Shown here: positions 1 through 64,000 of the stretch, piece by piece | Position numbering within the stretch: position 1 is the stretch's first letter | Layout of the letters: every line of letters starts with the position of its first letter | Source of the DNA: an uncultured archaeon | GTDB taxonomy: Archaea; Nanobdellota; Nanobdellia; Pacearchaeales; GW2011-AR1 | DNA: 64,000 bases | Direction of reading: 5' to 3' | NCBI GenBank assembly: GCA_902385655.1 | Contig: CABMGO010000006.1 | Location: 78,499 to 142,498, forward strand | The notes under the pieces: model-generated | Seen by the model: the letters and a program-made list of their open reading frames with translations, nothing else | What the model was told of the DNA's origin: nothing | The model's database searches: none | Translations under genes and position numbers: made by a program

Positions 1-399
1 TTCTAAATTCATTTGAACAGTATCTTTTGCAACTAAAACTTTTCCAATTATTTTTGCAACATTTCTTGAAGCAGCTTTTTCATCTACTTCAACGAATTTA
101 AGTCTCTTTCCAACAACTTCAAGTCTGTAATTCTTTTTCATTTTTGGAAGACTCAATACGTCGAAAACTTGTACTGGGAATTTAACATCTTGTCTAACCT
201 TTTGATTAACTAACACTTCTTTTCCTAATGTCATCATTCTTACTTCTTTCGCAGTTTGAGCGATTTTCAAAACATCTCTAAGTGCAACTAATACTGGCAT
301 TCCTTCGTTATTTGCATGGCTAGCATTTATGTAATAAACATTCCCCTTTCTAGCTAAAGGCCAGTTCTTGGGCATTGATTGTCTCTTGTTGTGTGGCAT
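1..399 (-). CDS. rps4e: 30S ribosomal protein eS4 (S4e), N-terminal part; gene runs off the window start
   Basis: My own reverse-strand translation from ATG 399-397 gives MPHNKRQSMPKNWPLARKG..PVLVALRDVL..VRQDVKFPVQVFDVLSL..NYRLEVV, an eS4 pattern. It follows uL24 as in archaeal spc operons. Absent from the ORF track because it has no stop in the window. Confidence 0.85.
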   Translation of the reverse strand, partial: MPHNKRQSMPKNWPLARKGNVYYINASHANNEGMPVLVALRDVLKIAQTAKEVRMMTLGKEVLVNQKVRQDVKFPVQVFDVLSLPKMKKNYRLEVVGKRLKFVEVDEKAASRNVAKIIGKVLVAKDTVQMNLE

Positions 400-812
400 T
401 ATTTCTTTTTCTCCTCTGATTTGACTTCTGTTTTTTTAGTTGGAAGTCTGAATTTATCATCAACAATTGATTTTATTTTTAATTTTGAAGGATGGAACCA
501 AGCATTAATCTTTGATCCATCTTTCTTTGTATTCTGAACATTTTCAACTGCAACAACGTTTTCTTTTACATTAACTTCAGTAACTTTTCCAACTTTCTTC
601 TTAAACTTTCCTCTCATAACAACTACTTCATCTCCCTTTCTTACTTCAAGGCTTCTTAGTCCATATTTCTTTCTCAAATCTTTATCAAGAGTTGCAGACA
701 TTTGTTTTTGTCTCAAATGATTTGGTAAATTATGTAAATATTTTCTTTGCTTTCTAGGTTGTTTACTTTCTCTCCATGATGTGTTAAATTCTGATTTCAT
801 TTTAATATACAC
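399..812 (-). CDS. rpl24: 50S ribosomal protein uL24
   Basis: KOW-type sequence RKGDEVVVMRGKFKKKVGKV and N-terminal SKQPRKQRK. Lies between uL14 and eS4. Alternative start MKSEF at 800. Confidence 0.9.
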   Translation of the reverse strand: MYIKMKSEFNTSWRESKQPRKQRKYLHNLPNHLRQKQMSATLDKDLRKKYGLRSLEVRKGDEVVVMRGKFKKKVGKVTEVNVKENVVAVENVQNTKKDGSKINAWFHPSKLKIKSIVDDKFRLPTKKTEVKSEEKKK

Positions 813-1203
813 TCGCAGCCAATTTAGATACTTCTTTCCATCTCTCCTGAATTTCTCTCGCTACTGGTCCCTTTATCTGAGTTCCTTTTGGATTACCTTT
901 ATCATCTTTTAATAAAGCAACTGCATTATCTGTGAAACAAACTCTCTCGCCATTAGGTCTTGCCCATGGTTTCTTTTGTCTGATTACAACTGCATCGAAA
1001 ACTTCTCCCTTCATTTTAGGATCTCCTTTTCTTACAGAAACTTTGACCCAATCTGCTACCTTAACTGGAATTTGTCTTCCTTTTCTTCCTCTTCCGCCCT
1101 TTACCGAAACAATTCTAACAATTCTTGCTCCGCTGTTATCTGCTGCTTCAACTTCGCTTCCAATATTTAATCCTCGTGTTACTCGGCCTGTTATTGCTCT
1201 CAT
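802..1203 (-). CDS. rpl14: 50S ribosomal protein uL14
   Basis: 133-aa protein with EAADNSGAR..VSVKGG..AVVIRQKK, a typical uL14 sequence. Operon order is conserved. Confidence 0.92.
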   Translation of the reverse strand: MRAITGRVTRGLNIGSEVEAADNSGARIVRIVSVKGGRGRKGRQIPVKVADWVKVSVRKGDPKMKGEVFDAVVIRQKKPWARPNGERVCFTDNAVALLKDDKGNPKGTQIKGPVAREIQERWKEVSKLAASVY

Positions 1204-1610
1204 TGTGTTTTCTCCTTCTGCTCCGCAGAGCTGACACCATTTGGTGCAGTTTTACCTCTAATCTTCTTTGTTACAATAAAATGAATTATCTTGCTTAATG
1301 GTCTGCATTCTGAAATTTGTATCCAATCTCCGACATGAACTTCTTCTTTCAAACAGTCTGGTAATCTTGCATGAAGTTTTGTTCTTCTTCTATCAAACCT
1401 TTCATATTTGCTAATGTAACTAACTCTATCAAATTGGATTTTAACTCTTCCAGGAAGTTTATTGATAACTTCTCCTTCGAATGTTCTTCCTCTAAGTTTG
1501 ACAGCTTCTCTTCCGTGAAATGGACAGAATTTATCTGCACAGTTACCACTAGTTTTGCTTTCTTCCTTCTTTGTTGTTTTTATTTTTTCTACCATTTTAT
1601 TTTCGTTCAC
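1200..1610 (-). CDS. rps17: 30S ribosomal protein uS17
   Basis: CxDxxCPFHG motif followed by LRGRTFEGEV and ISECRPLSK. Operon position fits. Confidence 0.9.
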   Translation of the reverse strand: MNENKMVEKIKTTKKEESKTSGNCADKFCPFHGREAVKLRGRTFEGEVINKLPGRVKIQFDRVSYISKYERFDRRRTKLHARLPDCLKEEVHVGDWIQISECRPLSKIIHFIVTKKIRGKTAPNGVSSAEQKEKTQ

Positions 1611-1899
1611 TTATTTGTGAAGCATCAAATCCTGCTTCAACAAGGACTGGCTTAACTTTTGTTAAGTGATTTCCTTGCAATTCAACAATTTTTCCATTGA
1701 CAGTTCCACCGCATGCGAGCTTTGATTTAAGCTTTTTCGCGATTTCTTTTATGTCAACTCCATCGAGACCTGAGACGAGAGTAACAATCTTTCCGAATGT
1801 TCTTTTCTCTGTTCTGATTTCAACTTGTTGTTGGGTCTTTGCGATTTGTTCACAGACACACGCAGCCAAGGGCAATCCGCACTTAGGGCATATATCCAT
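1597..1899 (-). CDS. translation initiation factor aSUI1/aIF1
   Basis: N-terminal CPKCG..CVC zinc knuckle plus SUI1 core (GKIVTLVSGLD, ACGGTV, ELQGNH). Sits between uL29 and uS17, as in many archaea. Confidence 0.85.
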   Translation of the reverse strand: MDICPKCGLPLAACVCEQIAKTQQQVEIRTEKRTFGKIVTLVSGLDGVDIKEIAKKLKSKLACGGTVNGKIVELQGNHLTKVKPVLVEAGFDASQISERK

Positions 1900-1901
1900 G
1901 A

Positions 1902-2111
1902 TTAGTTTGATTTCTCCATTTTCTTATTTTTGTTTTGGAGTGTTAATATTCTTGCAATTTCCCTTTTAATCCTTTGCCTTTTTGCTCCGGACTTTAAAAG
2001 TTCTATTTTTAATTCGGCGATTTTTGCATCGTCGGAAGTTTGTTTTTCTTCCTTCTTTGGTTTTTCAATTTTAGCTGCTTCTTTCATTTTTGTTTTCTTT
2101 TCTTCTACCAT
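1902..2111 (-). CDS. rpl29: 50S ribosomal protein uL29
   Basis: 69-aa basic helical protein (ELKIELLKSGAKRQRIKREIARILT) between uS3 and aSUI1. Confidence 0.8.
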   Translation of the reverse strand: MVEEKKTKMKEAAKIEKPKKEEKQTSDDAKIAELKIELLKSGAKRQRIKREIARILTLQNKNKKMEKSN

Positions 2112-2112
2112 T

Positions 2113-2787
2113 TTATTTCTTTACTTTTTTAGTTGATTTAATTTCTGATTTTGCTTTTTCATCTAAAATATTTTTCTTTATCTGTCCTATTAAATCTTCT
2201 GTAATCGAAATTTCTTCAGGAGTAATTACATTTGGTGCAAGGATTGAAACTTTTATTCCAATAACTCCTTGTTTATCTGCACCGACGCTTTCAGCATAAC
2301 TAACATTGTTAGATTCGTCTCCAGTTTTTCTTAAATAACCATATTTGAATCTCCATGTCTTAGCTCTCTCGCTTGGAAGTCTTCCAGACATTACAAGTTC
2401 AGCCCCTAATGCGCCAGCGCCCTTGATTTTCATCAATGCTTTGTAAGCAACTGCTTTGAATCTCATTGAACCAAATCTTTCAATTGCTAAAGCAATATCA
2501 TCAGCAACTAATTGTGCATCTAATCCTGGCTTAGCAATTTCTGCAATATCTACATGAGGATTTTCCATCTTGAATCTTTTCTTTAAAGTTTCAGTTAATT
2601 TTTCAATTGTTTCTCCCTTTTTACCGATAATCAAACCTGGTTTGTGGGTGGAGATAATAACTTTTTCACCGACGGGAGTATACTCTACTTTTACAGAAGA
2701 AACTTTACCCTTACCAAATTCTCTCTTGATAAACTCTTTAACTCCGTATTCTTCTTTTCTTATTCCAACAAATTTTCTTTCTTCCAT
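2113..2787 (-). CDS. rps3: 30S ribosomal protein uS3
   Basis: KH domain (GLIIGKKGETIEKL) and the uS3 C-domain (GAELVMSGRLPSERAKTWRFKYG). Confidence 0.92.
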   Translation of the reverse strand: MEERKFVGIRKEEYGVKEFIKREFGKGKVSSVKVEYTPVGEKVIISTHKPGLIIGKKGETIEKLTETLKKRFKMENPHVDIAEIAKPGLDAQLVADDIALAIERFGSMRFKAVAYKALMKIKGAGALGAELVMSGRLPSERAKTWRFKYGYLRKTGDESNNVSYAESVGADKQGVIGIKVSILAPNVITPEEISITEDLIGQIKKNILDEKAKSEIKSTKKVKK

Positions 2788-2788
2788 T

Positions 2789-3379
2789 TTATTTTTTTCC
2801 TCCGTACATTCTAGCTTCTAAATGAACATGAGTTCTCTTTCCTTTTCTTCCTTCTCTTTTATAAGGTCTTGAAGCAATATTAGACATAGCGATTGTTATT
2901 TGAGGATTTTCAATTCCATTAACTTCACAGTTTGCTTTTAATTGCTTTACTAACCCGATAAATTCTTTTGTAGCATTCATAGGGAATCTACCGCTTCCGC
3001 CTGCTGTGTGTGGGATTAATGCTCTTCTTCTGTGAGGAATTTCAGCTCCGATCATTGGAACAGCAAGTTTTTTCTGTAATACTAACTCTAACATTTCCAA
3101 AGCTCTTGTAATGCTTTTCCTTCTAATCATTCTACAGATTGCAACAGATTGTTTTGTACTTATTGCCGCAGAAATTAAATTTGCAACAGCAACTTCTTTT
3201 TTGACTTTTTCAACTTTCACCGCAGGTGACTGGACCGACTTGCTCGGTTCTGCAACTTTTGGTTTTTCAGTTTTAGCTTCAACGGATTCTGTTTTTGTTT
3301 CAGCAGGAGCTACTTCTGTCTTTACTTCCTCGACTTTCTTTGCTTTTTTTGCTTTTGGTGCGTTTGTTTGTTCTACCAT
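2789..3379 (-). CDS. rpl22: 50S ribosomal protein uL22 with a ~60-aa Lys/Glu/Ala/Val/Pro-rich N-terminal extension
   Basis: The C-terminal 135 aa have the uL22 pattern (ISTKQSVAICRMIRRKSITRALEMLE..PHRRR..GRFP). The first ~60 aa are low complexity. Confidence 0.88.
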   Translation of the reverse strand: MVEQTNAPKAKKAKKVEEVKTEVAPAETKTESVEAKTEKPKVAEPSKSVQSPAVKVEKVKKEVAVANLISAAISTKQSVAICRMIRRKSITRALEMLELVLQKKLAVPMIGAEIPHRRRALIPHTAGGSGRFPMNATKEFIGLVKQLKANCEVNGIENPQITIAMSNIASRPYKREGRKGKRTHVHLEARMYGGKK

Positions 3380-3383
3380 ATTA

Positions 3384-3797
3384 TTACTTTACAGATGCAG
3401 AAGCTGAGCCTCTTGTTGCTCCAATACCTGCTGCTCCATGTTTAATTGGTTTTCTTGTCAATGTAAACTCTCCTAATCTATGTCCGATCATATCTTCAGT
3501 TATTTTTACCTGAACAAATTCTTTTCCATTATGAACTCCAACAGTCCATCCAATCATTGAAGGAATTATTGGGAATTCTCTCGAATGTGTTTTTGGCATT
3601 TTGTTTTTGGCAATATCGCTCTTTGATTTTTCCAAAAACATTTCGATTGCTTGGAAACTTCTGTTGATTGTTCTCCTCTCTCTTGAAGCAAGATATTTAG
3701 AGAATTCTCTAAGTTCAAGTTTTTTCAGATCTTCTATCTCGATTCCTCTAAATAGTCTTGTCTTTCCGCCCAATGTTATTCTAGTTTCATTTACCAT
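3384..3797 (-). CDS. rps19: 30S ribosomal protein uS19
   Basis: [29 protein letters not shown] motif. Operon order fits. Confidence 0.92.
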
Positions 3798-4501
3798 TAT
3801 TTCTTTGTCCTTCCTGTTCTTCTTGGATGTAAGTGTCCTACTTTTGCACCTGGAGGAGAATTGTTCTTAGCAATCTTACTCTTTGGTCTCTTACCCCTAC
3901 CGCTACCGAATGGATGATCAATAATGTTCATCTTCACAGCAGACGTTCTAGGCCATAATTTATTTCTAGGTTTTTTAATGAACCACATTTTACCAGCTTT
4001 AAGAATTGGTTTTTCCAATCTTCCTTGACCAGCAATTTCGCCGATTGTAACTCTGATTGTAGGTTCAAATATTTTTTCCTGTTTTGAAGGCATCATAACG
4101 ATGACATTCTGATTATTTCCAGGATTGTTCATAACTACTGCAGAGCTTCCAGATGATTTGATCAATCTTCCACCATCATTCGGTCTTAATTCCATATTAA
4201 AAATCTTTGTTCCATTTTCTAAATTTCCTAATGAGCTAATATCGCCATTATTTTTTCCATTGAATGTAATTTTCTGTCCGACATATAATCCTTTAGCTGC
4301 AAAATTATAAATAATTGTTCCATTTCTTGCTCTCAACTTTGCCATCGGCGAGCTGTGTCCTGGTTCTGTAACAAAAGAAACAACTTCATATTCTTGTTCC
4401 AACTTTATTGGATAAGCTGGTTTGTACATATAAGCTCTTCTTCTTACTCTATAAGAAAGACTTCCATGTCCTCTTGCCTGTTGAATAATTCTCTTTCCCA
4501 T
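3797..4501 (-). CDS. rpl2: 50S ribosomal protein uL2
   Basis: 234 aa with [20 protein letters not shown] and [12 protein letters not shown], all uL2 hallmarks. Confidence 0.93.
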
Positions 4502-4752
4502 TATAATACTCCTAATTTAGATGCAACGTCTGCAGCGACGAAATCTTTAGTTAATCTAACATAAGCAATCTTTTTGTTTTTTCTTGTTAGTGTTCTAACA
4601 TTTTCTACTTTTACACTGAATAATTTTTCAACTTCTTGTGCAATTTCTTCTTTTGTATATTTTCTATCTGTTTCAAATGCGATCATATTTTCTGCTTCAA
4701 TCATTCTAACGATTTTTTCTGTTGATTTTATTTTTTGCAATATCATTTCCAA
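4501..4752 (-). CDS. rpl23: 50S ribosomal protein uL23
   Basis: 83 aa with IAFETDRKYTKEEIAQEVEKLFSVKVENVRT, between uL4 and uL2. Confidence 0.88.
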   Translation of the reverse strand: MEMILQKIKSTEKIVRMIEAENMIAFETDRKYTKEEIAQEVEKLFSVKVENVRTLTRKNKKIAYVRLTKDFVAADVASKLGVL

Positions 4753-5525
4753 GTCTCCTGAATTTCTTTTAATGCTTTTTCAGTATAAACTGCAAATCTT
4801 CCTGGCTTTCCATTTGGCGCCAAATCTGCAATTTTTAATTCTTTAGCTTTAACAACTTCAACACCACTTCTGTTCATTTTCTCGTCGGACGAAACAACAA
4901 ACAATAATCCGGCATTTGATCTGTATCTTCTTCCTCTTGATTTTCCGCTTCCTGCTCTAACTTTCTTTTCTTTCAATAATTTCTCAGAAGCTTCTCCGAA
5001 AACTTTATTTAAGAATTCAATAAAATCTTTTGTTTTAGATTTTACAACAGAATCATCAACAATAACTGAAGCATTTGAAACTTTCATAGCATATTTGTCT
5101 TCTAATGATTTAACGTCGAATGTTCCTGCAATAGCAGATGCAAGTGCATATTGTAATTCTTTCTTGTTTACTTTTCTAAATTGATTTTCTTCTGGTCTGT
5201 GTGGATGTGCTCTTCCTCCGCCTCTAGAATAGTTAGCAGATGCTCCAACCCACTGGAAACTTACTCCATGTCTAGACATAATTTTTCTCGGTGCTCTTGA
5301 AATACCTTTTCCGTAAGTTACTTTCCAAGCATGTCTTTTTCTTCTTAAGATACCTGAAGCAGAATAATATCTACCTGCAAAATACATTGTTCCGTATGGT
5401 TGTTCTCTCTTTTGTGCCTCAAAAACTTTAGCAATAACATCTTTTCTTACTTCGCCAGAAACTAGTTTGGGTAATTCAATGCTTCCTTTTTCTTTTCCAG
5501 TTTTGTCGAATAATTTTGCCTTCAT
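4743..5525 (-). CDS. rpl4: 50S ribosomal protein uL4
   Basis: 260 aa with GRYYSASGILRRKRHAWKVTYGKGISRAPR, the archaeal uL4 pattern. Confidence 0.9.
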   Translation of the reverse strand: MKAKLFDKTGKEKGSIELPKLVSGEVRKDVIAKVFEAQKREQPYGTMYFAGRYYSASGILRRKRHAWKVTYGKGISRAPRKIMSRHGVSFQWVGASANYSRGGGRAHPHRPEENQFRKVNKKELQYALASAIAGTFDVKSLEDKYAMKVSNASVIVDDSVVKSKTKDFIEFLNKVFGEASEKLLKEKKVRAGSGKSRGRRYRSNAGLLFVVSSDEKMNRSGVEVVKAKELKIADLAPNGKPGRFAVYTEKALKEIQETWK

Positions 5526-6469
5526 CTTAATTCTAACACCTCTAATTTTTGTTTTACTTGATACTTGCTTGGTCTTAATGGCGTTGTCATTAAAATTGCT
5601 CTTTTCTTTGGACCATGAACAGATCCTTTTAACAATAAATAATCTGCTTTCAAAAATCCATAATGTTTGAATCCGTTCGGATTAACTTTCAATTCTTCTG
5701 CTTTTCCAGTTTTTAAAATTACACTGTTGTAAGCAACTCTTGAGAAGAAACCCATTTGACCTGCTTGTGGTGTAACGAATGTAACTCTTGCTGGATGCCA
5801 TGGGCCTAAAGAACCTGGTCTTCTCTGACCTTTTTCTGTTTTATCTACTTTTAAAGAAATTCCATGTCTTCTAACTGGTCCCATTAATCCTTTACCCTTT
5901 GTAACTGCTCTTATATCCAGTAATCCTTTAGGGAAAACTTCAGAAATGGAAATTGTCTTCCCAATTTTTTCTTTAACAAAATTCAACTTTTGGTCTTTTG
6001 TTCCACCGACAGCAATTTCAATCATATCTGGTGTTTTCTTCAATTCTGTTTTTTTAGCTTCAGTATAAACAATAACTCGAACATCATCGAAATCTGTAAC
6101 TTTTTGTAAATCTTCAACCTTAGAAATCTGTTTTGGAACTCTAACAACTCTCTTCAACTCTTTTTCATTAGCGAACACCATCTCTTTTGAAACAATGCCG
6201 TTTTTGTAAAATCTGACAGAAAAAATTTTCATCTCAGGACATTCCATAACTGTTGCAGGAATAATAATTTTTTTGCCTTTTGTCATAGAATCTGCAGTGT
6301 CATCTTTCGCATAAACAGAAACCATTCCTGCTTTATATCCAATAAAACCCATTAAACCCACCTCATTTTTTTTAATAGCATTCCAATTAACATTTGGAAT
6401 CAATCTTTCCGCTCTCTTTCTTGGCCAGTACTGTAAAGCGCTTGCCTTTGGTTTGTTAATTCTTCCCAT
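5522..6469 (-). CDS. rpl3: 50S ribosomal protein uL3 (first gene of the operon)
   Basis: 315 aa with FIGYKAGM, KGKGLMGPVRRHG and PWHPARV, uL3 motifs. Confidence 0.93.
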   Translation of the reverse strand: MGRINKPKASALQYWPRKRAERLIPNVNWNAIKKNEVGLMGFIGYKAGMVSVYAKDDTADSMTKGKKIIIPATVMECPEMKIFSVRFYKNGIVSKEMVFANEKELKRVVRVPKQISKVEDLQKVTDFDDVRVIVYTEAKKTELKKTPDMIEIAVGGTKDQKLNFVKEKIGKTISISEVFPKGLLDIRAVTKGKGLMGPVRRHGISLKVDKTEKGQRRPGSLGPWHPARVTFVTPQAGQMGFFSRVAYNSVILKTGKAEELKVNPNGFKHYGFLKADYLLLKGSVHGPKKRAILMTTPLRPSKYQVKQKLEVLELR

Positions 6470-6560
6470 TTTGACATATTTTTCGAAACTTTAGTTGAGA
6501 AAAAATGGCAGGTAACAAGCTTTCGTCGAAGACGAATGAAGTGACCGCGTCACTACTTGT

Positions 6561-6603
6561 CGCGTTACCGCTATCGGACAATTTTCTTCGAACAAAGTTC
6601 GAA
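6561..6603 (-). promoter_or_regulatory. conserved leader motif, copy 1 (upstream of uL3)
   Basis: Sense (minus) strand reads TCGAAC-TTT-GTTCGA-N10-CCGATAGCGGT-AAC-GCG, 92-134 nt upstream of the uL3 ATG. The same motif recurs at 37764-37805 upstream of SBDS. Surrounding hairpins: GTGAC-GCG-GTCAC and CGTC-GAA-GACG. Confidence 0.5.
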
Positions 6604-6978
6604 TATTGAAAATTAGTCCTTCCATATTTTTCAATTTCTGTTTATAGAATAAAAACTAGTTCAGTTTTTATTCGGATATTACTCTCGTAATATTAGCGAA
6701 CCAAGTAAAATAAAAATATTTTACTTCGACTACTTAACAGTTAGCAGCTGTTTTTTTCATCCACTGATTTCAACCAAAATCGTGCGTCTAAACATTTAAG
6801 TTTTAAACGATTATAAAAAAGATAGAAAATGACCCTTTATAAACTTTCCTTAGAAAGTTTAGAATTGGAACGTTATCAGACGTTGCTACTTTAAACCATT
6901 CGCTTGTTTACTTTTACAATTTGGTTCTAATACAAACAATCTATATCTTTAAAATGGGCAGTTTCTCAGATTAAAGTC

Positions 6979-7692
6979 ATGGGAAAGACCCTTGCGACCC
7001 TTGCTTTATGTTTAGGCCTAATATGCAATTCTTTTTCTGGTACAGTTCCAGAATATCGTGACGCGAGTCCTGTTTCAGCCATAACAAACAACAATCGCGC
7101 AATAAAGTCAAGCACTTCTGGAAAAGTAGATCTCCCTTTAGGAGTTATCAAGGACTATCTAGCAAAGCCCGTTTTCTCTGGAAAAGTTTTACTTTGTCTT
7201 GGAGAGTCACCTTACTATCCTTATCAGGAGCCAAATGCTGCAGTTTTCTATAATTCTCAGGGACATACTTCTAGATACGAAGTAGTAAGAAGCTCGTCGA
7301 TATCTAACGGATTAGACCAAGTTTCTCGAATTTATGGGAACAGATTTTTTGGAAATTTTGATTCAGTGACTTTTCTAACTCTAAGAGAAAATCAAGACAA
7401 ATCAGTCCAGTACTCGAATGATATGTACGTGATAATTGAAAATCGATTTTTCAATTCCTTCTTTCGAGGGCTTTTGAATTTTCCGCTACTCGGAGACAAG
7501 TTAAAAAAATCTTTTCAAGATGAGCAGGACAATTTTGTAAAAAGTGTAAATCGAGTAGTTTCCCGAGCATCTCAAAGTCCTCAAGCAGCACTAAAAAGTT
7601 TAGAATCATATACTAATGGTCCTGTTAGTTTTAGTCAAGGAGAAATTCAATATTTTAAAGAGAGCTTAGAAAAATTAGATAAGAAAAAATAA
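6979..7692 (+). CDS. hypothetical secreted protein or lipoprotein
   Basis: Long ORF with an N-terminal hydrophobic signal (LATLALCLGLIC). I recognise no family. Confidence 0.6.
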   Translation: MGKTLATLALCLGLICNSFSGTVPEYRDASPVSAITNNNRAIKSSTSGKVDLPLGVIKDYLAKPVFSGKVLLCLGESPYYPYQEPNAAVFYNSQGHTSRYEVVRSSSISNGLDQVSRIYGNRFFGNFDSVTFLTLRENQDKSVQYSNDMYVIIENRFFNSFFRGLLNFPLLGDKLKKSFQDEQDNFVKSVNRVVSRASQSPQAALKSLESYTNGPVSFSQGEIQYFKESLEKLDKKK

Positions 7693-7693
7693 A

Positions 7694-8146
7694 TTATGCA
7701 GTCCATTTCTTGATTGTTCTTCCACCAGCTTCATAAATTCTTGCCCGAGTTTCTTCAACAGTCAGCTTCCTAGATAAATCTAATTCGAGAGGGTTTATTG
7801 AAAAATCTAATCTTACTTCAAATATAGGTCCATTACGAGAAGAAATAAACTCTGCCTCTCCCCAAACTCCTGCTCCAAGTTTTAAGTCCTCTGGAAATGC
7901 TAAAAAAGTGCCTGCACCCATACTGGGTAAAACTTCCTTAAAATAAAAATTCATTCCATTCCCAGTTTCATTTCTCCATCTTTGATATCCTTCTTGAAAA
8001 AATGGTTGATTTGGATTGACGACCTCATAATCTGGAAACCGCGATCTAATCACCTCGATAAGTTTAGCCTCTATAGGAACATCGTAAAAACTTATTGGAT
8101 GTCCAAAATACATCTTTGGTTTTTCTACCATGAAAAATTCATCCAA
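7694..8146 (-). CDS. hypothetical protein
   Basis: 150-aa ORF. I recognise no family confidently. Confidence 0.6.
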   Translation of the reverse strand: MDEFFMVEKPKMYFGHPISFYDVPIEAKLIEVIRSRFPDYEVVNPNQPFFQEGYQRWRNETGNGMNFYFKEVLPSMGAGTFLAFPEDLKLGAGVWGEAEFISSRNGPIFEVRLDFSINPLELDLSRKLTVEETRARIYEAGGRTIKKWTA

Positions 8147-8181
8147 TTTTCATTTATAAGGATTTATATCTTTCAGAACTA

Positions 8182-8931
8182 TTAAGCTTCAAACGGAGCT
8201 TCTCTTTTTTCAATTTTTCCGTCAATATTCAATTCTCTAACTAAAATTCCTTTTCTTTTGCTTTGAGCTCTAACTTCCTCAGGTTTCATTTTTGCAAAAT
8301 CTTTAGGATACATCATATCAGTAATCTTTAACAGATGTTTTATTGAAACTTCTTTAAAATCTTGATTAACATCAAATAAAAATTCCTTTTCAAAAGATTT
8401 ATCTGAAGTTTTAAGAGAACAGAACTCAGCTTTTGGCTCTTTTTGCCCACTTGTAGAGGGTTTAGCAGATTTTGGTGCCTTTGGTTTTATTTTTAATTCA
8501 TAGTCTGGTAGATTAAATGTTAAAGCAAAAAATGCTCGAGGATATTTATTCATTAACTCCAAAATTTGCTTTGAGTCAATTTCTCCAGAAACTTGGTATT
8601 GCTTAACTCCCATGAACTGTTTTATCCCCTTAGAGATTGGAATATCTAATTGAAGTGTAGAAACGATAACTCCTGAAACTGAAACCTTTCCATTTGCTTT
8701 TTCCAAACCCTTTCTAACGAGATAATTAGCGAATTCCGGTCCTGTCTTTACTGAAAGTTTTCCAGCAGATCTTTTACACTCTATGAGATATTTATCTTTG
8801 AAATCTCCTTTCCCAAACTTCAAAAAGTCTCCATGAACTTCGTCGTCAAAATTTTTTTCAAATATTTTTTTAATAATCATACTTATTTCTATAATTTTCC
8901 ATTTATAAATTTTCTCCCTCATTTTTGGCAT
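8182..8931 (-). CDS. hypothetical protein (start possibly at the internal Met, 8880)
   Basis: 249-aa ORF. The family is not recognised. Confidence 0.6.
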   Translation of the reverse strand: MPKMREKIYKWKIIEISMIIKKIFEKNFDDEVHGDFLKFGKGDFKDKYLIECKRSAGKLSVKTGPEFANYLVRKGLEKANGKVSVSGVIVSTLQLDIPISKGIKQFMGVKQYQVSGEIDSKQILELMNKYPRAFFALTFNLPDYELKIKPKAPKSAKPSTSGQKEPKAEFCSLKTSDKSFEKEFLFDVNQDFKEVSIKHLLKITDMMYPKDFAKMKPEEVRAQSKRKGILVRELNIDGKIEKREAPFEA

Positions 8932-8997
8932 TTTTACACGGGAGTCCGTTTATCGCTCCTCGACAACATTTATAAATTGGTTTCTGCAACAAATAAT

Positions 8998-10026
8998 ATG
9001 GTAGAGATGCAATTAGTTAACAAGATAATAGTTTTCTTTCTAATTGCTTCGCTGTTTGTGGCCGGATTTTTTATTTTAAAACCAATTATTCTATCTATTT
9101 TTATTGGGATTCTCTTAGCTTACATTCTCCAGCCCCTTTATGCTCCTATTAAACGAAGAATCAAAAGTCCAAACATTTCTGTTTCCTTATTTCTTATAAT
9201 AATTGTTATAGTTATTGCTGTGCCTCTTTGGTTTTTCTTACCTACATTTATCCGAGAGATATTTGATTCCTACCTTTATATCCAAAAAATTGATATTGCG
9301 AGTGCAGTAGGAAAAATAGTTAGCTTCTTTTTAAGTGATGAAACTGCGAGAGTTTTTTCAACTCAAATTAATGTAGCTATTGCAAAGTTTTTTTCATTCT
9401 CTTTAGCTTCTTCAGGTGCAGGCCTGTCTAACTTCGGAGACATACTTATTCAGGTTAGCGTAGTCTTTTTTACTCTCTATTTTGGACTGAGGGATTCTCA
9501 CAAATTCGGAGCTTACTTTGCAGAGTTGTCTCCCTTTTCAAAATCAACTGGAGAAAAATTCTCAAAAGAGTTTAGAAATATCACAAACTCTATTGTTTTC
9601 GGTCAAGTAGCGACTGGAGTGATTCAAGGACTTTGTCTGGGATTAGCGCTCTGGCTTTTAGGAATACCTAAGTTTATTTTCTTGACAGTTATTGCAATAA
9701 TTGTTTCAATCATTCCTATTATTGGGGCATGGCTAATTTGGCTTCCTACTTCTTTAATTTTAATTGTATCTGGAAGTGTAAGCAAGGGAATAATTTTATT
9801 TTTCTATGGTTTGCTATTTGTTTCAACAATAGACAACATCCTTAGGCCTTTCTTTATTTCTAGGCAATCTAACATAAACATCTTCATAGCTATCCTAGGA
9901 ACTATCGGGGGACTTTACGTTTTCGGATTCATTGGAGTGATTATTGGTCCGTTAATCTTATCTTATCTAATTATCATAATTGAGTTTTACAGACAAGGTA
10001 AATTAAACGAACTTTTTAGAGACTAA
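8998..10026 (+). CDS. AI-2E family (PerM/UPF0118-like) membrane transporter
   Basis: Multi-TM protein with FGQVATGVIQGL..IPIIGAWLIWLP..DNILRPFFIS. The upstream part of ORF 8833.. overlaps the divergent gene, so the start is taken at MVEMQLV (8998). Confidence 0.7.
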   Translation: MVEMQLVNKIIVFFLIASLFVAGFFILKPIILSIFIGILLAYILQPLYAPIKRRIKSPNISVSLFLIIIVIVIAVPLWFFLPTFIREIFDSYLYIQKIDIASAVGKIVSFFLSDETARVFSTQINVAIAKFFSFSLASSGAGLSNFGDILIQVSVVFFTLYFGLRDSHKFGAYFAELSPFSKSTGEKFSKEFRNITNSIVFGQVATGVIQGLCLGLALWLLGIPKFIFLTVIAIIVSIIPIIGAWLIWLPTSLILIVSGSVSKGIILFFYGLLFVSTIDNILRPFFISRQSNINIFIAILGTIGGLYVFGFIGVIIGPLILSYLIIIIEFYRQGKLNELFRD

Positions 10027-10029
10027 TTA

Positions 10030-11508
10030 ATGAGGCTAAAATCAAAAAATTTGAGGTGGATAGCTGGAAGACCAGTTGTAATTCTTACTGAAAAAGCAGC
10101 AAAAAAATTAAACGTTCATGTCGATGACAGAGTAAAAGTTTCTCTTAACAAAAAAAGTATTTATGCTGTTGTAGATCTATTTGAGGGAGTAGTAAGAGAT
10201 GCTGAAATAGGTCTCTCAAAAGAAATTTCTTCTTATCTAAGAACAAAAGGAAATGAAACTCTTGAAATCTCTACTGCTGAAATGTTTCTAGGGGCAAAAA
10301 TAATTAAGAAGAAACTAGACGGAGCTAGTCTAACAAAGGAAGAGATAGTAAAAGTTGTATCTGAAATTACTAATAATAATCTTACAGAAACTGAAATTGC
10401 ATATTTTGTTTCCGCAGAGAAGAATCAAGGTATGACTCTTCAAGAAACAATTTACCTAACTGAAGCAATGATAAATAGCGGGAAACATATTCATTTCAAA
10501 GATAAAATTGTTGCTGACAAACATTGTATTGGAGGTATAGCGGGGAATAGAACGACTCCAATCGTAGTTTCAATTTGTACTGCTGCAGGACTCAAGATGC
10601 CAAAATCCTCTTCAAGAGCAATTACTTCCGCCTCAGGAACCGCAGATGTAATGGAAACGATAGCAAACGTAGAACTTTCTACAGATAAAATAAAAAAAAT
10701 AGTAGACAAAACAAATGGTTGCTTAGTTTGGGGCGGTTCTCTAGGTCTTGCTCCTTCAGATGATAAGATAATTCAGGTAGAAAGAATCCTTAACCTCGAT
10801 GTAGAACCACAACTTCTTGCTTCGATAATTTCTAAGAAGATTTCAGCAGGTTCAAATAGAATTGTAGTTGATATTCCTTATGGCGGCGGTAAAATGAAAA
10901 CCAAGGGAGAAGCAAAAGCACTTGGAGACAAATTCGCAAAAATCGGAAAACATTTTAATGTAAAGTTTAAACCCGTTTACACTGATGGAACTCAACCAAT
11001 CGGAAATGGTTTCGGCCCAGTACTGGAAATGCAAGACGTGCTATCTGTCTTACGGAATGAGCCCGATTGTCCTCAAGATCTAAAGAAAAAATCGTTGTAC
11101 CTCGCTGCCGAAATAATGTCTCTTTGTGGAATATATTTTGCGGGAAGTAAAGCCAAAAAAATTTTGGAATCTGGAGAAGCTTACAAAAAATTTAAGGAAA
11201 TAGTAAATGCACAGAATGAATCAAAAGATTTTGATAAACGAGTGAAATCATTAAGTTTGGCTAAGGTACACTTTCACTACTATTCTCCAAAAAGCGGGAA
11301 GGTTGTAGAAATAAATAATCAGAAGATAAATTCTTTATGCAGAATCCTTGGTACTCCAGAAAACCCTCGAGCAGGTGTTTATCTTCATAGACATCTAGGT
11401 AAAGTAAAAGAAGGCGATGATCTTCTTACTCTTTATTCAGAAAGCGAAGAAAGATTAAAAGACGCAGAGAAATTTTTGTTAGAATATCAACCTATCAAGA
11501 TAGTTTAA
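10030..11508 (+). CDS. deoA: AMP phosphorylase / archaeal thymidine phosphorylase family
   Basis: 492 aa with the N-terminal archaeal extension (RPVVILTEKAAKKLNVHVDDRVKV) and a glycosyltransferase family 3 core (DKHCIGGIAGNRTTP, SSRAITSASGTAD). Confidence 0.8.
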   Translation: MRLKSKNLRWIAGRPVVILTEKAAKKLNVHVDDRVKVSLNKKSIYAVVDLFEGVVRDAEIGLSKEISSYLRTKGNETLEISTAEMFLGAKIIKKKLDGASLTKEEIVKVVSEITNNNLTETEIAYFVSAEKNQGMTLQETIYLTEAMINSGKHIHFKDKIVADKHCIGGIAGNRTTPIVVSICTAAGLKMPKSSSRAITSASGTADVMETIANVELSTDKIKKIVDKTNGCLVWGGSLGLAPSDDKIIQVERILNLDVEPQLLASIISKKISAGSNRIVVDIPYGGGKMKTKGEAKALGDKFAKIGKHFNVKFKPVYTDGTQPIGNGFGPVLEMQDVLSVLRNEPDCPQDLKKKSLYLAAEIMSLCGIYFAGSKAKKILESGEAYKKFKEIVNAQNESKDFDKRVKSLSLAKVHFHYYSPKSGKVVEINNQKINSLCRILGTPENPRAGVYLHRHLGKVKEGDDLLTLYSESEERLKDAEKFLLEYQPIKIV

Positions 11509-12280
11509 TCAACTTGCTTGGTTTTAGTTTTGTCGATAAAGATATTTTTGTTTTCAAATCTTTTCTACTTTTTATAAAATCCTGATGCGTTTTCATGGCA
11601 AGCTCTTGTGTATTGTTATGCTCGCTTATATGTGACAAAACTACTTCTTTCAATTTTTTACTAGCATTTTCAGTTACTCCCGTTGCAGCTTGGTTATTTG
11701 AAAGATGCCCATCATTTCCTCCGACCCACTTTTTCAAAAAGTAAGGATACGGCCCATTTTGTAGCATAACTGGATCATGGTTTGACTCAAGAAAAAGGAC
11801 ATTCGTCTCTGAAATTTCTCTTGCAACATTTTCACATATATGTCCTAAGTCAGTAATTATTGAAGCTTTTTCCTTACCATTTTTTTCTTTTAATGTAAAA
11901 CCTATTGGTTCGACTGCTTTATGGGATTTTAAAAAAGAACTTACTTCAATTCCGGAAATTACATTAGTTTCATTAGCACCAATTGTTTGAACTAATTCCT
12001 CCTTGTTACAAAGGAAACTTGTTTGAACTAGTTTCTTCGTCGCAAAAATTGGAATATTAAATTTTCTAGCAAAAACATATGCACCTTTTTTATGATCTGA
12101 ATGTTCGTGAGTGATAAAAATAGCATTTATTTTTGAAGGATCTTTACATACCAAATTCATTCTTTCCTCTATTTGTTTACAACTAATTCCTGCATCAATT
12201 AAAATGCCTTTATCTTTTTTACCAGCAAAATAACAATTCCCAGAACTTCCAGATGCCAAAGCACAAACCTCCATAATCAA
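11495..12280 (-). CDS. MBL-fold metallo-hydrolase
   Basis: SGSSGNC..ILIDAG..ITHEHSDH metal-binding motif. Confidence 0.75.
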   Translation of the reverse strand: MIMEVCALASGSSGNCYFAGKKDKGILIDAGISCKQIEERMNLVCKDPSKINAIFITHEHSDHKKGAYVFARKFNIPIFATKKLVQTSFLCNKEELVQTIGANETNVISGIEVSSFLKSHKAVEPIGFTLKEKNGKEKASIITDLGHICENVAREISETNVLFLESNHDPVMLQNGPYPYFLKKWVGGNDGHLSNNQAATGVTENASKKLKEVVLSHISEHNNTQELAMKTHQDFIKSRKDLKTKISLSTKLKPSKLIKLS

Positions 12281-12359
12281 GTCAGTCTTTGTTTTATTAA
12301 AAATCTATCTGTGACTCATTTTTCACAACGCTTTAAAATACTCTTTTAGTGTTTATACT

Positions 12360-13184
12360 ATGGACGTTTCGTTAGAAAGGCCTCTTCTTGGAGGAAAAAT
12401 TAATTTTATTGCATATGATTGTCCGGAACAAATAGCCTTGCCAGTACTTGACGAAGCATATACTTTGGGTAAGAAACTAGAGGAAGTATTCAGCCTATAT
12501 TCTTCAACAAGCGAACTATCAAAGTTAAATAAAAAAAGAACTCTCCCAGTTTCAGAAGATCTTTTGTTTGTTATTTCTAAAGCTTTAGAATATTGCAAAC
12601 TGACTAAAGGAGAGTATGATATTTCCTTAGGAAAAAAAATTATTGCAAGAAAAAAAGGAGAAGAAATTGAAGTAAGTTGTTCTTACAAAGATATTTCAAT
12701 AAATGGGAATAAAATCTCTCTGTTAAATCCTGATGTTTTAATTGACCTGGGAAGTATAGCGAAAGGATTTATCGTAGACAAACTAGTTTCTTTTCTAAAA
12801 GAAAAGGGAATAAAAAATGGTTTAGTCAATGCTCGAGGAGATCTAAGAGTTTTTGGAGATATAGAACAACCAATGGGCATACAACATCCTAGAGGCAAAG
12901 AAAAAATAATTCACTCATTTATTTTAAAGAATCAAGCAGTTGCAACTTCGGGGGATTATAATCAATTTATTAAAAAATATGATCAAAGTCATATACTAAA
13001 TAAAAAAGATCTAATCTCTGCAACCGTTTTGGCAAACACTACCATGGAAGCAGATGTTCTTACTAGCGTAGTCTTTCTTCTTGATGAAAAATCTCGAGAA
13101 GATTTCCTAAAGAAAAATAAAACCCTTCGGGTTTTCGCTGTTAACAAAGAATTAAAAATAAAAAAGTACAACAACTTTCCGTAA
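12360..13184 (+). CDS. apbE: FAD:protein FMN transferase (ApbE family)
   Basis: GSIAKGFIVDK..NARGDLRVFG..AVATSGDY pattern of ApbE. Confidence 0.75.
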   Translation: MDVSLERPLLGGKINFIAYDCPEQIALPVLDEAYTLGKKLEEVFSLYSSTSELSKLNKKRTLPVSEDLLFVISKALEYCKLTKGEYDISLGKKIIARKKGEEIEVSCSYKDISINGNKISLLNPDVLIDLGSIAKGFIVDKLVSFLKEKGIKNGLVNARGDLRVFGDIEQPMGIQHPRGKEKIIHSFILKNQAVATSGDYNQFIKKYDQSHILNKKDLISATVLANTTMEADVLTSVVFLLDEKSREDFLKKNKTLRVFAVNKELKIKKYNNFP

Positions 13185-13185
13185 A

Positions 13186-14475
13186 ATGAAAACAAAATTT
13201 ATTGGTCCAATATTGATAGCTGCCTTATCAGTTTTAACTTTTTTAATTTGGTTTCTAGTCAGACAAGGTACTCCAATGTTCGCGGATTATTCAGTCGCAA
13301 CACATAGTCTAGGGCAGATAGCTGGCTTAATTGGCTTGACTTTATTCGCACTTACCTTTGTTTTTACAACAAGACTAAAAATTGTTGAAGACTCTTTCGG
13401 TGGTTTAGACAAAGTGTATCAAGTTCATCATTTACTAGGATCTCTTTCATTTATCTTAATTTTGTTTCACCCTCTTTTATTAGTCATCAAATTTATTCCT
13501 TCTAACTGGCCACTTGCAGCAAAATATCTTTTACCTAGTTCAAGTGTGGCAGTAAACCTTGGAATAACTGCTCTTTTAGCGATGATAATTTTAATTGCAT
13601 TAACAATTTACATTAATTTAAAATATGAAACTTGGAAAGGTTCTCACAGACTTTTCGGATTTGTTTTTATCATCGCATTTTTCCACAGTTTTATGATAAC
13701 CAGTGATATCTCTCGTTACAATCTTCTAAAGTTCTATATGTTGTTTATTTGTGCCTTAGGAATAATTTCTTTTGTCTATGGTTCATTTATTAGACCAAAG
13801 ATAAAAGATTATCCATATAAACTAAAGGACATTAAATCAAGAGGCAATGTAACTATTTTAGAACTAGAACCTATAAACGAAAAGATAGCTTTCAAACCAG
13901 GACAATTTGTGTTCCTTAAAACAAATCCTAAAGAGCAACATCCTTTCACAATTGCATCTTCTCCAGAAGAGAATAATATTGTTCTCATGATAAAATCTTT
14001 AGGAGATTATACTTCTAAGATCAAAGAATTAAAGAAAGGTACTCTAGTTTCGATTGAAGGTCCATATGGAAAAATGTGGGAAGAACTTTCTTCTTCACAA
14101 AAACCTCAAGTTTGGATTGCAGGAGGAATTGGAATAACTCCTTTCTCAAGTTTTGTTTCCCATATAGCAAAAACAAAATCTCTTAAACAAAAAATAGACT
14201 TGTTTTATTGTACTAGTAATAACGGCGAAGCATTCTTATTAGAAACTTTGCTTGAACAAGCTAAGGCGATTCCTAACTTAAGAATACATGATTTTTGTTC
14301 AGCAGACAAGGGAAGAATAGATCTACAAAAAATAGAATCTGTCGTCGGAAAGATAGAAGGAAAGAAATTTGTTCTATGCGGTCCTTTGCCAATGATGGAA
14401 TCAATTTCAAAACAACTAAAACAAAAAGGGTTTTCTAAAAATGACATCCTTTACGAAAATTTTAACTTAAAATGA
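13186..14475 (+). CDS. ferric-reductase-like transmembrane flavocytochrome (NOX/FRE-type, TM domain + FAD + NAD(P) domains)
   Basis: Six TM helices with conserved His pairs, then HPFTIASSP (FAD site) and GGIGITPF (NAD(P) site). Confidence 0.75.
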   Translation: MKTKFIGPILIAALSVLTFLIWFLVRQGTPMFADYSVATHSLGQIAGLIGLTLFALTFVFTTRLKIVEDSFGGLDKVYQVHHLLGSLSFILILFHPLLLVIKFIPSNWPLAAKYLLPSSSVAVNLGITALLAMIILIALTIYINLKYETWKGSHRLFGFVFIIAFFHSFMITSDISRYNLLKFYMLFICALGIISFVYGSFIRPKIKDYPYKLKDIKSRGNVTILELEPINEKIAFKPGQFVFLKTNPKEQHPFTIASSPEENNIVLMIKSLGDYTSKIKELKKGTLVSIEGPYGKMWEELSSSQKPQVWIAGGIGITPFSSFVSHIAKTKSLKQKIDLFYCTSNNGEAFLLETLLEQAKAIPNLRIHDFCSADKGRIDLQKIESVVGKIEGKKFVLCGPLPMMESISKQLKQKGFSKNDILYENFNLK

Positions 14476-14717
14476 AAATAAAAACATTCACAACCGTAGC
14501 TCTTTTAATTTTCTTATTAGTTTCTGCAGCAATAATTTACTTCGGTTTATTCAAAACGCCCTTGCAATCTTCAAACATTCAAGATAACTTGAGTTTAATA
14601 AAAAAAGATGAACAGAATTTAACAGTTACTCCGATTGTCGACCAACAGCCAACTACGACACCAACTCAAACTTCTACACCAGTAATTCGACCTCCAGTTA
14701 GAACAAGCGCATCATGA
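14472..14717 (+). CDS. small membrane-anchored Thr/Pro-rich protein
   Basis: 81-aa ORF with an N-terminal TM helix, overlapping the stop of the upstream reductase gene by 4 nt. Confidence 0.5.
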   Translation: MKIKTFTTVALLIFLLVSAAIIYFGLFKTPLQSSNIQDNLSLIKKDEQNLTVTPIVDQQPTTTPTQTSTPVIRPPVRTSAS

Positions 14718-14733
14718 TTTTAGAAAAAAGAAA

Positions 14734-14835
14734 ACGCCCGGATCCTGCTCACATTTTGCATTTCGCAAATAAATTTCTAAAAAACAGTTTTGCTCAAAGC
14801 GAAATGTTCAAATCGAACTGTTCGATTCTGAAGGA
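14734..14835 (-). repeat. tRNA-trailer cassette (family 1) downstream of tRNA-Ser, ending in a 12-nt re-copy of the tRNA 3' end
   Basis: ACGCCCGGATCC at 14835-14846 recurs at 14734-14745. Between the copies (tRNA sense): hairpin TTCAGAATCGA/TCGATTTGAA, then the core TTCGCTTTGAGCAAA..TTTGCGAAATGCAAAATGTGAGCAG. Confidence 0.85.
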
Positions 14836-14970
14836 CGCCCGGATCCAGAATCGAACTGGAAAAACCTTGCGGTAACCGGTTTGCTTGAGTTCTCGACGAA
14901 CGAGAGCATTGAAAATCGCCGAAGCGATTTACTGTTCAAGACCGGCGCAGTACCATTGTGCCATCCGGGC
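14836..14970 (-). tRNA. tRNA-Ser(UGA) with a 53-nt intron at the canonical 37/38 position (intron 14882-14934)
   Basis: Hand fold: acceptor GCCCGGA/TCCGGGC, 3-bp D stem, anticodon stem CCGGT/ACCGG, loop CTTGAA|A, long variable arm ACC-GCAA-GGT, T arm TCCAG-TTCGATT-CTGGA. The intron 3' end TCAAG pairs with CTTGA of the anticodon loop. Confidence 0.85.
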
Positions 14971-15039
14971 AGGAAAGCATAAAACTGATTAGAATTAATG
15001 CTTTTTAAGATTTGAGGTTTTGAGGAGGACTTAATAATT

Positions 15040-15402
15040 TTAAATTTTTATCCAACCATTAAGAACAAAAATCAGCATTAATCCGAAGAGCACAATAAAT
15101 AACCCAACAAAAATTCTAAATAAGTAACCGAACAAAGTCAACCCTTTTTTTACGGGAGTAACTTTTTCTCGTTTGTCTACTAGGCCTCCTACGTAATATT
15201 CTCGCTCTTTAACTGTAAGAGTAATAATAGACAGTCCAAATAATTCAATGATGAAAAATAAAAAGTATAGGCTTGCCAACTTAAGGTTATCTGGAATAAT
15301 GCTTATTGTAGACGCTAAAAAAAGTATAATTGTCAATATAAATACATAATCATTATTTGCTTTCTGCCATTCAAAATTCATTCTTTCTAATTCTTTACTC
15401 AT
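15040..15402 (-). CDS. hypothetical membrane protein
   Basis: 120-aa ORF with 3-4 predicted TM helices. Confidence 0.55.
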   Translation of the reverse strand: MSKELERMNFEWQKANNDYVFILTIILFLASTISIIPDNLKLASLYFLFFIIELFGLSIITLTVKEREYYVGGLVDKREKVTPVKKGLTLFGYLFRIFVGLFIVLFGLMLIFVLNGWIKI

Positions 15403-15602
15403 AAAATTTCAATAATCCAGGACTATATAAAGGTGCTATTCTAAGAACCTAAAGAATCCTTCCCAAACTATCTTAGCCACATCTTCTGTGTTAGATAGTC
15501 AAAATCCAAGTCAAACTAAATAAGCTCAGTTCATGACTCGGATAAGTCTTAAACAGCAAAGCTAAACTTAACTTCGCTATCCAAGATTAAACAAAACTAT
15601 GT

Positions 15603-15890
15603 TTAACCGAATAATGAAGCTAAGCCTTCAGCTGCCTCAGCTTTTGGCTCTTCTTTCTTCTCTTCCTTTGGTGCTTCTGCTGCTTTGCCGCTTCCAGCTG
15701 CCGGAGCTGCTGCGATAGCTGCATTTGCAAGTTGCTCGTCAATGTTCACACCGTTCAATGAAGCAACAAGGACTTTAACCTTGCTTTCATCTACAGATGC
15801 GCCTGTAGCTACAATAACTTTCTTCACGTTATCTTCGCTAACAGCTTGTCCAAGCTTGTGCAACAAAAGTGCCGCATATATGTATTCCAT
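15603..15890 (-). CDS. rpl12: 50S ribosomal stalk protein P1 (aP1/L12e)
   Basis: [11 protein letters not shown] start, an Ala-rich hinge and the acidic C-terminal EGLASLFG. Confidence 0.92.
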
Positions 15891-15892
15891 TT

Positions 15893-16672
15893 TTATTGGT
15901 TATCTCCAGTTTTAATTAGAGATTTTAATGCATTTTCGTGTGATGCTGCTTTTCCTAAAACAAAAGGTAATGTTTCTTTTGTTACAAAAGGCATGTTTAC
16001 AGCGAATGCTAATGCTTTTGAATACATCGATAAGAAGTCTTTCATGAACTCTTCTTTGTTTATCTTGATTCCAGTATAAACTTTTCCGTTGGAAAATGCT
16101 GCAACTGGTTCAATTCCAATCTTGAATGGGATAATGTTTAACTTTGCTAAAATTGCTGCTCTCTCAGGGGTGATTGGTTCGCCTTTCTTACAAACGATTG
16201 CTCTTGCTTGAATTGCTAATTTACCATTTTCTACTTTAACTTTCAAACCTACTGCAGACAATGCAGAAATATCTGGGCCAGGTATTAAATCTGTTCCGCC
16301 AGCTTCAGCATAAATATCTTCTTCAGGTACTTGTCCTGCCTTTGCTTTTGCAGGTGTTTTAGAATCTGCAAGCATTCCTGAAATAATAAATGCATCTTCA
16401 TCAGAAAATAAAATTGCACAATCAGCACCAACATTCTTTTCTAAATCTTTCAAAGCAGGTATTCCTGCATGTTCTAAAGCAAAATTAACTAATGTTGATT
16501 TAGCGACGATAATTTTACCAACAGCTCTCAAATTCTTTTTAATTTCTTGGAATTGTGCAGCTGGAAGTCCTTTGATAGAAACAATCATAACTGTTTTTTT
16601 CTTCATCAATTCAGTAAGTTCTTTTACTACTTTCTTCTTTGATTCAGAAACATGTGTTTTTGCTGCTACCAT
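15893..16672 (-). CDS. rpl10: 50S ribosomal protein uL10 (P0)
   Basis: 259-aa protein between uL1 and P1 with the uL10 N-domain ([21 protein letters not shown]). Confidence 0.88.
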
Positions 16673-16673
16673 T

Positions 16674-17285
16674 TTATTTGTCTAAATCCACTGGTGCGGA
16701 CATAGTCCATTTTAATTGAATATTTTTTATATTATCTCTCTTGTTTGGAAGCAAGTTCATAAGATCGTTCATAACTGAAGAAATATTTTCTTCAAGTTGT
16801 TTATCAGACATATCTTCTCTTCCTACTGAAAGTTTGATACTCTTTTCTTTGATTCTTAATCTTGTTGTCTTAGACATCTTCTCAATCATTGCTTTGATTG
16901 CAGTGTCATTTTCTTGCATAATAACTCCGCCCTGAGGTGTAGGCATTTTTCCAACCGGACCTAAAACTCTACCGAATTTTGTAGCAACAGCACCCATTAA
17001 TGGAGCAGCAGCAAGGAAAACATCATATCTTTTTGCAAGTCTCTTTATTTGTTTATTATCTTTGTATAATTCAAATTCTTCCTTGACAATTGTGTCAACA
17101 AGAGGTGATTTTTTACTTAAGAATGCACAAATCTTTTTTGCTGGTGGATGTGGTAAAGCCACAAAAGTATTAATCGCTTCTTTTCTCGGATCAATTTTTT
17201 GCAAGTTAATAACTATGTCTAAAGATTGAACAAACTTTCTTTTTTCAGCACTTCTCAATTGTTTTATTGCTTCTGTTGACTTCAT
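16674..17285 (-). CDS. rpl1: 50S ribosomal protein uL1
   Basis: 203 aa with FVQSLDIVINL..FLAAAPLMGAVATKFGRVLGPVGKMP, the uL1 pattern. Confidence 0.9.
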   Translation of the reverse strand: MKSTEAIKQLRSAEKRKFVQSLDIVINLQKIDPRKEAINTFVALPHPPAKKICAFLSKKSPLVDTIVKEEFELYKDNKQIKRLAKRYDVFLAAAPLMGAVATKFGRVLGPVGKMPTPQGGVIMQENDTAIKAMIEKMSKTTRLRIKEKSIKLSVGREDMSDKQLEENISSVMNDLMNLLPNKRDNIKNIQLKWTMSAPVDLDK

Positions 17286-17470
17286 GTTAATATGTAAAGA
17301 CTTTTCCCTACCAAATCTTCAACTTAATGTAAGACTCTCTTGCGAGACGCGTTGGTTATTGGTCTTAGTAAAAATTATCTATTTCTTGGGTTTAAAAACA
17401 CTTCGGTTTATTTTTTCTCCTTTCTTTTTATCACATAAATCCTTTTAAACAGATAAGTTTCTAAACAAAC

Positions 17471-17836
17471 ATGGCACAACTCGTTGCATTACTGTCTAAA
17501 GGCGAAGGAACTTGGGGACAAGTTTCAGGATTGATAAAAAGGGGAGAATGGGAAAAAATAATCGTTATTGGAGACACCTATGCAAAAAATTTTATGGTTG
17601 AGGGTGCGCAATTTGATTTTGTCGAAGCAGATTTAGAAAAACCGCTGGTTGCATTAAAGCAAGAATTAACAACAAAATTGAAACCGAAATTAGACTCCGA
17701 TTTTTCATCAGAAGTTTCTCTTTCTATCGCATCTGGAACAGGAAAAGAACACATGGCTCTTGTCTCGGCACTTTTGGCAATTCCTGTTGGAGTTAGATTC
17801 ACAGCACTAACTAAAGATGGAATAGTATTCTTGTAA
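17471..17836 (+). CDS. hypothetical protein
   Basis: 121-aa ORF. The SGTGKEHMAL segment is faintly Rossmann/CARF-like, but this is not enough to call. Confidence 0.55.
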   Translation: MAQLVALLSKGEGTWGQVSGLIKRGEWEKIIVIGDTYAKNFMVEGAQFDFVEADLEKPLVALKQELTTKLKPKLDSDFSSEVSLSIASGTGKEHMALVSALLAIPVGVRFTALTKDGIVFL

Positions 17837-18097
17837 ATGAAAGATTATTCTCCACAAGTGACTGAAGGAGATAGGAAAGGATTTAACATTGCATGTTATG
17901 GGCTTATTGGGATGGGGGCTGCAACTTTATTGGCACTAGGGGGACTAGCCTACTCAAGCAATACTTTTAGACAAAGGATTTCTCAAGAATTATGGCCTAT
18001 CTCCCCAAGTATAGAAAATAAATTGAATTCAGAAAATATAAATTCTTCGAGTAATGCTAATCTTCAGATGACACAATTACTCCTTCAAACTAATTAA
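17837..18097 (+). CDS. hypothetical small membrane protein
   Basis: 86-aa ORF with one TM helix, abutting the upstream ORF. Confidence 0.45.
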   Translation: MKDYSPQVTEGDRKGFNIACYGLIGMGAATLLALGGLAYSSNTFRQRISQELWPISPSIENKLNSENINSSSNANLQMTQLLLQTN

Positions 18098-18104
18098 AAA
18101 TAAA

Positions 18105-18392
18105 ATGACTTCCGTTAATGCATCTCACATTTTGGTAAAAACTGAAAAAGAAGCTTTAGATATTCTACATCAAATAGTCGCTAAAGAAATTACTTTTGAG
18201 GATGCAGCAAGAAAATATTCTTTTTGTCCATCAAAAAGACAGGGCGGAAGTTTAGGTAACTTCGGAAAAGGAATGATGGTTCAAGAATTCGAAGAAGCAT
18301 GCTTCAGCGATAAAAACAAAGTCGGAGACGTTGTAGGTCCAATAAAAACCCAGTTTGGTTTTCATTTAATAAAAATTAACTCTCGAAATTAA
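18105..18392 (+). CDS. parvulin-type peptidyl-prolyl isomerase
   Basis: ASHILV..CPSKRQGGSLGNFGKGMMVQEFE..FGFHLIK, the PpiC/parvulin pattern. Confidence 0.85.
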   Translation: MTSVNASHILVKTEKEALDILHQIVAKEITFEDAARKYSFCPSKRQGGSLGNFGKGMMVQEFEEACFSDKNKVGDVVGPIKTQFGFHLIKINSRN

Positions 18393-19450
18393 AAAGTTCT
18401 AATCTTCATATCTTTCTTTTCTAATTTTGATAAAACAACAACACAGCTTTTTTTATCAGAAGCAAGTAATTTCCAATTTTTATCAGATTTATTCAATTGA
18501 GTCAAAATTTTTTTCGCATATTTTCTGACTTCGATGAACCATGGCATTTTATCTGTTCCCATTCTATTTCTTGCATACCCTATAGATGTAAATCCCTTTA
18601 CATGCACAAAATCTGGATCGGCTTTTAGAATTAAATTCGTATAATCTCCGACTAGTTCCTCAGTCATGTTGGTTATATCTTTGGCGAACCCCTGGGTTTG
18701 ACTTTGAGCCAACTTGTTCGGCTCTGTTAATTTAAATCTACTATCTTTTCCTGGTTTGACCAATGTTAATCTTATGCATCTTCGACATTTTCCTTTCAAA
18801 TCTCCGACTACTCCAATTGTTTCAGTAAATCTCTCCCAGGCGTCTTTATTGCAAGAATTATGCCATTTAACATAAAGTTCTTTATTCGGTGCATTTGTAG
18901 AAAGTGTTAATTGTGTCGGTAAAGAACTTGCCCCATCTAATTTCCTAATCATTTCAGGATTTTGCCCATTTGTTACTAAAAAAGAAATAGCTTTTCTCTT
19001 CCTTATTTCTCTTAGCATCTCATCAAGTCTCGGATAAATTGTTGGTTCTCCAGAAAGAGAAAATGAATATAAAGAAGGTTCACAAGCTTGTTGAAACTTT
19101 TTCTTATTAACCTTGTCAAGTCCTTTAAAACCCATCATAAGTTTTTTTCTTGCCAAAACAATTTTGTCTAAGATCTCAATTGGGTCATCAACTTTGTCGA
19201 GTTTGTTTCCTAAACTCAACTCAATCGGTCTCCAACAATGAACACATTTATGCTCACACCACATTAACGACGGAGAAAACTGACAGCACCCTGCAGATTT
19301 TATTCCATAGAATTTTTGTTTCCAACAACCTCCCTCCTCCTTAAGTGCTTTCTTTGTCCAATTACAAATTTGAACTCCTGAAGAATTGCCAACAACGGCA
19401 TATTTTTTGTTCTCTAAATCAGATTTGATATCATCAAAATTTCTTTTCAT
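18389..19450 (-). CDS. taw1: radical SAM tRNA 4-demethylwyosine synthase (Taw1/TYW1)
   Basis: CEHKCVHCWR radical-SAM cluster motif, LSGEPTIYPRL, and an upstream extra Cys cluster. Confidence 0.75.
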   Translation of the reverse strand: MKRNFDDIKSDLENKKYAVVGNSSGVQICNWTKKALKEEGGCWKQKFYGIKSAGCCQFSPSLMWCEHKCVHCWRPIELSLGNKLDKVDDPIEILDKIVLARKKLMMGFKGLDKVNKKKFQQACEPSLYSFSLSGEPTIYPRLDEMLREIRKRKAISFLVTNGQNPEMIRKLDGASSLPTQLTLSTNAPNKELYVKWHNSCNKDAWERFTETIGVVGDLKGKCRRCIRLTLVKPGKDSRFKLTEPNKLAQSQTQGFAKDITNMTEELVGDYTNLILKADPDFVHVKGFTSIGYARNRMGTDKMPWFIEVRKYAKKILTQLNKSDKNWKLLASDKKSCVVVLSKLEKKDMKIRTF

Positions 19451-19536
19451 AAATCAAAAAAGAAAATAAAAATTTTTAAAGTTATCTAAGAATAAACTAA
19501 CTCCTAGACCGAAGTAAACATAAGAGCAATCAAGGT

Positions 19537-19626
19537 TTAACCTCTTTTTGCTTTTTTCTTATAGCTTTTTTTCTTGGTCTTCTTTGCAGAAGTTTTTGTT
19601 TTTTTCTTAGCCGCCTTTTTTGCCAC
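19537..19626 (-). CDS. candidate 29-aa lysine-rich micro-ORF (GTG start)
   Basis: My translation: (M)AKKAAKKKTKTSAKKTKKKSYKKKAKRG-stop. GAGGT lies 13 nt upstream, and a TATA-like AAATATATAAAG sits further upstream. Too short for the ORF track. Confidence 0.3.
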   Translation of the reverse strand: MAKKAAKKKTKTSAKKTKKKSYKKKAKRG

Positions 19627-19751
19627 TTTACTTAATTACCTCTTTGTATAAAAAATAATTCATTCTTCTTTATATATTTATCTAAAAAATAATATTTTTC
19701 TGGATAATATTTCAGAGAGTCTCTAATCCAGTACGATTTATCCGTCGATAA

Positions 19752-21173
19752 TTATCTAAGCGCAAAAATCCAAGCAAGAATCATTAAAACAAAAATTAAT
19801 CCAATAAGCCAAGACATTATTCTAAAACCTTTTTTAGCAAACTTTTCAGATTTTTTCTTCTCAATTCCAAGCTTATTTGCAAGACCATATAGCCCCAAGT
19901 AAAAAAATCTGCCTCCGTCAAGAACGCCTAGCGGCAACATATTGAAAAGACCAACGAATAAATTAATCATCATTATCCACCAGAGGAGATTGTACACATA
20001 TAACGTTGCTGAGGGGAGATACTTTTCCTGATAATCTGTAGCGGGATCTTTGAAATCAGTCAGAAATCCAATAACTTTTCCAAATACTCCTCTCGAAACT
20101 TTTTCAGAATTCATAACTCCTAAAAATGCCTTAGACTTATTTACAGGGCTAGAAGACAACTCGACTCGATAACTCTTTTCTTCAGTTCCTATTCTAGTAG
20201 TTATTGAAACTACGTCTCCCGGATTTTTCCCTTGTAAAAATTCAGAAAGATCTTCTCTATCTTTTATTGCAACATTATCAATTTGGACTATAACTCCTTT
20301 AAGTCGAATATTTATCGCAGGAGAGTTTTCATAGAGGACTATTAATTCCAGATTTTGATTTTTAAGGACGTCTGATAAATAACTTGAGTTTCCCGCAAAT
20401 AAATACGTTTTATTCTCACTAGTATATACTTTTGTTAAATTAGTTCCGCCAATCATTTCAAAAGAAGTTATATTTTTTACACTAACTGGAGAATAAGCAT
20501 AATCGCTAAATACATATCCTGCGGGTTGGTATGCTAAAAAGAAAAATCCGACGAGCAACAAGAAAAATATTCCTGCAAACAAAATATTAGCGAAAACTCC
20601 TGCAGCTAAAACTGTCATCTGATTTCTTCTTGATTTTCTAACCAAGTCTTGATCATTTTGTTCTACAAACGCACCAAGTATTGGTCCTAAAAATGCAAAT
20701 CCGGTAGATTTTATTCTCACTTTAAACAATCTCATAAAAATTCCATGTGAGAATTCATGAACTACTGCAACAATTAATAATGCAACTATAAAATATGTAA
20801 AATAAAATGGGGGCATCAAACTCTGCACTCCAAAAATTTGTGGGAAATAAGGTATAAGTGGCATTACTGGTGGTGCTTTTATTATTTGAGTTATCTGTGG
20901 GAAAGCCCAGTAGATGTAAACAGTTTGAATTAACAAAAACAACATAACTCCCATCAAAATCAATCCAAGAAGAATGATTGGATATCTTAATGCATAAAGA
21001 ACTTTAGAATATTTTGAACTAAACTCGTCGATATATTTTACTCCAAGCTGAGTCTTATACAAATACATCCATCCTTCTTTTGTCAAATTCTTTTTTCTAG
21101 AATGAAGAAACCAGAATACCCAAATACAAAAGATAACTAACAAGCTCAAATCAAAAATCATTATCTTGTCCAT
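19752..21173 (-). CDS. site-2 protease family (M50) membrane metalloprotease with a PDZ-like insert
   Basis: HEFSHG zinc motif in a TM helix and a C-terminal NMLPLGVLDGG motif. Confidence 0.8.
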   Translation of the reverse strand: MDKIMIFDLSLLVIFCIWVFWFLHSRKKNLTKEGWMYLYKTQLGVKYIDEFSSKYSKVLYALRYPIILLGLILMGVMLFLLIQTVYIYWAFPQITQIIKAPPVMPLIPYFPQIFGVQSLMPPFYFTYFIVALLIVAVVHEFSHGIFMRLFKVRIKSTGFAFLGPILGAFVEQNDQDLVRKSRRNQMTVLAAGVFANILFAGIFFLLLVGFFFLAYQPAGYVFSDYAYSPVSVKNITSFEMIGGTNLTKVYTSENKTYLFAGNSSYLSDVLKNQNLELIVLYENSPAINIRLKGVIVQIDNVAIKDREDLSEFLQGKNPGDVVSITTRIGTEEKSYRVELSSSPVNKSKAFLGVMNSEKVSRGVFGKVIGFLTDFKDPATDYQEKYLPSATLYVYNLLWWIMMINLFVGLFNMLPLGVLDGGRFFYLGLYGLANKLGIEKKKSEKFAKKGFRIMSWLIGLIFVLMILAWIFALR

Positions 21174-21211
21174 CTCTTATCAATGAGAATTCATTTTATA
21201 AATATAGTCAT

Positions 21212-21679
21212 TTATGACTTTCTCTCTCCGGCTAGTGCAATTATTCTAGTAATTTTTCTTGGCGACCATTCAAGTTCTATTCCGTATTTTCTACAAAGAG
21301 AATCGACGTTTAACCTCGCACCTTCTGGAGTTTTTTCGACATACTGGTTTTCATGGCCGCCTAAAAATTCTTTTATTTCTCGTTCATGTTCTTTTCTTGC
21401 TCCTGGTTGCCAATATCTCGGACTGTAAACCGCTTTCTCAGTCCAGTCTGGATGAGATTCTCTAATTGGTTTTACTCTAGCTTCAAGATCAATGTTTGTA
21501 CAAATTAAATAAATAGATTTACTAAAATCAAAAACGTCTGAAATCAGTTCTCTCGGAGGACAGCCTTTCTTCTTTCCATAATTCGGGCATCCATGTCGAA
21601 AGGACCTCTCTCTTTGTAGACACATATGCTGATATCTGGTAGAAATTTCTAAATCTTCTGGATTTACTCGAATTATCAT
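21212..21679 (-). CDS. Cys-rich metal-binding protein (DUF2284-like, assigned from memory)
   Basis: 155-aa ORF with C..HGCPNYGKKKGCPP. Confidence 0.5.
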   Translation of the reverse strand: MIIRVNPEDLEISTRYQHMCLQRERSFRHGCPNYGKKKGCPPRELISDVFDFSKSIYLICTNIDLEARVKPIRESHPDWTEKAVYSPRYWQPGARKEHEREIKEFLGGHENQYVEKTPEGARLNVDSLCRKYGIELEWSPRKITRIIALAGERKS

Positions 21680-21708
21680 TAACTTCCTATCACACTCTAG
21701 AATTATAA

Positions 21709-21873
21709 TTACTTTTTACGCAATGGTCTAAATGCCTTTGACTTGCATTTTCTACAAGCTACAGTTCCTGAAAGAATTTTTCCAGGTTCAAGTCTCATTT
21801 TTTGATTGCAAACTTTACAAACAAAAATATTTTTGAAAAGTCTATTTTGTGCTGCAGGAATCTTTGTTGCCAT
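21709..21873 (-). CDS. rpl40e: 50S ribosomal protein eL40
   Basis: My translation: MATKIPAAQNRLFKNIFVCKVCNQKMRLEPGKILSGTVACRKCKSKAFRPLRKK, which has a CxxC..CxxC zinc ribbon and eL40 size. Below the ORF-track cutoff. Confidence 0.8.
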   Translation of the reverse strand: MATKIPAAQNRLFKNIFVCKVCNQKMRLEPGKILSGTVACRKCKSKAFRPLRKK

Positions 21874-21875
21874 AA

Positions 21876-22274
21876 TTAATTAGTTAATCCGATTCTTTTA
21901 ATTATTTTTTTACCTTCAACATCCCAATACTCAAGTGTACTTCCATCTGTTATTTGTCCTTTAAATTCTTCTGGGATTGGTAATTCAAAATTTTCAAAAT
22001 TTTCAGCATCCATAACGCTAACATTTTCACCAACTAAAGCCAAAACTTGTGCTTTTCTTTTATCAATCAATGGAACCTCAATTCTCTCTCCACCTGGATA
22101 AACTGCCATCTTTTTCTTCTCACCAATAACTGAAATAGCTTCGAAACGGCATTTACTCGCTCCATGTTTTCCTGTCTTAGAATGGTCTACATTTTTGATA
22201 ACGTAAGCTTCCCCATCAAAGATAGCAAAACTTCCCGGTTTCAATTCATATGCATCAACAATTTTTAATACCAT
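21876..22274 (-). CDS. eif5a: translation initiation factor 5A (aIF5A)
   Basis: Hypusine-site motif SKTGKHGASK, and 132 aa in length. Confidence 0.92.
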   Translation of the reverse strand: MVLKIVDAYELKPGSFAIFDGEAYVIKNVDHSKTGKHGASKCRFEAISVIGEKKKMAVYPGGERIEVPLIDKRKAQVLALVGENVSVMDAENFENFELPIPEEFKGQITDGSTLEYWDVEGKKIIKRIGLTN

Positions 22275-22322
22275 ATAACTACCTCAAAAAATTTTCCTTT
22301 ATAAATTTATGTTTTATTAATT

Positions 22323-22883
22323 CTATTTCCCAAAATCAGAATATCCCCACTTTTTGGTGGCCCGTTGTTCAATTCTCATAAGCTCCTTTATTTCGTCATC
22401 TGTTGCGCTTTCTATAACTAAAAGAGGCCTTCTTTTTCTATGCCCGCTACCACTAATATTCGGGTTGTAATCATTTAACCTATAAAATAAGGAATGTGGC
22501 GATCTAGACAACAGGTTTCTAACATACTCATTTTGAATAATGCTATCAAATTCATGTTCACTAGAAAATCTTCCGAAATACCTTCTTTCATTCTCGCCCA
22601 TACTTGCCAATTTTTCATAATACTGTTGTACTCTTTCTCCATGAACAATTCCTCTTAAGTGTAAAGAAACAATTCTGTCTTTTCTTGCTAGTTTGTAGTC
22701 CTCCGCATTAAAATCAAATTTTACCAGGGGGGAGCTAGCATCAAAATGGGTAGAAGCAATTAATTCTCTCCAGTTTTCTTGAGTTTGTTGAGAAATTTCA
22801 AGTCCGGAAAGATACGGTCTCAATCTTATCTGTCTTACTGCTTCCTCAACCAAAACATCTGGGATACTTCTTCCATCTGCCAT
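22323..22883 (-). CDS. hypothetical protein
   Basis: 186-aa ORF. No family recognised. Confidence 0.55.
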   Translation of the reverse strand: MADGRSIPDVLVEEAVRQIRLRPYLSGLEISQQTQENWRELIASTHFDASSPLVKFDFNAEDYKLARKDRIVSLHLRGIVHGERVQQYYEKLASMGENERRYFGRFSSEHEFDSIIQNEYVRNLLSRSPHSLFYRLNDYNPNISGSGHRKRRPLLVIESATDDEIKELMRIEQRATKKWGYSDFGK

Positions 22884-22973
22884 AACATTAAATGCTGTTT
22901 ATGTTTCTTAAACATTGTTATACTCTGAGATAATCTTACAAAACCTTAAAAACCCCTATTTCCAAAAACCAAT

Positions 22974-23702
22974 ATGGTAACAGTTCAAAAAAATGACTTT
23001 ATTGAATTAGAATTTACTGGAATTGTCAAAGACACTCAGGAAATTTTCGATACTACGAATAAGGACGAAGCAAAAAAAATTGGTATGCAGAACCCTGAAA
23101 AGGTAAAACCTGCAATGCTTTCGGTAGGTAATAGTATGACAGTAAAAGGGCTTGATGCTGACTTATCCGGAAAAGAAGTTGGAAAAGAATATTCTATCGA
23201 ACTAAAAGCAGAAGATGCATTTGGAAAGAGAAATCCTTCAATGGTCAAAATGATTCCATTAAAACTTTTCTTAGAGCAAAGAATTATGCCTGAGAAGGGA
23301 ATGCAACTTTCTCTTGATGGGATGGTTGTAAAAATTGTCTCTGTTTCAGGCGGAAGAGTTTTAGTAGATTTCAATAATCCTCTTTCGGGAAAAACAATTA
23401 TCTACAAATACAAAATCTCAAGAAAGCTTGAAGACCAAAAGGAAAAAATTAATGCACTTCAAGACTTTTTCTTCAGAAAAACTTTTGATTTCGAAGTCAA
23501 AGAAAAAGATTTAATCATGAAAGTTGATAAGAACATGCAGAAGTTTGTTGAGATGATGGCAAAGCCATTTGAAGAAATTCTCGGATTAAAAGTTAAGGTC
23601 GAAGTTTTCGCTTCGACACAAAGTTCAAAAGTCGGAGATGCAAAAGCTGAGCAAGAGATAGTCGAAAAGAAAGAAGAGAAAAAAGAAGAAGCGAAAAAAT
23701 AA
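22974..23702 (+). CDS. FKBP-type peptidyl-prolyl isomerase (long archaeal form)
   Basis: FIELEFTGIVKDTQEIFDTT start, an IF-flap-like insert, LVDFNNPLSGK, and a C-terminal helical domain. Confidence 0.75.
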   Translation: MVTVQKNDFIELEFTGIVKDTQEIFDTTNKDEAKKIGMQNPEKVKPAMLSVGNSMTVKGLDADLSGKEVGKEYSIELKAEDAFGKRNPSMVKMIPLKLFLEQRIMPEKGMQLSLDGMVVKIVSVSGGRVLVDFNNPLSGKTIIYKYKISRKLEDQKEKINALQDFFFRKTFDFEVKEKDLIMKVDKNMQKFVEMMAKPFEEILGLKVKVEVFASTQSSKVGDAKAEQEIVEKKEEKKEEAKK

Positions 23703-23798
23703 TTTTTGCTCCATAAAACCTGGGGTTAAAGAATCTAAAGAATAATTATACACTTCCTCACCTATATTTTTATAAACACAAATTATATGAGTTAGTCA

Positions 23799-24902
23799 AT
23801 GGGAGTGATAGGTGATGAAAATTTCTCCGCGAGATCAGATATAGACAAAGAGCTCGAAGAGATCATAAAAAAGCAAGCGGCAAGAATTAAGATAATCGGA
23901 GTTGGCGGAGCAGGAAATAATTCTATAACAAGGATGAGAGAAGTCGGAATAAAGGGCGGGGAGATCATTGCGATAAATACTGATGCACAAGATTTACTTT
24001 ATACTAACGCAGATAAAAAAATTTTAATCGGAAGAGAAATTTCTAAAGGTCTCGGTGCAGGTTCAAATCCTAGAATTGGTGCAGAAGCCGCAAAAGAACA
24101 AGGCGCAGATATTAAAAAAGCATTAGACAATTCGGATATGGTTTTCATTACTTGCGGTCTGGGGGGTGGAACGGGTACTGGTGCAGCTCCTGTCGTTGCT
24201 GATATGGCAAAAAAAATGGGGGCATTAACTATCGGTGTTGTAACTTTGCCATTCACAGTCGAAGGTAAAAAAAGAATTGAAAATGCTATGGATGGCTTAG
24301 AAAGAATAGAATCTTTAGTGGACACTTTAATTGTAATTCCAAATGATAAACTTTTAGAATTGGCCCCAGATCTTCCTCTACCGACGGCATTTAAAGTTGC
24401 TGACGAAATTTTAACAAATGCTGTTAAAGGAATAACAGAACTTGTAACTCGTTCAGGTTTAGTAAATCTCGACTTTGCTGATATTCGTGCAGTAATGTCA
24501 AATGGCGGAGTTTCATTAATCGGCATGGGAGAATCTGATTCTAATGAAAGAGCAACCGAAGCTGTTGAACGAGCTTTGAATAATCCTCTTCTGGATGTTC
24601 AAATTGAAAATGCTTCGGGCGCATTAATTAACGTCCTAGGTGGAAATGATTTAACCTTAGAAGAATACAAAGTTGTCGTCGGCGCAATTGGGGACAAGCT
24701 TTCTCCCGAAGCAAAAATTATTTCCGGAGCTCAGATTTCAAAAGATCTTGAAGGTTCAATAAAAGTTATGTTAATAATTACTGGAGTAAAATCTCCTCAA
24801 ATTTCTGGAGACAAAAAATCCATAGAACAACAGAAAAAAGATTCTATAGAGGAAGAGTTAGGAATAGAGTATATAGAATCCGACGATGAGACAGTCGACT
24901 AG
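23799..24902 (+). CDS. ftsZ: cell division GTPase FtsZ
   Basis: GVGGAGNN, GLGGGTGTGAAPV (the tubulin signature), and NLDFADI. Confidence 0.95.
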   Translation: MGVIGDENFSARSDIDKELEEIIKKQAARIKIIGVGGAGNNSITRMREVGIKGGEIIAINTDAQDLLYTNADKKILIGREISKGLGAGSNPRIGAEAAKEQGADIKKALDNSDMVFITCGLGGGTGTGAAPVVADMAKKMGALTIGVVTLPFTVEGKKRIENAMDGLERIESLVDTLIVIPNDKLLELAPDLPLPTAFKVADEILTNAVKGITELVTRSGLVNLDFADIRAVMSNGGVSLIGMGESDSNERATEAVERALNNPLLDVQIENASGALINVLGGNDLTLEEYKVVVGAIGDKLSPEAKIISGAQISKDLEGSIKVMLIITGVKSPQISGDKKSIEQQKKDSIEEELGIEYIESDDETVD

Positions 24903-25000
24903 ATTTTGGTTAATGATTGGCTCTCGGAGCAGACGACGAGGAAGAATAATTCTTGTAAACAAAACGGCACACTTAAAAACCCAAAAATACTAATCAAAAT

Positions 25001-25192
25001 ATGGAAGAACAAAAATTGAACTGGAAAACCCGATTGTCTTCAAATTTTCAACAATACAAAAGAGTATGGCGATTATTAAAGAAACCAACAAAGCAGGAAT
25101 TTCTCACAATCGCAAAAGTTTCTGCAATAGGTCTTCTAATCATCGGTGCTTTTGGTTTTGTAATTGCAACAATCATGTCTTTTTTCTTTTAG
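25001..25192 (+). CDS. secE: protein translocase subunit SecE (Sec61 gamma)
   Basis: 63 aa with RLLKKPTKQEF and one C-terminal TM helix, immediately upstream of Spt5 and uL11. Confidence 0.85.
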   Translation: MEEQKLNWKTRLSSNFQQYKRVWRLLKKPTKQEFLTIAKVSAIGLLIIGAFGFVIATIMSFFF

Positions 25193-25275
25193 TTTAAAAA
25201 CGTAAACTTTTTAAAGCGCCCAAAATAACTATTATTAACTAATTCTTAATTTTTTAAGACTTAGTCTGACTAAAC

Positions 25276-25899
25276 ATGGCATTAGGAAACGAAGAATTCG
25301 ATTATCTCGACGACGGAAAAAATGTTTTCGGAGAACTTCCAGAATCAGAGAAACCAAAAATTCAGGTTAAAGTAAAAGAAAAACCAGTCGAAGAACCAAA
25401 ACAAGAAGAGAAAGTTGAAGAGTTTAAAACTGATTCTATTATTTACATTGTTAAAGTTACAACAAATAAAGAACAAAAATCTTTAGAACTTGTTGCTGAC
25501 AAAGTTAACAAGAAAGGAATTAATATTTACGCAGTTGCAAAACCACATGGATTAAGGGGATACATTATCCTCGAAGCTCCGGACAAAGAAAATGCAGAAG
25601 AAGCAGTTTTTAATTTACCTTACATCAAAGGAATTATTCCAAAACAAGTTTCATATGAAGAAATAAAATCTATGATCGAACCAAGAGCTTCTGAAGTTAA
25701 GATTGAAAAGAATGACATTGTAGAAATTATTTCAGATTCTTTCAAGAATGAAAAAGCTAAAGTTATCAGAGTCGATAAAACAAAGGGCGAAGCAGTTGTT
25801 TCTTTGCTTGCAGCAGTTGTTCCAATACCCGTTACTGTAAAATTAGATAATTTGAGAGTTATCAGAAGAGAAGATGAAGCGCAGGGAGGTTCTGCTTAA
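25276..25899 (+). CDS. spt5: transcription elongation factor Spt5 (NusG) with a ~50-aa acidic/basic N-terminal extension
   Basis: NGN domain (IYIVKVTTNKEQ..LRGYIILEA) and KOW domain (NDIVEIISDSFKNEKAKVIRVD). Confidence 0.88.
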   Translation: MALGNEEFDYLDDGKNVFGELPESEKPKIQVKVKEKPVEEPKQEEKVEEFKTDSIIYIVKVTTNKEQKSLELVADKVNKKGINIYAVAKPHGLRGYIILEAPDKENAEEAVFNLPYIKGIIPKQVSYEEIKSMIEPRASEVKIEKNDIVEIISDSFKNEKAKVIRVDKTKGEAVVSLLAAVVPIPVTVKLDNLRVIRREDEAQGGSA

Positions 25900-25937
25900 A
25901 TCGGTAGTTTTAAAAATAAACTCTTTTAAACAAACAC

Positions 25938-26642
25938 ATGGCAACAATAAAACTTTTGGTTGATGGTGGCGCAATGAAGCCAGGACCAGCAATAGCTCAG
26001 CAGTTGGGCCCAATGGGAATTAATATTGGTAAAGTAATCTCCGAAGTAAATACTGCAACTTCTATGTTCAAGGGAATGCAAGTTCCAGTTAATTTGGACG
26101 TTGATGCAAAAACAAAATCATTTACTGTTAAAGTCTTAACACCTTCTGTTTCAGCGTTAATAAAAAAAGAAGCTGGAATTGAATTGGCTTCTGGCGAAAG
26201 AAAAAAATACCAGGTCGGAAATATTTCTATAGAGCAACTTATCTCTGTAACAAATCAAAAGTTTTCATCTATGTTAGCTAAAGACTTCAGAAGTGCATTA
26301 AAATCTGTAATTGGTAGTTGCATGACTATGGGTATTTTAATTGAATCTCAAGATCCAAAAGAATTTTTACAAAACTTAGAAGCAGGCAAATATGATAAAG
26401 AAATTAAAGCTAAAAAAACAGACACTGATCCAAAGAAATTGAAAGAATTAAAGGAATACTTCCAACAAGTTCAAACTAAGCAACAGGCAGCTAAGAAAGC
26501 TGAAGAAGAAGCTAAAGCAGCTGAAGAAGCAGCTAAAGCAGCAGCAGCTACAGCTAAACCTGCAGAAGGCGCAGCAGCAGCTACACCAGCAGCAGCTACA
26601 CCAGCAGCTACAGCAAAACCAGCTGCAGCAGCAAAGAAGTAA
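25938..26642 (+). CDS. rpl11: 50S ribosomal protein uL11 with a ~75-aa Ala/Lys/Glu/Pro-rich C-terminal extension
   Basis: GGAMKPGPAIAQQLGPMGINI uL11 N-domain. The low-complexity tail runs from about aa 157 to 234. Confidence 0.9.
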   Translation: MATIKLLVDGGAMKPGPAIAQQLGPMGINIGKVISEVNTATSMFKGMQVPVNLDVDAKTKSFTVKVLTPSVSALIKKEAGIELASGERKKYQVGNISIEQLISVTNQKFSSMLAKDFRSALKSVIGSCMTMGILIESQDPKEFLQNLEAGKYDKEIKAKKTDTDPKKLKELKEYFQQVQTKQQAAKKAEEEAKAAEEAAKAAAATAKPAEGAAAATPAAATPAATAKPAAAAKK

Positions 26643-26652
26643 CTTTATAAAA
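26643..26652 (+). promoter_or_regulatory. TATA box of tRNA-Pro
   Basis: CTTTATAAAA lies about 25 nt upstream of tRNA position 1. This matches the TTTATAAA-type boxes seen before many genes here. Confidence 0.5.
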
Positions 26653-26674
26653 CTCCAACTCATAAAATGGCTAC

Positions 26675-26745
26675 GGGGGTATGGGGTAGTGGTAGCCTAC
26701 GAGGTTTGGGACTTCGTGATCTCGGTTCGATCCCGAGTACCCCCA
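26675..26745 (+). tRNA. tRNA-Pro(UGG)
   Basis: Hand fold: acceptor GGGGGTA/TACCCCC, anticodon stem CGAGG/CTTCG, loop TTTGGGA, T arm CTCGG-TTCGATC-CCGAG, discriminator A. No encoded CCA. Confidence 0.9.
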
Positions 26746-26864
26746 TTTAGCCAAAAGAAGTCGGCGATCGAACACTCGATCCTGAGCAAAACGCTTCGAG
26801 CAGACAAACTGAAAAGTTTATAACTGCGAGATGTATTTTGTGAACAGAGTACCCCCATTTAGCC
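26746..26864 (+). repeat. tRNA-trailer cassette (family 1) downstream of tRNA-Pro, ending in an 18-nt re-copy of the tRNA 3' end
   Basis: GAGTACCCCCATTTAGCC at 26735-26752 recurs at 26847-26864. Internal hairpin GATCGA-ACAC-TCGATC, then the core ACGCTTCGAGCAG..CTGCGAGATGTATTTTGTGAACAG. Confidence 0.9.
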
Positions 26865-26902
26865 GACGGAAATAAACAAAAACACAAAAACACAAAAACA
26901 CA

Positions 26903-27118
26903 ATGGCAGTAAAAAAGAAAAAAATCGGAGCAGCAGGCCGTCTTGGCGCTGGCTATGGAAAACCAAAAGAAAGATTAAATGTAGTGGAACAAAAGCAAAG
27001 AGTTAAGCAAGTTTGCCCTTTCTGCGGTAAGACTGCAAAGAGAAAAGCTAAAGGAGTTTGGAATTGTAAGAAATGTGGTAAAATCTTTACAGGAGGCACA
27101 TTTTACTTACAAGCTTAA
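26903..27118 (+). CDS. rpl37ae: 50S ribosomal protein eL43 (L37Ae)
   Basis: GAAGRLGAGYG plus a CPFCG..CKKCG zinc ribbon. Confidence 0.9.
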   Translation: MAVKKKKIGAAGRLGAGYGKPKERLNVVEQKQRVKQVCPFCGKTAKRKAKGVWNCKKCGKIFTGGTFYLQA

Positions 27119-27148
27119 ATTTAAATAAGTAAAATTACTAAATCAATT

Positions 27149-27286
27149 ATGGCAATATACAAATGTTTTCAATGCGAAAAAAAGATTAAGTCCGATGAAT
27201 TAGAAAAAAGATTTGTTTGTCCTCATTGCGGTACGAGAATTTTCTATAAGCCAAGAACAAAAATGAAGACAGTTAAGGCAGATTAA
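27149..27286 (+). CDS. rpoP: DNA-directed RNA polymerase subunit P (Rpo12/RpoP)
   Basis: My translation: MAIYKCFQCEKKIKSDELEKRFVCPHCGTRIFYKPRTKMKTVKAD. It has a CxxC..CxxC ribbon and the conserved eL43-RpoP neighbourhood. Confidence 0.8.
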   Translation: MAIYKCFQCEKKIKSDELEKRFVCPHCGTRIFYKPRTKMKTVKAD

Positions 27287-27288
27287 TA

Positions 27289-27756
27289 ATGGTCAAAAAT
27301 AATTCTAAAAAAGATCGTTGCGAAGACTGTGGCGATGAATGCGAGTGTGATGATGATTCCTGTGAATGCGGTCATGATCATTCTCATGAGGAAATGAACA
27401 TGCCTATTAATCCTCAAATGAATTTTGATGCAGATACTCGGGCAGCAATCCAAGAAATTCAAATTCTCGAGCATAATTTTGAACAATTAATGCAACAAAA
27501 ACATTTATTCAATATGGAAATCAGCGAGACAGATTTAGCACTAAAAGAATTAGAATCCTCCTCTGGCGACGTATTTAAGTTAGTCGGGAGCCAAGTTATT
27601 ATAAAAACAACAAAAGAAAAAATTGTAACAGATTTAAATCACAAAAAAGAGTTATTAAATCTGAGAATGAAAAATATGGACTCTCAAGAAAAAGAATTTT
27701 CCGATAGAATTGAAGAGTTACGACAGCAAATTATGAAAAAAATAGGTAAGGCTTAA
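27289..27756 (+). CDS. pfdB: prefoldin beta subunit with an N-terminal Cys/His/Asp-rich segment
   Basis: Coiled-coil/beta-hairpin/coiled-coil layout (QEIQILEHNFEQL..VFKLVGSQVIIKTTKEK..IEELRQQI). The first ~35 aa read CEDCGDECECDDDSCECGHDHSHEE. Confidence 0.75.
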   Translation: MVKNNSKKDRCEDCGDECECDDDSCECGHDHSHEEMNMPINPQMNFDADTRAAIQEIQILEHNFEQLMQQKHLFNMEISETDLALKELESSSGDVFKLVGSQVIIKTTKEKIVTDLNHKKELLNLRMKNMDSQEKEFSDRIEELRQQIMKKIGKA

Positions 27757-27810
27757 TATTCATATTTAATTATAATAATATTTAAATACCCATTCTGTTA
27801 AAATTAAGTT

Positions 27811-28215
27811 ATGGTGATGAATTTTTTCAAGAGATTGAAGAAAAGCGAAGGTGAAGAAGCGGACTCTCCAGATTTCATCCAAATTGATTCTGGTTCAGAG
27901 AAATCTGATTCAAAAGTCCAAGTAAAAACTTTCGTCTTAAAAACCTACGAAGATATAAATCCGATCCTTAATGCACTAAGAGAGGGTTACTCAATTGTTG
28001 TGATCGACATTAAGTCATTGAAGGCAAAGGATGTTATCGAATTGAAACGAGTTGTTTCTAAGGTCAAAAAGACTGTAGAGGCGATTGAAGGTTCAATTGC
28101 AGGTTTCGGAGACAATTGTATTATAGCTACACCTTCCTTTGCAAAGATCCAGAAAGGCGTTGCGGACGTAGCTCCAGCAGCTCCAAGGGATGACATTGAG
28201 AAGTTTGGCTATTAA
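27811..28215 (+). CDS. sepF: cell division protein SepF (archaeal FtsZ anchor)
   Basis: C-terminal SepF/DUF552-like core (KTYEDINPILNALREGYSIVVIDIKSL..IEGSIAGFGDNCIIATP). Confidence 0.7.
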   Translation: MVMNFFKRLKKSEGEEADSPDFIQIDSGSEKSDSKVQVKTFVLKTYEDINPILNALREGYSIVVIDIKSLKAKDVIELKRVVSKVKKTVEAIEGSIAGFGDNCIIATPSFAKIQKGVADVAPAAPRDDIEKFGY

Positions 28216-28280
28216 CAAAATAATTGCTCAAATTTTTATTTAACTTATTTTTTAAACCGTTAATTTTTAGGTTTATTTTT

Positions 28281-28386
28281 CCTCATGCAGAGAGGCTCTG
28301 CAAGAGTCATCCCGAATTTTGGATTTTTTGTGCAGGTGAGGGAGAGGACACTTTAAAATGGCTAGTCTTTAATGCAGGAAAAGTGT
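28281..28386 (+). repeat. family 2 structured repeat, long form, copy 1
   Basis: The first 74 nt are identical to 36887-36960 and the whole 106 nt is near-identical. Hairpins: CCTCATGCA..TGCAGGTGAGG and ACACTTT..AAAGTGT. Confidence 0.9.
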
Positions 28387-28412
28387 TACTCTTATTTGCC
28401 TCTTTCTCACGC

Positions 28413-28781
28413 TTAGACCTTTGAAATACTAAATACTGTCTTTAATGCTACTATAATTGTCGCAGGAACAAACATAACCAAAAGAGCTGATAAAATCGTG
28501 CTCAATGAAGAAAGTATTGGGATATTTGAAACATAAATTAGTGCAGATTGACCGAACCCAGATACAATGACTAGGGCTAACGAGGCTATCAAGAAAGTAA
28601 TCGAATCTCTGTCTCCGGTATTTAAAAAACCAACTATAATCCCTAGAACCATAAGGAACGCGTAAGGGATATTGCTCCCGTACCCTACGACTGTTTTTTG
28701 GAGGATACCCATTATAACTGCAAAAATAACTCCTACAAGGAATGCAAACGCTCCGACGAGATTATCTCTAGATTTTACCAT
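28413..28781 (-). CDS. hypothetical membrane protein
   Basis: 122-aa ORF with 4 TM helices. Confidence 0.6.
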   Translation of the reverse strand: MVKSRDNLVGAFAFLVGVIFAVIMGILQKTVVGYGSNIPYAFLMVLGIIVGFLNTGDRDSITFLIASLALVIVSGFGQSALIYVSNIPILSSLSTILSALLVMFVPATIIVALKTVFSISKV

Positions 28782-28879
28782 ACGCTTTTATGTTATCTCA
28801 TATATATAAATTTTTTTAATAAAACTTTTCTTAAAAAACAGAAAAGTTTATAAAGGTGTAGTAACTCCAGAATTACAAC

Positions 28880-30538
28880 ATGTTAAACACAAACAAGTTC
28901 ATCCTCGGAATTTTAGCAGTTTTACTTGCATTTAGTTTTGCTAGTGCAATGAATGTTTCAACAACTTCTTTAGCGTTAACTGTTAATAATGGCTCTTCAA
29001 GTTCAACTTCATTTACAATCACAAATAACGAAACAGACTTAATTTCAATTTCTATAGGAACAATAACTGGCCTTGGAACATTGACAACTTCTGTTTCAAA
29101 TTCTAGCTTCAATTTATCTGCTGGAGAAAATAAGACAATCACTGTAAATATTACTGCTCCCTCTGCTCAAACAAATAATACTTTTTATGGTAACCTTCCA
29201 ATAACATCTAACGGTTCAAATCCTTCTCTTAATTTAAATTTAACAGTAAATGCTATACAAGTTTTACCAACTCCAGTAATTACTTCTTCAAATTTTTGTA
29301 AATCTGGAAATCAAGGAAATAATCTTTCAATAACAGACTTTAGTATAAATAACAAAGGAGAAGGGGATGACAATGATTGGTACTTAATGGATCAAGTTAA
29401 TATTGATGTAGAAGTCACAAACAACATGGATAAGAGAGCTAATAATGTAGAGGCTGAAATTGGGATATTCTCTGGAGGCGAAGATGTCACAAGTGATTTT
29501 AGTTTTGAAGATAAAAGAATAAGCTTAGGAAGTATTGGTTCAGATAATTCTAAGACTGCAACTTTCACAATCAAGAGTTTACCCGTGGATCTTAACGAGG
29601 GAAGTTACACAATACGTGTAAAAACATATATCTCTGGAAATGAAAATACTGTTTGCGATTCAACATCTGATTCAACAGATGTGACTAATCCCTTCGGTGA
29701 AGGAGTTATTGTAGCAAATGAGGTAGTTGGTACTACTGTTGAAGCTTCTGCCGGAAATGTTTTAGATCAGATAAGCATGGATGCAGTAAATCTTGGATCC
29801 TCTAAAGAAGAAGAGGTTTTAGTAAACATTTACAATAAGGAATTAGGGATAAATCAAAATTATCATCTAAGTAACTTAAGAGCAGGAAGTTCAGAACTTA
29901 TTTATTTCCCAGCTATTGACATTCCAGCCACTGCAATCTCAAAAACATACAAAGTAGACGTAACCACTTACTATAACTATAATGATGGAGATACTACTGA
30001 AGCAGACTCATATGATCAAAATTCTTACGATGATTTAGAAGACAATTATAACACTTTCTCATTTAATATAAAGGTTATCAATGGCCAAACACCAGTTGAT
30101 CCTTCAAGACCAACATTAACTGCAAAGTTAGATAATGACGCAGTGGTAGGTAAACCAATGAATATAACTCTCTCTTTAAAGAACAATGGAGCAGCAAGCA
30201 TGGCTACACTAGTTAGTGTCCAAGATTATGACTCTTGGTCTACATTAGACTCATTAACTCCTTCGACTTTGTTAATCGCGAAGGGTGATACAAAAACAGT
30301 GGTATTAACTCTTGTTCCAACAAAAGACGGACAACAAACATTCAAGATTAATGTTTTATACGATGGAAAAACAATCAGCCAAGATGTAGCAGTTAATGTT
30401 GCAAAGAAAACAGGATTCCTTTCCTCAGTATTTGGTGAAGCTAATTCAACTAGTTACTTGATCACAGGAATTGTAATTCTTGTAGCTCTTATTGTTGTAG
30501 TTCTAGTAGTGAAATTAATTAAGTCCAGAAAGGAATAA
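28880..30538 (+). CDS. secreted, heavily N-glycosylation-sequon-rich surface protein with a C-terminal TM anchor
   Basis: Signal peptide (ILGILAVLLAFSFASA), many N-x-S/T sequons, and a C-terminal TM helix plus KSRKE. The TATA box GTTTATAAAGG lies about 30 nt upstream. Confidence 0.8.
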   Translation: MLNTNKFILGILAVLLAFSFASAMNVSTTSLALTVNNGSSSSTSFTITNNETDLISISIGTITGLGTLTTSVSNSSFNLSAGENKTITVNITAPSAQTNNTFYGNLPITSNGSNPSLNLNLTVNAIQVLPTPVITSSNFCKSGNQGNNLSITDFSINNKGEGDDNDWYLMDQVNIDVEVTNNMDKRANNVEAEIGIFSGGEDVTSDFSFEDKRISLGSIGSDNSKTATFTIKSLPVDLNEGSYTIRVKTYISGNENTVCDSTSDSTDVTNPFGEGVIVANEVVGTTVEASAGNVLDQISMDAVNLGSSKEEEVLVNIYNKELGINQNYHLSNLRAGSSELIYFPAIDIPATAISKTYKVDVTTYYNYNDGDTTEADSYDQNSYDDLEDNYNTFSFNIKVINGQTPVDPSRPTLTAKLDNDAVVGKPMNITLSLKNNGAASMATLVSVQDYDSWSTLDSLTPSTLLIAKGDTKTVVLTLVPTKDGQQTFKINVLYDGKTISQDVAVNVAKKTGFLSSVFGEANSTSYLITGIVILVALIVVVLVVKLIKSRKE

Positions 30539-30570
30539 GCTTTTAACCTTGCTAGTTTATTTGTTATTTA

Positions 30571-31089
30571 ATGAAAGAAATCTATAGCTTAATTTTTAGG
30601 TATGTCCTTATTGTTTTAGCAGGACTAGGAAATCTAACTTTGTTCTATTCTATATTTACTCCACTCACGGTCTATTCTTCTTACTGGCTGTTTTCTTTTC
30701 TAGGAGAAACATTTCTGTTTGGTAATCTGATTCTGTTCAATGGGGTTGCAATTAATTTGGTGGCGGCGTGTATCGCAGGCTCAGCTTATTATCTATTGTT
30801 TATTCTAGTTTTATCGACGGCAAATATGTCTTTCTCAAAAAGATTAAAGGCACTCGTATTATGTTTTGTGTCTCTTTTTGTTCTCAATGTTATAAGAATT
30901 CTGTCTATGGGACTTATTATTCACACAAGTTACTTCTCAACCATTCATTTATTGTTCTGGTATTTTCTCTCAATAATCTTTGTTGTTTTAATTTGGTTTT
31001 CTACAGTAAAACTACTTAAAATTAGATCGATACCTGTTGTTTCAGACTTAGTTTTTTTAATTAAACTTTCTAAATCAAAACATGTTTAA
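30571..31089 (+). CDS. exosortase/archaeosortase-family protein (short, pacearchaeosortase-like)
   Basis: 172-aa polytopic protein with a candidate catalytic Cys in AACIAGS and the N-x-I-R-I motif (LNVIRIL), then His. Adjacent to a TM-anchored surface protein. Confidence 0.5.
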   Translation: MKEIYSLIFRYVLIVLAGLGNLTLFYSIFTPLTVYSSYWLFSFLGETFLFGNLILFNGVAINLVAACIAGSAYYLLFILVLSTANMSFSKRLKALVLCFVSLFVLNVIRILSMGLIIHTSYFSTIHLLFWYFLSIIFVVLIWFSTVKLLKIRSIPVVSDLVFLIKLSKSKHV

Positions 31090-31681
31090 TCAAATCTCGG
31101 AGGTCATAGGTTCCTTGCTTATGAGTTATCCTGCACAAGCAATATCTCTTATTTTTCTTCTTATATTCTGCGAGACAGGACTCGTAGTTACTCCGTTTCT
31201 TCCAGGAGATTCATTACTTTTCATATTAGGTGCGCTCCTCTCTGCGATTAAACTTTGGCAAATAATAGTCCTAATTATTTTCTTGTCCACAGCAGCGATT
31301 TTAGGGAATATTATTAATTATTCTATCGGGAAATACCTCGGGAGCGTTATCTTATCCAAGAAATGGATTAAAAAAGAATATCTAAAAAGAACCGAAAAAT
31401 TTTACAAGAAATATGGTGTAAAAACAATAATTCTATCGAGGTTTATTCCAGTTGTAAGGACTATTGCTCCTTTTGTTGCAGGACTTGGGAAAATGAACGC
31501 TAGAAAGTTTATTCTTTTTAACATTATCGGCGGATTTTTGTGGGTATCTATCTTCATTTTTGGAGGCTATTTCTTTGGTTCGATTCCATTAGTCAAGAAT
31601 AACCTCTCATTATTGATGCTACTGATAATAATTATTTCAATTATACCTGCTCTGATACACTATCTGAAATCTAAATCTTAG
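31082..31681 (+). CDS. DedA/VTT-domain membrane protein
   Basis: FCETGLVVTPFLPGDSLLF..SRFIPVVRTIAPFVAG, the DedA pattern. Confidence 0.8.
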   Translation: MFNQISEVIGSLLMSYPAQAISLIFLLIFCETGLVVTPFLPGDSLLFILGALLSAIKLWQIIVLIIFLSTAAILGNIINYSIGKYLGSVILSKKWIKKEYLKRTEKFYKKYGVKTIILSRFIPVVRTIAPFVAGLGKMNARKFILFNIIGGFLWVSIFIFGGYFFGSIPLVKNNLSLLMLLIIIISIIPALIHYLKSKS

Positions 31682-32327
31682 CCTTGTTTATTTGTGCTAT
31701 CGTTCCAACAACTAATCTTTCCACCGTTTCAATATTCTGACACTCTCCAACTTTGACTATGAAACAGTTATCTTTTTCTCCTTGTTCAATCGACGGTGAA
31801 TTTGATTTCTGTACCATAAACACGGTATGTTCTGCGCTAGCATTATCACAGGTGATATACGACCAATTTTGAGCTTTTGCCATTTCAGAATCGTTAGTAG
31901 CCATGTCTATCTTCTCAACCCATGGGAATGCACTTAAAAATTGGCCCATTAAACTTTGGCCCAGAATTGCACTTTTACAAAAAGTAGCATCTGGCTCAAA
32001 ACTTATACTCACGTTTTTTGAGATACTAATGTTTGCATTTAGGGAGATATTATTTTTTCTAGGATCAGTTCTTAGATACATTTCGTAATAATGTATAAAC
32101 TTTCCTTGATAAATTACTGGAAATGTTCCGTGGTAAAAAGTTACTTTTTCATATTTAGTTTTTTCAAAATTTATTCCTGCATAGCTAAATTTCTCAAATA
32201 ACTGATGATAAATATAGGGAGTAGAGACTAACGCTATTAAAAAAACTACTATTGCAGAAAATACTAGCATTGCCTGTTTATCTAGGGGATTAGTTTCTTT
32301 TTTCTTTACAATTTTTTTTCTAGCCAT
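31671..32327 (-). CDS. hypothetical membrane-anchored extracellular protein
   Basis: 218-aa ORF with an N-terminal TM anchor. Confidence 0.6.
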   Translation of the reverse strand: MARKKIVKKKETNPLDKQAMLVFSAIVVFLIALVSTPYIYHQLFEKFSYAGINFEKTKYEKVTFYHGTFPVIYQGKFIHYYEMYLRTDPRKNNISLNANISISKNVSISFEPDATFCKSAILGQSLMGQFLSAFPWVEKIDMATNDSEMAKAQNWSYITCDNASAEHTVFMVQKSNSPSIEQGEKDNCFIVKVGECQNIETVERLVVGTIAQINKAKI

Positions 32328-32366
32328 AATTTAATCAGTTTAAAATCGTTTATAAGCCTTATGAAA

Positions 32367-32948
32367 CTAAGCGATGTTAAATAATCTGTAAACAAATTTG
32401 TCCGTTGCTACAAAAAAGTCTCCCTTTAAATAAACACACTTATCTTTAACCTCTACTGACGTGTTTGTAGCTTCTTCATATACAATGACATAAGAACTGC
32501 AATCTTTGATCGGCAAATCTTTGTTAACACAATTAGTCTGATTAATTAAGCAGGCTTCTTGAATTTTAGAAGCAATACCCTCGAGAGCAGCAGATAGTGT
32601 GCTTACGGCGATGTTGGAGTTAACTACATAGAGATTATTTCCAGAATAATTTCCTAAAGATGGAAGAATGCTTGAGATAGTTACATTGCTAATATTTTGA
32701 GGAAGGTTTGTAAAATATAATATTTTGTTTCCCAATTGTGTTTGCCAATAATTGTTCCCCTGAGTAAAAACTAGATTTCCATATTGCACTTTTTGAACCT
32801 TACTTGTAGAGCCATCTCTGCTCATTATTGCGTACCCTGCGCTAGACAAAACTATCAAAACCATCATGACAATTCCGAGAATAATCTGATTTCGTTTTTT
32901 CTCCTTTTCAATAGCCTCTTGCGTTTTTATTTTTCTGATCATATACAT
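32367..32948 (-). CDS. hypothetical membrane-anchored extracellular protein
   Basis: 193-aa ORF with an N-terminal TM anchor and N-x-S/T sequons. Confidence 0.6.
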   Translation of the reverse strand: MYMIRKIKTQEAIEKEKKRNQIILGIVMMVLIVLSSAGYAIMSRDGSTSKVQKVQYGNLVFTQGNNYWQTQLGNKILYFTNLPQNISNVTISSILPSLGNYSGNNLYVVNSNIAVSTLSAALEGIASKIQEACLINQTNCVNKDLPIKDCSSYVIVYEEATNTSVEVKDKCVYLKGDFFVATDKFVYRLFNIA

Positions 32949-33025
32949 AAAATCCGTCGGTTATTTATAAATATTTCGAGAGGTCTCTCATACCTTGAAG
33001 AAAAAAAGAAACCAAAAAAAAACCC

Positions 33026-33080
33026 ACACTTTTCCTGCATAACAAACAAGCTATTCCAAAGTGTCCTTCCCTGCGGAAGG
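33026..33080 (-). repeat. family 2 structured repeat, short form
   Basis: The minus strand reads CCTTCCGCAGGGAAGG-ACACTTTGGAATAG..TTATGCAGGAAAAGTGT. This matches the right half of the long form and the short copy at 63444-63498. Confidence 0.8.
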
Positions 33081-33133
33081 AAAAAAGAAAAAAGGGCAAA
33101 GTTCTATTTGTTATTTAAGCGGTGATAGAAAAT

Positions 33134-33200
33134 TTTTCGCTTTGAGCAAATTTACTTTTATTTTAATATTTGCGAAATGCAAAAAATTTTGAAGTTGCAG
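33134..33200 (+). repeat. family 1 core, solo copy (no tRNA attached)
   Basis: TTTTCGCTTTGAGCAAAT..ATTTGCGAAATGCAAAAAATTTTGAAGTTGCAG. Confidence 0.8.
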
Positions 33201-33269
33201 GTCTGCAACTGCGTTTTCTTAGTTACGTGGCTTTTTGCCCAGCTAGTAACTAAAAATCAAAGAAAAAGA

Positions 33270-33304
33270 TAAAAATAAAAAAAAGAAAAAAGGGCAAAAA
33301 GCCC
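33270..33304 (-). terminator. hairpin plus T-run downstream of the S-layer gene
   Basis: The minus strand reads GGGC-TTTTT-GCCC followed by TTTTTTCTTTTTTTT, 12 nt after the stop codon. Confidence 0.65.
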
Positions 33305-33315
33305 TAATTGTTTGT

Positions 33316-35604
33316 TTAAGCTGTGATAGCAGTTGCAGTTGTAGCAGATGTTACTTTCAACTTAGATCCAACAGTAGCATTTACGTTGTTATTAGACAAG
33401 TAAGTTATAGCCTTTGTTGTATCTTCAGCATTGAAACCAGCGACAAGTAAAGCAGTTTTACCGCTTCTTGCGAAAGATTCAATTAAAGCTTCACCGGATT
33501 TGATTCCAGTAGCAGCTGTGAAAGCATCGCCACATAGAGCACCACCAAGTAATTCAGCAGCAACAGTATTTACGCAAGAACCGCCGATAACGACTAAATT
33601 CTTACCAGACGCAGAGGAAACCTCATTGTCATAAACTGTCATTACACCAACACTTGATGCTGATGTACCTGAAGTAACTGTAGCACCTGGAGCTGTTACG
33701 AATACATTTGCATATACTTCGCCTCCATGGTATGTTACTGTAGCAGAACCTTGAGCAGCACTAGGATCGTTTAAAACAACCTTAGTAGCTAACTTGCTAG
33801 AGACATAACCTTCGTAGTCATCTGAGTCTTGTATTCTTAATGTAGGAACACTTACTGCAGAAACATCTGTCTTATTTTCACTATCGATTGAGCTTACTTT
33901 TGTAGTAGCAGTGAAAGAACCGCCTTGAGCAATCTTTCCATCCTCGTTAGCTTCATTGAAGACAAGAGCGAAGTTGTCAGTGTCAACAATATCTGTTGTA
34001 GGTAATGTAATCTTCATACCCTTTGGAGTATATACTGTACTGAAGTTTGTTTTTGTGGAGTCAGCAGTTAAGTTTACCCATCTGTTTGTAGATGTAGCAT
34101 TAACGTCTGATACTGTTAAAACAGTATTTCCAACTTTACAAGTTCTTCCAGCAATTACATCTGTACAAATGTCATTTCCTGTAATTTCATTTGTGATAGT
34201 TACAGAATCAGCATCATTTGAATCAAATCCTGTTGTTGCAGAAAGTAAATAAGTTTCAGCCTCGGAACTTGAGTTCCAAGAAACTACAAACCATTTATTC
34301 TTTGCACTTTCATTGTAAACTAAGTTTGTATCTGTAGAAGTTACTAATACATTATTAGCATCCTTTCCAAGACCCAAAATAGTTCCATTGGATTGATTTA
34401 TGTAGTATAAGTCAAGACTCATAGCACCATCTTTTATTGGAGCTTCAAGTTTGATCTTTTCTCTACCATCAACATTTACTTTTGTTACTTCTTGAGCAGG
34501 CATTGTTATGTCTGCCATTTGAAGATTTACATTTCCAAATAAAGGAACAGTTAAGTTTCCTTGTTCTGGAGTAACGAAAGTATCTTTGTCAACTTTCCAT
34601 GTGAATCCGAATGAGTTCAGAGTAGTTCCAAGGTCAACATTTGCAACCAAGTTTCTCTCTGTATTCTTATCATTGGATTTTACATTTTGTCCGTCTCTAA
34701 GTTCTATTTTACCAGTACCAATACTAAATTCAACTTTGTTAGCGTCCTTTTCTCTAGTAGCTTTGATAACTTCCTTAACACCTATATAACCTCCATCAGA
34801 AAGTTTATATGTGTCTCCTTTTGCAAGGGCCTCAGTTGTTTCTCCGTTGATTACCAACTTAGCAACATCTTCGTTTGAAGAAGTGTATACACTACTTATA
34901 GAAACTTCGTAACTCTTACCACCTGCAGTTAATGTAACTGCACCTCCGTCTGCATCAGTTGCTGTTGCACTTGAAGCAGAATCTAGAAGCACGATTTTAT
35001 TAGCGTCATAGTCAAGGATATAATATGGTTTACCCATCATTGTAATTTCCTTGTCTTTGATTGTGCTATTATTTGGGGCAGTATTGAAACTTAAAGAATA
35101 TGTCATAACTTCATCTCCAGAATTCAAGAAGAATCCCAAAGCTGGTGTGTCTGACTTGTATCCATTATCGCTAAAGTGAGTAAAGTTTAAGTTATCACTT
35201 AAGTCAATAGTTTGTTGATAGTTATATTCTTTATTATCTTTTCCCTTGAAGACTTGATCTGCTAAAAGGTTTGTCAATTCATCTTTCGATAAAGCGATTC
35301 CCATAACAGTCGCAGCTCCTTGGTTTAAGTTGAATTTCTGAGAAGCTCTCTCTATTTTTACAGAATCTCCTCCTGTAACAGTAGCTGTTGTAGCAGCTGT
35401 AGCTGTAGCAGGTGCAAGATTTGCAGTTAAGTCTATTGCAGCTTTCAAATCACTTGAAGCAGCCTTTTGGCCAACAACAAGAGCAACGCCTCCGTCTGTA
35501 AAAGAAGAAGGTGTGAAACTAGCAGCAGCTGCAAAAGCAGCTGTAGAACCTAACATTAAAGCGCTTCCTAATACTGTAGCAACTTTTTTGTAATTAATTT
35601 TCAT
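33316..35604 (-). CDS. S-layer protein (Methanococcales-type N- and C-terminal S-layer domains)
   Basis: Signal peptide, N-terminal GGVALVVGQKAASSDLKAAIDL and C-terminal KNLVVIGGSCVNTVAAELLG..ALLVAGFNAEDTTKA. Strong GGAGGT sits 10 nt before the ATG. Long leader and strong terminator. Confidence 0.8.
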   Translation of the reverse strand: MKINYKKVATVLGSALMLGSTAAFAAAASFTPSSFTDGGVALVVGQKAASSDLKAAIDLTANLAPATATAATTATVTGGDSVKIERASQKFNLNQGAATVMGIALSKDELTNLLADQVFKGKDNKEYNYQQTIDLSDNLNFTHFSDNGYKSDTPALGFFLNSGDEVMTYSLSFNTAPNNSTIKDKEITMMGKPYYILDYDANKIVLLDSASSATATDADGGAVTLTAGGKSYEVSISSVYTSSNEDVAKLVINGETTEALAKGDTYKLSDGGYIGVKEVIKATREKDANKVEFSIGTGKIELRDGQNVKSNDKNTERNLVANVDLGTTLNSFGFTWKVDKDTFVTPEQGNLTVPLFGNVNLQMADITMPAQEVTKVNVDGREKIKLEAPIKDGAMSLDLYYINQSNGTILGLGKDANNVLVTSTDTNLVYNESAKNKWFVVSWNSSSEAETYLLSATTGFDSNDADSVTITNEITGNDICTDVIAGRTCKVGNTVLTVSDVNATSTNRWVNLTADSTKTNFSTVYTPKGMKITLPTTDIVDTDNFALVFNEANEDGKIAQGGSFTATTKVSSIDSENKTDVSAVSVPTLRIQDSDDYEGYVSSKLATKVVLNDPSAAQGSATVTYHGGEVYANVFVTAPGATVTSGTSASSVGVMTVYDNEVSSASGKNLVVIGGSCVNTVAAELLGGALCGDAFTAATGIKSGEALIESFARSGKTALLVAGFNAEDTTKAITYLSNNNVNATVGSKLKVTSATTATAITA

Positions 35605-35945
35605 TTATTATAAACCTCCTTTCAGCACTATCAGATTAGCCACCTTTTTCAAGGCTCCCAAAGGGATTAACTTTCTAATAGTCTGGCCGGATCTCATAAA
35701 TAGGGAATTACGAGTTGTAATCACTAGGCATATTACCTATGTAATATACAAACACTCTAATTCCTGGGCCTTTTTAAACCTTATCGTTCCTAAACCGAAT
35801 AACTTGTTTTTTTAGCTAGTTTATTTATAAAGCTTATTATTTCTTCAATAGGTTTTACATAATTTAGAAAAATTTAAATATATGGTAATACATTCCATAT
35901 ATTATTATTTTTCTCGAGGAAAAAAATAAATAAAAAATAAAAAAA

Positions 35946-36308
35946 ATGGTATCAAAAAAAATAAAAAAATTATATGTAGACATTAACACAGAAGGAGAAG
36001 GTATGATTACTAAAATTTTTGGAAGATCGGATTCAGATGTAAACTATAACTCGGAAGACATAGAATTAATTAGAAAAATCCTTAGTAACGAAAAATCCAA
36101 AATACTTTATGCTCTCAAAAAGAAAAAACCCTCTTCAATTTACTCCCTTTCAAAACTCTTAAAACGAGATTTCAAGTCAGTTTATCAAGATCTCCAAGTT
36201 CTCGAGAGGTTTGGCTTAATCGAGTTCGAGGCAGAAAAGAATGGTGATCGAGAATCTTTACGTCCAGTTTTACTTGTAAACGAGATAAACTTAACAATTA
36301 GAATCTAA
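35946..36308 (+). CDS. winged-helix DNA-binding protein (putative transcriptional regulator)
   Basis: 120 aa with SKILYALKKKKPSSIYSLSKLLKRDFKSVYQDLQVLERFGLIEF, a wHTH pattern. Confidence 0.6.
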   Translation: MVSKKIKKLYVDINTEGEGMITKIFGRSDSDVNYNSEDIELIRKILSNEKSKILYALKKKKPSSIYSLSKLLKRDFKSVYQDLQVLERFGLIEFEAEKNGDRESLRPVLLVNEINLTIRI

Positions 36309-36853
36309 ACTTCAGAGCAGATTCTAAGCTTAACATCCAGCGTCCCATCCGTAACATCCACAAGTTCATCGGCACTTGTAACAATAGCTGAACTTTGATT
36401 ACATACTCCTCTACTCATCCTTAGTTTATTCTGGATATCTGTTTCATCTTCTCCGTTCACCCAATCGATTCTTAACTCATATGCTTTTATCGTTCCAGAA
36501 ACTTGAGGATTTATCAAAAGGTCAGGTAACATTTCGGCCAAAGTCTGGTTGAGATAAGAGCAAGCCATAAGGTTTAGGTTATTGCACTTTTGATTTTCAT
36601 AACAATCTTTTACAACATCCCGGACAGATTCTGAGTATGGCGGATTCACGCTACATTCGCTGGTATAACTCAAAACGCCAGCTAATGCATTACTTGCAGC
36701 ATCACTTTTTATCTCAGTTGGCGTTTGTTTAAGTGAAATTACAACAAATATCATAAGAGCAACAATAACTAAAACAACTATAATCACAAAACCTGCAATC
36801 TCTTGTTGGGCTTTATTGTCTAAAGATAAGATTCTCTTTTTTAAAAAACGCAT
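36305..36853 (-). CDS. type IV pilin-like (class III signal peptide) protein
   Basis: Start taken at MRFLKK (36853). NKAQQEIAGFVIIVVLVIVAL resembles a prepilin-peptidase site plus hydrophobic helix. The longer ORF-track start lies inside repeat 36887-36992. Confidence 0.5.
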   Translation of the reverse strand: MRFLKKRILSLDNKAQQEIAGFVIIVVLVIVALMIFVVISLKQTPTEIKSDAASNALAGVLSYTSECSVNPPYSESVRDVVKDCYENQKCNNLNLMACSYLNQTLAEMLPDLLINPQVSGTIKAYELRIDWVNGEDETDIQNKLRMSRGVCNQSSAIVTSADELVDVTDGTLDVKLRICSEV

Positions 36854-36886
36854 AAAAAAAGAATGTTTTGTAGAATTATAAACCTT

Positions 36887-36992
36887 CCTCATGCAGAGAG
36901 GCTCTGCAAGAGTCATCCCGAATTTTGGATTTTTTGTGCAGGTGAGGGAGAGGACACTTTGAAATGGTTGGTTTTTTATGCAGGAAAAGTGT
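36887..36992 (+). repeat. family 2 structured repeat, long form, copy 2
   Basis: Near-identical to 28281-28386. Confidence 0.9.
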
Positions 36993-37009
36993 AATCTCCT
37001 GTTCGAAAA

Positions 37010-37684
37010 TCACTTTTTTCGAACTTCTTCAGTCAAGGCAGCACCATGTGTAACTGAATTCAATTTGTCATAGAAATCCATAATCAATCCAGCTGGAACG
37101 CCTACAACAATTTCTAAGTCTCCATTAGCAAGCCATTCTTCCTCTTCTTTAAATTCAGAAACAACTCCATATGCTTTTCCAGTAAACTGGGCTGGCAAAG
37201 TAATCTTTATTCTTTTTACTTCAATCTTTATTGGAATAATCTTTTCAATTTGCCTTATTATTTCTGTAATCTGTTTATCAATAGGTTCATTTTTAACATT
37301 TACATTAGCTTCTTTCAAAGCAGTCATTATTCTGTCAGGAGTGTATGGTAATCCTTGCGGAGAAATTGCATTCTTCGCCAAGAAGTCAACAACTTGCTTG
37401 TATTTTCCTTCTTGCATTTTCTTGATATATTCTGCAGGCAAAACAACTTCTCCATTTTGTATAATCTTCAAAGCAATTTCATCAAAATTCTTAGTTCCAA
37501 AATCTAGTTCTAATTCCATTTCTGAAGCTTGCTCACCTGATTTTAAGTTGTGAAAAACTGCACTTGTCAAAACAGCAGAATTTAAACTTCCCTTTCCATT
37601 TTTAACTTTCAAAGCTTCTTCTAAGTCCACTAAGATCTCATATTTCTTTCCTTTTTTTGTAACTCTTGCTTGTGTTTGTGTCAT
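37010..37684 (-). CDS. SBDS-family ribosome maturation protein
   Basis: Start taken at MTQTQARVTKKGKKYEILVD (37684). FYSH-domain pattern, downstream of psmA as in the archaeal exosome/proteasome superoperon. Confidence 0.8.
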   Translation of the reverse strand: MTQTQARVTKKGKKYEILVDLEEALKVKNGKGSLNSAVLTSAVFHNLKSGEQASEMELELDFGTKNFDEIALKIIQNGEVVLPAEYIKKMQEGKYKQVVDFLAKNAISPQGLPYTPDRIMTALKEANVNVKNEPIDKQITEIIRQIEKIIPIKIEVKRIKITLPAQFTGKAYGVVSEFKEEEEWLANGDLEIVVGVPAGLIMDFYDKLNSVTHGAALTEEVRKK

Positions 37685-37763
37685 TTTGACAATCTCCGAA
37701 GGAGTTGGCAAGGTTGCAACTTTTACATAAAGCAAATGAATCGACTTGTTCAATGCCTTATGG

Positions 37764-37805
37764 CGCAACCGCTATCGGGCTTTTTCGGTCGAACTGAAAG
37801 TTCGA
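37764..37805 (-). promoter_or_regulatory. conserved leader motif, copy 2 (upstream of SBDS)
   Basis: Sense strand TCGAAC-TTTCA-GTTCGA-N10-CCGATAGCGGT-T-GCG, 80-121 nt upstream of the SBDS ATG. Matches 6561-6603. Confidence 0.5.
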
Positions 37806-37875
37806 AACTATTCGAAAAACACCCTATCCTCTCCTAAACTATGATTCTTGTATTTATTAAGATTGTTATATTAAA

Positions 37876-38571
37876 TTAGTAATCACTGCCTTTCTTTCTA
37901 ACAAGTTTCTTGTCAGACTTCATTATGCCGATATCAAGTCTGCTCTTCTCAAAATTTTCTGCTTCAACTTCTTTAAATATTTTTAATGCAAGCTTGATTC
38001 CATCCTCACAAGTCATATCGGATTTATATTCTTGCCTTAATCTGTCTTTCATCTTTTCATCATTTTCTCCAATAGCATTTGCCTTGTATTCCCAATAACT
38101 TCCGAAAACGTCTGTTGTAAAAAGTCTTGGAGAGCTATCAAAACCAGCAATCATTAAAGAAACGCCATAAGGTCTTGCTCCGCCATACTGAGTGAACTGT
38201 TGTTTAATATCTGCAACTTCTTTAGTAGTAGACTCAACTGTGATTTCAGAATCATAAGTAACTCTATGTTGTTGCGCAATAACTCTTGCCTTGTCAATCA
38301 AAACTCTAGCGTCTGAAACAATTCCTGCAGCAACGGTCATTATGTGCTCATCAATCTCTGCAATTTTGTTTGTAGAACTTTCAACAACTAATTTATCTTT
38401 TTGTCTTTTATCTGAAACTAAAATAACTCCATCTTTACAAACCATGCCAATACTTGCACTTCCAAGCCTAACTGTTTTGTCAGCATATTCTACTTGTAAA
38501 ATACGTCCCTCTGGAGAAAATGTTTGGGCCGCCCTGTCATATCCCATTGCTTGATGTTGCATGTCTTCCAT
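37876..38571 (-). CDS. psmA: proteasome alpha subunit
   Basis: YDRAAQTFSPEGRILQVEYA N-terminal signature. Confidence 0.92.
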   Translation of the reverse strand: MEDMQHQAMGYDRAAQTFSPEGRILQVEYADKTVRLGSASIGMVCKDGVILVSDKRQKDKLVVESSTNKIAEIDEHIMTVAAGIVSDARVLIDKARVIAQQHRVTYDSEITVESTTKEVADIKQQFTQYGGARPYGVSLMIAGFDSSPRLFTTDVFGSYWEYKANAIGENDEKMKDRLRQEYKSDMTCEDGIKLALKIFKEVEAENFEKSRLDIGIMKSDKKLVRKKGSDY

Positions 38572-38634
38572 TTTTCAATTATGTAGAAATTTTATTAAAA
38601 CTAAATAACCTCTAGAGTTTTTAAGTCTTTGGAA

Positions 38635-38931
38635 TTACAAATCTAGCCCCTTTATCGTTCCAGAAACCTTTTGGATCTTAATTCCTTTCCAAGCAAGTGA
38701 GGCTCGTACATTTTCTAAACTCTCTCGTTTACAACTTCCAATAATTTTCCCGTTCTGACCCGCAGGGCTGACACCCCTGTGTGCAACTTCCAAAAACATA
38801 AAATTTGATTTAGCAAAACCTAAAACTCCGATGTATTCTAAAATTGCCTTTTCAATTTTTTCTTTTTCTTGAGAATTACAAATAAAATATCTCCTATTAT
38901 CTCTTGCGCTTGGAAGAAGCTTTGCTTTCAT
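38635..38931 (-). CDS. RNase P protein component Pop5 (Rpp14-like)
   Basis: 98 aa with LPSARDNRRYF at the start, immediately upstream of psmA as is conserved in archaea. Confidence 0.65.
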   Translation of the reverse strand: MKAKLLPSARDNRRYFICNSQEKEKIEKAILEYIGVLGFAKSNFMFLEVAHRGVSPAGQNGKIIGSCKRESLENVRASLAWKGIKIQKVSGTIKGLDL

Positions 38932-38949
38932 TGAACGCTTTTCTCCATT

Positions 38950-41900
38950 TTATTTGCGTGAAATGAATGAAAATCTCCGCCGAGATTTGCTTTTTTTAGT
39001 GTCATCAATATTCTTGTCCTTTTGACTATAAAATACTTTTCTTTTTAGTATAACTCCCAGAATAACTAATAAAATTAATCCTCCCGCAATCCAATACTTT
39101 TCATAACTCTCTTTTCTGTATTTATTTTCTTCTATCGTCTTTTTCATTTCATCAGTTTTATTTTGACTAGATCCATTCTTTGTAGATTCATCCAGAATTA
39201 TTTTCTCGAATATTTTCTTGAAAGTCAAATTGGCAGTGTTCTTTGTAACATTTTCTAATTTTACTGAGAAGTCATAATACACATCAGAAGTCAGATTCAA
39301 TTTCTTTTCCTGTCCAACATAAATCAAAAAACCAAGTGATTCACTTCTAACTGTCAGATAAGCTGAGTTGTTAGTTATGTTATTTAATTGGATACTATGA
39401 TTTTGATTGTTTACTACAAAACTTCTTCCCTCTCCAATAAGGATTTTTACATTTAATCCTGCTTGCAATTGTTGTTCACTTATCGTCATAATCGTAGCTC
39501 CTCCTCCACCGCCACCTCCACCAGAAGAAGTTTGTTTAACGGGACAACTTCCGCAATCAATTGAACAAGAAGAACAAGTTTCAGACAAACTCGTATTACA
39601 AACTCCATCTCCGCAAAACTGTGCAATTTCTTTTATTCCAGAATTTCTTAAACCGGTTATTTTAAATTTCGTCCCGTTATCAGAGCACGTGTAGTTTTCA
39701 GTCGATCCAGGGCATAATAATCTTTTCTCAGAAGAACTGATATTGCAATAATTAGAAAAATTTCCGAGGCCAACATTCTCCGAGTCTATCAAACAAAACA
39801 ATCCGCTAGACAGAATTTTATCTAAATAAACGGTCTTTATCCAACTCTCATTCTCGCTAAGATTAAGTCCTCTAATTATCATATAAGCAAAAGAACTATC
39901 TAAATTTTCTTTAGTAATATTCAACCCACTCAAGGTATTGCTAGTATTACTTAAATTAAAATTTAATTCTATTACCAAGCTGTTATTAGATTCATTATCA
40001 AAAATTTCTGTTCTGTTTTCTTCAACACTTAGCGAAATATTTATGGGACGATTTAGTAAGTCTGAAGATAAATTCGTTTGGGCATAGCAGTTGTTTGTAT
40101 CATTGTACCAAATTTGAGAATCAGATTGAACTGCTGTCCAATTTGGAACACAAGAGTCGCATGAACTTTCATTAGTTGCATAGTATGTAGTATTTTGGGT
40201 AAATCCACAGTTATTAGAGTCATATTGAATTCTAGAAAGATTATAAAGAATAGTATTATTTGTCAAGCATAAAGAAATATTCCCTAAATTTTGCCAACTT
40301 GTATTTGTTAAATTATCTGTGCATAATGATCTTACTGCAGCATAAACATTTATTCTCGAAAAATTTTGACTATTATTTTGAGGATCAACAACATTTTTTC
40401 CCGTTGTCCATAAAATATTTTCAATTTCTTTTGGGGTTTTTGTCATACCTTTTAATTTAAGATATTGGTTAATTATTGCAATAGCTCCCGAAACATGAGG
40501 TGTTGCCATAGATGTTCCAGACAATTGGCCATATCCATTGTTACAAATTTCTCCAACAATGCATGGACCCGTAGTAGAATTTATGCTCGTGCCCGGGGCG
40601 AATAGTTTCACCATCCAGTTTCTATTTGAAAAAGAAGATATCTCTTCGGGAGTCTTTGTTGAACTTCCCACAGGAATGGCATTTTGTATACATGCTGGAG
40701 AAGAAATCGCAGTATAATTGTTTTCATTTCCCGCCGCAACCACTACTGAAATGTTTTTTGCAACTGCAGAATTTATAGCATTCGTCAACACAGGATCATC
40801 TCCATCACAATAAGTATTACTGTGATATGCTGTAGATCCTATGCTCATACTTATTACCGAAATATTTTCTTCTGAGCTTTTATTTATACACCATTCTATC
40901 CCTGCAGCAATATCTCCCGAATAACCATTTCCACTACTATCTAGTGCCTTAACAGAAATAATTTTACTGGCTGGAGCAACTCCTTTTATACTCCCATTAG
41001 CGGAGACAATTCCAGAAACATGAGTGCCATGGCCATTATCGTCAAAAGGGTTTGGGCCGTAATCAAACATATTCCATCCTCCAATTACTTTTGAGCAATT
41101 ATTCCAATCATATGTTGTATTTGTTGTTCCATTGATCACTTCATCAACATAAAATCCATAGTCCGATACTAGCTGGTCGCTTTTTAATCGAAGATAAATC
41201 ACACTTCCATTTACGCTTGGAGTCCAAAAGTCATTCATCAAACAAGAATAAGTTCCGATAATTTTTCCACTCCCGTCCAAAACATCTAGATAATCATATG
41301 TGCATTCCAAACTTAAATTTTTAAAATGTACTGCAATATGGGAGTAAGAAGATTTGTTTACCTTCCAAGTATAATCAAAATTATTTGTGTAGTTATGGGT
41401 AGATTCCAAAGTATAGTTTTCTGTAGTCCCGTTAAGAGATCTAATAACTGGATCGCATCCTCCAAAATCCGCATGGCTGTAATTTATTCCAGTATCAATA
41501 ACACAAACTGTCTGTCCCTCACCAGTCAAATTTAAACCACCAATTTGAGTTTGCCATATTTTTGTAGCATTTATCAATGGCACAGAATCTTGAAGTAATG
41601 CATGAACTGGTCTGTCTAAATAAATTGATTCAACATTCGCATCTTTTTCTAGGGAATTAATTTCATTCGAGTCTAATTTCGCAGCAAACCCATTAATCGA
41701 TGAAAATTTTTGTTTTACTTTTTTTGTATCAATCTGACCTATTGCCTCGCTTATTACTTTTTCTTTTGTTTTTGCATCAGATTCATTTTTCATTATAACA
41801 ATAACTCTGACAGACTTCTCAGTCTTTAGGGAATCAATTATTTCTTTGTCTACTTTGTCTTTTCCATCAGACATTTTTGCAAAACTCCCACTAGCAAAAA

Positions 41901-41955
41901 AAATTCCAATAAGAAATAATGTAACAAATAAACTTAAAACAAAAACTTTTTTCAT
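38950..41955 (-). CDS. secreted subtilisin-like serine protease (S8) with a CUB-like insert, Cys-rich C-terminal modules, a poly-Gly tract and a TM anchor
   Basis: Signal peptide, I9-like propeptide, catalytic VIDTGI (Asp154), HGTHVSG (His309) and SGTSMATPHVSG. Also CGDGVCN..CSSCSIDCGSCP, G8, then a TM helix and basic tail. Confidence 0.88.
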   Translation of the reverse strand: MKKVFVLSLFVTLFLIGIFFASGSFAKMSDGKDKVDKEIIDSLKTEKSVRVIVIMKNESDAKTKEKVISEAIGQIDTKKVKQKFSSINGFAAKLDSNEINSLEKDANVESIYLDRPVHALLQDSVPLINATKIWQTQIGGLNLTGEGQTVCVIDTGINYSHADFGGCDPVIRSLNGTTENYTLESTHNYTNNFDYTWKVNKSSYSHIAVHFKNLSLECTYDYLDVLDGSGKIIGTYSCLMNDFWTPSVNGSVIYLRLKSDQLVSDYGFYVDEVINGTTNTTYDWNNCSKVIGGWNMFDYGPNPFDDNGHGTHVSGIVSANGSIKGVAPASKIISVKALDSSGNGYSGDIAAGIEWCINKSSEENISVISMSIGSTAYHSNTYCDGDDPVLTNAINSAVAKNISVVVAAGNENNYTAISSPACIQNAIPVGSSTKTPEEISSFSNRNWMVKLFAPGTSINSTTGPCIVGEICNNGYGQLSGTSMATPHVSGAIAIINQYLKLKGMTKTPKEIENILWTTGKNVVDPQNNSQNFSRINVYAAVRSLCTDNLTNTSWQNLGNISLCLTNNTILYNLSRIQYDSNNCGFTQNTTYYATNESSCDSCVPNWTAVQSDSQIWYNDTNNCYAQTNLSSDLLNRPINISLSVEENRTEIFDNESNNSLVIELNFNLSNTSNTLSGLNITKENLDSSFAYMIIRGLNLSENESWIKTVYLDKILSSGLFCLIDSENVGLGNFSNYCNISSSEKRLLCPGSTENYTCSDNGTKFKITGLRNSGIKEIAQFCGDGVCNTSLSETCSSCSIDCGSCPVKQTSSGGGGGGGGATIMTISEQQLQAGLNVKILIGEGRSFVVNNQNHSIQLNNITNNSAYLTVRSESLGFLIYVGQEKKLNLTSDVYYDFSVKLENVTKNTANLTFKKIFEKIILDESTKNGSSQNKTDEMKKTIEENKYRKESYEKYWIAGGLILLVILGVILKRKVFYSQKDKNIDDTKKSKSRRRFSFISRK

Positions 41956-41956
41956 T

Positions 41957-42304
41957 TTATTGATTTAAAACAGCGGAGCATTTTTTATTTATACATTTGC
42001 AACTTCCCTGACCGCAATCAAGACTTCCAGGCACGCAATCTTGAGTACATAATAAATTGCAGACTCCTTTCGATTGAGAGTTAGCACACGTCGTAGGATG
42101 ACAACACTGTGCTGGAACGCAATCTTCATCCGAGACGCAATCAGCACTATTATTCATCTCAAAACTCTGGTTTGGAATTTTAGTTTTGTTTATTATCTCT
42201 TTGGAACTCGCGTTTTGATTTGAAAGTCTAAAATTAATACATGCAATACTTACTAAAATAATCAGCAATAAAATTCCTACAAGCCGTATCGCTCTTTTTT
42301 TCAT
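41957..42304 (-). CDS. small secreted cysteine-rich protein
   Basis: 115 aa with a signal/anchor helix, then a ~60-aa segment with many Cys (CVSDEDCVPAQCCHPTTC..CNLLCTQDCVPGSLDCGQGSCKCINKKC). Its stop lies 1 nt from the subtilase start. Confidence 0.7.
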   Translation of the reverse strand: MKKRAIRLVGILLLIILVSIACINFRLSNQNASSKEIINKTKIPNQSFEMNNSADCVSDEDCVPAQCCHPTTCANSQSKGVCNLLCTQDCVPGSLDCGQGSCKCINKKCSAVLNQ

Positions 42305-42361
42305 AGCATATATAGACGAGACAAGTTTTAAAAACTATTCGCTCCTTAAGAATATAGTAAC

Positions 42362-43702
42362 ATGATAAAAATTCATACTGTCGGAGGTTATTCTGAAGTT
42401 GGTAAAAACATGACTGTCGTAGAATTCGATGAGGATGCTTTCATCTTTGATGAGGGTTTTTTTCTTCCAGCGATAGTAGAACTTCAAGAAAAAGACAGGG
42501 ATGAATTCACATATTCTGAGTCAAAACTGAAACAAATTAAAGCAATTCCAGAAGACTCTTCAATCGAGAGCATTCGTCACAAAGTTTGCGCCCAGTTTGT
42601 AGGCCATGCCCATCTCGATCATGTTGGAGCAATTCCGTATTTATCTGACAAGTACAATGCAACAATTTATGGCACCCCCTATACTTTAGCAGTTTTAGAT
42701 TCTTTACTAAGGGACAGCGATTTAAATTTAAGGAATAACATAAAAACAATTCATCCAAATACTTCTTTTTATGTTCAAGGTAAAAAGAAAAAATATCTTG
42801 TAGAATTTGTGAATATCACTCATTCTACTCCTCAAACAAGTTTAATTGTTTTGCATACAGAAAAAGGAGCCATCATTTATGCGAATGATTTCAAACTAGA
42901 CGATAATCCTGTCCTAGGTGCACGACCGAACTATGAAAAGTTAAAACAGATTGCAAAACAAGGAGTTTATGCAATAATCGTAGATTCTCTTTACTCGGGC
43001 GCAGACAGAAAAACCCCTTCAGAAAAAATTGCAAGAAATCTTTTAGAAGAAGTTATGTTTAGTGTTGACAAGAAAGATTCTGGGATGATAATTACTACTT
43101 TCTCCTCTCACATTGCTCGTCTGAAAAGCATCGTAGAGTTTGGAGAGAGATTAAACAAGCAGCTTGTCTTTCTAGGGAGAAGTTTAAACAAATATTCTTT
43201 CGCTGCTAAAGATGTAGACATTGCTCCCTTCTTGAAGAATATTCATTTTGCAACCTATCGTAGACAAGTAGAGAAGGCATTGCAAAAAGTAGATCGAAGA
43301 AAACAAGATTATATCTTAGTTTGTACTGGACATCAAGGAGAGCCAGGAAGTATTTTAGAAAGAATTTCTCGAGGGAATTTACCTCTTAAATTAAATCACC
43401 AGTATAACATTCTTTTTTCTTCCAGCGTAATTCCTACGGAGGTTAATAAGAAAAATTTTGAAGAAATGGAAACAAAATTGAAAAAGAAAAATGCACGAAT
43501 TTTCAGAGACCTACATGTCTCGGGCCATGGTGGAAAAGAAGACTTGCGAGAACTCCTCCAAATTTTAAACCCCCAACATATTATTCCTTCACATGGAGGA
43601 TTTGATAAAACTGGTCCAATGAGAGATCTTGCAGTTTCTATGGGGTGGAAAGAAAATAAACAAGTTCATCTTATGTCTGACGGAGATGTGCTCGAACTAT
43701 GA
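42362..43702 (+). CDS. rnj: archaeal RNase J (beta-CASP metallo-beta-lactamase ribonuclease)
   Basis: GGYSEVGKNM, HAHLDHVGAIPYL, and beta-CASP motifs through to HVSGHG. Confidence 0.85.
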   Translation: MIKIHTVGGYSEVGKNMTVVEFDEDAFIFDEGFFLPAIVELQEKDRDEFTYSESKLKQIKAIPEDSSIESIRHKVCAQFVGHAHLDHVGAIPYLSDKYNATIYGTPYTLAVLDSLLRDSDLNLRNNIKTIHPNTSFYVQGKKKKYLVEFVNITHSTPQTSLIVLHTEKGAIIYANDFKLDDNPVLGARPNYEKLKQIAKQGVYAIIVDSLYSGADRKTPSEKIARNLLEEVMFSVDKKDSGMIITTFSSHIARLKSIVEFGERLNKQLVFLGRSLNKYSFAAKDVDIAPFLKNIHFATYRRQVEKALQKVDRRKQDYILVCTGHQGEPGSILERISRGNLPLKLNHQYNILFSSSVIPTEVNKKNFEEMETKLKKKNARIFRDLHVSGHGGKEDLRELLQILNPQHIIPSHGGFDKTGPMRDLAVSMGWKENKQVHLMSDGDVLEL

Positions 43703-44010
43703 GTGAGATTTCCGGAATAATTAAAAATGGGATGCAAAGAGGATGGCAGCCAAAAGAAATTTACCAAAGTCTTTTGAACTCTGGATATAATCCTCAAGAA
43801 ATTCAATCTGAAATAAATAAACTCTCGGCTGTTGCTCAACCAGTTCAGCAAGTTTCTTCTCAAGGTAATGGGCAAAAATTAGCTCCCTATCAGATTCCTG
43901 TACCGCAAGAAAAAAAATCTGCTGGAAAAGGATTAATCATTGCACTAGTTATTTTAGCTATTATTGTAGTACTTGGCGGGGCAAGTTTTATTTTGTTTGG
44001 GCCAAAATAA
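43699..44010 (+). CDS. hypothetical tail-anchored membrane protein
   Basis: 103-aa ORF with a soluble N-domain, a Gln-rich linker and a C-terminal TM helix. Confidence 0.55.
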   Translation: MSEISGIIKNGMQRGWQPKEIYQSLLNSGYNPQEIQSEINKLSAVAQPVQQVSSQGNGQKLAPYQIPVPQEKKSAGKGLIIALVILAIIVVLGGASFILFGPK

Positions 44011-44011
44011 C

Positions 44012-44542
44012 ATGTCAATCTATATTCCGGCCGAAGATTCCTTTTTATTCTCTGAATTTTTAAAAGAATATCTTTCAAAAAATAAAGTAAGTTCTTATTT
44101 AGATATGGGCACGGGCTCGGGAATTTTATCAGAAACTGTCTCAGAATTTTTGGACAAAAAAAATATTTTAGCAGTTGATATTGATGAGGAATCTTTTGAA
44201 TTCGTGAAGAATAAAGGATTCAAAGTCTTGCAGTCTAATTTATTTTCAAAAATTTCTAAAAATAAAAAATTTGATTTAATTACTCTCAATGCACCATATC
44301 TTCCCTTAGAAGAAGGAGAATCTAAAGACTCTCAAAGGATTACTACGGGTGGAAAAAAGGGAGATGAAATTTCTTTAAAATTTCTTAAGCAAGCAAAAAC
44401 TCATTTAAACAAAGATGGAAAAATATTTTTATTAATTTCTTCCCTAACTCCTATGAGTAAAATAAAAAAATATTCTCCTAAAGTAGTTGCAGAGAGAAGT
44501 TTATTCATGGAGAAACTTTTTATACTTGAATTCTCAAATTAG
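44012..44542 (+). CDS. HemK/Mtq2-like SAM-dependent methyltransferase
   Basis: Start taken at MSIYIPAEDS. LDMGTGSGIL (motif I) and LNAPYLP (an NPPY variant). Confidence 0.6.
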   Translation: MSIYIPAEDSFLFSEFLKEYLSKNKVSSYLDMGTGSGILSETVSEFLDKKNILAVDIDEESFEFVKNKGFKVLQSNLFSKISKNKKFDLITLNAPYLPLEEGESKDSQRITTGGKKGDEISLKFLKQAKTHLNKDGKIFLLISSLTPMSKIKKYSPKVVAERSLFMEKLFILEFSN

Positions 44543-44545
44543 TCT

Positions 44546-45673
44546 ATGCTATCTTCACAAATTCACAAAAGGATAAATTTCAATTTTGAAGGACAAAAAC
44601 TAATTTTTGATACTTCTCGAATTTTATTCAGTTCAGCACAAGTAGATGAAGGAACAAAAGAACTTCTAAACTCTTTAAGAAAAAATAAAGAAATCAATCC
44701 AAAAAAAATTCTTGATCTTGGTTGCGGTTATGGAGTTATCGGAATTTTTTTAAAAAAACTATTTCCCGATTCAGAGGTCTTATGTGCTGATCGAGACTCC
44801 TTAGCTGTAGAACTTACCAAACACAATGCAAAACTTAACGATGCTAAAATTAAGGCTATTTCTTCTTTAGATTTTCAGCAAATAGATGAAAAACTTGATT
44901 TTATAGCATGTAATTTTCCAGCGAAGCTCGAAGCAAATGGACTAAAGTCTTTTATTTCTCAATCTTCAAATCATTTGAACAAAAAAGGAGTTCTTGCAAT
45001 AGTTGTAGTAAAAGAACTTTCAGAAGATCTTGAAAAGATTATTTCAGAGTTCAATTTAGAAAAAGAAAAAATAAAAATCTCTTTCAAAGAAAAAAAATCA
45101 AGCTATTCCATTTTTCATATTTCTTTTTCACAAGAATTAGAAATCTCAGAAGATTCTTACTCTTTAGAAGACAATTCCATTCAGCTTGGAAAAAAAGTTT
45201 ATTCAATTAAGACGACAAAAGCTCTTCAAGAGTTTGATAGTTTACACTTTAACACAGAATTAATCTTGGACTTTCTACAAGGTCTAACTTTTGAAAATGT
45301 CGCTATAATTGATCCTGGCCAGGGTTTTTCTGCCATTGCATCAACGAATAGAAACTCTTTGGAAAAACTAACCTTAGTTTCAAGAGATTTGCTTCAGTTA
45401 AAAATTTCTTCCGATAATTTAAAGTTAAACAAAATAAACAATGTCGAAATAATTAATCAAGATCTCTACGAAGGCAAATCAGATCTATTAATCTGGTCGG
45501 TTCACGACGAAAACGACACTGAAATAATTGAAAAAATAAAAGTTTATCGAATGAATAATCGAAATATTTTACTCGCGGGGAGAAAAGTCAATCTTCAAAG
45601 AATTCTTAAAAGATTAAACATCAAAATAAAACAGCAATCCGAAAAAGGAAAATACCTTTGCGTTTTGATTTGA
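44546..45673 (+). CDS. class I SAM-dependent methyltransferase (RsmC/RlmG-like, with an extra C-terminal domain)
   Basis: FSSAQVDEGTKELL, ILDLGCGYGVIG and ACNFPAK. Confidence 0.55.
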   Translation: MLSSQIHKRINFNFEGQKLIFDTSRILFSSAQVDEGTKELLNSLRKNKEINPKKILDLGCGYGVIGIFLKKLFPDSEVLCADRDSLAVELTKHNAKLNDAKIKAISSLDFQQIDEKLDFIACNFPAKLEANGLKSFISQSSNHLNKKGVLAIVVVKELSEDLEKIISEFNLEKEKIKISFKEKKSSYSIFHISFSQELEISEDSYSLEDNSIQLGKKVYSIKTTKALQEFDSLHFNTELILDFLQGLTFENVAIIDPGQGFSAIASTNRNSLEKLTLVSRDLLQLKISSDNLKLNKINNVEIINQDLYEGKSDLLIWSVHDENDTEIIEKIKVYRMNNRNILLAGRKVNLQRILKRLNIKIKQQSEKGKYLCVLI

Positions 45674-45699
45674 CGTCGGTAAATTATCTTGTTAAAAAA

Positions 45700-45720
45700 C
45701 CAAACGTTTATAAAGCGCCT
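45700..45720 (+). promoter_or_regulatory. candidate rRNA operon promoter (BRE/TATA)
   Basis: CCAAACGTTTATAAAGCGCC. The TATA form is the one seen before many genes here. Confidence 0.5.
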
Positions 45721-45786
45721 TTTTATCCTCTATTTTATCAATATGATAACTTTGGACAAAAAATCCAAAGCTTCAATAAATTTCAT

Positions 45787-45838
45787 TGAAGCTAGAATGA
45801 GTACTTTATCATCGCATAGAGTATGATGTAAGGCCATT
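45787..45838 (+). other. 16S processing-stem 5' strand
   Basis: TGAAGCTAG..TAAGGCCATT is complementary to AATGGCCTTACTAGCTTCA at 47512-47530. A ~33-nt extra hairpin is bulged from the 5' strand. Confidence 0.7.
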
Positions 45839-46021
45839 TTTAGTTACGTCAATTCTTTTATATTAATACAAACTTTTACGAGTGAAAAAAGTTTTTGTAA
45901 ACTGAAAATGTTTTAAGAGCAATTTTCAGATAGGATAGATCTTGTTTATTCGATATGATTATGATTAATTTTCCTTTCTTATATCGAAGCTGATAATTTG
46001 TAATATTACAATATTAGTTTA

Positions 46022-47463
<1,442 letters not shown>

Positions 47464-47511
47464 AAATTTAAAAAAATTTTAAATTAAATCTTGAAGAATT
47501 ATGTTTTTAGG

Positions 47512-47530
47512 AATGGCCTTACTAGCTTCA
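47512..47530 (+). other. 16S processing-stem 3' strand
   Basis: Complement of 45787-45795 plus 45829-45838. Confidence 0.7.
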
Positions 47531-47610
47531 TTGTATATTTATTTCGTCGATGAAGAAATATCATCGATTAAAAATTCCTGTGCAAGAGGAAGACTCGGCA
47601 CAGAAAAACT

Positions 47611-47681
47611 GGGCCTGTAGTCTAGTAGTAAAATACCTCCCTTGCACGGAGGGGTCTCGGGTGCGATTCCCGACAGGTCCA
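47611..47681 (+). tRNA. tRNA-Ala(UGC) in the 16S-23S spacer
   Basis: Acceptor GGGCCTG/CAGGTCC with G3:U70, anticodon stem CCTCC/GGAGG, loop CTTGCAC, and T arm CTCGG-GTGCGATT-CCCGA region. The D arm is AT-rich and weak. Confidence 0.85.
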
Positions 47682-47797
47682 TTTTGCTACGTCGGGAGAG
47701 CACATGCGATTCCGAAAAATTCGCTTCGAGCAAAAACAAAAGTAAAACAAAATTTACTTTTTTGCGAGATGCAAATTTTGAGCAGACAGGTCCATTT
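47682..47797 (+). repeat. tRNA-trailer cassette (family 1) downstream of tRNA-Ala, ending in a 13-nt re-copy of the tRNA 3' end
   Basis: GACAGGTCCATTT at 47672-47684 recurs at 47785-47797. It has the T-arm-like hairpin TCGGGA..TTCCGA containing TGCGATTCC, then the core TTCGCTTCGAGCAAAAA..TTTTTTGCGAGATGCAAATTTTGAGCAG. Confidence 0.9.
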
Positions 47798-47839
47798 CCG
47801 ACGAGAAATGGAAAATCACAAATCACACTCACTAAAAAA

Positions 47840-47918
47840 ATTTCGCTTCGAGCGGAACAAGATAACTAAAAATTATCTTCCGCGAAATGCAAAATTTTTT
47901 CTAAAATGAGAGAGCAAG
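47840..47918 (+). repeat. family 1 core, solo copy in the ITS
   Basis: ATTTCGCTTCGAGCGGAAC..TCTTCCGCGAAATGCAAAATTTTTTC, followed by the hairpin AGAGCA-AGAAA-TGCTCT. Confidence 0.8.
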
Positions 47919-48032
47919 AAATGCTCTTTAAAAAATAACGTCAAACCATGAAGTTCGTGACGATGCGTTGCGGATGGAGTTCGAGAACACAGTAAAGTTA
48001 GATTCACACGAATCTAATATCATGTTCAATGA

Positions 48033-48054
48033 AGACAGTACAATATAGATTAGT
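48033..48054 (+). other. 23S processing-stem 5' strand
   Basis: AGACAGTACAATATAGATTAGT is the exact reverse complement of 51002-51023. Confidence 0.85.
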
Positions 48055-48073
48055 CTGATAATAACAATAAAAA

Positions 48074-48093
48074 TTTTGCGAATGCAAAATTTG
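48074..48093 (+). repeat. family 1 partial copy (right block only)
   Basis: TTTTGCGAATGCAAAATTTG. Confidence 0.5.
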
Positions 48094-48184
48094 TTTATAA
48101 GAAATTATCGTTTCCCACACATATAGTGTGTGGAGGAAGAAGAAAGAAGATTAAGATCTGTTTTATTTTTATAATAAAACAACT

Positions 48185-50985
<2,801 letters not shown>

Positions 50986-51001
50986 TTAAACTTCAATCTT
51001 C

Positions 51002-51023
51002 ACTAATCTATATTGTACTGTCT
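51002..51023 (+). other. 23S processing-stem 3' strand
   Basis: ACTAATCTATATTGTACTGTCT is the complement of 48033-48054. Confidence 0.85.
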
Positions 51024-51266
51024 TTATCTTGAATTATGAAAGATATTGTTGTATTGTGTTTACAACTTTATCTTGAATTTTTAAAAAATATTTTAATTTT
51101 TTTGAGATTTTATCTTGAAGCATAAAGTATTATGTTTCAATTTATTGAAACTTTTATTTGATCTAAAAATTCTTTAAATCTTAATACATACCTTTTTAAA
51201 GCGATTTATTTTGATTTATTTGTCATAGAAATTAGATTTCTAGTTTTTTATGCAAGGAGAAATAAA

Positions 51267-51620
51267 ATGAACGAATTTGGACAAGACGGAGAAGATTCTG
51301 GTCGATCTCAAGGCGGATTCCGAAGAAGTGGCGGCTTCAATAGAGGCGGTTCACGAGGCGGTTTTGGCGGCGGTAGAGGCGGCGGATTTAGACGTGGTGG
51401 TGGATTCAACCGTGGCGGTTTTGGCGGCGGTAGAGGCGGAGGCTTCAATAGGGGCGGCGGCAATTTCAGAAGAAGGTTCAATGATGGACCTCGAGAAATG
51501 CATCCAGCAAAATGTTCTGAATGTGGTAAGGACTGTGAAGTTCCTTTCAAACCAACAGAAGGAAAACCAGTTTATTGCAAAGAGTGTTTTACAAAGAGAA
51601 GACAAACTGAAATACAATAA
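51267..51620 (+). CDS. RGG/FGG-repeat protein with a C-terminal CxxC-x17-CxxC zinc ribbon
   Basis: GGFRRSGGFNRGGSRGGFGGGRGGGFRRGGGFNRGG repeats, then CSECGKDCEVPFKPTEGKPVYCKEC. Other frames across the repeat are artefacts. Confidence 0.75.
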   Translation: MNEFGQDGEDSGRSQGGFRRSGGFNRGGSRGGFGGGRGGGFRRGGGFNRGGFGGGRGGGFNRGGGNFRRRFNDGPREMHPAKCSECGKDCEVPFKPTEGKPVYCKECFTKRRQTEIQ

Positions 51621-51750
51621 GCATAACTAGGAAACTAGAATTATTATTTTTTTAATTTTTACAAAATAATCTCTAACGCTGATAAGGTGCGGAATGAGAT
51701 TTAAATACAAAAAAAACTTTATATTAAATATGGACAGGAGGATATAAAAC

Positions 51751-52047
51751 ATGAGCAAGAAATTATTCGTCGGAAATTTGTCTTTCAAGGCAGAAGAATC
51801 CGCAATTAAGGAAGCATTTGGCCAATTTGGTGAAGTTACTGAAGTAGCTATCATCAAGGACAAATATTCTGGAAGATCAAAAGGTTTCGGTTTCGTAACT
51901 TTTGCAGATGATGCTGCAGCTGATAAAGCTATAGCAGAAATGCATGAGAAGGAATTCGAAGGCAGAAAGCTTACAGTTAATGAAGCTAAGCCAATGGAAC
52001 CAAGATCTGAAAGACCACAAAGATCTTTCAACAGAAATAGCTATTAA
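51751..52047 (+). CDS. RRM-domain RNA-binding protein
   Basis: RNP-2 LFVGNL and RNP-1 KGFGFVTF, in a 98-aa protein. Confidence 0.88.
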   Translation: MSKKLFVGNLSFKAEESAIKEAFGQFGEVTEVAIIKDKYSGRSKGFGFVTFADDAAADKAIAEMHEKEFEGRKLTVNEAKPMEPRSERPQRSFNRNSY

Positions 52048-52117
52048 TTTAGCTAAATCAAATTTATTATTTTTTTATTTATTATTTAATTCTTTTTGAA
52101 ATTTTTTAAAAAAATTA

Positions 52118-52448
52118 ACCGGGACATAGGCCACTTTCTGTCGGAATTTGGTCTTATTCAAACATTCCGTGTCAACATCAAACTAAGCCTTGGTAATGAA
52201 AAAATCATCTCAACATTTCTGTCTTTGACAACTTCTTCTCAAGTTGCATCAATCAGGGTGATCGTTTCATCGTAATTTAATACGCTCGTCTCTGTATCAG
52301 AGCCCTCGCCTCACGACGGCCGTCTTTCGACGATGATTTTGTCTTTACGAAATCAATCGCAAAGGATGTGCGGACCTTCCTCAGAAACTAGAAATCATTT
52401 TACATTTCTCTGGCTTCTAACCAAGTTTCCGAAATTGACTGTCCCGGT
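52118..52448 (-). ncRNA. rnpB: RNase P RNA
   Basis: The minus strand has a terminal helix ACCGGGACA/TGTCCCGGT, a CR-I-like GAGGAAGGTCCGCAC, and ACAGAAAGTGGCC near the 3' end. It is a relatively GC-rich island of about 330 nt. Confidence 0.85.
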
Positions 52449-52547
52449 ATAAAAATAGAGAAGAAACACGACTTAAAAATGTTTTGTTTTTGGAATTTTT
52501 TCAGCAAAACCAAGAGTTTAAAAATGATTTTTATATAAGATTTTTAT

Positions 52548-52619
52548 GGGTTCGTAGCTCATTGGGAGAGCGTCCGACTGAAGCTCGGTAGGTAGGGAGT
52601 TCGATTCTCCCCGAGCCCA
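52548..52619 (+). tRNA. tRNA-Phe(GAA)
   Basis: Acceptor GGGTTCG/CGAGCCC, D arm GCTC-ATTGGGA-GAGC, anticodon loop CTGAAGC, and T arm GGGAG-TTCGATT-CTCCC. The TATA box GTTTAAAAATG lies about 25 nt upstream. Confidence 0.9.
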
Positions 52620-52734
52620 TTTTCTTGAATCGAACGACCGTAGTAGGGAGCGAAAATTTTACACCGAGAAATTCTTATTTCATTTATTTAATTTAGAGAT
52701 GTGAAATTTGAGTAGATTCTCCCCGAGCCCATTT
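52620..52734 (+). repeat. tRNA-trailer cassette (family 1, divergent) downstream of tRNA-Phe, ending in a 20-nt re-copy of the tRNA 3' end
   Basis: GATTCTCCCCGAGCCCATTT at 52603-52622 recurs at 52715-52734. GAATCGAAC (52627-52635) is antisense to the T loop GTTCGATTC. Core: CACCGAGAAATT..AATTTAGAGATGTGAAATTTGAGTAG. Confidence 0.85.
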
Positions 52735-53393
52735 CATTTTCTGTTCAACTCATAAGAAATTGTATCGACTCTTTTTCCATCGAGAAATTTATCTCCCGGA
52801 ACAATTTTTGTTTTCACAAAATTAAATTTTTCAAGCAATTTTTGAGAAGCAATATTATCTATCAAAACTTTCGCAATTATCTTCTCTACCTTAAGTTCAT
52901 TAAAAGCGTATTCAATAACCTTGGGCACTATTTCCGAAACGTAACCTTTTCTTCTGTATTCCTTCCCAATCCAATAGCCTATTTTGACTTTTCCTCCTGC
53001 AGAGGCGTTCTGCAAGAATGTCGCCGAGAATTGTTTTGAAGTATGCAGGCGAGGGGAGGACACCTGAGGTTGGTGAGAATGCAGGACAGGTGTCGTTTCT
53101 CCCCTCTTCCAGTTATGCAAATCAAGCAAACCAATAACTTCTTTATTTTTTTTCAAAAAAATTGCAAACCTTATCAGTTCCTTATTAGTTTGATTTTCTA
53201 AAATAAGTTTCTCCGCCTCTTTTTTGTTTAGAGGGTATGGGAGATAGTATGTCAAATAACTTAACTCTTTTTCATTCCCATTTTTAACTAAATCATTGAC
53301 ATCTTTCAAAATTGGCTTTCTCAAAATAATTCTCTCACTAACTATCTCTGTTGGAAGAGTTTCTCTGAAATCTATTTTATTTTTTAGTTTCAT
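52734..53393 (-). CDS. GNAT family N-acetyltransferase (RimJ/RimL-like) carrying a 34-codon in-frame insertion of a family 2 repeat
   Basis: IGYWIGKEYRRKGY..IIAKVLIDNIASQKLLEKFNF is the GNAT core. The segment TPVLHSHQPQ..LQNASAGG is encoded by repeat 52992-53093. Confidence 0.8.
   Translation of the reverse strand: MKLKNKIDFRETLPTEIVSERIILRKPILKDVNDLVKNGNEKELSYLTYYLPYPLNKKEAEKLILENQTNKELIRFAIFLKKNKEVIGLLDLHNWKRGETTPVLHSHQPQVSSPRLHTSKQFSATFLQNASAGGKVKIGYWIGKEYRRKGYVSEIVPKVIEYAFNELKVEKIIAKVLIDNIASQKLLEKFNFVKTKIVPGDKFLDGKRVDTISYELNRK
52993..53093 (+). repeat. family 2 structured repeat, long form, divergent subfamily, inside the GNAT ORF
   Basis: CCTCCTGCAGAGGCGTTCTGCAAGAATGTCGCCGAGAATTG..ATGCAGGCGAGGGGAGG-ACACCTG..CAGGTGT. 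The second hairpin shows compensatory changes relative to ACACTTT/AAAGTGT. Confidence 0.8.
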
Positions 53394-53443
53394 ATATTTA
53401 TATTCTCAACAATATTTATAAACCTCCTTAAACTAATGATTTT

Positions 53444-54007
53444 ATGCAAAAAGGTGTCGGTAAAAAAGGAGCGATTGAATTATCTATCGGAACTATCGTA
53501 GTTGTCGTTCTCGCAATGTCTATGTTGATTTTAGGTTTAATGTTAATAAAGGGAATTTTCAGCACATCACAAACTGCTGTAAGTCAAATAGACACTCAAG
53601 TAAAAAATCAAATTTCCAAATTATTTGGAGAAGATAAAAAGTTAGTAGTTTATCCAGATACAAGGATAGTTGATGTTAGACAAGGTAAGATTGAAGGTTT
53701 TGCGATAGGAATAAAGAATCTCCAAGAAGGCACTACTTCCACTTCTAAATTCTCTTACGAAGTTGTAGTCGCAGATCCAGAAGTTAAATCCAAATGCGGA
53801 GTTACTGACAATGAGATTTTAAGTTTAATATCTACAGGAAGAACAGAAACAGAAATTCCTCTAGCTTCCGGAGAAGTTGCAGAACTTCCAGTATTCTTTA
53901 GTACGCAAGTTGGAGATCCTCAATGTAGTGTAAGATTCAGAATCAATGTTCAATTGAACGGCCAAGCGTATGCTTCTGAGATAATGGATGTAAATTTCAA
54001 GGCGTGA
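53444..54007 (+). CDS. type IV pilin-like (class III signal peptide) secreted protein
   Basis: The N-terminus MQKGVGKKGAIELSIGTIVVVVLAMSMLIL resembles archaeal prepilin signals. Confidence 0.55.
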   Translation: MQKGVGKKGAIELSIGTIVVVVLAMSMLILGLMLIKGIFSTSQTAVSQIDTQVKNQISKLFGEDKKLVVYPDTRIVDVRQGKIEGFAIGIKNLQEGTTSTSKFSYEVVVADPEVKSKCGVTDNEILSLISTGRTETEIPLASGEVAELPVFFSTQVGDPQCSVRFRINVQLNGQAYASEIMDVNFKA

Positions 54008-54047
54008 TAATAGTTAAGTCTAAAAATACTTAGTCACTTTTTTTCAC

Positions 54048-54920
54048 ATGGTAAAAATTCTTGCAGTAGGCGATTTTCATGGGAAACTTTCTGAGAAATT
54101 ATTTAATAAGATAGCTAAAATCAAACCCGACTATATTCTTTCACCGGGAGATTTTTGTGGTAATGAGAAACTAGGTAAACTATTTTTCAAATATGTTTAT
54201 GGTAAATCAGAAGATGAAGTCCCTTACAAAATTAAAAAAGAAGTTGTCAAACTTGAGGGTCAAGCATTTAGGAGCGGAGTAGGTATGATTGAAACATTAA
54301 AACGTCTTAAAATTCCAACATTTGCAATCAGAGGAAACTGGGATCCAACCCCCCTTGGTCATGACTTAGTTGGTAAATTAAAAAGAGAAGAGTTAGTCGA
54401 GGTAAGAAAATTCGAAAGAGTTCAAAATAAGTTATTTACCTTCGTAGATCTATTTCAAAAAGAGTTTCCAGAGTTCATCTTAATTGGAGGAGCTTCTTCT
54501 ACTTCTCCTTCAGGATTAAAAATGGACTCTTTAGAAAGAAGGTTAGTGAAAAATGGCTTCAGTGAAGAAGAAGCAAAAGAGTATGTAATTAGCCTAAAAA
54601 AGAATTGGAAGTTTAGACAAAAGCTTTATGAGAAAATTTTTGAAAAAGCGATCTCAATTAAAAAAAGAACGGGGAAGAAAATAATTTTCCTTACTCATAA
54701 TGCTCCCTACAAAACTAGGCTAGATCTAATTAGGCATGGCCCACAAAAAGGTAAACACTACGGATCTTTCCAAGAGCAGCTTCTTATAAAAAAATATCAG
54801 CCAGACATTGTTATTTGTGGCCACATGCATGAAAACTTTGGAAAAGACAAAATCGGCAAATCAATAATTTATAATTCCGGAAGCGCCATGGACGGAAAGT
54901 TTATAACATTAAATATTTAA
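54048..54920 (+). CDS. metallophosphoesterase (calcineurin-like)
   Basis: ILAVGDFHG, GDF, RGNWD and GHMHENFG metal-binding motifs. Confidence 0.75.
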   Translation: MVKILAVGDFHGKLSEKLFNKIAKIKPDYILSPGDFCGNEKLGKLFFKYVYGKSEDEVPYKIKKEVVKLEGQAFRSGVGMIETLKRLKIPTFAIRGNWDPTPLGHDLVGKLKREELVEVRKFERVQNKLFTFVDLFQKEFPEFILIGGASSTSPSGLKMDSLERRLVKNGFSEEEAKEYVISLKKNWKFRQKLYEKIFEKAISIKKRTGKKIIFLTHNAPYKTRLDLIRHGPQKGKHYGSFQEQLLIKKYQPDIVICGHMHENFGKDKIGKSIIYNSGSAMDGKFITLNI

Positions 54921-54928
54921 CAACTTAT

Positions 54929-56296
54929 ATGGCTCTAAAAATTTACAATACTCTAACTAGAAAGAAACAAATTTTCAAACCAATTAGTAAAGAACAAGTA
55001 ACCATGTATAACTGCGGACCTACCGTTTATTGGTATCAACATATTGGGAATTTGAAGGCTTACATTTTTGCGGATTTATTAAGAAGAACTTTAGAATTCG
55101 AAGGATACAAAGTAAAACAAGTCATCAATGTCACAGATGTAGGGCATCTAACTTCAGATGCTGATGAGGGAGAAGATAAAATGGAAAAGGCAGCAAAGAA
55201 AGAAGGAAAGACAGCTCAAGAAATTGCAAAATACTATTTTAGTCTTTTTTTACAAGACTTAGCTAAATTAAATATTGAACTACCAAATATATGGTGTAAG
55301 GCAACAGAACATATAAGTGAGCAAATAGAGTTAATCAAAAGGCTTGAGAAAAATGGTTTTACTTATCGTACATCTGATGGAATTTACTATGATACTTCTA
55401 AGTTTAAGAATTACGGAAAGTTAGCTAGACTCAACATTGAAGGACTTGAGGCAGGAAAAAGAATAGACATGCGTGAAAAAAGGAATCCTACTGACTTTGC
55501 ACTTTGGAAATTTTCTTCATCGCAAGAAGGAAAAAGACAACAGGAATGGGATTCTCCTTGGGGAGTAGGTTTTCCAGGGTGGCATATAGAATGTTCAGCA
55601 ATGTCCATGAAGTATTTGGGAGAAACAATAGATATTCATACTGGTGGCGCAGATCATATTCCTATCCATCATACTAACGAGATTGCCCAATCAGAAGCCG
55701 CAACAGGTAAAAAATTTGTAAATTATTGGATGCACGAAGAATTCTTAACATTCAAGGGAGAAAAAGTTAGCAAAAGCAAAGGAGGATTATTCACTATTTC
55801 TGAGCTAGAAGAAAAAGGTTTCTCTCCATTAGTTTACAGATATTTTCTTCTAAACGGAAGTTACAGAAAACAAATTGATTTCAGTTTGGACATTCTCGAA
55901 AATATAAAAAATTCATACACTCGTCTAAAAAATATTTGTCAAAATTTAGTGGACGACGGACAAATTAACGAAAAATATCTTAAGGAATTTAAGAAGGCAA
56001 TGGAAGATGATTTGAACACTCCTAAAGCACTTGCAGTTTTATGGGAACTAGTTAGAGATGAAAAAGCAAAAGGAAAATATCAAACAGTAAAGAAGATGGA
56101 TGAAGTTTTTGGATTGAAACTCTTGGAAAAAGAAATTTTGGAAATTCCTGAGGAAGTAAACAAACTTGCAGAACAGAGAGCAGAAGCAAAGAAGCAAAAG
56201 AATTACAAACTTGCCGATGAGCTAAGAGAAAAGGTTAATAAACTCGGGTTTTTGATTAATGATACTAAAGAAGGATACGAAATAAAAAAACAATGA
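54929..56296 (+). CDS. cysS: cysteine--tRNA ligase
   Basis: MYNCGPTVYWYQHIGNL (HIGH region), GWHIECSAM, and KVSKSKG (KMSKS). Confidence 0.93.
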   Translation: MALKIYNTLTRKKQIFKPISKEQVTMYNCGPTVYWYQHIGNLKAYIFADLLRRTLEFEGYKVKQVINVTDVGHLTSDADEGEDKMEKAAKKEGKTAQEIAKYYFSLFLQDLAKLNIELPNIWCKATEHISEQIELIKRLEKNGFTYRTSDGIYYDTSKFKNYGKLARLNIEGLEAGKRIDMREKRNPTDFALWKFSSSQEGKRQQEWDSPWGVGFPGWHIECSAMSMKYLGETIDIHTGGADHIPIHHTNEIAQSEAATGKKFVNYWMHEEFLTFKGEKVSKSKGGLFTISELEEKGFSPLVYRYFLLNGSYRKQIDFSLDILENIKNSYTRLKNICQNLVDDGQINEKYLKEFKKAMEDDLNTPKALAVLWELVRDEKAKGKYQTVKKMDEVFGLKLLEKEILEIPEEVNKLAEQRAEAKKQKNYKLADELREKVNKLGFLINDTKEGYEIKKQ

Positions 56297-56703
56297 GCGA
56301 CTGTATATTTTGTCAAATAGTTGAAGGAAAGATCCCAAGTGTAAAAATCTGGGAAGATAATGAGCATATTGCTATCTTAGATGCATTCCCAACAACAGAA
56401 GGGATGGTAGTAGTTATTCCTAAAAAGCATTTTGATTCAAATGTATTTGACATGCCTAGAGTTGAGTACAAAAATTTTATGCTCGCAACAAAAAAAGCTG
56501 CAAAATTTCTCGAAAGAGGATTAAGAGCTGACAAGGTCTTTATGGTCGCAGAAGGTCTTGATGTAAATCATGCACACATTAAGTTATATCCTTATTTTAA
56601 TAAAAGTCCGGTTTTTCCAAATCTTGGGATAAAATCTGGATCAAATAGATCTATTGAAGAATTGAAGAAAGTTGCAACAAAGATTGTACAAAATAACAAG
56701 TAA
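56293..56703 (+). CDS. HIT family hydrolase
   Basis: CIFCQI start and the histidine triad NHAHIKLYP. Confidence 0.85.
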   Translation: MSDCIFCQIVEGKIPSVKIWEDNEHIAILDAFPTTEGMVVVIPKKHFDSNVFDMPRVEYKNFMLATKKAAKFLERGLRADKVFMVAEGLDVNHAHIKLYPYFNKSPVFPNLGIKSGSNRSIEELKKVATKIVQNNK

Positions 56704-56748
56704 TTTTCTATCGGAAAAGATATTTAAACCCGCATCGTTTTAACCAAG

Positions 56749-57216
56749 ATGACAATGAAAAAAGAGATAATAAATTTTATAATATCTTCCAAGAAGAAAG
56801 GCTATGCATCCACTAAGGATATCTTTGTTAAATCTTTAGACGGAGGAAAATCTTGTTTTATTCAAAAAGGAAATTTAGTTTATACTGACACATATTTTGG
56901 AAGTAGGATTGATTGTGGCCAAGAAAGAGTTTACGAAGATGGAAAAGTTATTTGGGTGATGGCTTACAGGGGAGGAATAATTAAACTAGAAGAGTTGCAT
57001 AATGAAGCGTTTAACTTTCTAAAAAAATGTATAAGTAAAATGCCAAAAAATTTTCCCGCTCGCGGGCCCCGCTCTTTAAAAGAAGGACCTTGGAAATACG
57101 AAAATATCTGGAAAGGTACTATAAAAAGTTTTACTGGCGAAGAAAATATTTATTACAATGGAGAAAAAATTTGTTTTCGAAATTATTTGGGCGGTTTAAT
57201 TAAAAACAAAGAATAA
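56749..57216 (+). CDS. hypothetical protein
   Basis: 155-aa ORF. The family is not confidently recognised. Confidence 0.6.
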   Translation: MTMKKEIINFIISSKKKGYASTKDIFVKSLDGGKSCFIQKGNLVYTDTYFGSRIDCGQERVYEDGKVIWVMAYRGGIIKLEELHNEAFNFLKKCISKMPKNFPARGPRSLKEGPWKYENIWKGTIKSFTGEENIYYNGEKICFRNYLGGLIKNKE

Positions 57217-57232
57217 AATTCTGACAAACCAC

Positions 57233-57709
57233 TTAATTTTTCTTTCTTATAAAAAGCTTAGACAATTTTCTGTCAAAAAATCTGTCAACTAAAATAAAGA
57301 AAATAATAGAGATTACTACAAGTAATATCTCTTTCTGAATACCGCTAATTGTTTCCAAGACAGAAGCAAGGCTAAAACTAAAAAAGCCTACCAATATCCA
57401 AATAATTCCGCAAAAAATAAGATTTATTGCTAACTCTATAAAGATAAACTTCCTAAATTTGATATGCTCTCCCAAATACATCATCGCAAGAATTGTTCCT
57501 CCCCAAGTTAGCTTTGCGATAATAACTGCTATACTACTTTGTCTATGAACTAATCTTTTTGCTCTTCTATGGGCAAGATTATAAATTTTCTTTCCCCATT
57601 TTCTACTTCTTAAATATTCTAAAATACCTCTCTTTCCCAAATAAAAAAAGAAGCTGTCTATAACAGTCATAGCCAAAAAAATGGCGACGAGTATACCTCT
57701 CAAATCCAT
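57233..57709 (-). CDS. hypothetical membrane protein
   Basis: 158-aa ORF with 4 TM helices. Confidence 0.6.
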   Translation of the reverse strand: MDLRGILVAIFLAMTVIDSFFFYLGKRGILEYLRSRKWGKKIYNLAHRRAKRLVHRQSSIAVIIAKLTWGGTILAMMYLGEHIKFRKFIFIELAINLIFCGIIWILVGFFSFSLASVLETISGIQKEILLVVISIIFFILVDRFFDRKLSKLFIRKKN

Positions 57710-57749
57710 ATTTTATCGAGGAAAAACAACTTTATAAACTCTTTTCATC

Positions 57750-58412
57750 TTGAAAGTACATGACGAGCAATTCGCTTTGAAGAACAAAATGGAAGAAAAA
57801 AATAAATCTGAAATGCAAATTGCGAGAGAATTTGTATATTACTCTCAAAATGCAGTAACCTCTGGAAATATGATCAAAGACGATCTTATGAAAGCTGGAA
57901 GAATGGACATTGCTATAAATGTTTTAATTTCTGCATTTTTTCTTTCGCATGATGTAAGGAAGGATGTAAAATTGCACTTAATTTTTGAAGGACCTCCAAC
58001 CCCTCCTGTTCACATTTTGATTGAGTATGATGAAGACCTTGCGATTTCGAAAAAAGACGTTGCAGGGTTAATAAAAAGAATTTTGTATAAATGTCCTTCT
58101 GAAAAAGGCAAAACTGTTAAAGCTTTTCCCGGATGTTTTGTAGAAAAAAAATCTTTCGAAGCATTAGTGGATGAATTAGACAAGTCTGGAAAAAATGTTT
58201 TTCTTCTAGATAAGAAAGGAACAGACATCCGAGATCTAAAATTGAATGGAAATGAAGTTTTTGTGCTAGGTGACCAAGATGGTTTTCCCGACAGCAAGAG
58301 GCATCTTTTAAAAAGAATAGACAAAATTACCGTTTCACCTAAAATGCTTTTTGCTTCCCAAGTTTTAACAATAGTACATAATGAAATCGATAGAAAAGAG
58401 ATTTCGCAATAA
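57750..58412 (+). CDS. trmY: tRNA (pseudouridine54-N1)-methyltransferase TrmY (SPOUT, DUF358)
   Basis: REFVYYSQNAVTSG..GRMDIAINVLISAFFLSHDVRKD resembles archaeal TrmY. The true start is probably an internal Met. Confidence 0.65.
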   Translation: MKVHDEQFALKNKMEEKNKSEMQIAREFVYYSQNAVTSGNMIKDDLMKAGRMDIAINVLISAFFLSHDVRKDVKLHLIFEGPPTPPVHILIEYDEDLAISKKDVAGLIKRILYKCPSEKGKTVKAFPGCFVEKKSFEALVDELDKSGKNVFLLDKKGTDIRDLKLNGNEVFVLGDQDGFPDSKRHLLKRIDKITVSPKMLFASQVLTIVHNEIDRKEISQ

Positions 58413-58496
58413 TGTTTCTTGGTTTCCAGGGAGCCTTCTTTTGTAAAGAAGGGAGCCTTGTACACAATAAACTTGATCGACAAGAGATTCAGTAAA

Positions 58497-61070
58497 CTAA
58501 AATTCTATTTTCTTAAAGAAACTTCTTTTTGCAATTTCTGCAGAGGCAAAGTAAACTGTTAAAACTATTGCTATCAAAATCCAAACTCCTGAAGAGAGCG
58601 CAGTAAAATTGAAGATTTGCCTTCCAAATGCCCAAATTGTTATAAGGACACAGAACAATATCGAGATCAAAGAAGACATGAGTAAACTTGTCTTAGGTTT
58701 CCCCAGATAAAATGGAAGCTTAGTCCGAATTGCAAAAACAACAATTATTTCTGAAATAGCAGATTCAACAAACCATGCAGTTCTAAATACCTCCGGGCCT
58801 GCCTTGAATACAAGTAACAATGGAATGATTAGCATTAAATCAAAAAAACTGCTTAAAAGCCCGAAGTAAATCATAAAACGAGACAAGAATTTTATATCCC
58901 AACGTTTAGGTTTTATCAAATACTCTTTATCAACATTATCTGCAGGGAGAGTCAAATTAGGGACATCACTTAAAAAGTTATTCAACAAGATTTGAGAAGG
59001 TAACAGAGGTATAAAATTTAAGAATAGAGACGAAGAAGCAACAGTAAACATATTTCCATAATTTGCACTAATAGTATTCGTTATATATTTCGTAACATTT
59101 CCAAAAGTTTTTCTTCCTTCAACAATTCCATTCCCGAGTACTCTAAGGCTTTTATGCAATAAAATTATTTCTGCAGAATCTTTTGCTATATCTGAGGCAG
59201 TGTTTACTGAAATACCCACGTCTGCTGCTCGAAGCGCCGGAGCATCATTTATTCCGTCGCCTAGAAAACCCACAATATGTCCTTCTCTGTTTAGCACTTT
59301 GACAATTCTATATTTCTGCTCAGGAGTCAACCTTACAAAAACATTACATTCTCGGCAATATTTTTCAAAATTCGCATGATCGAGTTTACTTAATTCTTCG
59401 CCAGAAAAAATTTTACCTTTAATGTTAAATCCTACCTCTGAGCAGATTTTTCTAGTCACAATTTCTCCATCTCCCGTCAAAATTTTCAAAGAAACATTTA
59501 ATTTTTCTAAATTTTCTATAGCTTCTTTAGCAGTTTTTTTTGGGGGATCTATAAAAAGTAGTAAACCACAAAGCACTAAACTCGTTTCGATTTCCTTGCC
59601 TTTTTTAGCATTTATGAAGTTTTTCTCTGCAAGTAGAATTACTTTGTAACCTTCATTTTCATAACTCTCGATTTTACTTTTTATCTTTTTCATCAGAGCG
59701 GAAGAAAGCGCTTGATTTTTTCTTTCAAATTTAACATATTTACAAACTCTTAAAATAGATTCTGGAGCTCCCTTAACTATAAGTCTCAAATGTCGATCCT
59801 TTTCGACGATTACGCTCATTCTTTTTCTTTCAAAGTCAAATTCATTTTCTTCAACAATTTTGTACTGGGCAAATTTTTCTGCTAAGTGATGACTTTTACT
59901 ACTTTCCCATATTGCCGAGTCTATAGGATTATTTGCAGAACTTAGTCTGTCTTTTGCTTTTGCATTACAAAGAAGCCCGTCCAAAATTAATTTTTCTTCT
60001 TTTTCTCCATCAAAATTCAAGCCCTCCATAAAACTCATTTTTCCTTCAGTAAGAGTTCCAGTTTTATCAGAGCAAAGTGTGTCTATATTCCCAAAATCTT
60101 CCATAGACGAAAGTCTTTTTATGATAACACTTTCTTTAGCCATCCTCATTGCACCGCGTGATAGTGCTATTGTTATTATTACTGGAAGAATTTCTGGAGT
60201 AACTCCCACTGCCAAGGCAAGTGCAAACAACAATGAATCCAGAAGGGGTTTTTGTAAAAGTGCATTTGCTAAAAATATAAAGATTGTCATAGAAACAACT
60301 ACTTTCATAAGAAGATTACTAAACTTTCTAATTCCTCTTTGGAATTCTTCCTCCGGAACTTTTTTTTCTATATACTTGGCAGTTTTTCCAAAATAGGTTT
60401 TTTCTCCAGTCTCTACAACAATTCCAACACACTTTCCCTGAACAACCGAGGTGCCCATAAAAATAATATTAGAAAGATTTTGTACAGCAACAGACTTAGT
60501 ACTAATTTGTGAAGTTTCTTTTTCGACTGGGAAAGATTCCCCAGTTAGTGCAGATTCATCAACGGAAAGATTTTCAATTTCAATCAGTCTCAGATCTGCA
60601 GGTACTATATCTCCAACTGAAAGATGAATTATGTCTCCTGGCACAACCTCTCGAGAGTCAATTTCGATAACAGCCCCGTTTCTTATTACTCTTGTTTTTC
60701 TGGCGATATATTTCTTAAGCTCCTGTACAGTTTTTTCAGCTCGATATTCTTGTACAAACCCCAAAAGTCCGCTAACTAGAACTATCAAAAGAATTATCAT
60801 TGACTCAGTCTTGCTACCTAAATAATATGCAGTGATTGCCGCAATTAACAAAATTATCATGAACCAGTTTTTGAGCTGGGACGAAATCAACTGCAGGATA
60901 GTTCTTCCCCTATCTTCAGGAATTGTATTCAACCCGTAAATCTTCTGTCTTTTTGTTGCTTCCTCAGAAGTAAGTCCTTGACTTTCAGAGCTTTCAAAAA
61001 TTTTTACAACTTGGTTTGAAGACGTAGTCCAATAATTTTCTTTACCTTCACTCTCTTCGGAAATCACCAT
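58497..61070 (-). CDS. mgtA: magnesium-translocating P-type ATPase (MgtA-like)
   Basis: DKTGTLT and GDGINDAPAL, plus the MgtA-like C-terminal LLPSQILLNNFLSDV..PADNVDKEYLIKPKRWDIKFLSRFMIYFG. Confidence 0.8.
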   Translation of the reverse strand: MVISEESEGKENYWTTSSNQVVKIFESSESQGLTSEEATKRQKIYGLNTIPEDRGRTILQLISSQLKNWFMIILLIAAITAYYLGSKTESMIILLIVLVSGLLGFVQEYRAEKTVQELKKYIARKTRVIRNGAVIEIDSREVVPGDIIHLSVGDIVPADLRLIEIENLSVDESALTGESFPVEKETSQISTKSVAVQNLSNIIFMGTSVVQGKCVGIVVETGEKTYFGKTAKYIEKKVPEEEFQRGIRKFSNLLMKVVVSMTIFIFLANALLQKPLLDSLLFALALAVGVTPEILPVIITIALSRGAMRMAKESVIIKRLSSMEDFGNIDTLCSDKTGTLTEGKMSFMEGLNFDGEKEEKLILDGLLCNAKAKDRLSSANNPIDSAIWESSKSHHLAEKFAQYKIVEENEFDFERKRMSVIVEKDRHLRLIVKGAPESILRVCKYVKFERKNQALSSALMKKIKSKIESYENEGYKVILLAEKNFINAKKGKEIETSLVLCGLLLFIDPPKKTAKEAIENLEKLNVSLKILTGDGEIVTRKICSEVGFNIKGKIFSGEELSKLDHANFEKYCRECNVFVRLTPEQKYRIVKVLNREGHIVGFLGDGINDAPALRAADVGISVNTASDIAKDSAEIILLHKSLRVLGNGIVEGRKTFGNVTKYITNTISANYGNMFTVASSSLFLNFIPLLPSQILLNNFLSDVPNLTLPADNVDKEYLIKPKRWDIKFLSRFMIYFGLLSSFFDLMLIIPLLLVFKAGPEVFRTAWFVESAISEIIVVFAIRTKLPFYLGKPKTSLLMSSLISILFCVLITIWAFGRQIFNFTALSSGVWILIAIVLTVYFASAEIAKRSFFKKIEF

Positions 61071-61147
61071 AAACAGTATTGCACTTTCTTATTTATATTT
61101 ATTACTAATTTCTAAAATTATTTAAGCACTAGATTATTATCTTTTCA

Positions 61148-61558
61148 ATGGATCAAAGATGGATTTTCCTCTCAAGATGTGCAAGAAAGAAAATTGAGAA
61201 ATTTTCATATTCACTTAGAGAAGAGCTTGGAGATTTCTGGCGTTTTACAGAGTTTGTAGATTTTTCCCCAGCAAGACAACCCTTACCAGATTATTCTTTA
61301 GAAAAATGTTTCAAACAAAAACCAAAAATGCGTGATGTAAAATTAGTGATTGGTCAAGAATTTTTCGACGGACCATCAATACGTCTTGCTTTTCGCCACG
61401 TAAATGTTTGGGCAGATTACATTTCTCCGTATTCAGCCGACAGGTATTCTCTCGTTGAAGGAATATTCCAAAAAGTCTTCGAAGTGCCTCTTATTGATTA
61501 CAAACCTCAACACATAATTACCACAATAAATAAAAACCCTATAAGGTTAATTGTCTAA
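61148..61558 (+). CDS. hypothetical protein
   Basis: 136-aa ORF. No family recognised. Confidence 0.5.
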   Translation: MDQRWIFLSRCARKKIEKFSYSLREELGDFWRFTEFVDFSPARQPLPDYSLEKCFKQKPKMRDVKLVIGQEFFDGPSIRLAFRHVNVWADYISPYSADRYSLVEGIFQKVFEVPLIDYKPQHIITTINKNPIRLIV

Positions 61559-61564
61559 GAAAAA

Positions 61565-61846
61565 ATGGTAAAAATAGGTGGAAAATTTTTAATCAAAGGA
61601 ACAGTTCAAGGAGTTTTCTTTAGAAATTTTTGCAAAGAGTCAGCAGACTCACTTAACTTAAAAGGATATGTAAGAAATTTAGAATCTGGAGAAGTCGAAG
61701 TTTACGCAGAAGGCGACAAGGAAAATTTAGCAAAACTTGAAGCAATTCTGAAACAAGGTCCTCCACATGCTCAGATTAGAGAGTTAAAAATTGAAGAAAA
61801 AAAGTGGTCTGGCGAATTTAAGGATTTCAAAGTTATAAGATTTTAA
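61565..61846 (+). CDS. acyP: acylphosphatase
   Basis: GTVQGVFFRNF..LKGYVRNLESGEVEVYAEG pattern, 93 aa. Confidence 0.85.
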   Translation: MVKIGGKFLIKGTVQGVFFRNFCKESADSLNLKGYVRNLESGEVEVYAEGDKENLAKLEAILKQGPPHAQIRELKIEEKKWSGEFKDFKVIRF

Positions 61847-61863
61847 TCTTTCTTCTCTTCTTT

Positions 61864-61925
61864 CGGGCGTTCTGCAAGAATGTCACCGAGAATTGGCTTG
61901 TTCTTGTGCAAGCGAGGGAAAACTT
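61864..61925 (+). repeat. family 2 repeat fragment (same subfamily as the GNAT insert)
   Basis: GGCGTTCTGCAAGAATGTCACCGAGAATTGG..GTGCAAGCGAGGGAAAAC aligns with 53004-53060. It overlaps the 3' end of ORF 61883-62611. Confidence 0.7.
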
Positions 61926-62611
61926 TCCACAAAATAGTCAATAAAAATATCAATGTCCTTTTCTTCTTCTGCTTCTAACAATTTGTCGTATTCTCCCTTT
62001 AACATATCCTGATCATAACCACCACCAAAAGCATCTTGAGCTTCCTTGTAAAGATAATCCGCAATTTTCCTAGCTCCTTTCCAACCTTCTTTATCATAAC
62101 AGAAAAGAATCTTTTCCATAACATTCTGTTTTCTAAATTCTTCACTATATTTCTTTACTTCAGAGTCAGCATGTTTTTCATATTTTTTACTTACTTCATC
62201 ATCAAATGTAGCCATGACGTATTTTTCTTTGTCTAATGCGGCTTGTTGTACGTGAACCATTTCATGAACGACAATAGGCAAGAGTGCTGGCGCGGAAAGA
62301 AATTCTAAGTCCGCTCTGTTAAAGAAAACAATAATTTCCTTACCTTGAGACTCAGTTCCCGAAACAACATCTGAAAAACTCCATACATCTCGGTCATATG
62401 GCATGCCTCCCTCGCCCCTCTCAAGTAAGAAATGTGAAGCAATTATGTTCAAATTCCACCCCTGCGGAGCTGGGAAAAACCCACAAAGTGTCTTTATATT
62501 GTTCCTAAAGTTATCCTTATTCTTGGTCCAAAAATTAGCTCTGTTGTACTTCAACTCTTGCCTTGCTTTCTTTATTTGCCTAAAAAATCGGTCTATATCT
62601 TTTTGTTCCAT
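61883..62611 (-). CDS. hypothetical HExxH (zincin-like) protein; C-terminus encoded by a repeat fragment
   Basis: VVHEMVHVQQ motif. About the last 13 codons (..SLAQEQANSR) plus the stop lie inside 61864-61925. Confidence 0.6.
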   Translation of the reverse strand: MEQKDIDRFFRQIKKARQELKYNRANFWTKNKDNFRNNIKTLCGFFPAPQGWNLNIIASHFLLERGEGGMPYDRDVWSFSDVVSGTESQGKEIIVFFNRADLEFLSAPALLPIVVHEMVHVQQAALDKEKYVMATFDDEVSKKYEKHADSEVKKYSEEFRKQNVMEKILFCYDKEGWKGARKIADYLYKEAQDAFGGGYDQDMLKGEYDKLLEAEEEKDIDIFIDYFVESFPSLAQEQANSR

Positions 62612-62662
62612 GTTATTACCCTAAAATAGCCAAGAAATCAGACTTTTTAAGCCTTTCAAGGC

Positions 62663-63409
62663 CTAATCTATGCTTTTTTCGTTATGCCTAATCTGTTCCA
62701 AAAGTATTCGTTTTGTCCTTTTTGGGTATTTTCTTGCCAAAAATTCAAGTGCCTCTGCCCTAAAATGTGCGGAATGTGGTTCTGCCCGGCTCATAAACTG
62801 AGTATTTGCACCAGAATCATACTTCCATCCCTTTTTCATAAGCCATCTTTCGTGCAACTCATGAATCAAAACATAAGGGACCTCTTTCTTGTAGACATCA
62901 TCATCTATCCAGATCTCATTTTTTGGTATAAATCTGTAAACAAGTTCATGTCCGCCCTGATTAAAGTCAAGATCAAAAAGGTCACGAACATGGTTTCCCC
63001 TTACAATCCAAATATGCAATTTGTCCGTATACTTTGTTAAAATTCTCTTTTTGTGGATTTTTTTATAAGCTTTCGATGTGTGTATATTTTCTGGAACAGA
63101 AGCAAGATATTTTTGTTTCGATCTTTCTCTCTTCTCAACTTTATTAGCTTCCTTAACTGCTTTTTTATACTGCATTCCCTGTTTTCTAAAATTTCTAAAT
63201 GCTAAAAAATAGTCTATCCAATATCTCGCTTCTTTCTTTCCATTTTCATAATCAATCCAGAATTCATTTTCAGGAATATACTTGCATATTTCTTTATAAC
63301 CAAAATTTGGAAACTGTTTATCTAAATTGTGTCTAATCCAATATCCAGAAACATAAAAAACATCGATGCCAGAAAATGAACCAATTTTTTTCAAATAAGG
63401 CCTCTTCAT
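62663..63409 (-). CDS. hypothetical protein with two tandem copies of a ~60-aa domain, the second ending in HELHE
   Basis: The internal repeat VFYVSGYWIRHNLD..YIPENEFWIDYE..ARYWIDYF aligns with IWIVRGNHVRDLFD..FIPKNEIWIDDD..VPYVLIHELHERW. Confidence 0.6.
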   Translation of the reverse strand: MKRPYLKKIGSFSGIDVFYVSGYWIRHNLDKQFPNFGYKEICKYIPENEFWIDYENGKKEARYWIDYFLAFRNFRKQGMQYKKAVKEANKVEKRERSKQKYLASVPENIHTSKAYKKIHKKRILTKYTDKLHIWIVRGNHVRDLFDLDFNQGGHELVYRFIPKNEIWIDDDVYKKEVPYVLIHELHERWLMKKGWKYDSGANTQFMSRAEPHSAHFRAEALEFLARKYPKRTKRILLEQIRHNEKSID

Positions 63410-63443
63410 GAAATAATAAAATAACCTCTATTTATATTAGTTT

Positions 63444-63498
63444 CCCTCTGCATAGAGGGACACTTTAAAATGGAAGGTCTTCAATGCAGGAAAAGTGT
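63444..63498 (+). repeat. family 2 structured repeat, short form
   Basis: CCCTCTGCATAGAGGG-ACACTTTAAAATGG..CAATGCAGGAAAAGTGT. Confidence 0.8.
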
Positions 63499-63599
63499 GC
63501 ATAGAATTTTTTTCGACTAAAACTTTTATCTAAAATTAATGTCACTAAAAAGTTATAACAATTAGAAAGGTTTTTAAGGTTATTTTTGTTGCGTTTTGT

Positions 63600-64000
63600 A
63601 TGCCGAATTTAGAAAAAACATTAGCAGAAATTGAAGTTCTATCTGGAGAACTATTTCACAGGTATTCCAGCGCGAAAGGCGCAGAGGGTTTTTTCCGATT
63701 TCACAAATCTCTTGATGGAATAAAAAAAGATTCGCAGTTAGTTTACAAAAAATGTACTGAAACTTATCATGCATTAAAGAAAGAAGATTTACTTTCTGCA
63801 AGCTCAGCATTTTCTGAAATGGCTCTGGACGCAAAAAATCTTGCAGATAATTTAAACATTTTTATGCAAACAATATATGGGAACTATAATGGAAATTTGA
63901 AATCATTGGAAGCCAACTCTCAAACTGCTCCCAGAGTCGAAGGTGAAAAGACTCTTTACCAGCTTTTTACAGAAACTCATGACAGTTCTAAAGAGAGTTT
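63600..64000 (+). CDS. hypothetical protein, N-terminal part (runs off the window end)
   Basis: My translation from ATG 63600 is MPNLEKTLAEIEVLSGELFHRYSSAKGAEG.., open to the window end (133 codons). Preferred over the antisense 84-aa ORF 63580-63834. Confidence 0.55.
   Translation, partial: MPNLEKTLAEIEVLSGELFHRYSSAKGAEGFFRFHKSLDGIKKDSQLVYKKCTETYHALKKEDLLSASSAFSEMALDAKNLADNLNIFMQTIYGNYNGNLKSLEANSQTAPRVEGEKTLYQLFTETHDSSKES

Follow-up and report, generated by a model that had tools for sequence, protein, structure and literature searches.

Covarying hairpin rods behind tRNA genes of DPANN archaea, probable small insertion elements targeting the T-arm

Rods and composite units in the window

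The window (the whole stretch of DNA analysed, 64,000 nucleotides) carries within its 16S–23S spacer a tRNA-Ala(UGC) gene at 47610–47682 (plus strand; called by ARAGORN, 55.8 bits with the Rfam tRNA model), which is the intact upstream gene of a composite arrangement referred to hereafter as the Ala unit. This unit, all on the plus strand, is delimited by an exact 13-nt direct repeat "a", GACAGGTCCATTT: copy 1 (47672–47684) begins 2 nt before the T stem ends and continues through the acceptor 3′ strand and discriminator to TT, and copy 2 occupies 47785–47797, beyond which the flank has its homologue immediately behind tRNA-Ala in L158, a relative with an empty site. Local alignment of the intervening spacer to the tRNA identifies filler and an antisense piece "b" (47685–47704), in which GTCGGGA (47691–47697) is the reverse complement of tRNA-Ala positions ~60–66, and a sense copy of the T-loop, "d" (TGCGATTC, positions ~54–61; 47705–47712). 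Piece d abuts the family-1 rod (47713–47782), which contains most of the helix region initially annotated and is described below by its MFE fold, by covariation across the family and by counts of non-canonical pairs. The rod is separated from the second repeat by CA (47783–47784), the family consensus here being YA and the element side reading ...GAR-YA in most units.

A profile search with nhmmer returns six clear copies in the window (E 2e-23 to 1e-11), where the initial annotation had counted seven, together with two weak degenerate matches. The Pro unit (26675–26864, plus strand) comprises tRNA-Pro (26675–26745), a1 (26735–26752), b (26761–26773), d (26775–26782), the rod (26783–26844), CA and a2 (26847–26864); the Phe unit (52547–52734, plus strand) runs from tRNA-Phe (52547–52620) through a1 (52603–52622), b (52627–52635), d (52640–52650), a divergent rod (52651–52712) and TA to a2 (52715–52734). 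On the minus strand, the Ser unit (14734–14970) consists of a tRNA-Ser(UGA) with a 52–53-nt intron (14836–14970), a1 (14835–14846), b (14820–14830), d (14811–14818), the rod (14748–14810), CA and a2 (14734–14745); we read this tRNA as Ser from its long variable arm, G73 and CU-UGA-A loop, the ARAGORN intron option giving Ala.

A solo family-1 rod is intergenic (33128–33193, plus strand; nhmmer E 2e-15, and by its fold), with no tRNA detectable alongside. The "ITS solo" rod (47834–47900, plus strand; nhmmer E 1e-11, fold z = −3.9) belongs to an A/T-extended subfamily of family 1 that lacks the outer G.A module, and an ITS alignment shows that three related genomes carry it at the orthologous position (four genomes with the window), 45–46 of its 46 stem/conserved positions being identical as against ~72% in the flanks. 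More degraded sequences comprise a possible degenerate rod inside an FKBP-type gene, towards its 3′ end (TTCGCTTCGAC...GTCGGAGATGCAAAAGCTGAGCAAG; 23590–23655, plus strand; a weak nhmmer match, E 0.015), a weak degenerate match from the profile search at 57755–57826 (E 0.05), and a collapsed remnant upstream of the 23S rRNA that retains the P2 strands only (AAAATTTTGC-GAAT-GCAAAATTT; 48070–48092, plus strand; E 2.1), collapsed forms resembling the latter occurring also in the L032 and L022 units.

The order of parts is general. An intact tRNA (1–73) and a further 0–11 nt are followed by filler, an antisense T-arm piece (positions ~45–61 or ~50–64), a sense T-arm piece (~45–53 or ~52–62), the rod, YA and a sense repeat of the tRNA 3′ end (from position 57, or 62–64, to 73, plus a few nt). 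Different loci have only the rod in common, every other piece matching the tRNA beside which it lies. Units measure ~100–115 nt and lack an ORF, more than 140 of them in many genomes share this architecture, and the tRNA gene ahead of the rod is whole, with a normal tRNA score. In 26 of 32 units (49 of 58 in the metagenome set) the tRNA 3′ end recurs as a repeat of 9–30 nt with bimodal starts, at −18/−17 and at −13 to −9 from the tRNA end. Immediately 5′ of the repeated part the tRNA reads GTTC in 14 of 31 units, which places the boundary at T-loop step 56/57, inside a TTCGAA palindrome; in the remainder a pyrimidine run, TYC(Y), precedes the repeat where the 3′ strand of the T stem begins. 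The flanking pieces taken from the target decay, and intact rods are found beside a decayed downstream tRNA repeat (L016, L046). Where the rod is inverted, what comes next is the complement of d and not the tRNA 3′ end.

Two readings of these flanking pieces were set aside. A three-way junction whose outer helix joins the antisense piece and the repeat start can be formed in L082, L105 and L064 but not in L033, and its small hairpin decays uncompensated; the junction is treated here as a by-product of insertion. A retroviral, PBS-like reading was rejected, the repeat being in the tRNA's own sense and continuing into genomic trailer and not CCA.

Fold of the rod and its covariation

The rod is an imperfect hairpin of 62–70 nt (70 nt in the Ala copy) with ends 5′-YGAR...YGAR-3′, which folds as a single strand into a continuous helix comprising two tandem G.A/A.G modules (predicted to be of the sheared type), a C.A and a U.U opposition, and a variable apical hairpin. 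In the Ala copy, a closing pair C47713–G47782 is followed by G.A/A.G (47714–15 with 47780–81) and six Watson–Crick pairs (47716–21 with 47774–79); the middle section contains C47722.A47773, GC/GC (47723–24 with 47771–72), U.U, U-A and C-G; and the second G.A/A.G module (47728–29 with 47766–67) leads into an inner helix from 47730 to 47765.

This inner helix is what the initial annotation had described, assigning it to 47720–47785 and proposing that its two strands change together between copies. All of the strands it quoted are present where it placed them, both basal (GCAAAAA/TTTTTGC in Ala, GCAAA/TTTGC in Ser, GCAG/CTGC in Pro, GCGGAA/TTCCGC in the ITS solo rod, GCAAAT/ATTTGC in the solo at 33134, AAATT/AATTT in Phe) and apical (AAAAGTAAA/TTTACTTTT, AGATAA/TTATCT, AAACT/AGTTT). 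The helix is thus real, yet it constitutes only the distal third of the rod. Likewise, the blocks YTTYGAG and CGARATGYAAAWTTTGAGCAG, taken at that stage for invariant flanks, turn out to be base-paired to each other and to the 14 nt upstream of YTTYGAG; these strands, the tandem G.A pairs and the inner helix form one continuous rod. A BRE/TATA promoter reading of CGAAATGCAAAATTT was dropped because this block is the 3′ strand of a covarying helix.

Rod pairing is kept by compensatory changes. Across 55 distinct copies (window and other genomes), 15 of the 17 Watson–Crick pairs show changes on both sides, and 94.3% of paired cells (rod including the inner helix, columns 22–27 with 32–37) can pair as against 77.4 ± 0.8% after shuffling, a value reached by 0 of 500 shuffles; the covariation score is 0.476 vs 0.168, and controls with the pairing slid give 26–55% paired. 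A replicate of 86 independent metagenomic copies behaves similarly (paired 90.8% vs 81.3%; covariation 0.293 vs 0.130), and the same structure is returned both by RNAalifold and by single-sequence MFE folds. The compensatory changes first noted in the inner helix are therefore genuine, by pair counts, by RNAalifold and by the metagenomic copies, and reach well past that helix; with more copies the signal persists, above shuffles. The non-canonical positions are all but fixed: G.A/A.G occurs in 55 of 55 copies, U.U in 54 and C.A in 53, the remaining two having U.G. Wobbles within the rod pairs (30 G.U, 24 A.C) proved uninformative for calling the selected strand, or RNA over single-stranded DNA.

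None of the RNA families examined accounts for the rod. Rfam 15 returns only rRNAs and tRNAs over the whole window at the gathering threshold, and a permissive scan of 47600–47920 adds weak generic hairpin (miRNA-precursor) matches of 14–19 bits, far below threshold. The misfit to hammerhead and C/D-box patterns recorded initially extends to the entire family. The hammerhead core CUGANGA...GAAA is present in 0 of 192 rods, and the fold is an unbranched rod and not a three-way junction. A box C/D sRNA or K-turn is characterized by a C box RUGAUGA, a D box CUGA and a 3-nt bulge beside tandem G.A pairs; the C box, and the C and D pair, occur in 0 of 192 rods, and there is no 3-nt bulge at the G.A modules because both strands are equal in residues (UUY opposite RAU, all pairable).

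Since the covariation is genuine and neither an Rfam family nor C/D or hammerhead motifs are found, the core proposal of the initial annotation, that selection acts on a folded single strand (RNA or single-stranded DNA) and not on a protein or a plain duplex site, stands. Its implication of a stand-alone functional RNA gene of ~70–100 nt is not the best reading, because the rod sits in a composite unit that is an insertion; selection for mobility, or for a trailer that folds harmlessly before it is discarded, could account for the covariation equally well.

Distribution, insertion and turnover

All 192 rod copies found derive from Woesearchaeota/Pacearchaeota-type archaea. Three-quarters of them (144, 75%) fall in the first 450 nt downstream of a tRNA 3′ end, such stretches accounting for only 8.8% of bases, and these tRNA-linked rods are predominantly in the sense orientation (118, or 82%, vs 26 inverted, or 18%; p = 3e-15), the inverted ones retaining their own-strand motifs. 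Rods follow tRNAs of 32 anticodon types, and none of the 192 family-1 copies lies inside a predicted tRNA. Roughly one-third of the tRNAs in rod-bearing loci have no family-1 rod and ~70% carry units; other, unrelated rod families use the same slot behind tRNAs, and mixed arrays exist. Over 63 locus pairs, stem columns are 88% identical vs 75% for flanks. A viral origin was rejected, IMG/VR viral contigs yielding no rod matches, and the search pattern's hits in bacteria fall in conserved coding sequence that has nothing to do with the rods. Full-text literature searches, mostly of openly available papers, turned up no account of an element of this kind; the rods thus apparently form an undescribed family of small insertion elements of DPANN archaea.

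Comparison of relatives captures both occupied and empty states. The site after tRNA-Ala is occupied in the window and in L152/L163, and is empty in L158 exactly where the window carries 113 extra nt (the Ala unit). The tRNA-Phe locus displays three states in three relatives, namely a sense rod, an inverted rod (L189) and no rod (L158); JGI metagenomes contain no exact match for the empty tRNA-Phe site. Array length also varies at a single locus, with one unit in L064 and at least three in L085. In one MAG, an inverted rod at tRNA-Arg and a sense rod at tRNA-Thr are identical over 66 nt bar one apical-loop base and have unrelated flanks, which fixes the ends of the mobile unit. This is the only near-identical pair at different loci among 165 comparable rods, and the 8-kb windows sampled thus show little recent movement.

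No protein gene was seen to travel with the rod, among the matches listed for the window ORFs and for 121 ORFs adjoining rods elsewhere. A Pfam scan of the window ORFs gave no transposase, integrase, reverse transcriptase or nuclease candidate near the rods, and the 121 neighbouring ORFs (8-kb windows) gave no transposase-type family among the 25 most frequent of the 85 and 48 matching families. By Pfam, the ORFs of the window and of the rod neighbourhoods (the latter among the matches listed) are mostly housekeeping.

Interpretation and alternative explanations

We consider it probable that the rod is a non-autonomous hairpin insertion element, which targets the T-arm of tRNA genes at a YYC/GR step (the slash marking the insertion point), is selected for its single-strand fold and would be mobilized by an activity supplied in trans. 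Insertion at this step would be accompanied by duplication of the target over a stretch that starts at the insertion point and extends slightly beyond the tRNA end, and it is this duplication that would leave the upstream tRNA copy a complete gene. The rod would then be transcribed within the tRNA 3′ trailer, or within the rRNA spacer for the ITS copy, and cut away by the cell (tRNase Z, spacer processing); insertions would be tolerated there because the cell discards that RNA. The fold would be what the putative enzyme recognizes on single-stranded nucleic acid, and it may also stop the trailer from interfering with tRNA folding, a disturbance that could arise because the trailer bears an anti-T-arm segment. 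We know of no transposition or recombination chemistry that fits both the variable duplication and the inverted target fragment. Retention of the ITS rod in four genomes, and of intact rods beside decayed repeats, suggests in-place selection and a host-level role for at least some copies.

Comparison with known miniature and tRNA-directed elements places the rod near several of them. Like a MITE, it is an imperfect palindrome from end to end, with terminal inverted repeats, but its arms are not simple inverted repeats because they differ systematically (UUYGAG vs CGARAU), and the fixed-length target duplication of MITEs is not matched by a repeat of 9–30 nt with bimodal starts. REP/BIME, Correia, RPE and other bacterial miniature palindromes (including the IS200/IS605-derived PATEs) are likewise short, non-coding, multi-copy imperfect hairpins with conserved mismatches; REP-type repeats share with the rods the lack of a gene of their own and a structure maintained across copies, are often co-transcribed with their neighbours, and are mobilized in trans, as by analogy the rods may be. 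However, REPs are bacterial palindromes of 20–40 nt with a GTAG-type head, whereas the rods are archaeal (DPANN), 62–70 nt long, strictly prefer the tRNA T-arm and have GTAG in the first 25 nt in only 11 of 192 copies; the RAYT/TnpA of REP systems was not identified near rods among the matches listed for the window and the 8-kb windows. A short target motif is shared in kind with IS200/IS605-type HUH elements, but neither these nor REPs leave a duplication, in contrast to the 9–25 nt duplication (seen in the 26 of 32 and 49 of 58 units) and inverted target fragment of rod units. Casposon/Cas1 integration resembles the rods in targeting and duplicating a tRNA 3′ end and in terminal inverted symmetry. 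The casposon duplication is a fixed 14–15 bp, as opposed to 9–25 nt with two preferred left boundaries around a 65-nt element, and Cas1 was not found near rods among the matches listed for the window and the 8-kb windows.

It is possible, if rather unlikely, that the rod instead serves the host in cis as an RNA module that binds a protein or directs processing in pre-tRNA trailers and the rRNA spacer, such as an endonuclease or exonuclease barrier site or a G.A-motif site of the L7Ae kind, and that it spread by duplication and is kept by purifying selection. Such a module would agree with the invariance of the G.A/A.G, C.A and U.U positions, with the orthology and near-identity of the ITS rod in four genomes, with the excess of stem over flank identity, with the strong tRNA-strand bias and with rods that are intact where the neighbouring repeat has decayed. 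It sits poorly with the inverted 18% of tRNA-linked rods, with the empty orthologous tRNA-Ala and tRNA-Phe sites in a relative, with the third or so of tRNAs that do without a family-1 rod, with unrelated rod families in the same slot and with the decay of target-derived pieces. The juxtaposition of rod, YA and 9–25 nt identical to the tRNA, which in the tRNA itself follow GTTC in 14 of 31 units or else TYC(Y), could alternatively be read as a guide-RNA scaffold (omega-RNA/crRNA-like) whose guide is the tRNA 3′ copy, an RNA-guided nuclease or transposase reading the T-loop TTC as TAM/PAM beside 57–73. This would resemble the structured RNA and flank-derived segment of IS200/IS605 omega-RNA (TnpB) and of CAST homing crRNA, and the flank would reprogram the guide automatically, as in IS200/IS605. 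We regard this reading as very improbable: the ~65-nt scaffold is a plain helix unlike known omega-RNA scaffolds and without an Rfam match, the intact upstream tRNA gene would be a self-target, the target is duplicated, inverted rods precede the complement of d, the repeat has decayed at some loci, and no TnpB, IscB, Cas12-like or other effector gene was seen near rods or in the window among the matches listed.

Two further readings start from the tRNA. The positions of insertion (56/57, ~62, 29–32 and 37/38) coincide with those at which non-canonical archaeal tRNA introns reportedly occur (positions such as these having been described in the work of Fujishima and Sugahara), and a family-3 rod lies within the 93-nt tRNA-Ser intron of L032, flanked by a 10-nt repeat, where splicing is required. 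Units might accordingly be disrupted tRNA genes (T-loop introns, or split or alternative 3′ halves) in which the splicing endonuclease removes the stretch from the first 3′ end to the rod and the distal copy supplies the mature 3′ end. The rods are indeed like bulge–helix–bulge (BHB) tRNA introns in that related sequences occupy several positions (T-loop, anticodon stem/loop) of different tRNAs in a DPANN/archaeal setting, with one rod family inside a real intron, and such introns have been proposed to transpose between tRNA genes. Against this stand the complete, normally scoring upstream tRNA, the location of family-1 rods outside functional tRNAs in both orientations, the duplicated and inverted exon pieces and the decay of distal copies; moreover, MFE and consensus folds predict a continuous rod, with neither a BHB at its base nor the two 3-nt bulges and 4-bp helix of one. 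The junctions, as we read them, lack the complementarity for the 4-nt helix needed by a BHB at 56/57, on which ground such an intron was rejected, and we hold the disrupted-gene reading to be highly unlikely. Least probable of those considered is an origin of the units as scars, in which integrase-type elements, whether plasmid or viral, would have recombined within the T-loop and then been reduced by deletion to ~100 nt. A direct repeat from the T-loop to the tRNA 3′ end is said, after Williams in 2002, to be the classical signature of integration at tRNA genes, and the units share with tyrosine-integrase att sites a repeat that starts in the T-loop/T-stem and passes the tRNA end, a functional upstream copy and tandem arrays. 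They differ in their small insert of ~100 nt, which holds no remnant of an integrase or cargo and keeps one architecture over more than 140 units and many genomes; att repeats are carried by the element, whereas here one rod occurs at different tRNAs with different repeats, each derived from the local tRNA; the rod sits inside a distal partial T-arm copy, between the sense piece and the repeat, a position not expected from att recombination; and IMG/VR viral contigs lack matches. A precedent in favour of the scar reading is the model of tRNA disruption by a recombinase-bearing element in Caldiarchaeum (PMC3293823).

An extension of the insertion-element reading that we put forward tentatively, and think doubtful, is that rods are mobile seeds of archaeal tRNA gene disruption, entering the T-loop, T-stem and anticodon arm, possibly by way of an intermediate (pre-tRNA/RNA or single-stranded) by which the folded tRNA is read; landing site and duplication length would then decide their fate, whether trailers that are discarded, fragments of pseudo-tRNAs or true introns that the splicing endonuclease has to remove. 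The rod superfamily has members in the rRNA spacer, a tRNA intron and the anticodon stem of a pseudo-tRNA, and it therefore offers a connection, open to testing, from small mobile hairpins to the way disrupted tRNA genes arose. If rods were such seeds, the long-debated question of how non-canonical introns and split tRNAs arose and spread would gain a concrete system that is still active.

Insertion in the tRNA T-arm with duplication of the 3′ end and an inverted target fragment amounts to a distinctive target mode, attached to a well-supported structure. The spacer copy is a candidate new pre-rRNA processing element because it is conserved at the orthologous position in four genomes. With ~70% of tRNA genes in the sampled Woesearchaeota/Pacearchaeota-type loci carrying units, these also bear on tRNA annotation and on how tRNA trailers are read in such reduced genomes. 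MAG assembly is affected as well: contigs break at tandem repeats of 100 nt, as at the N-runs of L085 and L075.

A rod-like hairpin under selection as a single strand

The segment at 47720-47785 (TTCGCTTCGAG-CAAAAAC...TTTTTTG-CGAGATGCAAATTTTGAGCAG) lies for the most part within an imperfect hairpin of 62-70 nt, hereafter the rod, whose copy behind tRNA-Ala spans 47713-47782. The initial annotation had described here a helix whose strands change together between two invariant flanks, in seven copies. All of its helices were found, in the copies linked to tRNA-Ala, -Ser, -Pro and -Phe, in a solo copy within the rRNA internal spacer (ITS rod, 47834-47900) and in another solo copy at 33128-33193; searching the window with a profile made from them gives six clear copies (E 2e-23 to 1e-11) rather than seven, plus weak matches at 23590-23655 and 57755-57826 and a collapsed remnant at 48070-48092. 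Reading of 56 distinct cores revealed a larger structure, the whole element forming the rod. In condensed columns, the outer part comprises Y5-R54, the tandem G6.A53 and A7.G52, and six Watson-Crick pairs (8-13 with 46-51); the middle part comprises C14.A45, G15-C44, C16-G43, U17.U42, U18-A41 and Y19-R40; the inner part comprises G20.A39, A21.G38 and G22-C37, the helix first noticed and a variable apical hairpin. The flanks (YTTYGAG and its partner block) are indeed conserved but not unpaired, as they pair with each other and with 14 nt upstream. Conservation is highest at the non-canonical positions (G.A and A.G in 55/55 copies, U.U in 54/55, C.A in 53/55 with U.G in the remaining two).

Scanning 185,579 species-representative genomes with a pattern gave at least 117 stretches; among the matches listed, ~50 loci are from DPANN archaea, with 56 further copies, and the other stretches are bacterial coding segments unrelated to the rod. 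Among the latter are a protein-coding segment conserved across many Verrucomicrobia (...CGCTTCGAGCAG...CGCATGTGCGAGATGTATTTGCCCTG...) and a second one in Pyrinomonadaceae, neither of them related to the rod (bacterial loci L001, L019, L021, L023, L031, L036, L040, L050, L055, L061, L080, L090, L108, L111 and L112). The related sequences recovered all carry MAG labels of Woesearchaeota, Pacearchaeota, Nanoarchaeota or plain “archaeon”, which places the window in a DPANN archaeon of this group.

The covariation that had been proposed held on a larger, gapless alignment of 57 columns, anchored solely on the conserved blocks, in which the variable part is represented by its first 7 and last 8 nt (the apex was left out). 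Standard pairs account for 94.3% against 77.4 +/- 0.8 in shuffles, a level reached by 0/500 shuffles; 15 of the 17 rod pairs change on both sides, and the covariation score is 0.476 versus 0.168, with controls in which the partner was slid being 26-55% paired and scoring 0.06-0.15. Compensation is seen, for example, as AATT/AATT versus AAAA/TTTT versus AAGATT/AATCTT, as GC/GC versus AC/GT versus GT/AC, and as closing C-G versus U-A. RNAalifold independently predicts 16 of these pairs, 14 with compensatory changes, single-sequence MFE folds give the same rod in 6/6 window copies, and an independent metagenomic set of 86 distinct copies replicates the result (90.8% versus 81.3% paired; score 0.293 versus 0.130). 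The fold is well supported, and it is the single-strand fold of the rod that is under selection. No Rfam family matches the rod and, as the annotation had also reported for the flanks, C/D-box and hammerhead patterns do not fit: neither C/D boxes nor a hammerhead core occur in any copy. The original observation is confirmed and extended, and its interpretation is partly supported.

Wobble counts (30 G.U versus 24 A.C) leave strand and nucleic-acid type undecided, and in the Ala copy the fold of the complementary strand is no less stable (-21.5 versus -16.7 kcal/mol for the rod strand). The tandem G.A would read C.U/U.C on the opposite strand; its invariance and an 82% sense bias both favour the rod's own strand as the one selected, with RNA and ssDNA both possible.

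Units behind tRNA genes

Across all data we find at least 192 rods of this family (family 1), at least 144 of them no more than 450 nt downstream of a tRNA 3' end, in a region that makes up just 8.8% of bases. Among those listed, the tRNA-linked rods lie behind 32 anticodon types, 118 on the tRNA strand and 26 inverted (p = 3e-15). In 4/4 tRNA-linked window copies the rod is closely followed by an exact repeat of the tRNA 3' end, termed a (GACAGGTCCATTT for Ala, GAGTACCCCCATTTAGCC for Pro, GGATCCGGGCGT for Ser and GATTCTCCCCGAGCCCATTT for Phe); an exact repeat of at least 9 nt of the tRNA 3' part is present in 26/32 units of one set and 49/58 of a second, starting at T-loop position 57 or else at positions 62-64.

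Alignment of each spacer to its own tRNA gave the order tRNA plus 0-11 nt, filler, b, d, rod, YA and a, where b is the reverse complement of tRNA positions ~45-61 (class I) or ~50-64 (class II) and d is a sense copy of ~45-53 or ~52-62, forming a near-perfect palindrome with b. The rod is the sole piece common between loci; a, b and d correspond in every case to the tRNA of their own locus, and neither b nor d was found behind tRNAs lacking a unit. The tRNA sequence before the repeated part is GTTC in 14/31 cases and otherwise ATTC(Y)(Y) or AATCC(T), and the element-side junction ends in GAR-YA, which together indicate a preferred YYC|GR step, typically in the T-loop TTCGAA palindrome. Tandem arrays, (a-b-d-rod)n-a, are common. 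Since the b/d hairpin decays without compensation we treat it as a by-product; the palindromic junction, with d constant at ~8 nt, looks like the footprint of a fold-back or hairpin-opening step, although we know of no chemistry from which it could be derived.

One unit alone (L078, 2173-2253) carries an encoded CCA behind its first tRNA-Arg(CCU) 3' end (GCGT-CCA-GATTTGAAC), its distal repeat being followed by TTTC. Runs of N fall within tandem arrays behind tRNAs in L085 (~6540-6660) and L075 (~3810-3950), and MAG assemblies appear to be broken, or left with scaffold gaps, at tRNA loci by these ~100-nt repeats.

Evidence for rod insertion at the T-arm with target duplication

In a relative (L158) the spacer is 71% identical and the 3' half of tRNA-Ala identical, and the tRNA is followed by an empty site, ...GACAGGTCCA|TCCGAAGAATGG; the window here reads ...GACAGGTCCAT + 113 nt + TTCCGACGAGAAATGG, the extra 113 nt being exactly filler, b, d, rod, CA and repeat. 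In two further relatives (L152, L163) this junction is occupied by another rod of family 1. The tRNA-Phe locus exists in three states, with a divergent sense rod in the window, a typical inverted rod in L189 and none in L158, and one tRNA-Ile locus carries a single unit in L064 and three or more identical ones in L085. Insertion thus occurs at the T-arm, in both orientations, with the target duplicated up to the tRNA end and the upstream tRNA left intact.

The mobile unit can be delimited from MAG JAZDPV, where an inverted rod behind tRNA-Arg(UCG) and a sense rod behind tRNA-Thr(CGU) are identical over 66 nt except for one apical-loop base; identity begins at (G)TGAGC and stops at GCGAAT and the flanks are unrelated, so that the unit is the rod itself. 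This is the one near-identical pair at different loci among 165 comparable rods, hence recent movement is rare among the fragments sampled, and nearest neighbours cluster neither by genome (8/55 shared) nor by tRNA type (7/55).

Other rod families occupy the same slot (e.g. GCGAAAAYCTTTGCTCGAATTTTG...GTGAAGTTTGAGTAG and CGAAAAATTAGGTCTTCGAC...GAAGACATGATTTTGAG), also in mixed arrays such as that of L012. At least three further hairpin families were noted behind tRNAs (L012 6270-6690, L039 2372-2570, L046 3030-3143, L088 4485-4613, L101 5959-6050 and L106 1736-1829), the second L012 unit having a further insertion nested within its rod. In two genomes (L024 5280-5400, and L015 with the same arrangement on the reverse strand) a rod of the A/T-extended subfamily, to which the ITS rod belongs, is inserted antisense into the anticodon stem (positions 29/32) of a degenerate copy of tRNA-Cys, ~70 nt upstream of the intact gene. 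In L032, tRNA-Ser (476-649, +) contains, within a 93-nt intron, a family-3 rod flanked by the 10-nt repeat GTCTAGAAAA, making the tRNA obtainable solely by splicing; in the predicted fold the palindromic repeat copies (TCTAGA) pair together beside a 3-nt AAA bulge, in a BHB-like arrangement. None of the at least 192 family-1 rods lies within a predicted tRNA.

Mobile element or host signal

On balance we favour the rod as a hairpin insertion element that is small and non-autonomous and targets the tRNA T-arm in an unusual way. Its nearest known counterparts are miniature palindromic repeats of bacteria (REP/BIME, Correia, RPE, PATE), att duplications left by integrases at tRNA genes, the duplications that casposons make at tRNA 3' ends, non-canonical tRNA introns that are mobile, and omega-RNAs guided by a flank; each has one or two features in common with the rod units and departs from them on at least one defining test. 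A related idea has been put forward for Caldiarchaeum, in which tRNA disruption would be due to a recombinase-bearing element of 1.8 kb (PMC3293823), in contrast to a rod of 65 nt. A full-text literature search of partial coverage returned no description of this element.

A primary role as a host RNA signal is the main alternative. The ITS rod lies at the orthologous place, between tRNA-Ala and 23S rRNA, in four genomes (the window, L158, L152 and L163), with 45-46 of 46 stem/conserved positions identical against ~72% in the flanks; over 63 locus pairs (not all independent or strictly orthologous) rod stems are 88%, apical parts 63% and flanks 75% identical; and rods are intact though the distal repeat has decayed in L016 and L046. 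For these reasons we retain this reading, as an improbable one. Recruitment may apply to the ITS copy above all, which may take part in pre-rRNA processing instead of being a passive insertion; the operon comprises 16S rRNA (46022-47463), tRNA-Ala (47610-47682) and 23S rRNA (48176-50990).

For the insertion element that we prefer, a target duplication reaching the tRNA end would keep the upstream copy functional, and a rod transcribed as part of a 3' trailer, spacer or intron would belong to RNA that the cell removes, which would be why copies accumulate there. The fold might be recognised on ssDNA or RNA by a putative trans-acting activity, and/or might keep self-contained a trailer that includes an anti-T-arm segment. 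In the window we saw no transposase, integrase or RT; the 78 + 43 ORFs adjoining rods elsewhere are mostly housekeeping, with no transposase-type family among the 25 most frequent families listed, and the rod pattern is absent from IMG/VR.

The window itself is AT-rich (GC 34.7%) and archaeal, its remaining genes being housekeeping (ribosomal proteins, FtsZ, SepF, CysRS, RNase J and an RNase Z-type metallo-beta-lactamase). The weak match at 57755-57826 (+; E 0.05) overlaps the start of a PF04013 SPOUT RNA methyltransferase gene (57750-58409), probably by chance; we take PF04013 to be the TrmY family, methylating pseudouridine 54 of the T-loop. That at 23590-23655 (+; TTCGCTTCGAC...GTCGGAGATGCAAAAGCTGAGCAAG, E 0.015) lies in an FKBP-type isomerase gene (22974-23702), inside its 3' end, and a rod insertion may be the origin of the lysine/glutamate-rich C-terminal tail. 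A divergent archaeal RNase P RNA at 52118-52448 (-), missed by the default Rfam scan, spans the full length of RF00373 (66.6 bits, gathering score 84, E = 2.5e-18) and is ~85% identical to L158 and L189. Finally, tRNA-Ser(UGA) at 14836-14970 (-), missed by default ARAGORN and mis-called as Ala(UGC) with the intron option, contains a 52-53 nt intron with a perfect mini-hairpin, AAATCGC-TTCG-GCGATTT, resembling a collapsed rod.

Follow-up and report, generated by a model that had tools for sequence, protein, structure and literature searches.

The window, a 64-kb stretch of DNA, carries an intact tRNA-Phe (GAA) gene on its plus strand (52548..52619; ARAGORN, with an Rfam tRNA score of 62.5 bits), and several short sequences derived from or adjoining this gene lie on the same strand. 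A 20-nt direct repeat extends in its first copy (B1, 52603..52622) from G57 of the T loop to the discriminator base and a following TTT, and its second copy (B2, 52715..52734) is a re-copied tRNA 3′ end, again with TTT. Between them lie an inverted copy of the T-loop region (52627..52635), a direct echo (52638..52650) of the variable loop plus the T-stem 5′ strand and a hairpin, termed HP (52650..52716), which is a diverged member of a conserved family. The 92 nt between the two repeat copies contain no ORF, and the whole insertion amounts to ~90 bases. These relations had been claimed in a first-pass annotation of the locus, and they held: GATTCTCCCCGAGCCCATTT occurs exactly twice, at 52603-52622 and 52715-52734, with no further match at up to 3 mismatches (0 expected from 100 shuffles); GAATCGAAC (52627-52635) is the exact reverse complement of GTTCGATTC (52599-52607); and CCGTAGTAGGGAG (52638-52650) resembles CGGTAGGTAGGGAG (52586-52599), from which it differs by one substitution and one missing G. 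What had been called a divergent core, 52650-52716, aligns end to end with a covariance model built from 94 hairpins (cmsearch, model R1, full-length, 27.3 bits, rough E about 9e-6). At tRNA-Phe, relatives carry the antisense piece too (GAATCGAACTCC in contigs L122, L123 and L195), so that the lack of conservation which the annotation had named as evidence against its own proposal was not observed. The minus-strand GNAT acetyltransferase gene that follows (52734..53393) shares, as had been stated, one base of its stop codon (52734-52736) with B2; this contact is incidental, and relatives have the GNAT gene elsewhere relative to tRNA-Phe. The GNAT gene also contains an unrelated in-frame insertion of 34 amino acids.

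The same cassette layout is found at each of the window's four tRNA genes, those for Phe, Pro and Ala and one for Ser that contains an intron. The tRNA-Pro cassette (26675..26864, plus strand) consists of the tRNA (26675-26745), an inverted piece (26766-26773), an echo (26775-26786) and HP (26782-26848), with its repeat pair at 26735-26752 and 26847-26864. That of tRNA-Ala, located in the 16S-23S spacer (47611..47797, plus strand), comprises the tRNA (47611-47681), a degenerate inverted piece (47692-47704), an echo (47705-47713), HP (47712-47786) and the repeat pair 47672-47684 and 47785-47797. The intron-bearing gene, which default tRNA scans overlooked and which we assigned by hand to Ser-UGA, lies with its cassette on the minus strand (14734..14971): the tRNA occupies 14971-14833, the inverted piece 14830-14820, the echo 14819-14806, HP 14811-14744, and the repeats 14846-14835 and 14745-14734. 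The Phe repeat (20 nt) is the longest of the four, followed by those of Pro (18 nt), Ala (13 nt) and Ser (12 nt); the chance expectation for each of these last three pairs was 0. Model R1 matched eight sites in the window, the Phe core among them, and seven of the eight are sense to local transcription. A second HP of the rRNA spacer (47834..47904, plus strand) has no tRNA re-copy and is found at the same, orthologous place in L158 and L169. Plus-strand copies were also found at the 5′ end of an RNA methyltransferase gene (57763..57830; gene 57750..58412), between genes (33128..33194, an A/T-stem subtype antisense to the flanking minus-strand genes) and in frame inside an FKBP gene (23599..23655; gene 22974..23702). 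In the FKBP gene, HP forms a clean 54-nt in-frame insertion of 18 extra amino acids, missing from eight close homologs; five empty sites are present in homologs that are 88-92% identical, and a 2-base ‘GA’ microhomology lies at both junctions of the insert (a 2-nt duplication). The FKBP site had raised the idea that the lower stem of HP derives from the target sequence; this was rejected, since the five empty sites place the stem in the insert. Intergenic HP copies show no evident target duplication.

HP is ~60-75 nt long, typically ~67 nt, with the consensus C-GA-RCAATT-CGC-UUYGA-[variable stem-loop]-GARAU-GCA-AATTGY-GA-GYA. In an alignment of 94 non-redundant members, 97.5% of cells are paired and compensatory changes occur in 11 of 13 pairs, a level of covariation reached by none of 500 shuffles; G-U wobbles lie on the sense strand. 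The arms are imperfect inverted repeats that covary like a hairpin stem and are not conserved as protein sites would be. Tandem G.A pairs, a C.A pair and the UUYGA/GARAU loop are conserved non-Watson-Crick features, and the internal loop is 5x5. Even the ‘variable’ loop has 73-94% identity between different tRNA loci, the whole loop being common to unrelated loci. Rfam gave no family match to HP at the gathering threshold and generic hairpins only at E<=10. Neither box C/D motifs (RUGAUGA, CUGA) nor ACA boxes occur in the HP alignment, and the box C/D and H/ACA guide sRNA readings were rejected; a k-turn reading was set aside because the strand that stays unbulged in a k-turn has three additional bases in the HP internal loop.

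How widely is this arrangement distributed? An HP-only pattern retrieved 111 metagenomic contigs; they were chosen for the presence of HP, and the counts given below therefore hold within this set and are not frequencies of the cassette per genome. A scan of species genomes with a looser pattern returned chance matches in GC-rich bacteria only (L001-L120), and the metagenome locus L180 is a chance match as well. Organism names came solely from protein matches; the archaea concerned are Pacearchaeota-like DPANN with small genomes. Model R1 detected 125 HPs in the first 100 fetched contigs (L121-L221). A tRNA gene of any isotype lies within 250 nt for 106 of 138 HPs (96 on the 3′ side and 10 on the 5′ side), and of the 3′-side copies 74 have the same orientation as the tRNA and 22 the opposite one (77% co-oriented). 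Just beyond HP, an exact re-copy of the tRNA 3′ end of at least 10 nt was found at 67 of 86 tRNAs, against one in the upstream control; the period of the re-copy is about 100-123 nt, its length varies from 10 to 35 nt, and ~92-100 nt without an ORF separate the two copies. On HP-bearing contigs, 27 of 39 tRNAs have no cassette. The parts follow a fixed order: an intact tRNA gene, a few flanking bases, a short inverted copy of the sequence at the insertion point, a 6-13-nt direct copy, HP in either orientation and, last, a direct copy of everything in the gene beyond the insertion point, plus 1-7 nt of flank, which at tRNA-Phe is the 20-nt repeat. Insertion points fall in the T loop near 56/57, in both T-stem strands, at about 25/26 and in the D loop, and among the loci we saw no tRNA gene interrupted by HP. 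HP strongly prefers tRNA genes, and the tRNA-Phe cassette, which had been described as a property of that one tRNA, is one copy of a repeated and apparently mobile hairpin element present at dozens of tRNAs and elsewhere.

The inverted T-arm piece beside a direct echo is likewise a general feature, specific to each tRNA. Exact antisense matches of at least 9 nt were found in 31% of cognate tRNA pairs versus 7% of non-cognate pairs, and sense echoes of at least 8 nt in 51% versus 6%. A perfect palindrome (at least 5 bp, with a centre of 0-4 nt) abuts HP at 48% of loci versus 4% of shuffles; the centres of the junction palindromes measure 0-2 nt, and 1-3 filler bases are present at junctions. 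Mirror-image cassettes, in which promoter DNA is duplicated, occur at tRNA 5′ ends (L154/L175, L191 and L209), and L155 has a full pseudo-copy. The annotation had suggested that an antisense T-loop ‘guide’ beside a sense echo reflects hairpin-mediated or template-switch copying. The copying part of this proposal agrees with the palindromes, which are of the kind that fold-back copying leaves; the guide part found no support, as the centres are too short for RNA hairpins and the 5′ mirrors copy untranscribed promoter DNA. Because the centres are short, the 5′ mirrors include promoter DNA and HP occurs in either orientation, we regard the inverted and direct pieces as a DNA-level scar and not as an RNA guide; the mirror architecture at tRNA 5′ ends likewise indicates that the process acts on DNA, independently of tRNA transcription. 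Copying from the tRNA transcript had been considered as the repeat ends near the tRNA 3′ end; the copy is not followed by CCA, however, and promoter DNA is present in the 5′ mirrors, so this origin was rejected.

Sites in different states were found among related contigs. The orthologous tRNA-Phe loci of the window, L121 and L122 are in three different states. An Arg-Cys tRNA cluster is empty between Arg and Cys in L231 and L216 and filled in L146, and in L213, L219 and L205 a decayed pseudo-Cys is accompanied by an inverted HP. Tandem copy number is unequal between near-identical contigs (L127 versus L184, and L211 versus L214). Against mobility count the shared position of the rRNA-spacer HP in the window, L158 and L169, and the presence of cassettes at 4 of 4 window tRNAs, which is denser than a sporadic parasite would predict. 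The strand bias (77% at tRNAs, and that of the window copies) and the conserved non-Watson-Crick features would also fit a selected role in RNA or protein binding. HP has the appearance of a small mobile repeat of a kind not yet described; our literature searches found no description of this tRNA-HP arrangement.

We looked for an enzyme or carrier. Among the 40 ORFs of the window, Pfam identified no transposase, integrase or reverse transcriptase, no Cas1 was seen, and the 64-kb window contains no gene for a Y1 HUH transposase (RAYT/TnpA). The 40 window ORFs gave housekeeping genes only, and so did 480 ORFs clustered from HP-bearing contigs; a candidate whose N-terminus resembles that of a transposase looks, from its motifs by eye, like a class II aminoacyl-tRNA synthetase. 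No recurrent non-syntenic ORF was present in the fetched HP-bearing contigs (L121-L241), no parent IS with a matching transposase was found in these contigs or in the window, and viral contigs gave no match to two HP patterns. With no transposase, integrase or reverse transcriptase, no recurrent ORF and no viral HP, these searches identified no mobilising enzyme. An integrase remnant was considered at L121 and discarded, as neither a third att copy nor an integrase is present there; the extra 3.5 kb of L121 encodes a sugar-kinase-like protein and another unremarkable protein (ORF translations, motifs by eye).

Do the cassettes belong to a known class of elements? The att sites of viruses, plasmids and ICEs share with them a complete tRNA gene whose 3′ part recurs at some distance as an exact direct copy, and some att repeats also begin in the T loop. 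Williams is said, in work of 2002, to treat the T loop as a known crossover sublocation. The tRNA 3′-part direct repeat of att sites is found here (the 20-nt pair at tRNA-Phe and 67 of 86 loci), whereas a kilobase-sized, integrase-encoding element is not. Known att repeats bracket integrase-encoding elements of 9-120 kb (PMC9897764). The cassettes, in contrast, span about 92-100 nt, are ORF-free, and have a hairpin at a fixed position, a fold-back palindrome and 5′ mirrors. REP/REPIN sequences with RAYT and the PATEs of IS200/IS605 resemble HP in being short, abundant, imperfect palindromes with compensatory stem variation that occur in both orientations, mostly outside genes, are non-autonomous and are probably active as folded single strands. 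However, HP is longer, has the 5x5 internal loop and tandem G.A pairs, lacks a RAYT/TnpA in the window, and duplicates its target at tRNAs, whereas these elements insert without target duplication and have no preference for tRNAs. Elements of this type are known from Bacteria and some Archaea, and we know of none with the architecture of the HP cassette. MITEs, like HP, are under 100 nt and non-coding, with imperfect inverted-repeat arms, a variable middle and many copies; in HP, however, the target duplication has no fixed length (2 nt in FKBP, 10-35 nt at tRNAs), the arms covary rather than being conserved, and the window and HP-bearing contigs yielded no parent IS.

Rickettsia palindromic elements (RPEs) are small palindromic repeats that lie in frame in protein genes and also in RNA genes and are tolerated by the host. 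PMC1779305 mentions them. They resemble HP in the in-frame insertion of a palindromic repeat into a conserved ORF (for HP, the 18 amino acids or 54 nt in FKBP), but differ in sequence and host domain, are not concentrated at tRNA ends, and involve neither partial gene duplication nor an inverted copy. In casposon or CRISPR spacer integration by Cas1, an element that enters beside a tRNA 3′ end, or at a repeat, ends up with the target segment duplicated on both sides (PMC5137440). For casposons, which are bounded by terminal inverted repeats and carry cargo of kilobase size, the duplication is a constant 14-15 bp, whereas that of HP varies from 10 to 35 nt; no Cas1 was seen in the window. Template-switch junctions (quasipalindromes, FoSTeS/MMBIR and polymerase-theta end joining) show nearby inverted and direct copies, tiny palindrome centres and a few filler bases. 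They are, however, sporadic one-offs, whereas the HP cassettes are the same ordered product at dozens of tRNA genes, always with the same hairpin.

Considering these observations, we propose that the tRNA-Phe repeat pair brackets one cassette of the HP family and that HP is probably a small, non-autonomous copy-and-paste element of Pacearchaeota-like DPANN archaea, a reading to which we would give a probability of roughly 0.6. The element would move as a single-stranded form, DNA or RNA, that folds, presumably with the help of an enzyme for which our searches gave no candidate. The near-zero-loop palindrome of inverted and direct copies is most likely the scar that a DNA polymerase leaves when it switches template by fold-back (snap-back); this multi-step path and its order of events are pieced together from end products. 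Either the insertion chemistry itself might re-synthesise the displaced gene end, or only rescued alleles might survive, because the tRNA is essential. Later, unequal exchange between direct repeats would produce tandem arrays, differences in copy number and the occasional loss of HP. We speculate further, and with considerable doubt, that HP marks a new insertion pathway directed to tRNA genes that heals its own damage, entering at exposed loops and junctions (about 25/26, the D loop and T loop 56/57) and re-synthesising the gene by fold-back. If so, an intact gene would always stay beside the hairpin-bearing fragment, and the pathway would keep generating tRNA gene fragments, and possibly also the non-canonical introns and split tRNA genes that are typical of DPANN archaea. 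Less likely than such a pathway is that HP RNA docks to the tRNA elbow through its UUYGA/GARAU loop and acts in tRNA metabolism.

Could the cassettes have formed without a dedicated element? Fragile tRNA genes might be repaired by microhomology-driven synthesis with several template switches, HP serving as a favoured ectopic template; the fold-back palindromes, the 1-3 filler bases, the local duplications and the ‘GA’ at both FKBP junctions suit such an origin, as do the lack of a transposase among the 40 window ORFs and in HP-bearing contigs and the presence of other hairpin types in the same architecture (L149, L154 and L186). We nonetheless consider it unlikely: the same order of parts at more than 50 independent loci, with HP always complete, is more regular than usual error-prone repair, HP is also cleanly inserted in non-tRNA DNA, and the extreme preference for one template of about 67 nt would demand a special explanation. 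Similarly unlikely, in our view, is that the cassette is a functional RNA module, a co-transcribed trailer in which HP would bind a protein or tRNA (for example through L7Ae-type G.A motifs or a double T-loop-like internal loop that docks to the tRNA elbow) while base pairing of the cognate tRNA with the antisense piece and with the re-copied 3′ end would assist or regulate its folding, processing or modification. It conflicts with the 22 of 96 3′-side copies that are antisense to the tRNA, the many tRNAs on the same contigs without a cassette and the differences between close relatives, the copies in an ORF, in intergenic DNA and at decayed pseudo-tRNAs, palindrome centres of 0-2 nt that RNA cannot fold, the promoter DNA copied in the 5′ mirrors, and the absence of C/D and H/ACA boxes and of an Rfam match; in addition, T runs directly 3′ of the tRNA may stop transcription ahead of the cassette. 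In its favour are the strongly covarying stem, whose wobble pairs lie on the sense strand, the conserved tandem G.A pairs, the resemblance of the UUYGA pentanucleotide to a T loop, the co-orientation of 77% of tRNA-linked copies with the tRNA, the sense orientation of seven of eight window copies to local transcription, and the way in which antisense and sense pieces track the cognate tRNA; in the folded Phe read-through RNA, moreover, the T loop lies against the antisense piece, and the second copy against the 5′ strand of the acceptor stem.

Direct repeats of tRNA 3′ parts are the classic mark of integration (PMC9897764), and several of the repeats begin inside the T loop, so the pair might be attL and attR of a virus or plasmid most of which was later deleted. 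This is very improbable, given the about 92-100 ORF-free nucleotides between the repeats, the lack of an integrase in the window and of a third repeat in L121, and the 5′ mirrors and the HPs within full-length pseudo-tRNAs and an ORF, which do not fit; moreover, at more than 60 different tRNAs the spacing between this same conserved hairpin and the second repeat is constant, which random deletion would not produce. We give hardly any credence to the idea that the downstream copy is an alternative 3′ exon, the first copy and HP being spliced out as a non-canonical intron. The minimum-free-energy fold of the Phe and Ala read-through RNAs does pair the acceptor 5′ strand with the second copy, and the HP positions at about 25/26 and 56/57 resemble known sites of non-canonical introns or splits in tRNA genes. 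The upstream gene, however, is already complete, HP occurs in both orientations, no bulge-helix-bulge could be drawn at the junctions on inspection, and the pseudo-copies lack T54-T55-C56, so that excision of HP cannot restore a T loop.

The reading of HP as a mobile repeat bears on the origin of disrupted tRNA genes. The tRNA genes of DPANN and other archaea are famously interrupted, split or permuted. Mobile DNA has long been proposed as a driver of this disruption, with little direct evidence; the cassettes show a small repeat that has apparently struck tRNA genes repeatedly at structural junctions, reproducibly yielding partial gene copies. Because filled, empty, tandem and decayed states are visible in environmental genomes, the proposal is open to testing on metagenomes and reads that are already available. 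A dedicated enzyme, should there be one, would represent a system for site-directed DNA insertion whose target and product are both unusual. HP can also insert in frame into proteins. In practical terms, partial copies and intron-bearing genes mislead tRNA annotation, default tools overlooking one of the four window tRNAs, and HP repeats break assemblies, many HP-pattern contigs being just 1-5 kb. Several contigs start or stop inside or right beside an HP.

The tRNA-Phe(GAA) gene (52548-52619) lies in a window that carries archaeal 16S and 23S rRNA genes, has a G+C content of about 33%, and encodes proteins with matches in Candidatus Pacearchaeota/Nanoarchaeia; the DNA is archaeal. The first-pass annotation had reported a long repeat at this gene, and the 20-mer GATTCTCCCCGAGCCCATTT indeed occurs exactly twice, at 52603-52622 and 52715-52734, with 0 occurrences expected by chance. 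The antisense and sense pieces that it described were also recovered: GAATCGAAC (52627-52635) matches the T-loop segment 52599-52607 in reverse complement, and CCGTAGTAGGGAG (52638-52650) echoes 52586-52599. The palindrome is partly decayed at this locus, with 9 antisense bases left and then a 13-nt echo. The 'divergent core' that follows (52650-52716) proved to be a copy of HP, a conserved hairpin of about 67 nt, scoring 27.3 bits with a covariance model, and the convergent GNAT open reading frame (ORF) does end, on the minus strand, at 52734. All statements of the first-pass annotation proved correct; the tRNA-Phe finding is real, and it shows just the margin of a larger phenomenon that was not recognised at first. 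The arrangement is not peculiar to tRNA-Phe; the same layout occurs at tRNA-Pro, tRNA-Ala and tRNA-Ser in the window.

After tRNA-Pro and after tRNA-Ala, which sits in the 16S-23S spacer, an insert of 94-100 nt is followed by an exact re-copy of the gene's own 3' end, and the start-to-start spacing of the repeats is 112, 113 and 112 nt for tRNA-Pro, tRNA-Ala and tRNA-Phe, respectively. The fourth gene (14971-14833, minus strand), located via a motif search, was missed by default ARAGORN and Rfam and has a 53-nt intron at the canonical position; ARAGORN labels it tRNA-Ala when introns are allowed, and by hand it is tRNA-Ser(UGA), with an anticodon loop CUUGAAC, a long variable arm and G73. At all four genes, HP is the right-hand part of the insert. 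A second HP lies in the 16S-23S spacer (47834-47904), downstream of the tRNA-Ala cassette, and is conserved in position in the related rRNA operons of two of the metagenomic contigs fetched for bearing HP (L158, 821-892; L169, 350-421). In L123, another of these contigs, a further HP directly follows the 3' end of the 23S gene; the window lacks an HP at this position.

The HP copies form a genuine structured family. A pattern for HP alone, containing no tRNA sequence, retrieved 111 metagenomic contigs, and the covariance model detected 8 copies in the window and 125 in the first 100 fetched contigs (L121-L221). In an alignment of 94 non-redundant copies (79 columns), 97.5% of cells are paired in the hand-drawn hairpin and both-sided changes occur in 11 of 13 pairs; neither 500 shuffles nor slid registers came near the real value. 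Non-Watson-Crick features are also conserved, namely tandem G.A/A.G at the stem base, C.A in CGC/GCA and a 5x5 loop UUYGA/GARAU. Because the wobbles are G-U on the strand as written, that strand folds single-stranded, as DNA or RNA. No Rfam family matched HP, and we found no account of this tRNA-hairpin arrangement in a literature search; HP is a widespread family of small hairpin repeats that is apparently undescribed.

The association with tRNA genes is strong and follows a regular anatomy. A regular expression counted 138 HPs, of which 106 have a tRNA, of whatever isotype, no more than 250 nt away: 74 on the 3' side and co-oriented, 22 on the 3' side and opposite, and 10 on the 5' side. At 67 of 86 tRNA loci, an exact re-copy of the gene's own 3' end, at least 10 nt long (maximum 35), follows just past HP and gives a repeat period of about 100-123 nt; the upstream-side control gave 1. 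In most cases the re-copy begins within the T loop (G57/A58) or where the T stem meets the acceptor stem, and it stops 1-7 nt beyond the discriminator, with no CCA. The intact tRNA is followed by a few trailer bases, an inverted copy of the variable loop, T-stem 5' strand and T loop (A'), a centre of 0-4 nt, a 6-13-nt direct copy of the bases immediately left of the insertion point (A*), 1-3 filler bases, HP and, last, the terminal copy (B2). Both A' and A* follow the cognate tRNA: antisense exact matches of at least 9 nt occur in 31% of cognate versus 7% of non-cognate pairs, and sense matches of at least 8 nt in 51% versus 6%. Perfect palindromes that reach 5 bp or more and end no further than 4 nt from HP are present at 48% of loci versus 4% of shuffles; with a minimum of 6 bp, the values are 33% versus 1%. 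Their typical centre of 0-2 nt is too small for an RNA hairpin and is a signature of fold-back DNA synthesis. Cassettes at tRNA-Gln (L149), tRNA-Met (L154/L175; L216, tRNA at 6845-6916) and tRNA-Gly (L186) keep the inverted piece, the echo and the re-copied 3' end around other hairpins or a diverged subtype; therefore, the arrangement is not bound to a single hairpin sequence.

On the 5' side, cassettes take a mirror-image form, in which the copied 5' flank and tRNA 5' end are followed by HP, a direct copy of about 8 nt, its inverted copy, the promoter and the intact tRNA. They were found at tRNA-Leu (L154/L175) and tRNA-Cys (L191, L209), and L155 has a full-length pseudo-copy on the 5' side of tRNA-Phe. 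Read on the opposite strand, their 5'-to-3' order equals that of the 3' cassettes. The orientation of HP does not depend on this architecture, and the 5' cassettes duplicate untranscribed promoter DNA. Such sequence features argue for an origin of the cassettes at the DNA rather than the transcript level. The first-pass annotation had linked an antisense T-loop guide and its neighbouring sense echo to hairpin-mediated or template-switch copying; the mirror-image cassettes and tiny palindrome centres favour polymerase template switching over an RNA 'guide'.

Several comparisons are evidence that HP moves. On HP-bearing contigs, 27 of 39 other tRNAs have no cassette. The orthologous tRNA-Phe locus exists in three states: a co-oriented, diverged HP in the window; an inverted HP with a decayed re-copy in L122/L123; and, in L121, another spacer plus two tandem 163-nt units upstream (2690-3020), each made up of promoter DNA plus the 5' part of the tRNA and bearing an inverted HP within the D loop, with an inverted repeat, CTGAAGC...GCTTCAG, at the junction. 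The Arg(TCT)-Cys(GCA) pair has no cassette between its genes in L231 and L216 and one after Arg in L146. Decayed full-length pseudo-tRNA-Cys copies carry an inverted HP near 25/26 (L213, L219, L205), and a pseudo-Cys in L216 bears two HPs. Within two pairs of near-identical contigs, the number of tandem units differs by one (L127 vs L184; L211 vs L214), and the longest arrays have four (L163, L224). When loci at different tRNAs are compared, the 'variable' loop of HP shows 73-94% identity; therefore, the whole element is copied in one piece. HP also lies at 23599-23655 within an FKBP-type prolyl isomerase ORF (22974..23702, plus strand), as a 54-nt in-frame insertion that adds 18 translated residues to the C-terminal tail. 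Eight homologs at 70-90% identity lack it, and in five empty sites compared as DNA, from close relatives at 88-92% identity, only 'GA' is common to both junctions. Neither this site nor the intergenic copies show a long duplication or palindrome; duplication is therefore a feature of tRNA targets only.

How could such a product have been generated? As the most likely mechanism, we propose that HP would enter exposed parts of tRNA genes, via a putative trans-acting enzyme or template switching, and that the segment from the insertion point to the gene end would be duplicated by new synthesis that folds back at the junction, leaving an intact tRNA gene next to a hairpin-bearing fragment. This outcome might be the direct product of insertion chemistry at hairpin-forming targets or, tRNA being essential, the sole class to survive; later unequal exchange between direct repeats would give rise to arrays and copy-number differences. 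A cassette in L191 (6882-6965), after tRNA-Met (6810-6881), keeps the palindrome with its inverted T-arm piece, as well as a pseudo T-arm and a re-copy of the 3' end, with just 'GA' at the expected position of HP, and may be a footprint of HP loss. No transposase, integrase, Cas1 or reverse transcriptase was found among the 40 window ORFs, no mobile-type ORF recurs in the HP-bearing contigs, and HP patterns had no match in viral contigs.

A role of HP as an RNA or protein-binding element stays alive beside this proposal. Such a role would fit the co-orientation of 77% of tRNA-linked HPs, the conserved G.A motifs, the resemblance of UUYGA to a T loop and the orthologous placement of the rRNA-spacer HP. 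In the minimum-free-energy fold of a read-through tRNA-Phe transcript, the antisense piece is indeed paired to the T loop. A dedicated tRNA-maturation module is made less likely by the opposite-strand copies, the patchy distribution, the insertions in an ORF and in pseudo-genes, and the mirror-image cassettes. So regular a product, with HP complete, is difficult to reconcile with a pure repair artefact. We ruled out integrase remnants by size, the fixed position of HP and the 5' cassettes, and an intron by pseudo-copies that lack T54-C56. HP behaves like REP, RPE or MITE selfish repeats, yet the tests that define each of these families do not place it clearly in any of them, and those that define integrase att sites likewise set the cassettes apart. 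The nearest published picture comprises tRNA fragments left behind by kilobase integrating elements (PMC9897764) and the duplication of a target at the 3' end of a tRNA by casposons (PMC5137440). The HP family combines a striking preference for tRNA genes with a reproducible duplication-plus-fold-back product.

Other features of the window were also noted. The cumulative GC skew falls to its minimum at about 42000-46000, a little upstream of the rRNA operon, and this minimum may mark a replication origin; HP orientation does not switch across it. The ribosomal protein L11 gene (25938-26639, plus strand) encodes an Ala/Glu/Pro-rich C-terminal tail of about 70 residues, ending just before the tRNA-Pro promoter. 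Between an RRM-protein gene and tRNA-Phe lies an archaeal RNase P RNA gene (52118-52414, minus strand; Rfam RF00373, 57.4 bits, E 2.5e-15), missed at default thresholds because its score is below the gathering score of 84; by eye, an RNase P-like conserved motif, GAGGAAGGTCCG, adjoins tRNA-Phe in L122/L123 too. The GNAT acetyltransferase gene (52734..53393, minus strand) has a G+C-rich in-frame insertion of 34 aa (about 52990-53095) that four homologs lack. A 30-nt piece of it recurs with 96.7% identity at 61866-61895 and matches less well at 28277-28305 and 36885-36911; it belongs to a second repeat family, unrelated to HP, that likewise lands inside ORFs. The GNAT homolog in L121 carries another insertion, of 18 aa, at another place.

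Follow-up and report, generated by a model that had tools for sequence, protein, structure and literature searches.

The window, as we call the whole 64-kb stretch of DNA analysed, carries a GNAT acetyltransferase gene that contains a copy of a hairpin-forming repeat. The gene, the repeat and its parts lie as follows.

52734..53393, minus strand: GNAT host gene, encoding a RimJ/RimL-type N-acetyltransferase of 219 residues (185 without the insert)
53099..53106, minus strand: within the host codons AGA GGG GAG (R G E), containing GAGGGGAG, complementary to CUCCCCUC of the element
52992..53093, minus strand: inserted long-form repeat, 102 nt or 34 codons, stop-free and in frame
53060..53093, minus strand: helix 1, ACACCUG (53093-53087) paired with CAGGUGU (53066-53060); its 20-nt loop opens with the family-wide UCCUGCAUU
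53054..53059, minus strand: 5′ strand of helix 2, CCUCCC, in the window copy also able to pair with exon GAGGGGAG
52993..52998, minus strand: 3′ strand of helix 2, AGGAGG; helix 2 encloses the nested module, and A (52992) and the host codon AAA follow
53004..53056, minus strand: nested related module in the helix 2 loop, homologous to the solitary module at ∼61866-61920

The product of the host gene is identical to NCBI VVB80687.1. The 219-residue ORF matched PF13302 (Acetyltransf_3, the RimJ/RimL-type family) with E = 1.4e-22 and 81.3 bits, above the curated cut-off of 25.4, and the match reached 92.4 bits (E = 5.4e-26) after deletion of 52992-53093. The AlphaFold model of the 219-residue protein has a mean pLDDT of 87.6, with the core above 90, and Foldseek aligned it with the RimL/RimJ-like structures 1nsl, 3fbu, 1s7l (RimL) and 2fck at TM-scores of 0.79–0.88 (normalised to the solved structure). 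The acetyl-CoA motif (β4-α3, R/Q-x-x-G-x-G/A) is intact, with RRKGY following the strand at residues 134–142.

A first-pass annotation, made from the letters of the DNA, had placed a stop-free, in-frame repeat at 52992-53093 of this ORF. Covariance model R1, built from short copies only, matched the same minus-strand segment to the base and end to end (41.3 bits, E = 5e-9). The repeat had been called antisense to the ORF, which is correct in the sense intended there, the plus-strand direction shared with the copies at 28280 and 36886. As also claimed, the insert contributes exactly 34 codons, encoding TPVLHSHQPQVSSPRLHTSKQFSATFLQNASAGG, and its removal joins ...NWKRGET to KVKIGYW.... The GC content of the insert is 0.53–0.54 vs. 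0.30 in the host gene. All three sense frames are open, as are four of the six frames overall.

The long form consists of a short element with a related 51-nt module nested in its second loop, and the nested module has a hairpin of its own, GGCG-ACA-UUCU-UGC-AGAA-CGCC, at 53025-53004. The first-pass annotation had proposed that exon sequence just upstream is complementary to the insert and encloses the ACACCUG/CAGGUGU hairpin. This pairing, GAGGGGAG (53106-53099) with CUCCCCUC, does occur in the minimum-energy fold of the mRNA strand (−51.8 kcal/mol, z = −2.4). In the family consensus, however, the partner of the pyrimidine strand is AGGAGG at the 3′ end of the element itself (helix 2), so that the exon pairing is a competing feature peculiar to the window copy. 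At the R-G-E codon site the orthologues have K/R-G/S-E/Q-R/H. The GNAT copy is ∼25–30% diverged from the other long forms and is therefore not brand new.

The insert belongs to an uncatalogued family of double-hairpin elements of 51–56 nt, GC-rich in an AT-rich genome. Six family copies, the solitary copy of the nested module included, are present in the 64-kb window, and those outside the GNAT gene are listed below.

28280..28386, minus strand: intergenic long form, 27 nt downstream of the stop of gene 28413..28781 (minus strand)
36886..36992, minus strand: intergenic long form with a minus-strand gene on either side, sharing 95% identity with the 28280 copy
63443..63498, minus strand: intergenic short form of 56 nt, upstream of gene 62663..63409 (minus strand), 72.6 bits
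33026..33081, plus strand: intergenic short form of 56 nt, antisense to both adjoining genes, 72.1 bits
∼61866..61920, minus strand: solitary nested module, from which ORF 61883..62611 (minus strand) takes its final ∼13 codons and TGA stop

The two hairpins are conserved across the family. In a length-padded alignment of 15 copies, from the window and related contigs, 95.7% of cells were paired (37–55% in slid controls), and compensatory changes on both sides were observed in 10 of the 13 pairs. The loop motif YCCUGCAUU is kept in nearly all copies, and AAA directly follows 12 of the 15, in a genome where A-runs are common. We found no conserved motif 5′ of the element and no direct repeat indicative of target-site duplication in the flanks of the 15 copies, and no terminal inverted repeats, the 5′ end (ACACCUG or GCUCCUG) and the 3′ end (GGAGGA or GGAACAA) being non-complementary. 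A transposase domain was absent from 20 otherwise unassigned window ORFs, the other window ORFs resembling housekeeping genes, and neither the window nor the related loci showed a TnpA, RAYT or TnpB gene. Among the ∼65 window genes, R1 with filters off revealed no further intragenic copy other than the module in which ORF 61883..62611 ends.

Wider searches gave no recognised relatives of the element. Two copies searched against Rfam and for ribozymes yielded only noise. HMMER with the 34-residue peptide against 1.84 billion representatives returned only an unrelated repetitive protein, the short-form peptides (15–17 residues) being under the detection limit. The pattern GGACACYTN{12,24}TGCAGGANARGTGT had seven matches in metagenome contigs, all unrelated GC-rich chance matches, four in genome contigs of unrelated taxa by their titles and one in a viral contig. 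Two candidate roles were rejected: the 3′ GGAGGA lies at distances of ∼30 nt from the downstream genes for which it might act as a Shine-Dalgarno sequence, and the 9-nt complementarity of the loop motif to 23S rRNA at 50471 compares with ∼0.5 matches expected by chance.

In the AlphaFold model the insert (pLDDT 40–58) is flanked by strands 85–93 and 134–142, so that the 34 extra residues form a disordered loop at the β3-β4 turn of a confident RimJ/RimL-like fold. The surface location that the first-pass annotation had proposed to look for in a model is thus predicted. We denote this turn site B; site A is the turn at residues 81–84, between strands 73–80 and 85–93 (β2-β3). Both are surface turns, and both are fold-compatible insertion sites in the model.

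The repeat is an insertion relative to the homologues. Among the matches listed, 109 of 115 homologues have a spacing of 20 residues and lack the insert, which bears out the short spacing that the first-pass annotation had described as being restored by the deletion. Alignment with the three closest orthologues (59–65% identity, syntenic) likewise showed that exactly these 34 residues are missing there. Family members are nevertheless present in the GNAT genes of five other syntenic orthologues, at the β3-β4 or the neighbouring β2-β3 turn; at the DNA level, 6 of the 12 GNAT orthologues, the window gene included, carry in-frame copies. A homologous peptide in a relative, which the first-pass annotation had held to speak against an insertion, was found once, as TPVLHSGHPRESSSAGG at the position of the window insert in orthologue P0073. 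It derives from the same repeat family and is not an ancestral segment, so that the insertion reading is extended, not refuted.

The net lengths of the intragenic inserts (102, 54, 45, 45, 45, 45 and 60 nt) are all multiples of three, although this preservation of frame may be inflated by ascertainment, frame-broken genes yielding fragments that rank below the 120 listed matches. Intergenic copies measure 56, 56, 107, 107, 51, 51, 53 and 64 nt and are as a rule not multiples of three. All seven intragenic copies are in the sense orientation, and six share one codon phase with three phases open. Their density is high, with 7 copies in the 12 GNAT orthologues (∼6.6 kb) vs. one partial copy in ∼125 kb of other coding DNA.

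The distribution of copies is patchy. Among close relatives, GNAT genes with and without an insert are intermingled, and the GNAT inserts fall in different subfamilies: helix 2 of the L022 insert matches intergenic copies of L001 and L003, and the loop of the L001 insert matches the intergenic short forms of the window. An intergenic copy is present at one spot in L001 and L003 and absent there in the window. Nesting of one copy inside another and a tandem pair (in L002) were also observed, and a GGAGGA in L023 may be a footprint of the element.

We consider the locus to be most probably a translated, tolerated insertion of a structured repeat, akin to a Rickettsia palindromic element. A non-autonomous structured repeat would have entered the codons of the β3-β4 hairpin turn of a RimJ/RimL-type gene. 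The element consists of two adjacent hairpins, the second loop holding, in this copy, a related module. GC-rich, free of stops in its sense frames and 102 nt long, it leaves the host frame open, and translation would yield a 34-residue disordered surface loop. With the GNAT core and the acetyl-CoA motif untouched, the enzyme would keep working. The same family may have entered, or persisted at, both turns of the GNAT gene in several related lineages. That the element is translated rather than removed is suggested by the sequences compared here: intragenic copies keep the frame and intergenic copies do not come in threes, which fits translation and not splicing. Its presence/absence patterns point to mobility. 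The first-pass annotation had named a tolerated loop insertion by a MITE-like element as one possibility; the tolerated loop is in agreement with the disordered turn and the retained invariant residues, but the MITE-like character applies only loosely, with no terminal inverted repeats and no target-site duplication detected.

Two observations are left unexplained by passively tolerated junk: the concentration of copies in one gene, and conservation far above that of host synonymous sites. Either the GNAT gene is a strongly favoured target that accepts insertions at these two turns alone, or the element is kept at them. A tentative reading, to which we give a distinctly lower probability, is a targeted or host-retained structured mini-element occupying, in at least four lineages, the same two β-turn codon positions, always in the sense orientation. 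If so, the locus would point to (i) a new mode of site-specific insertion and precise excision that needs neither inverted repeats nor target duplication; (ii) a regulatory structure, of RNA or DNA, lying in frame; or (iii), with the lowest likelihood, an excision from the mRNA guided by the hairpins.

It is doubtful that the element is primarily a selected nucleic-acid structure, for example a fold or a protein-binding site in the acetyltransferase mRNA through which translation or stability is tuned, or else a homing-type element that targets the GNAT gene, with translation as a side-effect. Several observations speak for it. The L017-A and L020-A elements differ at 5 of 51 nt (10%) while the synonymous sites of their hosts are saturated (dS 1.6), so that the element is conserved ∼20 times more than host synonymous sites; four of the five changes are non-synonymous, which argues for constraint, or for youth of the copies, at the nucleotide and not the peptide level. 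Helix 2 covaries among orthologous copies at the expense of amino-acid changes (CCUCUC/GAGAGG, CCUUUC/GAAAGG, CCUCC/GGAGG). The near-universal YCCUGCAUU loop, the filling of the same two codon positions in lineages that empty relatives separate, and the uniform sense orientation with six copies in one phase out of three open ones point the same way. However, family copies also lie, in either orientation, in ordinary stretches between genes, none occurs in the 32 kb from two related genomes with an empty GNAT gene, and most orthologues are without the element, so that the gene has no need of it. A preference for the RNA strand was sought through wobbles and rejected, with no strand asymmetry (7 G·U, or G·T in DNA, vs. 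5 C·A), and element-level selection on active master copies could equally conserve the sequence.

Removal from the mRNA before translation is very improbable. It could proceed through the tRNA-splicing endonuclease and the RtcB ligase, EndA and RtcB being present in Archaea, or an excision triggered by hairpins. The latter is known in animals as SOS splicing (PMC12779559). Stable helices do define the element ends, exact loss of 52992-53093 restores the canonical protein length, and exon GAGGGGAG pairs with the element. The first-pass annotation had raised excision as a bulge-helix-bulge (BHB) intron and a search for that fold at the two boundaries, but an exhaustive scan of the mRNA strand (52900-53200) found no 3-nt bulge/4-bp helix/3-nt bulge joining ∼53094 to ∼52991, and no BHB with in-frame spacing spans the ends. 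The sole candidate with 102-nt spacing, 53020/52918, is weak: its outer helices measure 3 bp, and excision there would remove the conserved GNAT core. The two ends of the element do not pair with each other, and neither an Rfam family nor a ribozyme was matched. Every intragenic copy is free of stops and in frame, a constraint that splicing would not impose.

The host gene is under purifying selection. Comparison of the window gene with the empty L002 orthologue gave a dN/dS of 0.09 (dN 0.138, dS 1.6), and branch lengths in dN were 0.066 for the window, 0.080 for L001 (with insert) and 0.071 for L002 (empty). Selection is thus equally strong on insert-bearing and empty genes, with no excess of non-synonymous change. 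For L020 (with insert) vs. L024 (empty), dN/dS was 0.036 at a dS of about 1, so that insert-carrying genes last long. Every invariant column of the 115 homologues (among the matches listed) is kept in the window protein. The recently disrupted gene considered in the first-pass annotation, a pseudogene whose frame is open by chance, is hence highly unlikely, for although 34 residues added to a 185-residue enzyme could harm it and four open frames out of six make an open frame by chance not improbable, the frame, the invariant residues and the dN of the window branch are those of a constrained gene, the insert lies at a surface turn and is too diverged to be brand new, and the five other insert-bearing orthologues are intact and constrained. 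A very recent inactivation could go unnoticed in such sequence comparisons.

The translated, tolerated insertion that we favour has its closest parallel in the Rickettsia palindromic elements (RPEs). According to work of 2000 and 2002 that PMC10969869 summarises, RPEs are hairpin repeats of ∼100–150 bp found between genes and in frame in unrelated functional genes of a reduced genome, where they add a peptide segment at fold-compatible sites, and they have no evident transposase. The archaeal family likewise forms hairpins and occurs both in intergenic DNA and in frame at fold-compatible surface loops of genes under purifying selection. It differs from RPEs in that (i) its host is archaeal (DPANN-like), so that no sequence relation to RPEs is expected; (ii) its unit is only 51–56 nt, comprises two helices side by side plus a conserved loop motif, and becomes larger by nesting; (iii) its intragenic copies, rather than being spread over many genes, centre on one gene and two fixed turns in the DNA examined; and (iv) it shows no sign of conservation in the peptide.

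Other classes match in part. With prokaryotic MITEs, those of Sulfolobus and haloarchaea included, the family shares its small size, multicopy, non-coding and non-autonomous nature, presence/absence polymorphism, nested and tandem copies and a mostly intergenic location. Unlike MITEs, its ends (ACACCUG... and ...GGAGGA) are not mutual inverted repeats, it leaves no visible target-site duplication, removal of the GNAT copy restores the orthologous frame to the base, and it is GC-rich in an AT-rich genome. Palindrome-associated elements derived from IS200/IS605, and REP/RAYT, are similarly hairpin-defined without TIRs or target duplication, with seamless presence/absence that is consistent with precise excision, and with a loose flanking preference to which the AAA after 12 of 15 copies may correspond, A-runs being common in this genome. 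In contrast to these, the two archaeal hairpins are dissimilar, the element lacks a conserved tetranucleotide on its 5′ side, and the window and loci yielded none of the associated TnpA, RAYT or TnpB genes. The IS200/IS605-derived and REP/RAYT families are not known to colonise genes in frame.

Archaeal BHB introns of mRNA (cbf5, Crenarchaeota) are also short gene inserts whose exact removal gives the canonical protein, but the present insert has no BHB motif, is in frame and stop-free, and belongs to a dispersed repeat family. Translational bypassing occurs at the 'byp' elements of Magnusiomyces mitochondria and in T4 gene 60. Bypass elements break the frame or bear stops, and have matched take-off and landing codons. 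The archaeal insert resembles 'byp' elements as a short, GC-rich, hairpin-forming and probably mobile insert in coding regions of an AT-rich genome; unlike bypass elements, it keeps an open frame and has no matched codons on its flanks.

Only for Rickettsia is it textbook knowledge that selfish hairpin repeats colonise working genes in frame, and no archaeal description was found in the literature searched. The preferred reading would add a case from a small-genome archaeon and a compact 51-nt element type that grows by nesting. For annotation, such inserts resemble frame errors or introns; for protein evolution, they may be a ready supply of new surface loops; and for mobile-element biology, the family would represent an element that hairpins define and that has neither inverted repeats nor duplication nor a known enzyme. 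Its recurrence at two fixed turns, together with conservation at the nucleotide level, offers a test system for distinguishing targeted, function-retained and selection-filtered insertion. In the window the element supplies coding sequence twice, as the 34-residue GNAT loop and as the C-terminus of ORF 61883..62611. If the GNAT insert is translated, GETTPVLHSHQPQVSSPR and QFSATFLQNASAGGK are the tryptic peptides expected from it.

The product of ORF 52734..53393(-), 219 aa in length and identical to NCBI VVB80687.1, is a GNAT of the Acetyltransf_3 / RimJ-RimL type (PF13302, E=1.4e-22), and its nearest named homologues belong to 'Candidatus Pacearchaeota'. Together with the gene content of the window, these homologues point to a probable DPANN-type host. 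As the first-pass annotation had proposed, the gene carries a stop-free, in-frame insertion: its 102 nt code for TPVLHSHQPQVSSPRLHTSKQFSATFLQNASAGG without a stop, and exactly these 34 residues are missing from the three closest orthologues (59-65% identity), which lie in the same neighbourhood (a divergent 184-193 aa gene, a Metallophos gene, CysRS and an RRM gene). The PF13302 match strengthens to E=5.4e-26 once 52992-53093 is taken out. The short spacing said to be normal before the GNAT core was borne out by aligning 115 homologues: in 109 of them, the conserved beta3 G and the GYW tryptophan are 20 residues apart, vs. 54 in the window protein. In an AlphaFold model built on 115 aligned sequences (mean pLDDT 87.6), the core matches RimL, RimJ-like and YdaF-like structures at TM-scores of 0.79-0.88, with normalisation to the solved structure. 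The model places the insert (residues 101-134) in a disordered surface loop between strands 85-93 and 134-142, where pLDDT drops to 40-58 and residues 94-133 are without predicted secondary structure.

The insert belongs to a repeat family whose basic unit is 51-56 nt, as judged from the window copies and those on related contigs. The other copies in the window are:

28280-28386, long-form copy, near-identical to 36886-36992
36886-36992, long-form copy, near-identical to 28280-28386
63443-63498, short-form copy
33026-33081, short-form copy
about 61866-61920, solitary copy of the 'middle' part (nested module)

In the short form, a 7-bp helix 1 (e.g., ACACCUG/CAGGUGU) closes a loop of 20 or 25 nt starting YCCUGCAUU, and is followed directly by a 6-bp helix 2 (CCNNNN/NNNNGG) with a CUGC-type tetraloop, and then A. 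Among seven short copies 96.7% of cells were paired, with both-sided change in 7 of 13 pairs; among 15 copies from a covariance-model search the values were 95.7% and 10 of 13, when compared with 37-55% pairing in slid controls. In the long form, a related ~51-nt module is nested inside the helix 2 loop of a short form, and folds into a separate covarying hairpin (UUCU-UGC-AGAA in the GNAT copy vs. CUCU-UGC-AGAG in the 28280 copy). A covariance model built without any long form spans 52992-53093(-) from first to last base (41.3 bits), in agreement to the base with the boundaries read from the sequence. AAA directly follows the element in 12 of the 15 copies. An Rfam search returned no family resembling the element.

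The solitary module is 97% identical to the GNAT insert over 30 nt, and supplies the 3′-terminal ~13 codons (…SFPSLAQEQANSR) along with the TGA stop of ORF 61883..62611(-), which encodes 242 aa with an HExxH-like motif and without a Pfam match. At locus L002 of a related contig, tandem copies lie 1 base apart (2225-2277 and 2279-2342) upstream of a gene (also L004, 6-41); the L002 pair indicates that one element can insert immediately 3′ of another. Two related genomes have a copy at one shared intergenic spot (L001 6743-6793 and L003 5143-5193), between a Gly/Arg-rich zinc-finger gene and an RRM gene, and the orthologous window spacer (51620-51750) is without one. Helix 1 varies between these two copies, with one pair flipped.

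Five other homologues among the 115 have extra segments with similar peptides, and their DNA belongs to the same repeat family. The insertions at these related loci are:

L017 (protein P0073), site B, the beta3-beta4 turn as in the window: net 45 nt, TPVLHSGHPRESSSAGG
L022 (P0007), site B', a few codons off site B: net 60 nt, a diverged copy (22 bits)
L001 (P0002), site A, the beta2-beta3 turn, residues 81-84: net 54 nt
L017, site A: net 45 nt
L020 (P0078), site A: net 45 nt
L021 (P0021), site A: net 45 nt

A homologous peptide at this position in an orthologue had been named as evidence against an insertion; L017 does have one at site B, but it is encoded by the same repeat family. All GNAT inserts are sense-oriented, and six of the seven share a single starting codon phase, though all three sense phases are open. 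In a neighbour-joining tree, occupied genes are scattered among empty close relatives. Site A is empty in L024 (86% DNA identity to L020), reading GAA|ACT GGA AAG, and in L023, the closest relative of L017 (about 1362-1372, ...TTA GGA GGA AAA...). At the L023 site, GGAGGAAAA is the same sequence as the element's 3′ terminus, either as the footprint of an excision or because the native target looks like the element end.

Helix 2 of the L022 insert (UGUUCC/GGAACA) is that of the intergenic copies of L001 and L003, the L001 insert has the 25-nt loop of the intergenic short forms in the window, and the remaining inserts share the 20-nt loop type. Since the inserts are of differing subfamilies, no fewer than three or four separate events are needed. 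The site A elements of L017 and L020 differ at 5 of 51 nt (four of the five changes are non-synonymous, and two form a compensatory pair in helix 2), whereas their host genes have diverged to dS 1.6 and dN 0.235. It follows that either the elements are far younger than their host genes, in which case one codon was hit repeatedly, or their nucleotide sequence is under constraint. The 32 kb around the empty orthologues L025 and L026 contain no family copy, and the ~125 kb of other coding DNA examined contain a single intragenic one, the module that ends ORF 61883..62611. By these counts, the density of the family in the GNAT is ~hundredfold that in other coding sequence, with the prompting copy set aside. 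If just two turns are permissive, selection accounts for the positions within the GNAT, not for the preference for this gene; the element may be targeted there, retained, or simply sorted by selection.

The GNAT with the insert keeps all invariant family residues. When compared to the empty orthologue L002, it shows dN 0.138 and dS 1.6, and the dN branch lengths are 0.066 for the window gene and 0.080 for L001 (both with inserts) vs. 0.071 for L002. With L020 and its empty relative L024, dN is 0.037, dS about 1.0 and dN/dS 0.036. Genes with such inserts are thus kept functional over long periods, and the host GNAT is under selection. The intact frame, the disordered loop and the selection on the host favour a tolerated loop insertion, one of three readings in the first-pass annotation. 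The ribosome would read through the element as a flexible loop, and its harmlessness would be owed to GC-richness and the absence of stop codons. A recently disrupted gene is unlikely, given the intact invariant residues, the lack of any dN excess and the constraint on insert-bearing genes, although a very recent inactivation of the window copy itself is conceivable.

The term 'MITE-like' held only in part: copies are polymorphic for presence and absence, but the family has neither the terminal inverted repeats nor the target duplication of a classical MITE. With its nested and tandem copies, the element probably moves or moved as DNA. The lack of inverted repeats and duplications, together with the seamless empty sites, would make this movement most like that of hairpin-recognising HUH systems (IS200/IS605 derivatives, REP/RAYT); no enzyme of these types was found in the window. 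Among known phenomena, the Rickettsia palindromic element (RPE) comes closest; this hairpin repeat sits in frame within functional genes, at sites that the protein structure permits (PMC10969869), a behaviour that the archaeal element shares. Unlike the RPE, it (i) resides in another host domain; (ii) has a different size and architecture; (iii) grows by nesting; and (iv) is concentrated, in the available data, on two fixed turns of one gene, with conservation at the nucleotide, not the peptide, level.

Excision at the RNA level fared worse. A scan of the mRNA strand of 52900-53200 covered all 3-nt bulge / 4-bp helix / 3-nt bulge arrangements whose outer helices have 3 bp or more. No motif linked the two ends of the element, which fails the defining test of a bulge-helix-bulge intron. 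A lone match with 102-nt spacing (53020/52918) was rejected: it is off the element, weak, and would remove conserved GNAT sequence. The pairing of exon GAGGGGAG with element CUCCCCUC noted earlier is real and present in the minimum-energy fold. Only helix 1 lies within this pairing, and helix 2 of the family is a competing structure. Because the host codons are purine-rich (R-G-E; K-G-E-R in orthologues), a pyrimidine-rich strand easily finds a complement in them. The seven intragenic inserts have net lengths of 102, 54, 45, 45, 45, 45 and 60 nt, vs. 56, 56, 107, 107, 51, 51, 53 and 64 nt for intergenic copies. This contrast is what translation, not splicing, predicts, with the caveat that a gene split by a frame-breaking insert could have been missed by the protein search.

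In two of the three long-form copies, a purine-rich stretch 5-12 nt upstream is complementary to the pyrimidine strand after helix 1 (10/12 at the 28280 copy, window 28387-28410; 8/8 in the GNAT, 53094-53106). It may reflect chance from composition, a target preference, or a remnant of a neighbouring copy.

The window (GC ~33%) is archaeal: its tRNA-Ala gene fits an archaeal model, as do two rRNA genes:

46022-47463, 16S rRNA gene, match to archaeal model
48176-50990, 23S rRNA gene, match to archaeal model

A 26-nt inverted repeat (96% complementary; 48029-48054 and 51002-51027) flanks the 23S rRNA gene and is the usual archaeal pre-rRNA processing stem. The conserved loop UCCUGCAUU of the element is complementary to AAUGCAGGA in 23S rRNA (50471-50479), probably by coincidence, with ~0.5 such 9-mers expected by chance in the window. 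Genes for a Gly/Arg-rich protein with a treble-clef zinc finger (PF23477) and an RRM-domain protein adjoin at 51267-51620 and 51751-52047, and the pair is kept beside the GNAT locus in relatives; archaea probably have few RRM proteins. At 52603-52622 and 52715-52734, 112 nt apart, GATTCTCCCCGAGCCCATTT forms an exact direct repeat of 20 nt, when none is expected by chance. The first copy spans the 3′ end of tRNA-Phe (52547-52620) and the second abuts the GNAT stop codon, and the repeat looks like an att-type remnant of integration into the tRNA-Phe gene.
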